Assembly (NCBI RefSeq): GCF_000021865.1
Contig: NC_014034.1
Location: 750,001-782,000, forward strand
DNA: 32,000 nucleotides
Reading direction: 5' to 3'
Source: Rhodobacter capsulatus SB 1003
GTDB taxonomy: Bacteria; Pseudomonadota; Alphaproteobacteria; Rhodobacterales; Rhodobacteraceae
The notes beneath the pieces were generated by a model. The model had not been told where the DNA came from, made no database searches, and was given only the letters and a program-made list of their open reading frames with translations. Positions within the stretch are counted from its first letter, which is position 1. Each line of letters opens with the position of its first letter. The position numbers were made by a program, and so were the translations under genes. This document shows, one piece after another, positions 1-32,000 of the stretch.

Positions 1-1
1 G

Positions 2-877
2 ATGGCCAAGGTGATCACCGATCAGGGCGGCGAGATGCGCCTGAACACCGAGGTCGACGAGATCCTGGTCTCGCGTGACGGCAAGGCCACGGGCATCCGG
101 CTGATGGACGGCACCGAGCTTCCGGCGCAGGTTGTCGTCTCGAACGCCGATGCGGGCCACACCTACAAGCGTCTCTTGCGCAACCGCGACCGCTGGCGCT
201 GGACCGACGAGAAGCTCGACAAGAAGCGCTGGTCGATGGGGCTTTTCGTCTGGTATTTCGGCACCAAGGGTACGGCCAAGATGTGGAAGGATGTGGGTCA
301 CCACACCGTCGTCGTCGGGCCGCGCTACAAGGAACATGTGCAGGACATCTTCATCAAGGGCGAGCTGGCCGAGGACATGAGCCTTTATGTCCACCGTCCC
401 TCGGTCACTGATCCGACCGCGGCGCCGAAAGGCGACGACACCTTCTACGTGCTTTCGCCGGTGCCGAACCTCGGCTTCGACAATGGCGTGGACTGGTCGG
501 TCGAGGCCGAGAAATACAAGGCCAAGGTGCTGAAAGTGATCGAGGAACGGCTGCTTCCGGGGGTTGCCGAAAAGATCACCGAGGAAGTGGTCTTCACGCC
601 GGAAACCTTCCGCGACCGTTATCTCTCGCCGCTGGGCGCGGGCTTCTCGCTGGAACCGCGGATCCTGCAATCGGCCTGGTTCCGCCCGCATAACGCCTCG
701 GAAGAGGTGGACGGGCTTTATCTGGTCGGCGCGGGCACCCATCCGGGCGCCGGTGTGCCCTCGGTGATCGGCTCGGGCGAGCTTGTCGCGCAGATGATCC
801 CGGATGCGCCGAAGCCCGAGACCCCCGCGGCGGCTGCGCCCAAGGCCCGGACGCCCCGGGCCAAGGCGGCGCAATGA
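2..877 (+). CDS. crtI: Phytoene desaturase CrtI, C-terminal ~291 aa; the 5' end lies upstream of the window
   Basis: The frame is open to the window edge. The C-terminal FAD-desaturase motifs are present (YVHRPSVTDPTAAPKGDDTFYVLSPVPNLG; LYLVGAGTHPGAGVPSVIGSG). The stop overlaps the crtB start as ATGA at 874-877. Synteny is crtI-crtB-tspO. Confidence 0.93.
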   Translation: MAKVITDQGGEMRLNTEVDEILVSRDGKATGIRLMDGTELPAQVVVSNADAGHTYKRLLRNRDRWRWTDEKLDKKRWSMGLFVWYFGTKGTAKMWKDVGHHTVVVGPRYKEHVQDIFIKGELAEDMSLYVHRPSVTDPTAAPKGDDTFYVLSPVPNLGFDNGVDWSVEAEKYKAKVLKVIEERLLPGVAEKITEEVVFTPETFRDRYLSPLGAGFSLEPRILQSAWFRPHNASEEVDGLYLVGAGTHPGAGVPSVIGSGELVAQMIPDAPKPETPAAAAPKARTPRAKAAQ

Positions 878-1893
878 TCGCCGAAGCGGATATGGAGGTC
901 TGCCGGGAGCTGATCCGCACCGGCAGCTACTCCTTCCATGCGGCGTCCAGAGTTCTGCCGGCGCGGGTCCGTGACCCCGCGCTGGCGCTTTACGCCTTTT
1001 GCCGCGTCGCCGATGACGAAGTCGACGAGGTTGGCGCGCCGCGCGACAAGGCTGCGGCGGTTTTGAAACTTGGCGACCGGCTGGAGGACATCTATGCCGG
1101 TCGTCCGCGCAATGCGCCCTCGGATCGGGCTTTCGCGGCGGTGGTCGAGGAATTCGAGATGCCGCGCGAATTGCCCGAGGCGCTGCTGGAGGGCTTCGCC
1201 TGGGATGCCGAGGGGCGGTGGTATCACACGCTTTCGGACGTGCAGGCCTATTCGGCGCGGGTGGCGGCCGCCGTCGGCGCGATGATGTGCGTGCTGATGC
1301 GGGTGCGCAACCCCGATGCGCTGGCGCGGGCCTGCGATCTCGGTCTTGCCATGCAGATGTCGAACATCGCCCGCGACGTGGGCGAGGATGCCCGGGCGGG
1401 GCGGCTTTTCCTGCCGACCGACTGGATGGTCGAGGAGGGGATCGATCCGCAGGCGTTCCTGGCCGATCCGCAGCCCACCAAGGGCATCCGCCGGGTCACC
1501 GAGCGGTTGCTGAACCGCGCCGACCGGCTTTACTGGCGGGCGGCGACGGGGGTGCGGCTTTTGCCCTTTGACTGCCGACCGGGGATCATGGCCGCGGGCA
1601 AGATCTATGCCGCGATCGGGGCCGAGGTGGCGAAGGCGAAATACGACAACATCACCCGGCGTGCCCACACGACCAAGGGCCGCAAGCTGTGGCTGGTGGC
1701 GAATTCCGCGATGTCGGCGACGGCGACCTCGATGCTGCCGCTCTCGCCGCGGGTGCATGCCAAGCCCGAGCCCGAAGTGGCGCATCTGGTCGATGCCGCC
1801 GCGCATCGCAACCTGCATCCCGAACGGTCCGAGGTGCTGATCTCGGCGCTGATGGCGCTGAAGGCGCGCGACCGCGGCCTGGCGATGGATTGA
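874..1893 (+). CDS. crtB: Phytoene synthase CrtB (339 aa)
   Basis: Squalene/phytoene synthase family with Asp-rich motifs (FCRVADDEVD; NIARDVGEDARAGRLFLP). The ATG is coupled to the crtI stop. High GC3 coding pattern. Confidence 0.95.
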   Translation: MIAEADMEVCRELIRTGSYSFHAASRVLPARVRDPALALYAFCRVADDEVDEVGAPRDKAAAVLKLGDRLEDIYAGRPRNAPSDRAFAAVVEEFEMPRELPEALLEGFAWDAEGRWYHTLSDVQAYSARVAAAVGAMMCVLMRVRNPDALARACDLGLAMQMSNIARDVGEDARAGRLFLPTDWMVEEGIDPQAFLADPQPTKGIRRVTERLLNRADRLYWRAATGVRLLPFDCRPGIMAAGKIYAAIGAEVAKAKYDNITRRAHTTKGRKLWLVANSAMSATATSMLPLSPRVHAKPEPEVAHLVDAAAHRNLHPERSEVLISALMALKARDRGLAMD

Positions 1894-1932
1894 GGCCGCG
1901 ACGGTTCGTCACTGGACGTGCGCGCGCCCCGG

Positions 1933-1957
1933 GTCCACAACGGGGCGTGTCCACAAC
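1933..1957 (+). repeat. Tandem direct repeat GTCCACAAC x2 with a 16-bp period, just upstream of the tspO RBS; candidate regulator site
   Basis: Exact 9-mers at 1933-1941 and 1949-1957, each followed by (c)gg. They lie in the 72-nt crtB-tspO spacer and end 1 nt before the GGAGG at 1959-1963. Confidence 0.3.
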
Positions 1958-1965
1958 CGGAGGCC

Positions 1966-2451
1966 ATGATGAGCCTGACTCTCTTTGCCGTCTATTTCGT
2001 CGCCTGCGCCTGCGCGGGCGCGACCGGAGCGATCTTCAGCCCCGGCGCATGGTATGACAGCCTGAAGAAACCGAGCTGGGTGCCGCCGAACTGGCTGTTT
2101 CCCGTCGCCTGGTCCACGCTTTACATCCTGATGTCGATTTCGGCGGCGCGGGTATCCGGGCTGGCGATGGAAAACGAACTGGCCGTGCTGGGTCTGGCCT
2201 TCTGGGCGGTGCAGATCGCGGTCAACACGCTTTGGACGCCGATCTTCTTCGGCCTGCACCGGCTGGCGGGCGGGATGCTGGTTCTGGTGCTTTTGTGGCT
2301 GAGCGTCTTTGCCACCTGCGTCCTGTTCTGGAGCGTCGACTGGCTCTCGGGGCTGATGTTCGTGCCCTATGTGATCTGGGTGACGGTGGCCGGGGCGCTG
2401 AATTTCAGCGTCTGGCGGCTCAATCCGGGCGAAAAGCCGATCACGCTTTGA
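1966..2451 (+). CDS. tspO: Tryptophan-rich sensory protein TspO (CrtK), about 161 aa
   Basis: Five-TM Trp-rich protein with the TspO/MBR signatures KKPSWVPPNWLFPVAWSTLYILM and VPYVIWVTVAGALNF. GGAGG at 1959-1963 precedes ATG ATG at 1966/1969. The ORF-track start at 1918 is probably an over-extension. Confidence 0.9.
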   Translation: MMSLTLFAVYFVACACAGATGAIFSPGAWYDSLKKPSWVPPNWLFPVAWSTLYILMSISAARVSGLAMENELAVLGLAFWAVQIAVNTLWTPIFFGLHRLAGGMLVLVLLWLSVFATCVLFWSVDWLSGLMFVPYVIWVTVAGALNFSVWRLNPGEKPITL

Positions 2452-2467
2452 TCTGCTGATCCTGGTG

Positions 2468-2491
2468 TGACCGAGGCCATCGCCTCGGTCA
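2468..2491 (+). terminator. Hairpin after tspO: perfect 10-bp stem tgaccgaggc/gcctcggtca with loop catc
   Basis: Read directly from the sequence, 17 nt after the tspO stop. There is no U-tract, so intrinsic-terminator function is uncertain. Confidence 0.45.
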
Positions 2492-2513
2492 TGCGCAACC
2501 TTTCCCCGGGGCC

Positions 2514-2680
2514 GCCGAGGGCCCAAAGGCACTCGGCCAGCGCCCGCCCCGCCCATGGCGGGCGCTTCTCGCCCGCCGGGACGGGCGCTGGCCTCTGTTG
2601 TGCTTGGGGAGGCGGTCTTGCGGATGCGTCGCGCGGCGGGCGGGGAAAAGCGGTGCTTTTCCTGATCCGCCCGAAACGGA
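2514..2680 (+). repeat. Structured GC-rich intergenic element, copy 1 (paired with 22468-22637)
   Basis: Colinear, same-orientation similarity to 22468-22637 with long exact blocks (aggcactcggccagcgcccgccccgccc; cgggcgctggcctctgttg; gcgggcggggaaa; ccgcccgaaac). It contains nested GC stems. It fills the tspO/crtC convergent gap. Confidence 0.7.
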
Positions 2681-2685
2681 CGATT

Positions 2686-3531
2686 TCAGTCCTTGTGCTT
2701 CCACCCGGCCCGGCGCGGCACCCGCACGGCCAGCATCGGCTTCAGCACCGGCTGGCGGAACCGCACCAGATCGAGCGCCTCGTGCATGCCCACCGTTTCC
2801 TCGCCGTCGATCTGCGTGCGCATCAGCGCGCGGGAATAGAAGGGCGCCTCCAGCAGCGAATAGACCCCGGCCGGATGCGCCCCCGCATCGCAGCGCGTTT
2901 CACGCCGCACGAACCAGGGCGTGCGCTTCATCTTCACCAGGGGCGGAGGGCTGTCGATCTCGCAGACCGACCCGTCCGGGTTGATCTGCACGGCGAGCGC
3001 CACCTTGGTCCGGTCCAACCGCGTCGCATCGTAAAAACAGACCGTTCGATCCTTCAGCGGGAACCGCCCCCAGGTCCAGAACGAGAAGTCTTCCTCCAGC
3101 GCGCGGGTGCCGAAATTGGCGTCGAAATAGCCGTGTCCGGTCCATTTGTGCCCGGGCGCCAGATCGACCTCGACATCGGCGATGGGCGCGAAAGGCCGCC
3201 AGGTGTGGCCCGCATCCGGCGTCAGCCGCACCTCGACCCCGGTCACCGCGCGCGGCGTCAGCACGACCCGGCCCTTGAGCTTGCCCAGCTTCGGCAAAGC
3301 CCCCCATTCGTCAACGTCGATCACCAGCTCCTTGCCGGTCCAGGTCAGCTTCGACGGCCCGACCTGAAAGCTGTCGCGCGACTGCCGCAGCGCAGACCGG
3401 CCCCGGTCGGTCATCGTGAAGCGCCCATCAGTGCCGGTCGTCACCATGTTGATGCAGCAGTGATTTTGCGGCTCGCGACGACCCGACCAGCGATACCACG
3501 GGCTGAAGACCGAGCCGATGAAGGCGATCAT
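2686..3531 (-). CDS. crtC: Hydroxyneurosporene synthase / acyclic carotenoid 1,2-hydratase CrtC; 281 aa from the only in-frame ATG, true N-terminus uncertain
   Basis: Starts MIAFIGSVFSPWYRWSGRR. Synteny is crtD-crtC, convergent with tspO. The frame stays open upstream and encodes a CrtC-like block (GYAWWYCDGISDDG) that has no start codon; see findings. Confidence 0.85.
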   Translation of the reverse strand: MIAFIGSVFSPWYRWSGRREPQNHCCINMVTTGTDGRFTMTDRGRSALRQSRDSFQVGPSKLTWTGKELVIDVDEWGALPKLGKLKGRVVLTPRAVTGVEVRLTPDAGHTWRPFAPIADVEVDLAPGHKWTGHGYFDANFGTRALEEDFSFWTWGRFPLKDRTVCFYDATRLDRTKVALAVQINPDGSVCEIDSPPPLVKMKRTPWFVRRETRCDAGAHPAGVYSLLEAPFYSRALMRTQIDGEETVGMHEALDLVRFRQPVLKPMLAVRVPRRAGWKHKD

Positions 3532-3596
3532 CGAGAAGGCCTTTTCGCCGTCGTCGGAGATGCCGTCGCAATACCACCAGGCGTAGCCGTTCGGCC

Positions 3597-5081
3597 CTAC
3601 TTCGCGGCGGAAATCCGGTCCGCCAGCAAGGCCCGTGCTGCATGCGTCCCGGAAGTCAGCGCCATGGGCACCCCGGCACCCGGGTGCGTTCCCCCACCCG
3701 CCAGATAAAGCCCCTTGAGCCCCGTCCGCGCCAGAGGCCGCCGGAAGGTCGCCAGCGTCCCCTCCGGCGAGCCGCCGTAGATCGCCCCCAGCGAGCCCGG
3801 GAACCGCCGCGACAGCAGCGCCGGCGTCGTCAGCGCCCGGGTTTCCGGGTCCGGGCTGAAGGTCAGTCCCATCGCGGCGAGCATCGGGAAGGTGCGTGCC
3901 CTGCATTGTGCCTCCTCCTGAGGAAAGGGTTGATGGCCTGCCGGGCCGTTCATGATGATTTCAAAGCGTTCGATTTCCGGCACCGGGGCCTGCATCTCGC
4001 GGTCCTGCGCACAGATGTAAAGCGTCGGTTCCTCGGGCATCTCGCCCGCGCCGATGGGCCCGAATTCCAGCTCCGGATCGGCGGTGAAGAAGACGTTGTG
4101 ATGCGCGAGGTCAACGCCGATCGGGGTGGCGCCAAAGGCCCAGACCCAGGCGGAAAGACTGGGGGCGGGGCGGGGCGATTTCTCCATCGAGGCGCGGGCG
4201 GCATCGCCCAGAAGCCCGTCGCGCAACGCCCCCGGATCGCCGTTGAAGATGCAGGCGCCGCAGGGGATCGAGACGCCGGTCTCGATCTCGACCGCGGTGA
4301 CCCGGCCTTCCTTGCGCACGATGCGCTTGGCCTTGGCGCCGTAATGGAACCGCACGCCCTTCGCCTCGGCCACCCGGGCCAGCGCGGCGGCAACGCCATG
4401 CATCCCCTCGCGGATCGCCCAGACGCCCTGAACCTCGGCCTGCCAGATCAGCGAGAGCACCGCGGGCGTCGCCCCCGGACGGCCGCCGACATAGGTCGCA
4501 TAGCGGCCGAAGAGCTGCGCCAGCCGCGGATCCTTGAAGTGATGGGCGAGCAGGTCGCGCATCGTCAGCCCGGGGCGCAGCGCGGGCCAAAGCTGCGGCC
4601 GCGTCACCGTGGCCGCGGCGATTCGCCAAAGATCCGGCTTCGGCGCCGCGATCACCGAGCGGTGGAACGCCTCCCACAGCCCCGTCGTCAGGTGATCGAA
4701 GCGGCGGAATGCCGCAGCTTCCTTGTCGCCCGCAAAGGCCCGGATCGCCTCGATATTGGCTTCGGTGTCGGTGAACAGATCGAGGCTGGAGCCGTCGGGC
4801 CAGAAATGCCGGGCGAGTCGGGGCAGGGGGATCAGCGTCAGATGTTCCTCGGCCCGGGTGCCGCAGGCGGCAAAGAGCGCGTCCAGAACATGCCGCATCG
4901 TCAAGACCGTGGGCCCCGTATCCGCAGGCCCGCCGGGGGTCGGAACCGCCCGCGCCTTGCCGCCCGGGGCATCGCCCGCCTCAACCACCGTGACCCGAAG
5001 GCCCGCCGCCGCCGCACCGATGGCGGCCGCAAGGCCCCCCATTCCGGCGCCGATCACCACGACGTCCGTTTCACTCCGCAT
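3597..5081 (-). CDS. crtD: Methoxyneurosporene / hydroxyneurosporene desaturase CrtD (494 aa)
   Basis: N-terminal FAD fold (DVVVIGAGMGGLAAA) and a CrtI-family C-terminus (LYLAGGGTHPGAGVPMALTSG). The ATG at 5081 is preceded by GGGAG. The GTG at 5096 in the ORF track is probably an over-extension. Confidence 0.93.
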   Translation of the reverse strand: MRSETDVVVIGAGMGGLAAAIGAAAAGLRVTVVEAGDAPGGKARAVPTPGGPADTGPTVLTMRHVLDALFAACGTRAEEHLTLIPLPRLARHFWPDGSSLDLFTDTEANIEAIRAFAGDKEAAAFRRFDHLTTGLWEAFHRSVIAAPKPDLWRIAAATVTRPQLWPALRPGLTMRDLLAHHFKDPRLAQLFGRYATYVGGRPGATPAVLSLIWQAEVQGVWAIREGMHGVAAALARVAEAKGVRFHYGAKAKRIVRKEGRVTAVEIETGVSIPCGACIFNGDPGALRDGLLGDAARASMEKSPRPAPSLSAWVWAFGATPIGVDLAHHNVFFTADPELEFGPIGAGEMPEEPTLYICAQDREMQAPVPEIERFEIIMNGPAGHQPFPQEEAQCRARTFPMLAAMGLTFSPDPETRALTTPALLSRRFPGSLGAIYGGSPEGTLATFRRPLARTGLKGLYLAGGGTHPGAGVPMALTSGTHAARALLADRISAAK

Positions 5082-5148
5082 CGCTCGCTCCCGCACGCAC
5101 CGCCGTCCGCACCCCCCCGGGAGTGCAATTTTGTCCCATATTCTTGGG

Positions 5149-5166
5149 TGTAAGTTTCAGTTTACA
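5149..5166. promoter_or_regulatory. TGT-N12-ACA palindrome (CrtJ/PpsR-type operator) in the divergent crtD/crtE promoter region
   Basis: TGTAAGTTTCAGTTTACA read directly from the sequence. It lies in the 136-nt crtD-crtE intergenic region. This motif class is the established aerobic-repressor site of Rhodobacter photosynthesis genes. Confidence 0.75.
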
Positions 5167-5217
5167 CAGGTAGGTGCGAATGCCAATGTGCGTCGTGACG
5201 CAGCGGAGGGCTCTGTC

Positions 5218-6087
5218 ATGTCTCTGGATAAACGTATCGAGTCGGCGCTGGTCAAGGCGCTGTCACCCGAGGCTTTGGGTGAATCTCCGCCGTTGCTTGC
5301 CGCCGCGCTGCCTTACGGGGTGTTTCCCGGCGGCGCGCGGATCCGGCCGACGATCCTTGTCTCGGTCGCGCTCGCCTGTGGCGACGATTGCCCGGCGGTC
5401 ACCGATGCCGCGGCCGTGGCGCTGGAGCTGATGCATTGCGCGAGCCTCGTGCATGACGATCTGCCCGCCTTCGACAATGCCGACATCCGGCGCGGCAAGC
5501 CGAGCCTTCACAAGGCCTATAATGAACCGCTTGCGGTTCTGGCGGGCGACAGCCTGCTGATCCGCGGCTTCGAAGTGCTGGCCGATGTCGGCGCCGTCAA
5601 CCCGGACCGGGCGCTGAAGCTGATCTCGAAACTGGGTCAGCTGTCGGGGGCGCGCGGCGGGATCTGCGCCGGTCAGGCCTGGGAAAGCGAATCCAAGGTC
5701 GATCTGGCCGCCTATCATCAGGCGAAGACCGGGGCGCTGTTCATTGCCGCGACCCAGATGGGGGCGATTGCGGCGGGCTACGAGGCCGAACCCTGGTTCG
5801 ATCTGGGCATGCGGATCGGCTCGGCCTTCCAGATCGCCGACGACCTGAAAGACGCGCTGATGTCGGCCGAGGCAATGGGCAAGCCCGCCGGGCAGGACAT
5901 CGCGAACGAACGCCCGAATGCGGTCAAGACGATGGGCATCGAGGGCGCGCGCAAACATCTGCAAGATGTGCTGGCGGGGGCGATCGCCTCGATCCCGTCC
6001 TGCCCCGGTGAGGCGAAGCTGGCCCAGATGGTGCAGCTTTACGCCCACAAGATCATGGACATCCCGGCCAGCGCCGAGAGGGGCTGA
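5218..6087 (+). CDS. crtE: Geranylgeranyl diphosphate synthase CrtE (289 aa)
   Basis: Polyprenyl synthase motifs ([20 protein letters not shown]; FQIADDLKD). GGAGGG at 5205-5210 precedes the ATG at 5218. The ORF-track extension back to 4723 is antisense to crtD. Confidence 0.95.
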
Positions 6088-6089
6088 TC

Positions 6090-7271
6090 GTGCCGAAGGA
6101 CGACCACACGGGCGCGACGGCCGACCGGACCGCGCAGCCGACAGGAACGGGAAAGCAGCCGCTGGTTCCGGGCCAGCCCGGGGCGGCGCCGGTGCAGCCG
6201 GGGCGGGTGAATTTCTTCACCCGGATCGCGCTGTCGCAACGGCTGCATGAAATCTTCGAACGCCTGCCGCTGATGAACCGCGTCACCCGGCGCGAGGGCG
6301 AGGCGCTCTTCGACATCGTTTCGGGCTTCGTGCAAAGCCAGGTTCTCTTGGCGATCGTCGAATTCCGGGTGCTGCATATTCTGGCCGGGGCCTCTTGGCC
6401 CTTGCCGCAACTGGCCGAACGCACCGGCCTGGCCGAGGACCGGCTGGCGGTGCTGATGCAGGCCGCCGCCGCCTTGAAGCTGGTGAAATTCCGCCGCGGT
6501 CTGTGGCAGCTTGCCCCGCGTGGCGCCGCCTTCATCACCGTGCCAGGGCTCGAGGCGATGGTGCGCCATCACCCCGTCCTTTACCGCGATCTGGCCGATC
6601 CGGTGGCTTTTCTGAAAGGCGACATCGAACCCGAGCTGGCGGGCTTCTGGCCCTATGTCTTCGGGCCGCTGGCGCAGGAAGATGCGGGGCTCGCCGAGCG
6701 CTATTCGCAGCTGATGGCCGACAGCCAGCGCGTCGTGGCCGATGACACCTTGCGGCTTGTCGATCTGCGCGATGCCAAGCGGGTGATGGATGTGGGCGGC
6801 GGCACCGGGGCCTTCCTGCGCGTCGTGGCCAAGCTTTACCCCGAGCTGCCCTTGACGCTGTTCGACCTGCCGCATGTGCTGTCGGTGGCGGACCGCTTCA
6901 GCCCGAAGCTCGATTTCGCGCCGGGCAGCTTCCGCGACGATCCGATCCCGCAGGGCGCCGATGTCATCACTTTGGTGCGCGTGCTGTATGACCATCCTGA
7001 CAGCGTCGTCGAACCGCTTCTGGCCAAGGTGCATGCCGCCTTGCCGCCGGGCGGGCGTCTGATCATCTCGGAGGCGATGGCGGGGGGCGCAAAACCCGAC
7101 CGTGCCTGCGATGTCTATTTCGCCTTCTACACGATGGCGATGAGTTCGGGGCGCACGCGTTCCCCCGAAGAGATCAAGCAAATGCTTGAAAAAGCTGGGT
7201 TCACCAAGGTGTCGAAACCGCGGACCCTGCGCCCCTTCATCACCTCGGTGATCGAGGCCGAACGCGGCTGA
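6090..7271 (+). CDS. crtF: Hydroxyneurosporene O-methyltransferase CrtF (393 aa, GTG start)
   Basis: Class I SAM-methyltransferase motif [11 protein letters not shown] with an O-methyltransferase dimerisation-like N-terminal part. The GTG lies 2 nt after the crtE stop. Confidence 0.92.
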
Positions 7272-7338
7272 CACGGCTGCGTTCGGACCCGGCTTTGACC
7301 CGGGGGTCAGAAAGTCGCACATCCGTCTGTCGCAAAAG

Positions 7339-7356
7339 TGTCTAATCAAATTGACA
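7339..7356. promoter_or_regulatory. TGT-N12-ACA palindrome 1 of the bchC promoter; overlaps a perfect TTGACA -35 hexamer at 7351-7356
   Basis: TGTCTAATCAAATTGACA read directly from the sequence, 78 nt upstream of the bchC ATG. Confidence 0.85.
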
Positions 7357-7364
7357 GTCGGGCG

Positions 7365-7382
7365 TGTAAGTTCAATGATACA
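7365..7382. promoter_or_regulatory. TGT-N12-ACA palindrome 2 of the bchC promoter; covers the probable -10 region
   Basis: TGTAAGTTCAATGATACA read directly from the sequence. It starts 8 bp after palindrome 1. AATGAT at 7374-7379 lies 17 nt after the TTGACA. Confidence 0.85.
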
Positions 7383-7433
7383 CACAGGCGTGATCAGCCC
7401 GACTCTCCGGCCCGATCATACCGGGAGCAAGAA

Positions 7434-8378
7434 ATGGAAACGCAAGTCGTCATAATGTCCGGGCCCAAGGCCATCTCGACGGGCATCGCCGGTCTGACCG
7501 ACCCCGGGCCGGGGGACCTCGTCGTGGATATCGCCTATTCCGGCATTTCGACTGGCACCGAGAAATTGTTCTGGCTCGGCACCATGCCACCCTTCCCGGG
7601 CATGGGATATCCGCTTGTTCCCGGCTACGAAAGCTTCGGAGAGGTCGTTCAAGCCGCCCCCGACACCGGCTTCCGACCGGGCGATCACGTCTTCATTCCC
7701 GGCGCCAACTGCTTCACCGGCGGGTTGCGCGGGCTGTTCGGCGGGGCGTCGAAGCGCCTTGTCACGGCCGCCTCGCGCGTTTGTCGGCTGGATCCCGCCA
7801 TCGGCCCCGAGGGCGCGCTTCTGGCCCTTGCCGCCACCGCGCGGCATGCGCTGGCCGGGTTTGACAATGCTCTGCCGGATCTGATCGTCGGCCACGGCAC
7901 CCTCGGGCGCCTTCTGGCCCGTCTGACCCTGGCTGCCGGTGGCAAGCCGCCGATGGTCTGGGAAACCAATCCTGCCCGTCGCACGGGCGCGGTCGGCTAC
8001 GAGGTTCTGGACCCCGAAGCCGATCCCCGGCGCGACTACAAGGCCATCTATGACGCCTCGGGCGCGCCCGGTCTGATCGACCAGCTCGTCGGGCGTCTGG
8101 GCAAGGGCGGGGAACTGGTGCTGTGCGGCTTCTATACGGTGCCGGTCAGCTTCGCCTTTGTTCCCGCCTTCATGAAGGAAATGCGCCTGCGCATCGCCGC
8201 CGAATGGCAGCCGGCCGACCTTTCGGCCACGCGCGCGCTGATCGAAAGCGGGGCGCTCTCGCTGGATGGTCTCATCACGCATCGTCGCCCCGCGGCGGAG
8301 GCGGCCGAGGCCTATCAGACCGCTTTCGAAGACCCTGACTGCCTGAAGATGATCCTTGACTGGAAAGATGCAAAATAA
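7434..8378 (+). CDS. bchC: Bacteriochlorophyllide a dehydrogenase BchC (314 aa)
   Basis: Zn-dependent alcohol dehydrogenase-like fold ([13 protein letters not shown]; [12 protein letters not shown]). GGGAG at 7423-7427 precedes the ATG at 7434. The ORF-track start at 7338 lies inside the promoter palindromes. Confidence 0.95.
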
Positions 8379-9379
8379 TGACTGACGCACCCAACCTGAA
8401 GGGATTTGACGCCCGTCTGCGGGAAGAAGCCGCCGAAGAGCCCACGCTCGAAATCCCCGAGCAACCGCCGACCAAGAAGACGCAGATCATCGCGATCTAC
8501 GGCAAGGGCGGTTCGGGCAAGTCCTTCACGCTGGCCAACCTGTCCCACATGATGGCCGAAATGGGCAAGCGCGTGCTGCTCATTGGTTGCGACCCGAAAT
8601 CGGACACCACCTCGCTTCTGTTCGGCGGCAAGAACTGCCCGACGATCATCGAGACCGCGACGAAGAAGAAGCTTGCGGGCGAGGAAGTGAAAGTCGGCGA
8701 CGTCTGCTTCAAGTCGGGCGGCGTCTTCGCGATGGAACTGGGCGGGCCCGAGGTCGGCCGCGGCTGCGGTGGTCGCGGCATCATCCACGGGTTTGAACTG
8801 CTCGAAAAGCTCGGCTTCCACGACTGGGATTTCGACTTCGTGCTGCTCGATTTCCTGGGCGACGTGGTCTGCGGCGGCTTCGGCCTGCCGATCGCGCGGG
8901 ACATGGCGCAAAAGGTCATCGTGATCGGCTCGAACGACCTGCAGTCGCTTTACGTGGCGAACAACGTCTGCAACGCGGTCGAATATTTCCGCAAGCTTGG
9001 CGGCAATGTCGGCGTGGCGGGGATCGTCATCAACAAGGATGACGGCACCGGCGAGGCGCAGGCCTTTGCCCGCGAAGTGGGGATTCCGATCCTGGCCGCG
9101 ATCCCGGCCGATGAAGAGCTGCGCCGCAAGTCGGCCGCCTATCAGATCGTCGGCAGCCATGCGACGCCCTGGGGGAAACTCTTCGAGGAACTGGCGGGCA
9201 ATGTCGCCGATGCGCCGCCCTTGCGGCCGCGTCCGCTGTCGCCCGATGCGCTGCTGGCGCTGTTTGAAACCGACGAGGAAACCCGGGTCGTCGATCTGGT
9301 GCCCGCGACGGATGAAGACCTGCGTGGCTCGAATGCCGCGCCGAAGAAATCTCTGGAAGTGATCTACGACGATGTCTGA
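8378..9379 (+). CDS. bchX: Chlorophyllide a reductase iron protein BchX (333 aa)
   Basis: NifH/BchL-like P-loop (IAIYGKGGSGKSF) and cluster cysteines (RGCGGRGI; VVCGGFG). The start overlaps the bchC stop as TAATG. Confidence 0.96.
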   Translation: MTDAPNLKGFDARLREEAAEEPTLEIPEQPPTKKTQIIAIYGKGGSGKSFTLANLSHMMAEMGKRVLLIGCDPKSDTTSLLFGGKNCPTIIETATKKKLAGEEVKVGDVCFKSGGVFAMELGGPEVGRGCGGRGIIHGFELLEKLGFHDWDFDFVLLDFLGDVVCGGFGLPIARDMAQKVIVIGSNDLQSLYVANNVCNAVEYFRKLGGNVGVAGIVINKDDGTGEAQAFAREVGIPILAAIPADEELRRKSAAYQIVGSHATPWGKLFEELAGNVADAPPLRPRPLSPDALLALFETDEETRVVDLVPATDEDLRGSNAAPKKSLEVIYDDV

Positions 9380-9424
9380 GCGCATTGCTGCGAAAGCCCG
9401 GGCCGCTTGCACGGAGGGCCGGGC

Positions 9425-10918
9425 ATGACCGATCTTCCGCAAGCCGAAGGCGGCTGTGGCGCGGGCAACGAACGTCTGGCCGCGCAGGCCGCCGCCGCGG
9501 GCAATGCCGAGCTGATGGCGCGCTTCAAGGCCGACTATCCCGTCGGTCCGCATGACAAGCCGCAAACCATGTGTCCGGCCTTTGGCGCGCTGCGCGTCGG
9601 CCTGCGGATGCGCCGGGTGGCCACGGTTCTGTGCGGGTCCGCCTGCTGCGTCTACGGGCTTTCGTTCATCTCGCATTTCTACGGCGCGCGCCGGTCGGTG
9701 GGCTATGTGCCCTTCGATTCGGAAACGCTGGTCACGGGCAAGCTGTTCGAGGACGTCCGCGCCTCGGTGCATGATCTGGCCGATCCCGCGCGCTATGATG
9801 CGATCGTGGTGATCAATCTTTGCGTGCCCACCGCCTCTGGCGTGCCGCTGCAGCTTTTGCCGAATGAAATCAACGGCGTTCGCGTTGTCGGCATCGATGT
9901 TCCGGGCTTTGGCGTGCCGACCCATGCCGAGGCGAAAGACGTGCTTTCGGGCGCGATGCTGGCCTATGCCCGGCAAGAGGTCATGGCCGGGCCGGTGCCT
10001 GCGCCGATCTCGGGCCGGTCCGACCGGCCGACCGTCACGCTTCTGGGCGAGATGTTCCCGGCCGATCCGATGGTGATCGGGGCGATGCTGGCGCCGATGG
10101 GGCTGGCTGTCGGTCCGACCGTGCCGATGCGCGACTGGCGCGAGCTTTACGCCGCGCTCGACAGCAAGGTCGTCGCCGCCATCCACCCGTTCTACACCGC
10201 CGCCATTCGCCAGTTCGAGGCCGCAGGCCGCGCCATCGTCGGCTCGGCCCCGGTCGGGCACGACGGCACGATGGAATGGCTGGCCAATATCGGCCGCGCC
10301 TATGACGTTTCGCCCGACAAGATCGCGGCCGCGCAGAATGCCTTTGGTCCCGCGATCAGGGGCGCGATTGCCGGGGCGCCGATCAAGGGGCGGATCACCG
10401 TTTCGGGCTATGAGGGCTCGGAACTGCTGGTGGCGCGTCTTCTGATCGAATCCGGCGCCGAGGTGCCTTACGTCGGCACCGCCGCCCCCCGCACGCCCTG
10501 GAGCGCCTGGGACAAGGACTGGCTCGAATCGCGCGGCGTCGTGGTGAAATACCGCGCCAGCCTCGAAGACGATTGCGCCGCGATGGAAGGGTTCGAGCCC
10601 GATCTGGCGATCGGCACGACGCCTCTGGTGCAAAAGGCGAAAGCGCTTGGCATTCCGGCGCTTTACTTCACCAACCTGATCTCGGCGCGGCCGCTGATGG
10701 GGCCTGCGGGCGCCGGATCGCTGGCGCAGGTGATGAATGCCGCCATGGGCAACCGCGAGCGCATGGGCAAGATGAAGGCCTTTTTCGAGGGCGTGGGCGA
10801 GGGCGACACCGCCGGGATCTGGCAGGACACGCCGAAGCTTTACCCCGACTTCCGCGAACAACAGCGCAAGAAGATGGAAAAAGCCGCCAAGCTGGCCAAA
10901 GCCGAGGAGATGATCTGA
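9425..10918 (+). CDS. bchY: Chlorophyllide a reductase subunit BchY (about 497 aa)
   Basis: NifD/BchN-like protein. GGAGGG at 9413-9418 precedes the ATG at 9425. The ORF-track TTG at 9407 is probably an over-extension. Confidence 0.92.
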
Positions 10919-12390
10919 TGTTTCTCCTCGATCACGACAGGGCAGGGGGCTATTGGGGCGCGGTTTACACCTTCTGCGCCGTCAAGGGTTTGCAAGTGGT
11001 CATCGACGGTCCGGTGGGCTGCGAAAACCTGCCGGTGACCTCGGTCCTGCACTATACCGACGGGCTGCCGCCGCATGAATTGCCGATCGTCGTCACTGGG
11101 CTCGGCGACGCCGAGCTGGGCCGCGAGGGCACCGAAGGCGCGATGAGCCGGGCGTGGAAGACGCTTGATCCGCTTCTGCCCTCGGTCGTCGTCACCGGCT
11201 CGATCGCCGAGATGATCGGCGGCGGCGTGACGCCGCAGGGCACGAACCTGCAGCGCTTCCTTGCGCGCACTATCGACGAAGACCAGTGGCAATGCGCCGA
11301 CCGCGCGATGACCTGGCTTTTCACCGAATACGGCATGACCAAGGGACGCATGCCGGGCGAGCGGATGCGGCCCGACGGGGCGAAGCCGCGGGTCAACATC
11401 CTGGGGCCCATGTATGGCGCCTTCAACATGGCCTCGGACCTGCACGAGATTCGCCGTCTGGTTGAGGGAATCGGCGCCGAGGTGAACATGGTGTTCCCGC
11501 TCGGCACCCACCTGAGCGAGGTCCGCAACCTGGTGAATGCCGATGTGAACGTGGTCATGTACCGCGAATTCGGCCGCAACCTGGCAGAGATTCTCGGCAA
11601 GCCCTATCTGCAGGCGCCGATCGGGCTCGAGAGCACGACGAAGTTCCTGCGCAGCCTTGGCGAATTGCTCGGATTGGACCCCGAGCCCTTCATCGAGCGC
11701 GAAAAACATGCAACTTTGAAGCCCTTGTGGGATCTGTGGCGATCTGTCACGCAAGACTTCTTTGCGACGGCGAGCTTCGGAATCTGCGCCACCGAGACCT
11801 ATGCCCGCGGCATAAAAGCCTATCTCGAGGGCGATCTGGGCCTGCCTTGCGCCTTTGCGGTGGCCCGAAAGGCCGGAGAGAAGACGAAAAGCGACGAAGT
11901 TCGCGGTTTGATCCGCCAAACTCGCCCTCTGGTGGTGTTCGGCTCGATCAACGAGAAGATTTATCTGGCCGAAACCAAGGCCGGCCACGGCCCTGCGGCC
12001 TCGTTCGTGCCCGCTTCCTTCCCCGGCGCGGCGATCCGCCGCGCGACGGGCACCCCCTTCATGGGTTACATGGGTAGCGTCTACCTGCTGCAAGAAATCT
12101 GTAACGGACTGTTCGACGCGCTGTTCAATATCCTGCCGCTTGCTTCCGAAATGGACAGTGCTGCGGCAACACCGGCAACCTTGCGTCGTGACATGCCCTG
12201 GGATGCGGATGCGCAGGCGGCTCTGGACCGGATCGTGTCGCAACACCCGGTTCTGACACGGATTTCGGCGGCCAAGTCGCTGCGTGACGCGGCCGAGAAG
12301 GCGGCTCTCGATCAGGGGGCTGAAAGAGTGGTTCTTGAAATGGTCGAAGCCCTGGGCGACGCGACCATGGATCGGAAGGGGGGGAACTGA
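10918..12390 (+). CDS. bchZ: Chlorophyllide a reductase subunit BchZ (490 aa)
   Basis: Starts [41 protein letters not shown] (NifK/BchB-like). The ATG overlaps the bchY stop as TGATG. The ORF-track start at 10573 lies inside bchY. Confidence 0.95.
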
Positions 12391-12391
12391 A

Positions 12392-12616
12392 ATGCAAAGC
12401 CAGCGTCTTCGCGCTCATGGGGTCCAACATGTCGACCGCGTGCCGCGTCCCGAGTTCGCGCTTTACTTTTCGCTGATCCTGATCGTCGCGGTGCCTTTCG
12501 CGCTGGTCGGCTGGGTCATGGCCCTGGTGCGCGAGCGCCGCATCCCCGAGTGCGGGCCCTTCGCCCGCGCCTGGCGCGAGGCGGGCGAGATCACGCCCGA
12601 GATTTTCCGGCCCTGA
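12392..12616 (+). CDS. pufQ: PufQ (74 aa), small membrane protein of the puf operon
   Basis: Sequence MQSQRLRAHGVQHVDRVPRPEFALYFSLILIVAVPFALVGW has one TM segment. The ATG lies 1 nt after the bchZ stop. It sits immediately upstream of pufBA. Confidence 0.9.
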   Translation: MQSQRLRAHGVQHVDRVPRPEFALYFSLILIVAVPFALVGWVMALVRERRIPECGPFARAWREAGEITPEIFRP

Positions 12617-12772
12617 GCCGGTACGGAATTCCGGCGGGGGCCATAGCCCCGTCGGGTCAAGTTCTCCACGGGTGGGATGAGCCCCTCGTGGTGGAAATGC
12701 GGGATGGCAGGTGCCATTTCGTTTGCCCAGCCGCAGGGAATGCGGCGTCAGTCTGCCAATCCGGAGGTTGTT

Positions 12773-12922
12773 ATGGCTGATAAGAACGACCTGAGCTTCA
12801 CAGGTCTTACCGACGAGCAAGCGCAAGAACTGCATGCCGTCTACATGAGCGGGCTGTCGGCGTTCATCGCCGTCGCGGTGCTCGCCCATCTGGCGGTCAT
12901 GATCTGGCGTCCGTGGTTCTGA
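12773..12922 (+). CDS. pufB: LH1 beta polypeptide PufB (49 aa)
   Basis: Sequence [49 protein letters not shown] carries the conserved BChl-binding His. GGAGG at 12763-12767 precedes the start. Confidence 0.97.
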
Positions 12923-12935
12923 GGAGAAACTGAAA

Positions 12936-13112
12936 ATGTCCAAGTTCTACAAAATCTGGCTCGTTTTCGATCCCCGTCGCGTGTTCGTGGCCCAGGGCGT
13001 GTTCCTGTTCCTGCTCGCGGTGCTGATCCACCTGATCCTGCTCTCGACCCCCGCTTTCAACTGGCTGACCGTTGCCACCGCCAAGCATGGCTACGTGGCT
13101 GCTGCCCAGTAA
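12936..13112 (+). CDS. pufA: LH1 alpha polypeptide PufA (58 aa); absent from the ORF track
   Basis: Hand translation gives [64 protein letters not shown] at 12921-12926 precedes the start. Confidence 0.97.
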
Positions 13113-13127
13113 GCGTTACTGAGCGTT

Positions 13128-13158
13128 GCGGGCGGGGCGAGAGTCTCGCCCCGCCCGC
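13128..13158 (+). promoter_or_regulatory. pufA-pufL intercistronic GC stem-loop (mRNA decay terminator / partial terminator)
   Basis: Near-perfect palindrome gcgggcggggcga-gagtc-tcgccccgcccgc, 16 nt after the pufA stop. It matches the established role of this hairpin in giving pufBA mRNA greater stability than pufLMX. Confidence 0.85.
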
Positions 13159-13244
13159 GACCATACCGCAAGACGCAACCCATCGGCACGATCTGAGGCC
13201 TTTTGCCGGGCCAAGGACCGTCCCGCAACAGCGGAGACACGGGC

Positions 13245-14093
13245 ATGGCTTTGCTCAGCTTCGAACGAAAATACCGTGTGCCGGGCGGCACCTTGATTGG
13301 CGGGAGCCTTTTCGACTTCTGGGTCGGACCCTTCTATGTCGGGTTCTTCGGGGTCACCACCATCTTCTTCGCCACGCTCGGCTTTTTGCTTATCCTTTGG
13401 GGAGCCGCGATGCAGGGCACGTGGAACCCCCAATTGATCTCCATCTTTCCGCCGCCGGTGGAAAATGGTCTGAACGTGGCAGCCCTGGACAAGGGCGGTC
13501 TTTGGCAGGTCATCACCGTCTGCGCGACGGGCGCCTTCTGCAGCTGGGCTCTGCGTGAAGTCGAAATCTGCCGCAAGCTCGGCATCGGGTTCCACATTCC
13601 GGTGGCCTTCTCGATGGCGATCTTTGCCTATCTGACCCTCGTCGTGATCCGTCCGATGATGATGGGGTCGTGGGGCTACGCCTTCCCGTATGGTATCTGG
13701 ACGCACCTCGACTGGGTGTCGAACACCGGCTACACCTACGGTAACTTCCACTACAACCCGTTCCACATGCTGGGCATCAGCCTGTTCTTCACCACCGCCT
13801 GGGCGCTGGCGATGCACGGGGCTCTGGTCCTTTCGGCCGCCAACCCGGTCAAAGGCAAGACGATGCGGACGCCGGACCACGAGGACACCTACTTCCGTGA
13901 CCTCATGGGCTATTCGGTCGGCACGCTCGGCATCCACCGCCTCGGCCTGCTGCTCGCGCTGAACGCGGTGTTCTGGTCGGCCTGCTGCATGCTCGTCTCG
14001 GGGACCATCTACTTCGATCTGTGGAGTGACTGGTGGTACTGGTGGGTGAACATGCCGTTCTGGGCTGACATGGCAGGAGGCATCAATGGCTGA
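13245..14093 (+). CDS. pufL: Reaction centre L subunit PufL (282 aa)
   Basis: Starts [37 protein letters not shown], the canonical L-subunit sequence. Confidence 0.97.
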
Positions 14094-15009
14094 GTATCAG
14101 AACTTCTTTAACCAGGTTCAGGTCGCCGGCGCGCCCGAAATGGGCCTCAAGGAAGACGTCGACACCTTCGAACGGACGCCTGCGGGGATGTTCAACATCC
14201 TCGGCTGGATGGGGAACGCCCAGATCGGGCCGATCTATCTCGGCATCGCCGGCACCGTCTCGCTGGCCTTCGGCGCGGCCTGGTTCTTCACCATCGGTGT
14301 GTGGTACTGGTATCAGGCCGGGTTCGATCCCTTCATCTTCATGCGGGATCTGTTCTTCTTCAGTCTGGAGCCGCCGCCGGCCGAATACGGTCTTGCCATC
14401 GCGCCGCTGAAACAGGGTGGTGTCTGGCAGATCGCCTCGCTCTTCATGGCGATCTCGGTCATTGCCTGGTGGGTCCGTGTCTACACCCGCGCCGACCAGC
14501 TCGGCATGGGCAAGCACATGGCCTGGGCTTTCCTCTCGGCGATCTGGCTGTGGTCGGTTCTCGGCTTCTGGCGCCCGATCCTGATGGGGTCCTGGAGCGT
14601 TGCTCCGCCCTATGGCATCTTCTCGCACCTCGACTGGACGAACCAGTTCTCGCTCGACCACGGCAACCTGTTCTACAACCCGTTCCACGGCCTCTCGATC
14701 GCTGCCCTCTACGGCTCGGCGCTCCTGTTCGCCATGCACGGCGCGACCATCCTTGCGGTGACCCGTTTCGGCGGCGAACGCGAGCTGGAACAGATCGTTG
14801 ACCGCGGGACCGCTTCGGAACGCGCCGCCCTGTTCTGGCGCTGGACGATGGGCTTCAACGCCACCATGGAAGGCATCCACCGCTGGGCGATCTGGATGGC
14901 CGTGATGGTGACGCTGACCGGTGGTATCGGCATCCTGCTCTCGGGCACCGTTGTCGACAACTGGTATGTCTGGGCGCAAGTCCACGGCTACGCCCCCGTG
15001 ACCCCGTAA
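14086..15009 (+). CDS. pufM: Reaction centre M subunit PufM (307 aa)
   Basis: Starts [21 protein letters not shown]. There is an 8-nt overlap with the pufL 3' end (ATGGCTGA). Confidence 0.97.
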
Positions 15010-15021
15010 GGAGAAGAGACC

Positions 15022-15258
15022 ATGTCCATGTTCGACAAACCCTTCGACTACGAAAACGGTTCGAAGTTCGAGATGGGGATCTGGATCGGTCGTCAGATGG
15101 CCTATGGTGCCTTCCTTGGCTCGATCCCGTTCCTGCTGGGCCTCGGTCTGGTGCTGGGTTCCTATGGCCTCGGCCTGATGCTGCCCGAGCGTGCGCACCA
15201 GGCGCCCTCGCCCTACACGACCGAAGTCGTCGTTCAACACGCGACCGAAGTCGTCTGA
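15022..15258 (+). CDS. pufX: PufX (78 aa)
   Basis: Sequence MSMFDKPFDYENGSKFEMGIWIGRQMAYGAFLGSIPFLLGLGLVLGSYG has a single TM segment. It is the last gene of the puf operon. Confidence 0.9.
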   Translation: MSMFDKPFDYENGSKFEMGIWIGRQMAYGAFLGSIPFLLGLGLVLGSYGLGLMLPERAHQAPSPYTTEVVVQHATEVV

Positions 15259-15267
15259 CACCGCTTT

Positions 15268-15298
15268 CCCCGGCCGCGCCCGTGTCGCGCGGCCGGGG
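15268..15298 (+). terminator. puf operon 3' hairpin 1: perfect 12-bp stem ccccggccgcgc/gcgcggccgggg with a 7-nt loop
   Basis: Read directly from the sequence. It starts 10 nt after the pufX stop and is followed by tattccgttcc. Confidence 0.75.
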
Positions 15299-15305
15299 TA
15301 TTCCG

Positions 15306-15325
15306 TTCCGGGTCAAGGCCCGGAA
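15306..15325 (+). terminator. puf operon 3' hairpin 2: 7-bp stem ttccggg/cccggaa with loop tcaagg
   Basis: Read directly from the sequence. A third weak stem (ggggc/gcccc) follows at 15331-15346. Confidence 0.4.
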
Positions 15326-15438
15326 ACTCCGGGGCCCCACAGCCCCGATCCCTTCCCTGTTCATTCAGGCACCTGGTGCCGCAGGTCCGACCCCCGCGGC
15401 ACCCTTTTGGACCAGACAGCTCATCGGAGGACGCAACC

Positions 15439-17364
15439 ATGAGCGCCACGCCATCCCGCACTCCCCATCTTGACCGCGTGACCGGTCCTGCCGATCTCAA
15501 GGCGATGAGCATCGCCGATCTGACGGCGCTCGCCTCCGAAGTCCGGCGCGAGATCGTCGAAGTCGTCAGCCAGACCGGGGGGCATCTTGGCTCTTCGCTG
15601 GGCGTCGTCGAGCTGACGGTCGCGCTGCATGCGGTCTTCAATTCACCCGGCGACAAGCTGATCTGGGACGTGGGGCACCAATGCTATCCGCACAAGATCC
15701 TGACCGGCCGCCGCTCGCGCATGCTGACCCTGCGCCAGGCCGGGGGGATCTCGGGCTTTCCGAAACGCTCCGAGAGCCCGCATGACGCCTTTGGCGCGGG
15801 CCATTCCTCGACCTCGATCTCGGCCGCTCTGGGCTTTGCAGTCGGTCGGGAACTGGGCCAGCCGGTGGGTGACACCATCGCGATCATCGGCGACGGCTCG
15901 ATCACCGCGGGCATGGCCTATGAGGCGCTCAACCACGCCGGCCATCTGAAATCGCGGATGTTCGTGATTTTGAACGACAATGACATGTCGATCGCGCCGC
16001 CGGTGGGGGCGCTGCAGCATTATCTGAACACCATCGCCCGGCAGGCGCCCTTTGCGGCGCTCAAGGCCGCGGCCGAGGGGATCGAGATGCATCTGCCCGG
16101 CCCGGTGCGCGACGGCGCCCGACGCGCGCGGCAGATGGTGACCGCGATGCCCGGCGGCGCGACGCTGTTTGAAGAGCTCGGCTTCGACTATATCGGCCCG
16201 GTCGATGGCCATGACATGGCCGAACTGGTCGAAACCCTGCGCGTCACCCGCGCCCGCGCTTCGGGGCCGGTGCTGATCCATGTCTGCACCACCAAGGGCA
16301 AGGGCTATGCCCCCGCCGAGGGCGCCGAGGACAAGCTGCATGGCGTGTCGAAATTCGACATCGAGACCGGCAAGCAGAAGAAATCGATCCCGAATGCCCC
16401 GAACTACACCGCCGTCTTCGGCGAGCGTCTGACCGAGGAAGCCGCCCGCGATCAGGCGATCGTGGCGGTCACCGCGGCGATGCCCACCGGCACCGGTCTT
16501 GACATCATGCAAAAACGCTTTCCGCGCCGGGTGTTTGACGTCGGCATCGCGGAACAGCATGCGGTGACCTTTGCCGCGGGCATGGCGGCCGCCGGGCTGA
16601 AACCCTTCCTCGCGCTTTATTCCAGCTTCGTGCAGCGCGGCTATGACCAGCTCGTGCATGATGTCGCGCTGCAGAACCTGCCGGTGCGGCTGATGATCGA
16701 CCGCGCCGGGCTGGTGGGGCAGGACGGGGCGACCCATGCCGGGGCGTTCGACGTTTCCATGCTGGCGAACCTGCCGAACTTCACCGTGATGGCGGCCGCC
16801 GACGAGGCGGAGCTTTGCCACATGGTGGTGACGGCCGCGGCGCATGACAGCGGGCCGATTGCCTTGCGCTATCCGCGCGGCGAGGGGCGGGGCGTCGAGA
16901 TGCCCGAGCGCGGCGAAGTGCTGGAAATCGGCAAGGGCCGGGTCATGACCGAAGGCACCGAGGTCGCGATCCTGTCCTTTGGCGCGCATCTGGCGCAGGC
17001 GCTGAAGGCGGCCGAGATGCTGGAGGCCGAGGGGGTTTCGACCACCGTCGCCGATGCCCGCTTCTGCCGTCCGCTCGACACCGATCTGATCGACCGGCTG
17101 ATCGAGGGGCACGCGGCGCTGATCACGCTGGAACAGGGCGCGATGGGCGGTTTCGGCGCGATGGTGCTGCATTATCTGGCCCGCACCGGCCAGCTGGAAA
17201 AGGGCCGCGCCATCCGCACGATGACGCTGCCCGATTGCTACATCGACCACGGCTCGCCCGAGGAAATGTATGCCTGGGCCGGGCTGACGGCGAATGACAT
17301 CCGCGACACCGCGCTGGCGGCGGCCCGGCCGTCGAAATCGGTGCGGATCGTGCACAGCGCGTAA
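15439..17364 (+). CDS. dxs: 1-deoxy-D-xylulose-5-phosphate synthase (641 aa), the photosynthesis-cluster-linked copy
   Basis: Transketolase-like ThDP enzyme ([18 protein letters not shown]; [20 protein letters not shown]; [15 protein letters not shown]). GGAGG at 15426-15430 precedes the ATG at 15439. Confidence 0.95.
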
Positions 17365-17384
17365 ACCCGCGCGACACTGCAAAG

Positions 17385-17422
17385 ATGCACGGACAAGGCA
17401 TAAATTCGCCGTGTCCGTGCAT
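17385..17422 (+). terminator. Hairpin after dxs: perfect 11-bp arms atgcacggaca/tgtccgtgcat plus inner ggc/gcc, followed by tttgg
   Basis: Read directly from the sequence, 21 nt after the dxs stop. It could instead be an operator for the downstream ORF. Confidence 0.4.
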
Positions 17423-17447
17423 TTGGCTTGCCTGCGACAAGGTGACC

Positions 17448-18089
17448 ATGGCACAGTCGGACAGGATCCTGCGGTCGGGCAGGAGACGAAGTCGGACGAA
17501 TGCCTTGAAATTCCAACAGGTTTATTACGTGCTTGACCCGGATGACCGGATCCTCTGGATCGGTGGCGAATGGGACGAGTTCGCGCTGGCAAACGGCGGG
17601 TCGGGCGCAGGCTCGAACCGCGTGCTGGCAACGCCGCTTGCGCGGCATGTCACGGGCGAGACCACGCGCGCCGCGCTGGCGCGGATGATCGCCGCCGTGC
17701 GCGATGCCGGGGCGCCGCTGCGCATCGACTATCGCTGCGACAGCCCGCGGTTGTTGCGCCGTGTCCAGCTGACGATCCAGCCGATGAAGGACGATCGCGT
17801 GCTGATGGTGCATGATCTGCGCGATGCCCGCGCCTTCGAGGTCGCCCTGCCGCCATGGCATGCCGATGAAACGGCCGCGGCGCGGAAATGTTCTTTCTGC
17901 GGCGCGGTGCATCTGCCGGATGCGGGCTGGAATTTCGCCGAGGATCTGGGGGCGGATCATCCCGCCGGGGTCGCTTACGTCATCTGCCCCGGCTGCGCGG
18001 CGCAGATCGACGAGGGGGTGGCCAGCCTGCGCCAGCGCCGGGCGCCCAGCACGCCGATGACCGGCGGCTTCGGCCCGGGCGCAGGTTAG
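17448..18089 (+). CDS. Hypothetical protein (about 213 aa): PAS-like N-terminal domain plus C-terminal CxxC-N28-CxxC zinc-ribbon-like motif
   Basis: High GC3 and a protein-like composition, whereas the antisense ORF is Arg/Gly-rich junk. Motifs are YYVLDPDDRILWIGGEWDEFALANG and CSFCG...VICPGC. The start is chosen at the ATG after a weak AAGG and is uncertain. Confidence 0.6.
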   Translation: MAQSDRILRSGRRRSRTNALKFQQVYYVLDPDDRILWIGGEWDEFALANGGSGAGSNRVLATPLARHVTGETTRAALARMIAAVRDAGAPLRIDYRCDSPRLLRRVQLTIQPMKDDRVLMVHDLRDARAFEVALPPWHADETAAARKCSFCGAVHLPDAGWNFAEDLGADHPAGVAYVICPGCAAQIDEGVASLRQRRAPSTPMTGGFGPGAG

Positions 18090-18760
18090 ATCCGCCGCAG
18101 CGCCGCCTTGGCCACCAGCGGGCCGGTGGCGACACCTTCGGGCGATCCGCCCAGCGGTTCCTCGGTGATCGCCAGCACCGCCTCGGCCAGCATCGGCCGG
18201 ATCGCCTCGGGAATCGGCATCGCCGCCTTGCCCTGCCGCGGCATCACGCCCAGCGAAATCGGTTGTCCCGCGCCCGCGATCACCCACAATTCGAAATCAC
18301 GCCCCGGCGCGGGGGCATTCCCGCCCATCGAGACCCGCATCTCGCCGGTCTCGCTGTCGTAAAGCGCCGCCAGCCGCACCGTGCCATCGCTGGAGACCAT
18401 GTCCGAGACCAGCATCGGTCCGCGCGCGGGCAGGATCGGCTGCCCAAGCGTCAGAAGCGCCGCCAGAAACGCCACCGACAGCCCCGAGGCCCCGGCCAGC
18501 CAGCGCCACAGCCCGAAGCCCGCCTGCTCCGGCCGCCCGAAGACCCGGGTCTCGACCCCGGTCCAGACCCGCGCGGGCGGCGCCACCGGCATGACCTCGG
18601 CCGCCAGCGGATCGAAGCGGCTTTCCCAGCGCGCCACCTCGCGGGCGAAATCGGGATCGGTCGCGATCCGCCGCACCGCCGCCTGCCGTTCCGCCCCGGG
18701 CAGCGTGCCCAGCACATATTCCCCCGCCAGCGCGATATCGTCCTGTCGCATCCCGCTCAT
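18086..18760 (-). CDS. Anti-sigma factor, RskA (anti-sigma-K) family, single TM (about 224 aa)
   Basis: It has a cytoplasmic N-terminal domain, a TM segment (LWRWLAGASGLSVAFLAALLTLG) and an RskA-type C-terminal domain (FELWVIAG...PISLGVM...AITEEPLGGSPEGVATGPLVA). Its ATG overlaps the sigma stop as ATGA at 18757-18760. Confidence 0.82.
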   Translation of the reverse strand: MSGMRQDDIALAGEYVLGTLPGAERQAAVRRIATDPDFAREVARWESRFDPLAAEVMPVAPPARVWTGVETRVFGRPEQAGFGLWRWLAGASGLSVAFLAALLTLGQPILPARGPMLVSDMVSSDGTVRLAALYDSETGEMRVSMGGNAPAPGRDFELWVIAGAGQPISLGVMPRQGKAAMPIPEAIRPMLAEAVLAITEEPLGGSPEGVATGPLVAKAALRRI

Positions 18761-19302
18761 CCTTCCAGACACTCCCGCAGCGAGATCAGCGACCGCCGCA
18801 GCCAGGACCGCATCGTGTTGAGCGGCACGGCGAAACGCTCGGCCAGTTCCAGATAGCTTTCGCCCTCGACATAGGCACGCCGCACCGCCTCGGCCCGGGA
18901 AGCGTCAAGCCGCCCCAGACAGGCCTCGATCTGCCGCCCCTCCGAGGCGCGGATCGCCGCCGCTTCCGGGCCCGGGGCCTCGGCGGGCAGCTCCTCCAGC
19001 AGCTCGACGCCCACCTCGCCGCCCTTGCGCCGCCGCAGCCGGTCAAGGCACAGGTTGCGGGTGACCGCATTCAGCCAGGCGGCGGGACTCGCCACCTCGG
19101 GCACATAACGGTCGGCATTCATCCAGATCTTCACGAACACATCCTGCAAGGCATCCTCCGCTTCCCGGCGGTCCTTGAGGAGACGCAGGCAGAGGCCGAA
19201 AAGTTTCGCGCCCTGCACCGAATAAAGCCGCTCGAAAGCGGCACGGTCCGCCAGCGCCACCCGCGCCAGCATCTCGCCCAGATCCTGTCCCGCATCCGCC
19301 AT
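18757..19302 (-). CDS. ECF-type RNA polymerase sigma-70 factor (181 aa)
   Basis: Region 2 (EDALQDVFVKIWMNADRY) and region 4 HTH (SYLELAERFAVPLNTMRSWLRRSL) are both present. It is translationally coupled to the downstream anti-sigma gene. Confidence 0.9.
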   Translation of the reverse strand: MADAGQDLGEMLARVALADRAAFERLYSVQGAKLFGLCLRLLKDRREAEDALQDVFVKIWMNADRYVPEVASPAAWLNAVTRNLCLDRLRRRKGGEVGVELLEELPAEAPGPEAAAIRASEGRQIEACLGRLDASRAEAVRRAYVEGESYLELAERFAVPLNTMRSWLRRSLISLRECLEG

Positions 19303-19339
19303 CTGATCCGGTCGCCTTTCGCCATTTTGCTGTTCGGAC

Positions 19340-19367
19340 GCAACCTTTTGCCCGGCGCCCGCGTCTT
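19340..19367 (+). promoter_or_regulatory. Candidate ECF-type promoter GCAACC-N16-CGTCTT facing the TspO-like operon
   Basis: The AAC (19342-19344) and CGT (19362-19364) elements are 17 nt apart, in the divergent intergenic region about 100 nt upstream of the ATG at 19465. This is a motif-level match only. Confidence 0.25.
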
Positions 19368-19464
19368 GTCAAAACAAGAATGCCACGAGCCCCGCCGCAA
19401 TGACAATCGTCCCGGTTGCACTTCGCGGCGCGGACCCGCAGGATGGTTGAAAACGGAGACGAAG

Positions 19465-20172
19465 ATGGATCGCAGGTTGCTGGCGCCGCTGGTGCTGATC
19501 GTTGCGCTGACCTTTGCCGGCTCGCCCTTCCTGAGCGACGGCTTTCGCGGCTTCACGCCGTCGCAATTCCCGGTCGTGGCCGAGCGCTGGCCGGTGCAGC
19601 CGGTGGGCTGGGCGTTTTCGATCTGGGGGGCGATTTACCTTTGGCTGATCGCCGGGGCGGCTTACGGGCTGGTGCGGGCGTGGCGTGACCCCGCCTGGGC
19701 AGAGATGCGGCTGGCGCTGATCCTGTCGCTGGCGGTGGGCAGTTTCTGGATCACCGTGGCGAATTTGCAGCCGGTGCTGGCGACGGTGATGCTGATCTTC
19801 ATGGCGGCGACGGCGATTGCCGCCTTTCTGCGCGCGCCCGCCGGTCTGTGGGCGGCCGCGCCGGTCGGGCTTTATGCGGGCTGGGTGACGGCGGCCTGCG
19901 GCGTCGCCATCGCCATCACCCTGGGCGGGCAGGGGGTCTTGACCGGCCAGCAGGCGGCCTATCTGTCGCTGACGGGCGTCACCCTGACCGCGCTTCTGGT
20001 GGTCTGGCGCCGCCCCGAGGTGCCAAGCTATGCGTTCGGCGCGGGCTGGGCGCTCTTTGGGGTGATCGTGTCGAATGCCCGGGCGGGGGACTGGCCGGTG
20101 CTGGCTCTCGCCCTTGTCGGGCTTTTGCTTGTCGCGGCAACGCTTCTTTTGCGCAGGAGGAAACTGCAATGA
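19465..20172 (+). CDS. Polytopic membrane protein distantly related to TspO/MBR (235 aa)
   Basis: GGAGA at 19455-19459 precedes the ATG. I count about 7-8 hydrophobic segments. WPVQPVGWAFSIWGAIYLWL resembles tspO PPNWLFPVAWSTLYILM, and PVGLYAGWVTAACGVA resembles VPYVIWVTVAGALN, both from the canonical tspO in this same window. Confidence 0.6.
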   Translation: MDRRLLAPLVLIVALTFAGSPFLSDGFRGFTPSQFPVVAERWPVQPVGWAFSIWGAIYLWLIAGAAYGLVRAWRDPAWAEMRLALILSLAVGSFWITVANLQPVLATVMLIFMAATAIAAFLRAPAGLWAAAPVGLYAGWVTAACGVAIAITLGGQGVLTGQQAAYLSLTGVTLTALLVVWRRPEVPSYAFGAGWALFGVIVSNARAGDWPVLALALVGLLLVAATLLLRRRKLQ

Positions 20173-20720
20173 AACTCAAGCTGATGGCGGCCGCGGTGCT
20201 GACCGGGTTCGGGGCCTTTGCCGCCCCCGCCGCCCGCGCGACCGAGGCGGCGGCGCCGAGCTTCACCTTCGCCTCGATCGAGGGCGGGGTGATCGACACC
20301 GCCGCCTATCGCGGTCATCCGGTGCTGGTCGTGAACACCGCGTCGCTCTGCGGCTTCACCCCGCAGCTCGAAGGGCTGCAGGCGCTGCACAAGGCCTGGG
20401 GGCCGAAGGGGCTGATCGTGCTGGCCGTGCCCTCGGACGATTTCAAGCAGGAGCTGGAGAGCGGCAAGGAAGTCTCGGAATTCTGCACCCTGACCTATGG
20501 TCTGACCGTGCCGATGACCGACATCACCCCGGTTCTGGGCGAGGGCGCGCATCCGTTCTTCAAATGGCTGAAGGAGACGCAGGGCTTCGTGCCGCGCTGG
20601 AATTTCAACAAGGTGCTTCTGGATGGCGAGGGCCGGGTGGTCGCCACCTGGGGCTCGATGACGAAGCCCGAAAGCAGCGCGATCCGCGCCGCCTTCGAGC
20701 CGCTTTTGCCGGGGGCGTGA
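20169..20720 (+). CDS. Secreted glutathione peroxidase-family (Cys-type, BtuE-like) protein (183 aa)
   Basis: Signal peptide MKLKLMAAAVLTGFGAFAAPAARA. GPx motifs VNTASLCGFT and WNFNKVLL are present. The ATG overlaps the upstream stop as ATGA at 20169-20172. Confidence 0.88.
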   Translation: MKLKLMAAAVLTGFGAFAAPAARATEAAAPSFTFASIEGGVIDTAAYRGHPVLVVNTASLCGFTPQLEGLQALHKAWGPKGLIVLAVPSDDFKQELESGKEVSEFCTLTYGLTVPMTDITPVLGEGAHPFFKWLKETQGFVPRWNFNKVLLDGEGRVVATWGSMTKPESSAIRAAFEPLLPGA

Positions 20721-20729
20721 GTGGCGAAA

Positions 20730-20861
20730 ATGATCCGCAAGGGCGATCTGGCGCAAAAGATCTGCGCCGGATGCGGCCGCCCGTTCAGCTGGCGCCGGAA
20801 ATGGGCGCGGGACTGGGAAAACGTCCGGTTCTGCTCTGACCGCTGCCGCCGCGCGCGATGA
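20730..20861 (+). CDS. DUF2256-type small zinc-ribbon protein (43 aa); absent from the ORF track
   Basis: Hand translation gives [43 protein letters not shown]. This is the CxxC...CxxxC pattern with the WRRKWARDW core as I remember DUF2256. Its stop overlaps the photolyase ATG as ATGA at 20858-20861. An in-frame GTG at 20721 is an alternative start. Confidence 0.7.
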
Positions 20862-22417
20862 GGCTGGTTTTCATCCTTGGCGATCAGCTGACGCGGGGGA
20901 TCTCGTCCTTGGACGGGATCGAGCCCGCGCGCGATGTGGTGCTGATGGTCGAGGTCGCGGCCGAAGCGACCTATGTGCGGCACCACAAGCAGAAACTGGT
21001 TCTGGTCCTCTCGGCGATGCGGCATTTCGCGGAGGAGCTGCGGGCCGAGGGGATCAGGGTCGATTACGTGCGGCTGGACGATCCGGGCAATCTGCAGGAT
21101 TTCACCGGGGAACTCGCCCGGGCCGTGGCGCGGCATCGCCCCGAGGCGGTGGTGGTGACGCATCCGGGCGAATGGCGGGTGCTGGAGCTGATGCGGGGCT
21201 GGCCCGGGCGGATCGGTGTTCCGGTCGAGATCCGCGAGGATGACCGCTTCCTGTGTGCGCCCGCCGAATTCGCCCTGCTGACGGCGGCGGGCAAGACCGG
21301 GCGGATGGAATATTTCTACCGCGAGATGCGGCGGCGCACCGGGCTTTTGATGGAGGGGGCGAAACCCCTTGGCGGGAAATGGAATTTCGACGCCGAGAAC
21401 CGCAAGGCCCTGCCGCGCGGCCATCGGGCGCCGAGACGCAGACGGTTTGCCCCCGATGCGGTGACGGCCGAGGTGATGACGCTGGTCGAGGCGCGGTTTG
21501 GCGATCACTTCGGCAGGCTGGATCGTTTTGGCTGGCCGGTGACGCGCGCCGAGGCGCTGCAGGCGCTGGAGGATTTCCTGCGCGTCGGTCTGCCGTCGTT
21601 CGGGGATTGGCAGGATGCGATGCAGGCGGGCGAGGATTTCCTCTATCATGCGCTGATCGCGCCTGCGCTGAACATCGGGCTTCTGACCGCGCTTGAGGTC
21701 GCGGCGGCGGCGGAACGGGAATATCATGCGGGCCGGGCGCCCCTGAACGCGGTCGAGGGTTTTATCCGGCAGGTGATCGGCTGGCGCGAATTCGTCCGCG
21801 GGATTTATTGGACCGAAATGCCCGGCTATGCGGCGACGAATGCGCTGAATGCCACGCGGCCCTTGCCCGCCTTTTACTGGACCGGCGCGACACGGATGCG
21901 CTGTCTGGCCGAGGTGATCCGGGGCACGCGCGACAATGCCTATGCGCATCACATCCAGCGGCTGATGGTGACGGGGAATTTCGCGCTTCTGGCGGGGATC
22001 GCGCCCGCAGAGATCGAGGAATGGTATCTGGCGGTCTATGCCGATGCGTTTGAATGGGTGGAACTCCCGAATGTGCATGGGATGGTGGCCCATGCCGATG
22101 GCGGGCGGCTGGGGTCGAAACCCTATGCGGCGGCGGCGGCCTATATCGGGCGGATGTCGGATTACTGCCGCGGCTGCGGCCATGATGCCAAGGCGCGGAC
22201 CGGCAAGAACGCCTGTCCGATGAATTACCTGTACTGGAATTTCCTGATCACCCATCAGGACCGGTTCGGAAAGAATCCCCGGATGGCGCTGCCCTACAAG
22301 GCGCTGACTGCGATGGGGGAGGGGGAGCGGGCAGCGATCATGGCCGAGGCCGAGGCGTTCTTCGCGCGGATGGCGGCGCCCGAGGCGCCGTCGGGGCAGT
22401 TGTCGCTGGGGTGGTAG
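20858..22417 (+). CDS. FeS-BCP / CryPro family cryptochrome or (6-4) photolyase (CryB/PhrB-like, 519 aa)
   Basis: The N-terminus ([10 protein letters not shown]...[34 protein letters not shown]...[18 protein letters not shown]...[11 protein letters not shown]) closely resembles A. tumefaciens PhrB as I recall it. Four Cys are in the Fe-S cluster pattern (RMRCLAEV; [19 protein letters not shown], i.e. CxxC-N12-C). Confidence 0.9.
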
Positions 22418-22421
22418 TTTT

Positions 22422-22443
22422 GGCCGCGGCCGGTGACGCGGCC
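22422..22443 (+). terminator. Hairpin after the photolyase gene: 7-bp stem ggccgcg/cgcggcc with an 8-nt loop
   Basis: Read directly from the sequence, 5 nt after the stop and preceded by tttt. Weak evidence. Confidence 0.3.
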
Positions 22444-22467
22444 ATGCGAGACAGCGATTTTGGCGAC

Positions 22468-22637
22468 GCCGAGTGCTTCAGGCACTCGGCCAGCGCCCGC
22501 CCCGCCCCATGGCGGGCGCTTTCGAGCCGCCCGGGCCGGGCGCTGGCCTCTGTTGCACCTGGGATTGGCGGTCGTGTCGAGGCGTTGCGCTGCGGGCGGG
22601 GAAAGGCGCTGCCTTTCCTGTTCCGCCCGAAACCGGA
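22468..22637 (+). repeat. Structured GC-rich intergenic element, copy 2 (paired with 2514-2680)
   Basis: Same block order and orientation as copy 1. It fills the photolyase/ABC-permease convergent gap and ends at the permease stop codon (22638-22640). Confidence 0.7.
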
Positions 22638-23546
22638 TCAGCGGCCGCGAATGCGCGGATCAAGCGCGTCGCGCAACCCGTCGCCGATGTAGTTCACGCT
22701 GAGCACTGTCAGCGAAATCGCGATGCCGGGCAGGATCACCCGCCAGGGGTAAAGCTGGATCTGATCGACGGCATCGAACAGAAGCCGCCCCCAGGTCGGG
22801 AAATCGGGCGGGAAGCCGAGGCCCAGGAACGACAGCGCCGATTCCGTGATGATCGCCGAGGCGATGCCGAGCGTCGCCGAGACCATGATGGGCGACATCA
22901 CGTTGGGCAGGATGTGGCGCAGCACCAGCCGATGCGCGGGCGTGCCGATCGAGCGCGCCGCCAGCACGAATTCCCGTTCCTTCAGCGCCAGCACCTCGCC
23001 GCGCACGATGCGGGCGGTCTGCATCCAGGAAGTCGCGCCGATCGCGGTGACGATCAGCAGGAAGATCCCGCCCTCGGGCCCGAAGCCCTTCGAGAGCGGA
23101 TCGCGGAACAGCGTCACCATCAAAAGCAGCAGGGGAAGCAGCGGCAGCGCCAGGAAGAGGTCGGTGAGCCGCATCAGATGCCCGTCAAGGCGTTTGAAAT
23201 AGCCCGCCAGCACGCCGATCGTGGCGCCAAGGAAGATCGAGAGCGACATCGCGGTCAGTCCGACCGAGATCGAGACCTTGCCCCCCGCCATCATCCGCGC
23301 CAGGAGGTCCCGGCCCAGCTGGTCGGTGCCCAGCGGATGGGCAAGCGAGAAGCCCTTGTTGCGGGCGCGGAAATCGACATAGGTCGGGTCGATGTGCCAC
23401 ACGAGCGGCCCGATCAGGATCAGGCCGAGGATCGCGACAAAGATCGTCAGGCCGACCAGCGCGCCCTTGTGGGTCTTGAACTGGTCCCAGACATCCCACC
23501 ACTGGTTGCGCGGCGGGCGGATTTTGGCAGCGGTGGTGTCAGTCAT
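22638..23546 (-). CDS. ABC transporter permease, DppC/OppC-like (about 302 aa)
   Basis: BPD-transport inner-membrane component with the N-terminal OppC-type segment (WDVWDQFKTHKGALVGL). The ATG at 23546 overlaps the upstream permease stop by 8 nt. Confidence 0.9.
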   Translation of the reverse strand: MTDTTAAKIRPPRNQWWDVWDQFKTHKGALVGLTIFVAILGLILIGPLVWHIDPTYVDFRARNKGFSLAHPLGTDQLGRDLLARMMAGGKVSISVGLTAMSLSIFLGATIGVLAGYFKRLDGHLMRLTDLFLALPLLPLLLLMVTLFRDPLSKGFGPEGGIFLLIVTAIGATSWMQTARIVRGEVLALKEREFVLAARSIGTPAHRLVLRHILPNVMSPIMVSATLGIASAIITESALSFLGLGFPPDFPTWGRLLFDAVDQIQLYPWRVILPGIAISLTVLSVNYIGDGLRDALDPRIRGR

Positions 23547-24546
23547 AGCGGATCCGGGGATCGAGGATGCCGTAAAGCAGATCGGCAATCAGGTTGAAAA
23601 GCACGATCAGCACGGCGAAGATGAAGGTCAGCGTCATCACCATCGGCAGGTCGTTGGCGTGGATGGCCAGGATCAGCTGCTGGCCGAGCCCGTTCACCTT
23701 GAACACCTGTTCGGTGATGATCGCGCCGCCGAAGATCGAGGGCACGCCCAGCGCGATCACGGTGACGACCGGGATGAGCGAGTTGCGCAGCACGTGGATC
23801 AGCACCACGACCCGCTCGGTCAGGCCCTTGGCGCGGGCGGTGCGGACGTAATCCTGCCCGAGGTTGTCAAGCATGGAAGACCGCATGAACCGCGAGATCT
23901 GCGCCGCGTTGAAGAGCGAGAGCACCGTGACCGGCATCACCATCTGCCGGAGCTGCTTCGTGAAGCTGTCCCAGTCGGTGACCTGCAAGGTGGTGTCATA
24001 GACCATCGGGAACCATTGCAGCTTGACCGCGAAGATCACGATCAGCACGACGCCGGTAAAGAAGGTCGGCACCGAAAAGCCGATCATCGAGATGAAGGTG
24101 CCAAGGTTGTCGAACCAGGAATATTGCCGGTAGGCCGACAGGATGCCGATCGGCACCGCGATCAGGACGCCGATCACATAGGCCGAGCCGACGACGATCA
24201 GCGTCTGCGGCATGCGCTGCGCGATGATGTCCATCACCGGCTGGCGCGACTGGAACGAGATCACCCGCTGCATGTCATCGGCCAGATGCGTGCCGAAGAG
24301 CGTGTCGATCAGATGCATCGGCTCGATCCAGAACATCTGCTTGAGCCAGAGGAAATAGCGCACATACCACGCGGCATCGAGGCCGAGCGCACTGCGCATC
24401 TTCGCCTTCACTTCGGGCGGCACGGTCAGGGGAACCTCGCCCAGGGGGTCGCCGGGGGCGGCCTCCAGAAGCAGGAAGATCACCAGAGAAATGATCAGAA
24501 GCGTCGGGATCGCAATCAGCAATCGTCGCATCGTATACTGGAACAT
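23539..24546 (-). CDS. ABC transporter permease, DppB/OppB-like (335 aa)
   Basis: Starts MFQYTMRRLLIAIPTLLIISLVIFLLLEAAPGDPLGE, the canonical DppB-type N-terminus. The EAA-loop region is TARAKGLTERVVVLIHVLRNSLIP. Confidence 0.9.
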   Translation of the reverse strand: MFQYTMRRLLIAIPTLLIISLVIFLLLEAAPGDPLGEVPLTVPPEVKAKMRSALGLDAAWYVRYFLWLKQMFWIEPMHLIDTLFGTHLADDMQRVISFQSRQPVMDIIAQRMPQTLIVVGSAYVIGVLIAVPIGILSAYRQYSWFDNLGTFISMIGFSVPTFFTGVVLIVIFAVKLQWFPMVYDTTLQVTDWDSFTKQLRQMVMPVTVLSLFNAAQISRFMRSSMLDNLGQDYVRTARAKGLTERVVVLIHVLRNSLIPVVTVIALGVPSIFGGAIITEQVFKVNGLGQQLILAIHANDLPMVMTLTFIFAVLIVLFNLIADLLYGILDPRIRYD

Positions 24547-24585
24547 CGGCGCCTCGGCTCGTCTCTCTTTCCTTCGGGGGGTGGC

Positions 24586-24619
24586 GGGGGGGCGCCGGGC
24601 CGCAGCGCCCCCCCCCCCC
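24586..24619 (-). promoter_or_regulatory. Intra-operon GC hairpin (10-bp stem gggggggcgc/gcgccccccc) containing a 12-nt homopolymer (C12 on plus, G12 in the mRNA)
   Basis: Read directly from the sequence. It lies in the 119-nt gap between the binding-protein gene and the first permease gene. Confidence 0.4.
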
Positions 24620-24665
24620 TGGGGAACCGGCCCTGCCGGTCGACGTACGGTCTCTTATCCTGCGA

Positions 24666-26369
24666 TCACTTCGCCCGCGACCAGTCGGCCACGTTCCAGT
24701 ATTCGCTGTCCCAGGCGTTCATCTCGACGCCGAGAAGCGTGTTCGACACCGCCGAGAAGCGGGCGCGGTTCGCCAGCGGCACCGTCACCATCGCATCTTT
24801 CGTCACCATGTCGTTCAACTTCTTGATCTGCTCGGCGCGGGCGCCGGCATCGGCCGTCGTCAGCATTTCCTTGATCAGCGCGTCGTAATCCGGGTTGCAG
24901 AAGCGCGGGATGTTTTCCCCCTGCCACTGATCCTCGGGCTTGGGTGCCTTTTCGCAGGTCAGCTGCGCCAGATAGGCTTGCGGGTCGGTGCCGTCCCATT
25001 CGTTGGCGAACATCTGCACATCGGCGTAGAACTTCTGGAACGTGTCGGGCGAGCCCGCATCGCCGCCGAAGAACACCGACGGGTCGATCTGTTTCAGCTC
25101 GACCTCGATGCCGACATCGTTCCACCATTGCTTGATCATCGCCTGGAAGTTCTGCCGGATCGGGTTGACCGAGGTCTGGAACACCAGGCTCAGTTTCTTG
25201 CCGTCCTTGTCGCGGATGCCGTCGCCGTCGGTATCGGTCCAGCCCGCCTCATCGAGCAGCTTCTTCGCGCCTTCCACGTCCTGGGTCAGGCAGCCGGTGT
25301 TGTCCGAGGCGAACATCTCGGGCGCGGGCACCAGGTTGCAGGTCGGCCGGGCCGCCTCGCCATAGCCGATTTCGACCAGCAGCGAGCGGTCGATCGCCAT
25401 CGACAGCGCCTGACGCACGCGGATGTCGGAGAAGATCGGATGCGGATGCTTGACGGTCGAGCGCTCGCCCTCGGGCAGGGCCGAGGAGGGGTCGGTCATG
25501 TTCAGTTCCAGCCGTTCGACCAGCCCGCCGTAAGCGGTCACGAACTTGCCCTTGCCCGCGGCGATCATCTGCGCCTGCACTTCGGGCTCGATCTGGGTGT
25601 TCCAGCCGTAATCGTATTCGGCCGTTTCCATCACGGCGCGCGCCGTCGACATCGCATCGTTGCCGCCCTTGAGCGTGGCACGGGCGAAGGCGGGCTTGGC
25701 CGGATCGCGGTAATGGGGGTTCGCCTCGAACACCGCCACGTCATTGGTCTTGAAGTCGGTGACCATGAACGGGCCGGTGCCGATCGGCTTGAAGTTCGCC
25801 TCGGTGCAGCTCGAGGCATTGGCGCCCAGGCATTTCTCGAATTGCGCCTTTTGCAGGATCGGCGCCAGCGCGCCGACGAAGGCGGAATAGGGATTCGTCT
25901 TCGGCTTCAGGAAGGTGATCTTCACGGTCAGCGGATCGACGGCTTCGATCTTCTCGATGCCTTCGAATTTCGACAGCTGCGCGCAGCCGCCGGCCGGATC
26001 CATGCAATATTGCCCGGTGAAGACCACGTCATCGGCGGTGAAATCGGTGCCGTCCGACCATTTCACGCCCGGCAGCAGCTTCCAGGTGATGGTCTTGCCG
26101 TCAGCCGAAACGCCGCCGTTTTCCAGCGTCGGGATTTCCGCCGCAAGGCGGGCCATCAGCGTGCCATCGGGCTTGTAGGAGGCCAGCGGCTCCGAGACCA
26201 TCGAGGAGGCGTTGATGTCCTTGGTGCCCGAGGACAGGTACTGGTTCATCGTCGAGGCGGCCTGCGACTGGATGATCTTCAGCTCACCGTCCGCACCGCG
26301 TTCGGCGAACGCGGCGGGCGCAAAGGCCAGCACGGCGGCGGCCCCCATCAAAGCGGTCTTGAGTTTCAT
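24666..26369 (-). CDS. ABC transporter periplasmic substrate-binding protein, family 5 (peptide/nickel/opine type, 567 aa)
   Basis: Signal peptide MKLKTALMGAAAVLAFAPAAFA. The family-5 SBP architecture is visible (WSDGTDFTADDVVFT; NPHYRDPAKPAF). GGAGAG RBS. Confidence 0.9.
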   Translation of the reverse strand: MKLKTALMGAAAVLAFAPAAFAERGADGELKIIQSQAASTMNQYLSSGTKDINASSMVSEPLASYKPDGTLMARLAAEIPTLENGGVSADGKTITWKLLPGVKWSDGTDFTADDVVFTGQYCMDPAGGCAQLSKFEGIEKIEAVDPLTVKITFLKPKTNPYSAFVGALAPILQKAQFEKCLGANASSCTEANFKPIGTGPFMVTDFKTNDVAVFEANPHYRDPAKPAFARATLKGGNDAMSTARAVMETAEYDYGWNTQIEPEVQAQMIAAGKGKFVTAYGGLVERLELNMTDPSSALPEGERSTVKHPHPIFSDIRVRQALSMAIDRSLLVEIGYGEAARPTCNLVPAPEMFASDNTGCLTQDVEGAKKLLDEAGWTDTDGDGIRDKDGKKLSLVFQTSVNPIRQNFQAMIKQWWNDVGIEVELKQIDPSVFFGGDAGSPDTFQKFYADVQMFANEWDGTDPQAYLAQLTCEKAPKPEDQWQGENIPRFCNPDYDALIKEMLTTADAGARAEQIKKLNDMVTKDAMVTVPLANRARFSAVSNTLLGVEMNAWDSEYWNVADWSRAK

Positions 26370-26425
26370 GCGTCCTCTCCTTCATGGATGCAGGGATCAC
26401 GTTTGCTCGGGCTCTTGCCCGCGTG

Positions 26426-27428
<1,003 letters not shown>

Positions 27429-27436
<8 letters not shown>

Positions 27437-28454
27437 CGGCTGTCTCCGTCACTTCCCGGCGCGGGGCGTCGGTGTCGAAATCCCAAAAACAGGCCGCATC
27501 ATGGCCAGGGCCCACCGCGTATCGCGCCGGATTGGCGGCGTCGCAGGCGGCAAAGCGCAGGGTGCAGCGGTCGCGGAACGGGCAGGCCGTGGGGGCGGCG
27601 CGCAGGATCGGCGGCTGGCCCTCGATCACGTTCAGTTTCTCGGCCCGCTCGCCGCGCACGCTGGGAACGGTCTGCAACAGCGCCCGCGTATAGGGGTGGC
27701 GGGGCTTGGCAAAGACCTCTTTCACCGTGCCATGTTCGACGATCTGGCCGCCATACATGACCATGATCCGGTCGGCGATGCCCGCGATCACGCCCAGATC
27801 ATGGGTGATCCAGACAATCGCCATGCCCAGTTTCTGCCGAAGATCCTTCACCAGTTCCAGGATTTGCGCCTGAATCGTCACGTCCAGCGCGGTCGTGGGC
27901 TCATCCGCGATCAGGACTTTCGGATCGCAGGCCAGCGCAATCGCGATCATCACCCGCTGCCGCATCCCGCCCGAGAACTGATGCGGGAAATCCTTCAGCC
28001 GCCGCCCGGCATCGGGGATGCCGACCAGTTCAAGCAGCTCCTGCGCCCGCACCTGCGCCTGCGCCTTCGTCATCCCCATGTGCTTCATCAGCGGCTCGCG
28101 CAGCTGATAGCCCACGGTGAACACCGGGTTGAGCGAGGTCATCGGATCCTGAAAGATGAAACCGACGCCGGGGCCGCGCACCGCGCGCAGCTGCGCGGGG
28201 GTGCATTTGAGCAGGTCAAGCCCGTCAAACATCACCCGGCCGTCCCGCACCTCGGCGGGGGGGCTGGGCAAAAGCCCGATCAGCGACATCATGGTGACGG
28301 ATTTGCCGGACCCGGATTCGCCGACCACCCCCAGCAATTCGCCGGGTTTCAGGTCGAAGGAAACAGAGTTGACCGCATGCACCTCGCCGCCACGGGTGCG
28401 AAAGATCGTCTTGAGGTTCGTCACCTCGAGCACGGGCTGCGCGCCGTTGCGCAT
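27429..28454 (-). CDS. ABC transporter ATP-binding protein, OppD/DppD-like (about 341 aa)
   Basis: Walker [10 protein letters not shown], signature FSGGMRQR and Walker B LIADEPTT. The ATG at 28454 is preceded by GGGGGA. The GTG at 28511 in the track is probably an over-extension. Confidence 0.9.
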
Positions 28455-28619
28455 TGCGTCCCCCAGTCTTTGACTTGCGCCGTTTGCCGGCGTTGTTCTG
28501 CGTTTCTTCACGGATAGGTGAAGATATTTGACCGATTGTTAGAGATTTTCGCGCCCAGTGCAAGCGCTAACGCGGCGGCAGCCCTGCGCGGGCCGCAGGG
28601 CGGCTGCGCGCGCGCCGGG

Positions 28620-28646
28620 CTTGACCTTGCGGCCGCGCCGGTCAAG
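28620..28646. promoter_or_regulatory. Inverted repeat CTTGACC-N13-GGTCAAG in the divergent ABC/oxidoreductase promoter region; candidate operator
   Basis: Read directly from the sequence. The spacer holds the palindrome gcggccgc. A further 8-bp-stem hairpin (gccctgcg/cgcagggc) lies at 28581-28601. Confidence 0.25.
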
Positions 28647-28677
28647 CCTGCACCGTCCCGACCCGAAGGAGCTGCCG

Positions 28678-30018
28678 ATGCCGTTTGTGATTTCGCTCAA
28701 CGATCCCGTGCGTTTTTCCGCGGCCCTGCCCGAGGCTGCCGATGTGGTGGTGGTGGGCGCGGGCATCGCCGGGGTAATGGCGGCTCATTTTCTTGCGCTG
28801 GCCGGGCGCCGGGTCGTGGTTTTGGAAAAGGGCCGGGTCGCGGGCGAGCAATCTTCGCGAAACTGGGGCTGGATCCGGCAACAGGGCCGCGATCCCGCCG
28901 AATTGCCGATCATGCAGGAGGCGATGCGGCTGTGGGAGGGGCTTGCCGCCGAGCTGGGGCCGGAGCTTGGCTTTCGCCGCTGCGGCGTCGCCTATCTGTC
29001 GGACAAGCCCGCCACGGCCGAGGCTTTTGCCGCCTGGGTCGATTTGGCGCGGGCGCATGGGCTCGAAAGTCACCATCTGGGCCGGGCGCAGCTGGCGGCA
29101 GCGATTCCCCATGCCACGAATTGGGTGACCGGCCTCATCACCCCCTCCGATGCCCGGGCCGAGCCCTTCGTGGCGGTGCCGATGCTGGCCGAGCGCGCGC
29201 GGCGGGCGGGGGTGACGGTGATCGAGCATTGCGCGGTGCGCGCGCTTGACATTGCCGCGGGGCAGGTGGCGGGCGTCGTCACCGAAAACGGCCGCATCCG
29301 CTGCGCGCAGGTGCTGGTGGCGGCGGGGGCCTGGTCGTCGCTGTTCCTGCGCCGCCACGGGCTGAGCCTGCCGCAGCTGCTGGTGCGCTCGACCGTGGCG
29401 CAGACCGTGCCCCTGCCCGAGATCACGCAAGTTTCGGGCGTCGATGACGTCTTTGCCTGGCGGCGGCGGCTTGATGGCAGCTATACGGTGGCGCCCGGGA
29501 CCTCGCATGATTTCTACCTGGGGCCCGATGCGCTGCGGCATTTCGGGAAATACATGCCGCAGATGCGCCGCGACCTGTCGAAGACCGCGATCCATCCGCG
29601 CGCGCCCGAACCGGGCTGGCCCGATGGCTGGACGACGGCGCGGATGTGGTCCGAGGATCGCGAAAGCCCGTTCGAGCGCTGCCGGATTCTGGACCCCGCG
29701 CCGAACCGGGTCTTCCTGCACAATGTCCAGCGCGCCTTCGGGCGGGCCTTCCCGTCCCTGGGCGAACCGAAGCTGGTGCGCGACTGGGCCGGGATGATCG
29801 ACGTGATGCCCGATACCGTGCCGGTGCTCGATGCCGCGCCGCTGCCGGGCCTTTACGTCGCCACCGGGCTTTCCGGCCATGGCTTCGGGATCGGGCCGGG
29901 CGTCGGCCGGGTGATGGCGAGCCTGATGACCGGGGAAGCCCCCGGCCATGACCTGAGCCGCTTCCGTTGGGGCCGTTTTACCGACGGATCAAAAATCGAC
30001 CTCGGCCCCACCTTCTGA
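28678..30018 (+). CDS. FAD-dependent oxidoreductase, DAO family (about 446 aa)
   Basis: AAGGAG at 28666-28671 precedes the ATG. Rossmann motif DVVVVGAGIAGVMAAHFLALAGRRVVVLEKG followed by SSRNWGWIR. The C-terminal part (TGLSGHGFGIGPG) is typical of DAO-type amine oxidoreductases. Confidence 0.85.
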   Translation: MPFVISLNDPVRFSAALPEAADVVVVGAGIAGVMAAHFLALAGRRVVVLEKGRVAGEQSSRNWGWIRQQGRDPAELPIMQEAMRLWEGLAAELGPELGFRRCGVAYLSDKPATAEAFAAWVDLARAHGLESHHLGRAQLAAAIPHATNWVTGLITPSDARAEPFVAVPMLAERARRAGVTVIEHCAVRALDIAAGQVAGVVTENGRIRCAQVLVAAGAWSSLFLRRHGLSLPQLLVRSTVAQTVPLPEITQVSGVDDVFAWRRRLDGSYTVAPGTSHDFYLGPDALRHFGKYMPQMRRDLSKTAIHPRAPEPGWPDGWTTARMWSEDRESPFERCRILDPAPNRVFLHNVQRAFGRAFPSLGEPKLVRDWAGMIDVMPDTVPVLDAAPLPGLYVATGLSGHGFGIGPGVGRVMASLMTGEAPGHDLSRFRWGRFTDGSKIDLGPTF

Positions 30019-30079
30019 CCTTGTCGCCGCGGCCAAAGCCTGCGACGCTTCCACGAGTTTTCCAAGCAAAGGCAAGACC

Positions 30080-31246
30080 ATGCCCGTCAAGAACCGCTTC
30101 GCCGAACTGCTGCCCGAGATCACCGCCTGGCGGCGCGACTTCCACGAAAACCCGGAACTGCTTTACGAGGTCCACCGCACCGCCGCCAAGGTGGCGGGGC
30201 TTCTGCGCGACTTCGGCTGCGACGAGGTGGTCGAGGGCATCGGCCAGACCGGCGTCGTGGGCGTGATCCGCGGCCGAAGCGATACTTCGGGCCGGGTGGT
30301 GGGGCTGCGCGCCGACATGGATGCGCTGCCGATCGTGGAACAGACCGGGGCGGCGCATGCCTCGAAAGTGCCGGGCAAGATGCATGCCTGCGGCCATGAC
30401 GGCCATACGGCGATGCTGCTGGGCGCGGCCAAATATCTGGCCGAGACGCGGAATTTCGACGGCACCGCGGTTGTCATCTTCCAGCCGGCCGAAGAGGGCG
30501 GCGGCGGCGGCAAGGCGATGGTCGATGATGGCATGATGGAGCGCTGGGGCATTCAGGAAGTCTACGGCATGCACAACATGCCGGGCATCCCGGTCGGCCG
30601 TTTCGCCATCCGCCCCGGCCCGATGATGGCCGCGACGGATCAGTTCGACATCGTGGTGACCGGCAAGGGCGGCCATGCGGCGAAACCGCATGACTGTATC
30701 GACACGACCTTGGTGGCCTCGCATATCGTTGTCGCGATGCAGCAGATCGCTTCGCGCAATGTCGATCCGCTGAAACAGGTCGTGGTCTCGATCTGCACCT
30801 TCCGCACGGAAAGCGAGGCTTACAACGTCATCCCGCAGACGGTGGTGCTGCGGGGCACGGTGCGCTCGCTTGACCCGGGCGTGCGCGATCTGGCCGAGGC
30901 GCGGGTGAAGGCGGTGGCCGAGGGGATCGCGGCGGCGCATGGGGCGACGGTCGGGATCAGTTACATCCGCGGCTATCCGGTGACGATGAACACGCCCGAG
31001 AATACCGACTATGCCGTTGCGGTGGCGCAGGCGGTCTCGGGTCAGGTCGATACCGCGGTCGCGCCGATGATGGGGGGCGAGGATTTCTCCTACATGCTGA
31101 ACGCGCGGCCGGGCGCCTATATCTTCCTCGGCAATGGCGACAGCGCGATGGTGCACCACCCGGCCTATGATTTCGACGACAGCGCGATTCCCTTCGGGTC
31201 GAGCTGGTATGCCGGGATGGTCGAAAGCCGGATGCCCGCGGCGTAA
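30080..31246 (+). CDS. M20D-family amidohydrolase (hippurate hydrolase / N-acyl-amino-acid amidohydrolase-like, 388 aa)
   Basis: Motifs LRADMDALPI, HACGHDGHTAMLLGAAKYL and QPAEEGGGG are present. Confidence 0.9.
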   Translation: MPVKNRFAELLPEITAWRRDFHENPELLYEVHRTAAKVAGLLRDFGCDEVVEGIGQTGVVGVIRGRSDTSGRVVGLRADMDALPIVEQTGAAHASKVPGKMHACGHDGHTAMLLGAAKYLAETRNFDGTAVVIFQPAEEGGGGGKAMVDDGMMERWGIQEVYGMHNMPGIPVGRFAIRPGPMMAATDQFDIVVTGKGGHAAKPHDCIDTTLVASHIVVAMQQIASRNVDPLKQVVVSICTFRTESEAYNVIPQTVVLRGTVRSLDPGVRDLAEARVKAVAEGIAAAHGATVGISYIRGYPVTMNTPENTDYAVAVAQAVSGQVDTAVAPMMGGEDFSYMLNARPGAYIFLGNGDSAMVHHPAYDFDDSAIPFGSSWYAGMVESRMPAA

Positions 31247-31281
31247 GGCGGGCGGGACAGGGGGACAGAGCCCCCCTTGCC

Positions 31282-31689
31282 TTAGCGCAGCACCATCACC
31301 GAACAGGGCGCATGGCGCACCACCCGGGCCGCGGTCGAGCCGATCAGGTAATCGCCCAGACCCGGCCGGTGCCCGGCGATCACGATGCAATCGGCGCCGA
31401 TCTCGTCCACCAGATCAAGGATTTCATTCGCGGCATGGCCCTGGCGCAGCACGCCCGCGCCATTCTCGAACTCGGCTGCCAGCGCATCGAGCTGATTTTG
31501 CAGCGTCTGGCGCAATTCGGCATCATAGCCCTCGGGCATGTAGGAAATCGCATAGCCGGGCACATCGGCCATCACATGGACGATGGTCACCCGCGCCTGA
31601 GGAGCGGCCAGCGTCCGCGCCACGTTCAGCGCGGTGTCGGGGTTGTGCTCCTCGTCGAAGGCAACGGGCACGATGATATTGGCATACAT
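31282..31689 (-). CDS. Universal stress protein UspA family (135 aa)
   Basis: Starts MYANIIVPVAFDE and ends GSTAARVVRHAPCSVMVLR. AAGGAG lies 6 nt before the ATG at 31689. The track start at 31728 is probably an over-extension. Confidence 0.85.
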   Translation of the reverse strand: MYANIIVPVAFDEEHNPDTALNVARTLAAPQARVTIVHVMADVPGYAISYMPEGYDAELRQTLQNQLDALAAEFENGAGVLRQGHAANEILDLVDEIGADCIVIAGHRPGLGDYLIGSTAARVVRHAPCSVMVLR

Positions 31690-31753
31690 GGCGGACTCCT
31701 TTGAAGGCGTCGTTTCGGATGGTTTCATTCTGCCCGCAAAACAGGCGGGCGCC

Positions 31754-31767
31754 TTGATTCAGGTCAC
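31754..31767. promoter_or_regulatory. FNR/CRP-family-like box TTGAT-TCAG-GTCAC upstream of the usp gene
   Basis: Read directly from the sequence. It matches TTGAT-N4-(A/G)TCAA at 9 of 10 positions and is centred about 71 nt upstream of the usp ATG. Confidence 0.3.
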
Positions 31768-31784
31768 GCTTTCTGCCGTTCGGC

Positions 31785-32000
31785 CTATCCCCCGGTCCGG
31801 TTCATGCCGCGCCCGACCTGCCCGGTGGCGCCGCCCGCGCCATAGCCGAAATCATGGCCGCGCGGTTTGCGCCCGATTGCGGCGCGGATGGCGCGGGTCA
31901 GGGCCGCGTCCCCCTCCGAGCCGCGCAGGGGCGCGCGCAGATCGGTGCCCCCCTCTTGCCCCAGACAGGGGAAAAGCGTCCCCGTGGCGCTGATCCGGAC
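31785..32000 (-). CDS. moaA: GTP 3',8-cyclase MoaA, C-terminal 71 aa; the gene continues beyond the window and is absent from the ORF track
   Basis: Hand translation of the minus strand gives [51 protein letters not shown]...NRTGG*. This matches the MoaA C-terminal block ([24 protein letters not shown]...) and the terminal Gly-Gly. Confidence 0.85.

Follow-up and report, generated by a model that had tools for sequence, protein, structure and literature searches.

A SigK/RskA-type pair of sigma factor and anti-sigma factor and the four-gene operon that diverges from it likely form a singlet-oxygen (photo-oxidative) stress module of Rhodobacter capsulatus, with the operon most likely under direct control of the pair (we put the probability of this reading at roughly 0.7). 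The locus and its induction were published in 2020 (Licht et al., 2020, Microorganisms 8:283; PMC7074977), so only some of the details found here are new. These are the classification of the pair as SigK/RskA-like, the ufa-type operon in relatives, the promoter motif, the adjacency to the photosynthesis cluster in relatives, the weakness of the TspO link, and a promoter-like element inside the sigma factor gene.

Organization of the six-gene locus

The six genes, rcc00698 to rcc00703, lie in the 32,000-nt stretch of R. capsulatus SB1003 DNA analysed here (the window). The minus strand carries the gene for the ECF sigma factor, rcc00699 (18757..19302; published as 'rpoE'), followed by that for the anti-sigma factor, rcc00698 (18086..18760; published as 'chrR'). 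Two start codons are candidates for rcc00698, ATG 18760 and GTG 18772; the lengths of the orthologues and their own 4-nt overlaps favour ATG 18760, with which the two genes overlap by an ATGA (TCAT at 18757-18760). On the plus strand, across a divergent intergenic region of 162 nt (19303-19464) between the sigma factor and membrane-protein genes, lie the genes for a 235-residue membrane protein (rcc00700, 19465..20172), the GPx-family protein BsaA1 (rcc00701, 20169..20720), a 43-residue DUF2256 zinc-ribbon protein (rcc00702, 20730..20861) and 'CryB' (rcc00703, 20858..22417), a member of the FeS-BCP/CryPro-type cryptochrome-photolyase family. The membrane-protein and GPx genes overlap by an ATGA at 20169-20172, as do the DUF2256 and CryB genes at 20858-20861, and the gap between the GPx and DUF2256 genes is 9 nt from ATG 20730 and disappears if GTG 20721 is used. 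A search for terminator-like sites in the four-gene stretch gave none that was convincing (2 weak matches against 3.6 expected). The sequence and the Pfam matches thus bear out the preliminary description of an ECF sigma/RskA-type pair joined by an ATGA and of four tightly packed, divergent genes, down to each junction.

The locus is flanked upstream by pufL, pufM and dxs and downstream by oppC. It had been placed about 700 bp beyond the last gene of the photosynthesis cluster; the distance from dxs to the anti-sigma factor gene is indeed about 720 nt, but that interval holds another open reading frame, rcc00697 (17448-18089), which converges on the anti-sigma factor gene.

Published induction by singlet oxygen

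The preliminary description took this arrangement to be undescribed as a unit. That is incorrect, as Licht et al. (2020; PMC7074977) describe exactly this locus, as 'rpoE-chrR' with a bsaA1-cryB operon, note its photosynthesis-cluster neighbourhood and term its genomic context unique among 155 genomes. Singlet oxygen raises all six genes 9- to 15-fold; in RNA-seq 10 min into the stress the log2 fold changes were 3.2-3.9 (rcc00698, 3.42; rcc00699, 3.70; rcc00700, 3.33; rcc00701, 3.86; rcc00702, 3.20; rcc00703, 3.70), and the level of the BsaA1 protein rose as well (PMC7074977). This co-induction supports both the idea that the six genes act as one unit and the proposed function in photo-oxidative stress; the sensing of envelope or porphyrin stress that had also been proposed is hypothetical. 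Disruption of rcc00699 was attempted once and could not be confirmed.

Licht et al. remarked that the RCAP_rcc00699/00698 pair bears a greater resemblance to SigK/RskA, and did not detect a ChrR-type pair in R. capsulatus (PMC7074977), which makes the rcc00699/rcc00698 pair a functional stand-in. Their report leaves rcc00700 and rcc00702 hypothetical, gives no promoter, and does not mention relatives in which the same pair is coupled to a ufaD/ufaO-type operon.

The sigma factor and anti-sigma factor are SigK/RskA-like

By sequence, the rcc00699/rcc00698 pair is SigK/RskA-like and not ChrR-like. The sigma factor matches Pfam Sigma70_r2 (4e-16) and r4_2 (3e-9), and its best relative of solved structure is Mycobacterium tuberculosis SigK (4NQW_A, 1.2e-23), compared with 3.3e-13 for Rhodobacter sphaeroides RpoE (2Q1Z_A). 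Residues C128 and C178 align with both cysteines of M. tuberculosis SigK (Cys133/Cys183). The NCBIfam SigK subfamily model matches at 3.1e-36 but under its cut-off, the best model being PRK12514.

The anti-sigma factor matches Pfam RskA_C (3.3e-19; 69.9 bits against a cut-off of 29.4) and an NCBIfam anti-sigma model (5.5e-26). Its predicted layout comprises an N-terminal cytoplasmic anti-sigma domain, one hydrophobic segment (LWRWLAGASGLSVAFLAALLTLG, taken from the sequence by eye) and a periplasmic RskA_C domain. The HxxxCxxC zinc motif is absent, the protein having no Cys or His at all, and neither zf-HC2 nor the ChrR cupin domain (Cupin_7) gave a Pfam match. The module had been proposed to be distinct from RpoE-ChrR. 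The family assignment upholds this for the pair itself; it does not hold in the sense of a second system, as R. capsulatus has no published ChrR-type pair alongside it.

The pair shares with M. tuberculosis SigK-RskA (ECF18/19 clade) the cysteine pair, the RskA_C domain and the overlapping genes. The usual neighbour and target of SigK-RskA is a fasciclin protein (Mpt70/83), whereas rcc00699/rcc00698 faces an operon for photo-oxidative stress, and a search for fasciclin matches gave none in the window or in 13 related loci (see below). Fasciclin genes do adjoin nine more distant RskA-type pairs, and those neighbouring a closer SigK-like subgroup carry TGAAAC-N16-CGTG.

Products of the four-gene operon

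The membrane protein rcc00700 had been called TspO-related. Its AlphaFold2 model (pLDDT 95) has eight predicted helices, compared with five in TspO/MBR proteins, and TspO heads its Foldseek list in probability and in target-normalised TM score (BcTSPO 4RYI: probability 0.87, TM 0.64, E 1.6). A PxxWxFxxxWxxxY-like motif aligns with TspO/MBR, and 3 of the 33 members of the rcc00700 family match Pfam TspO_MBR, the best (P0195) with 30 bits against a cut-off of 24. The protein itself has no match to TspO_MBR, even at E 10, nor to a TspO model in NCBIfam, its hhalign comparison with TspO is not significant (E 0.36 over 33 columns), and an hmmsearch of PDB sequences did not find TspO. Together these results give weak support to the earlier label, in the sense of a distant TspO/MBR-like family. 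In most Rhodobacterales, members of this family are located after serS, outside stress operons. A canonical TspO/MBR (tryptophan-rich sensory protein) copy is present elsewhere in the window (1918-2451).

BsaA1 matches Pfam GSHPx (6e-23; 80.9 bits against a cut-off of 27), has an active site of the Cys rather than the Sec type (NTASLCGFT, read from the sequence), and begins with what by eye resembles a signal peptide. The rcc00702 product matches DUF2256 (2.7e-21; 75.9 bits against a cut-off of 25); R. aestuarii, Rhodobacter sp. TJ_12, R. lacus and Salipiger likewise have a DUF2256 gene immediately 5' of the DPRP gene. The rcc00703 product matches Pfam DPRP (6.9e-84) and, over its full length, the FeS-BCP proteins Agrobacterium tumefaciens PhrB, a 6-4 photolyase (4DJA, 1.1e-182), and R. 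sphaeroides CryB (3ZXS, 3.8e-177); its four [4Fe-4S] cysteines (MRC...YCRGC...NAC) align with those of PhrB. R. sphaeroides cryB is reported as RpoHII-dependent and barely induced (log2 fold change 0.52; PMC7074977), unlike rcc00703, which is the last gene of an ECF-adjacent operon and strongly induced.

Related loci and a conserved promoter motif

Divergent from the same pair, 13 related loci have an operon of the order AmOx-DUF1365-CMAS-SDR-membrane protein(-GPx), in complete or reduced form; the R. capsulatus version is the most reduced. The last gene of this ufaD/ufaO/cfa/SDR-type operon encodes an rcc00700-type membrane protein. The loci belong to several genera, the neighbourhood is conserved beyond the strain, and the adjacency to the photosynthesis cluster recurs in R. 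maris, R. lacus and a metagenomic relative. The same operon, its membrane-protein gene included, is headed in six other genera by pairs of the ChrR type (Cupin_7), with Cupin_7 matches of about 1e-11 for the anti-sigma partners at loci L003, L006 and L015.

The families of these operons are those of R. sphaeroides RSP_1091-1087 (Amino_oxidase, DUF1365, CMAS and SDR), an operon controlled by ChrR, in which RSP1091 is UfaD and RSP1090 is UfaO. The R. capsulatus locus resembles the RpoE-ChrR/RSP_1091-1087 system in that a divergent ECF pair heads an operon induced by singlet oxygen. It differs in that the anti-sigma factor of R. sphaeroides, ChrR, is a soluble zinc protein that has a cupin domain and acts with the promoter TGATCC-N16-CGTAA, whereas the R. 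capsulatus anti-sigma factor is of the membrane-bound RskA type, the promoter motif is GCAACC-N16-CGTC, and the ufa-type genes have been lost.

That motif belongs to a predicted ECF-type promoter of the four-gene operon on the plus strand (19339..19365; CGCAACC-N16-CGTC). Its PWM score is 25.0, only one further site in the window exceeds 12, and the motif as a regular expression is expected 0.11 times per window. Transcription is predicted to start near 19372, giving a leader of about 93 nt. A TG[C/A]AAC[C/T]-N16-CGT motif occurs at the equivalent place before the operon in all 13 orthologous loci, before DUF2177 in every locus with that gene except L110 (7 of 8), and before CMAS in L001, L106 and L107. 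The Salipiger DUF2256-DPRP genes are separate from the operon and have no motif before them. The six ChrR-type loci instead have TGATCC-N16-CGTAA in both directions, a sequence not found in the divergent region of the window, where GCAACC-N16-CGTC is present in a single direction. The PWM found no copy of the motif upstream of rcc00699 in the window, though the transcript of this gene rises under stress.

A promoter-like element within the sigma factor gene

A similar element, CGAAACT-N16-CGTC, lies inside the rcc00699 open reading frame on its sense strand (19182..19208, minus strand). With a PWM score of 26.0 it is as strong as the operon site. The element is kept in 10 of the 13 clade loci and in distant SigK-like genes, and its rare codons AAA, CTT and CGT are invariant. 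It may be a conserved internal promoter of SigK-family sigma factor genes that yields transcripts of the anti-sigma factor alone and so provides negative feedback.

Discussion

In the mechanism we propose, the single-pass membrane anti-sigma factor would, as expected from its family, sequester the sigma factor in the absence of stress. Photo-oxidative stress would inactivate the anti-sigma factor, probably by way of its part in the periplasm or the membrane and of regulated proteolysis. The freed sigma factor would then use the predicted promoter at 19339-19365 to produce one mRNA of four genes, encoding the TspO-like membrane protein, the periplasmic GPx, the DUF2256 protein and the FeS-BCP photolyase/cryptochrome. 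A second type of promoter is possible for the operon, because R. sphaeroides cryB is reported to be RpoHII-dependent.

In an unlikely alternative, RpoHII/RpoHI or another regulator induces the four genes, which the adjacent ECF pair would then not control directly. The lack of an upstream motif at the sigma factor gene itself favours this reading; the divergent arrangement kept in 13 loci of several genera speaks against it, as does a conserved, well-placed ECF-type motif that varies with the kind of sigma factor. We regard as less probable still that a different ECF sigma factor, for example of the general-stress EcfG type, reads GAAAC/GCAAC-N16-CGT at both the operon and the intragenic site. 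The motif does look like generic ECF promoters, and the internal element is kept in distant SigK-like genes, for which the fasciclin promoters show a different -35 sequence, GCATCC; against this, the pre-operon motif occurs only in loci with an RskA-type pair, and the fasciclin genes beside the closer SigK-like subgroup have TGAAAC-N16-CGTG.

The least probable reading is the one preferred in the 2020 naming, which takes rcc00699 and rcc00698 to be true orthologues of R. sphaeroides RpoE-ChrR that have diverged strongly and been remodelled in place. Phyre2 confidences of 99.9% and 99.4% (PMC7074977), an induction by singlet oxygen like that of rpoE-chrR, and the same kind of operon headed by the pair in relatives all favour it. 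The anti-sigma factor, however, combines RskA_C with a membrane segment and lacks the zinc motif and ChrR cupin that the real ChrR-type partners in six genera do carry; the sigma factor retains both SigK cysteines and is nearer to SigK than RpoE is; the -35 box differs; and more distant relatives of the pair adjoin fasciclin genes, as in SigK-RskA.

For a SigK/RskA-type pair at this operon, a history of replacement can be sketched. The R. capsulatus operon would be the shrunken remnant of an operon of the ufaD-ufaO-cfa-SDR type (the furan-fatty-acid or RSP_1091-1087 type), which RpoE-ChrR heads in other Rhodobacterales and which a SigK/RskA-type pair would have taken over in the Rhodobacter-Salipiger lineage, the -35 boxes changing to match the incoming pair. 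That such a pair replaced RpoE-ChrR at the singlet-oxygen/furan-fatty-acid operon of one Rhodobacterales lineage, with the -35 boxes following, is, taken jointly with feedback through the internal promoter, a tentative proposal that we hold to be rather doubtful. If the replacement did occur, the SigK-RskA family would have a natural signal in photo-oxidative damage to the membrane or periplasm; in M. kansasii, light induces the putative SigK targets mpk70/83.

Organization and previous description of the locus

ORF mapping and domain scans of the window place an ECF sigma gene (rcc00699; 18757-19302, minus strand) ahead of an anti-sigma gene with an RskA_C domain (rcc00698; 18086-18760, minus strand). 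Starting the anti-sigma factor at ATG 18760 gives an ATGA overlap with the sigma stop codon, and orthologue lengths and the 4-nt overlaps in the orthologues favour this start over the alternative GTG at 18772. A 162-nt divergent region separates the sigma gene from four plus-strand genes, encoding a 235-residue membrane protein (rcc00700; 19465-20172), a GPx (rcc00701; 20169-20720), a DUF2256 protein (rcc00702; 20730-20861), and a DPRP/FeS-BCP protein (rcc00703; 20858-22417). The membrane-protein and GPx genes overlap at ATGA, as do the DUF2256 and FeS-BCP genes, and a 9-nt gap follows the GPx gene. A scan of 17300-22800 revealed no sigma-70-like promoter and no convincing terminator-like site, either within the four-gene stretch or elsewhere in that interval. 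Checked against the sequence itself, the mapped ORFs and the domain hits, the gene coordinates of the preliminary description were all borne out.

The locus is flanked upstream by pufL, pufM and dxs and downstream by oppC. The preliminary description left unmentioned an ORF (rcc00697; 17448-18089, plus strand) within the ~720 nt separating dxs from the anti-sigma gene; its stop shares 4 nt with that of the anti-sigma gene. The rcc00697 protein matches no family and shows a CxxC...CxxC pattern in its C-terminal part. The metagenome locus L110 has a copy of 78% identity at the corresponding position; R. maris and R. lacus have no counterpart.

Exact protein look-ups matched ADE84464, ADE84465, ADE84466 and ADE84468 of R. 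capsulatus SB1003, and the locus has been described (Licht et al., 2020; PMC7074977). [quoted passage not shown] The supplementary table gives log2 fold changes under singlet oxygen of 3.42 (rcc00698), 3.70 (rcc00699), 3.33 (rcc00700), 3.86 (rcc00701), 3.20 (rcc00702) and 3.70 (rcc00703). Identities to M. tuberculosis SigK/RskA were 34%/25%, versus 24%/13% to RpoE/ChrR (Licht et al., 2020). Disruption of rcc00699 was attempted earlier but could not be confirmed. Our initial belief that the unit was undescribed was therefore wrong, and the photo-oxidative hypothesis attached to it already had published experimental support. The observation is confirmed and its interpretation was largely right, yet already in print; with the literature already covering the locus, how it is induced and the oddity of its regulators, the finding as first written changes little. 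The present analysis adds the assignment of the regulators to a family, a proposed origin of the module in a ufa-type operon, a predicted promoter, further occurrences of the location next to the photosynthesis cluster, and an element internal to the sigma gene.

The regulators resemble SigK and RskA

The anti-sigma factor combines RskA_C with one hydrophobic segment, and the entire protein contains neither cysteine nor histidine. Both the zinc motif and the cupin domain that characterize ChrR are therefore missing, in agreement with our first reading of the protein as RskA-type and distinct from ChrR. Searched against PDB sequences, it had no match at all, RskA and ChrR included. The closest solved relative of the sigma factor is SigK (1.2e-23), with R. 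sphaeroides RpoE behind at 3.3e-13, and both redox cysteines of M. tuberculosis SigK, a pair described as typical of ECF18/19, have aligned counterparts in rcc00699. Because of the anti-sigma architecture, the ranking of SigK as best relative and the aligned cysteines, the rcc00699/rcc00698 pair is, judged by sequence, SigK/RskA-like, with RpoE-ChrR a functional analogue only.

Of the 112 residues in the anti-sigma factor's periplasmic domain (18086-18430, minus strand), 7 are methionines. Counts are 5-7 in the clade (the 13 loci carrying such an RskA-type pair) versus 0-6 in distant relatives, a contrast that is not clean. Five positions (SDM, GEM, VSM, GVM and AAM) are largely conserved across eight aligned clade sequences, with single substitutions in Salipiger and in locus L084, and are mostly non-Met in distant RskA homologues. 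The enrichment is suggestive, and these methionines could be an oxidation-sensitive feature.

Products of the operon

The FeS-BCP assignment is solid by comparison with PhrB (1e-182, with the four cluster cysteines aligned), and the GPx and DUF2256 proteins have clear Pfam matches. The membrane protein, described at first as TspO-related, is less straightforward. It has no Pfam TspO match; when the protein or its family was compared by BLASTP and hhalign with the TspO encoded in the window or with a profile of 27 TspO sequences, no significant similarity emerged, and the family profile found no TspO among PDB sequences. On the other side, 3 of 33 relatives reached the TspO_MBR model, one above threshold, and BcTSPO was the most probable Foldseek match to a confident eight-helix model, with a poor E-value. 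These matches weakly suggest a TspO relationship. Since the window also contains the carotenoid cluster's canonical tspO (crtK) (1918-2451, plus strand; Pfam TspO_MBR, 1e-39), rcc00700 would be a second, very divergent TspO relative. RSP_4024, its R. sphaeroides homologue in the published table, was not induced (PMC7074977).

The operon appears to derive from a ufa-type operon

Across 80 species-level Rhodobacterales loci (L001-L080), the membrane-protein family is not generally associated with stress genes. In 51 of the 80 species the gene lies immediately behind serS and ahead of der and bamB (positions about 6700-8700), so its placement in a stress operon is a minority arrangement.

The RskA-type pair and a related operon do occur beyond R. 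capsulatus, as the neighbourhood survey of Rhodobacterales established (13 loci). In Salipiger, three metagenomic lineages and a Paracoccaceae MAG, the pair diverges from an Amino_oxidase-DUF1365-CMAS-SDR-membrane protein operon, with DUF2177 opposite and the GPx gene present or absent after the membrane-protein gene. R. aestuarii, Rhodobacter sp. TJ_12, R. maris, R. lacus and a close metagenomic relative retain Amino_oxidase alone before membrane protein-GPx, and in most of them DUF2256-DPRP is attached. In R. capsulatus the Amino_oxidase gene is gone as well; a search for its remnant in the 5' leader against R. aestuarii returned only noise. The lost genes would belong, by family name rather than by orthology test, to the families of R. 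sphaeroides RSP_1091 (UfaD) and RSP_1090 (UfaO), ChrR-controlled furan-fatty-acid genes.

Six other genera have an operon that likewise ends in the membrane-protein gene, but the sigma factor at its head shares only about 32% identity. The anti-sigma partner has a ChrR cupin by Pfam in the three genera checked, and a zinc motif and cupin-like C-terminus are visible in all six. The same operon is therefore headed by two unrelated regulator types, RskA-type in the clade and ChrR-type in the six genera. The question of remodelling versus acquisition, left open in PMC7074977, is answered by SigK/RskA clade membership together with the ancestral operon in relatives.

A metagenome scan with the anti-sigma factor added two further clade loci only, the remainder being canonical fasciclin-linked pairs. 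Fasciclin-domain genes, the classic SigK target type, directly follow distant RskA-type pairs and also adjoin three ChrR-type singlet-oxygen loci (L007, 2021-2620; L015, 8798-9325; L020, 8799-9290; L090, 8909-9367; and similar loci). Their presence beside both pair types hints at a gene pool shared by two regulons.

A predicted promoter changes with the regulator

All 13 RskA-type loci have the motif TG[C/A]AAC[C/T]-N15/16-CGT[C/A/T] at the matching place before the operon (19339-19365, plus strand, in R. capsulatus). Of the 8 loci that have DUF2177, 7 carry the motif before that gene as well (by regex, L110 is the exception), and three loci have it ahead of the CMAS gene. ChrR-type loci carry TGATCC-N16-CGTAA instead, facing both directions. 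Since the motif switches with the regulator type, the operon is probably driven by the adjacent sigma factor, and this switching is the strongest in-silico argument for it. Shuffling predicts 0.11 occurrences of the simple pattern per window, and the PWM exceeds 12 at just two sites in the 32 kb, both scoring about 25-26. In 10 RskA-type loci, a PWM scan of the 400 nt preceding the sigma gene found no autoregulatory promoter. The predicted operon promoter is a concrete target for testing.

The second site is a full-strength promoter-like element on the sense strand of the sigma ORF, ~95 nt in (19182-19208, minus strand). It is kept in 10 of 13 clade loci and in distant SigK-like genes beside fasciclin genes, and consists of rare A/T-ending codons (AAA, CTT or CTA, CGT), all invariant; across six taxa, 24 of 101 comparable codons are invariant. 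The element may be a promoter for a transcript with the anti-sigma factor alone. Counting against that reading, the fasciclin promoters of the distant SigK-like genes have a different -35 box. Just upstream in the ORF, a small hairpin followed by TTTATT (19227-19242, minus strand) did not rise above chance in the scan.

Position and wider meaning

The position beside the photosynthesis cluster has been stated to be unique to R. capsulatus (PMC7074977). It is not: the pufLMX-dxs-adjacent location is common to R. capsulatus, R. maris, R. lacus and the metagenomic relative L110, and the comparative results correct the published claim. The sigma/anti-sigma pair directly follows dxs in R. maris, R. 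lacus and the close metagenomic relative (L105, 1-5569; L108, 1-5581; L110, 1-3566). pufLMX precedes dxs in R. maris and R. lacus, and the L110 contig starts within dxs.

In M. kansasii, light induces putative SigK targets and a photolyase-tspO locus. This makes it worth testing, as a speculative idea, whether SigK-RskA systems are linked to light stress in general. With its inducer known and its host non-pathogenic, the R. capsulatus locus offers a tractable system for the question of what RskA-type anti-sigma factors sense.
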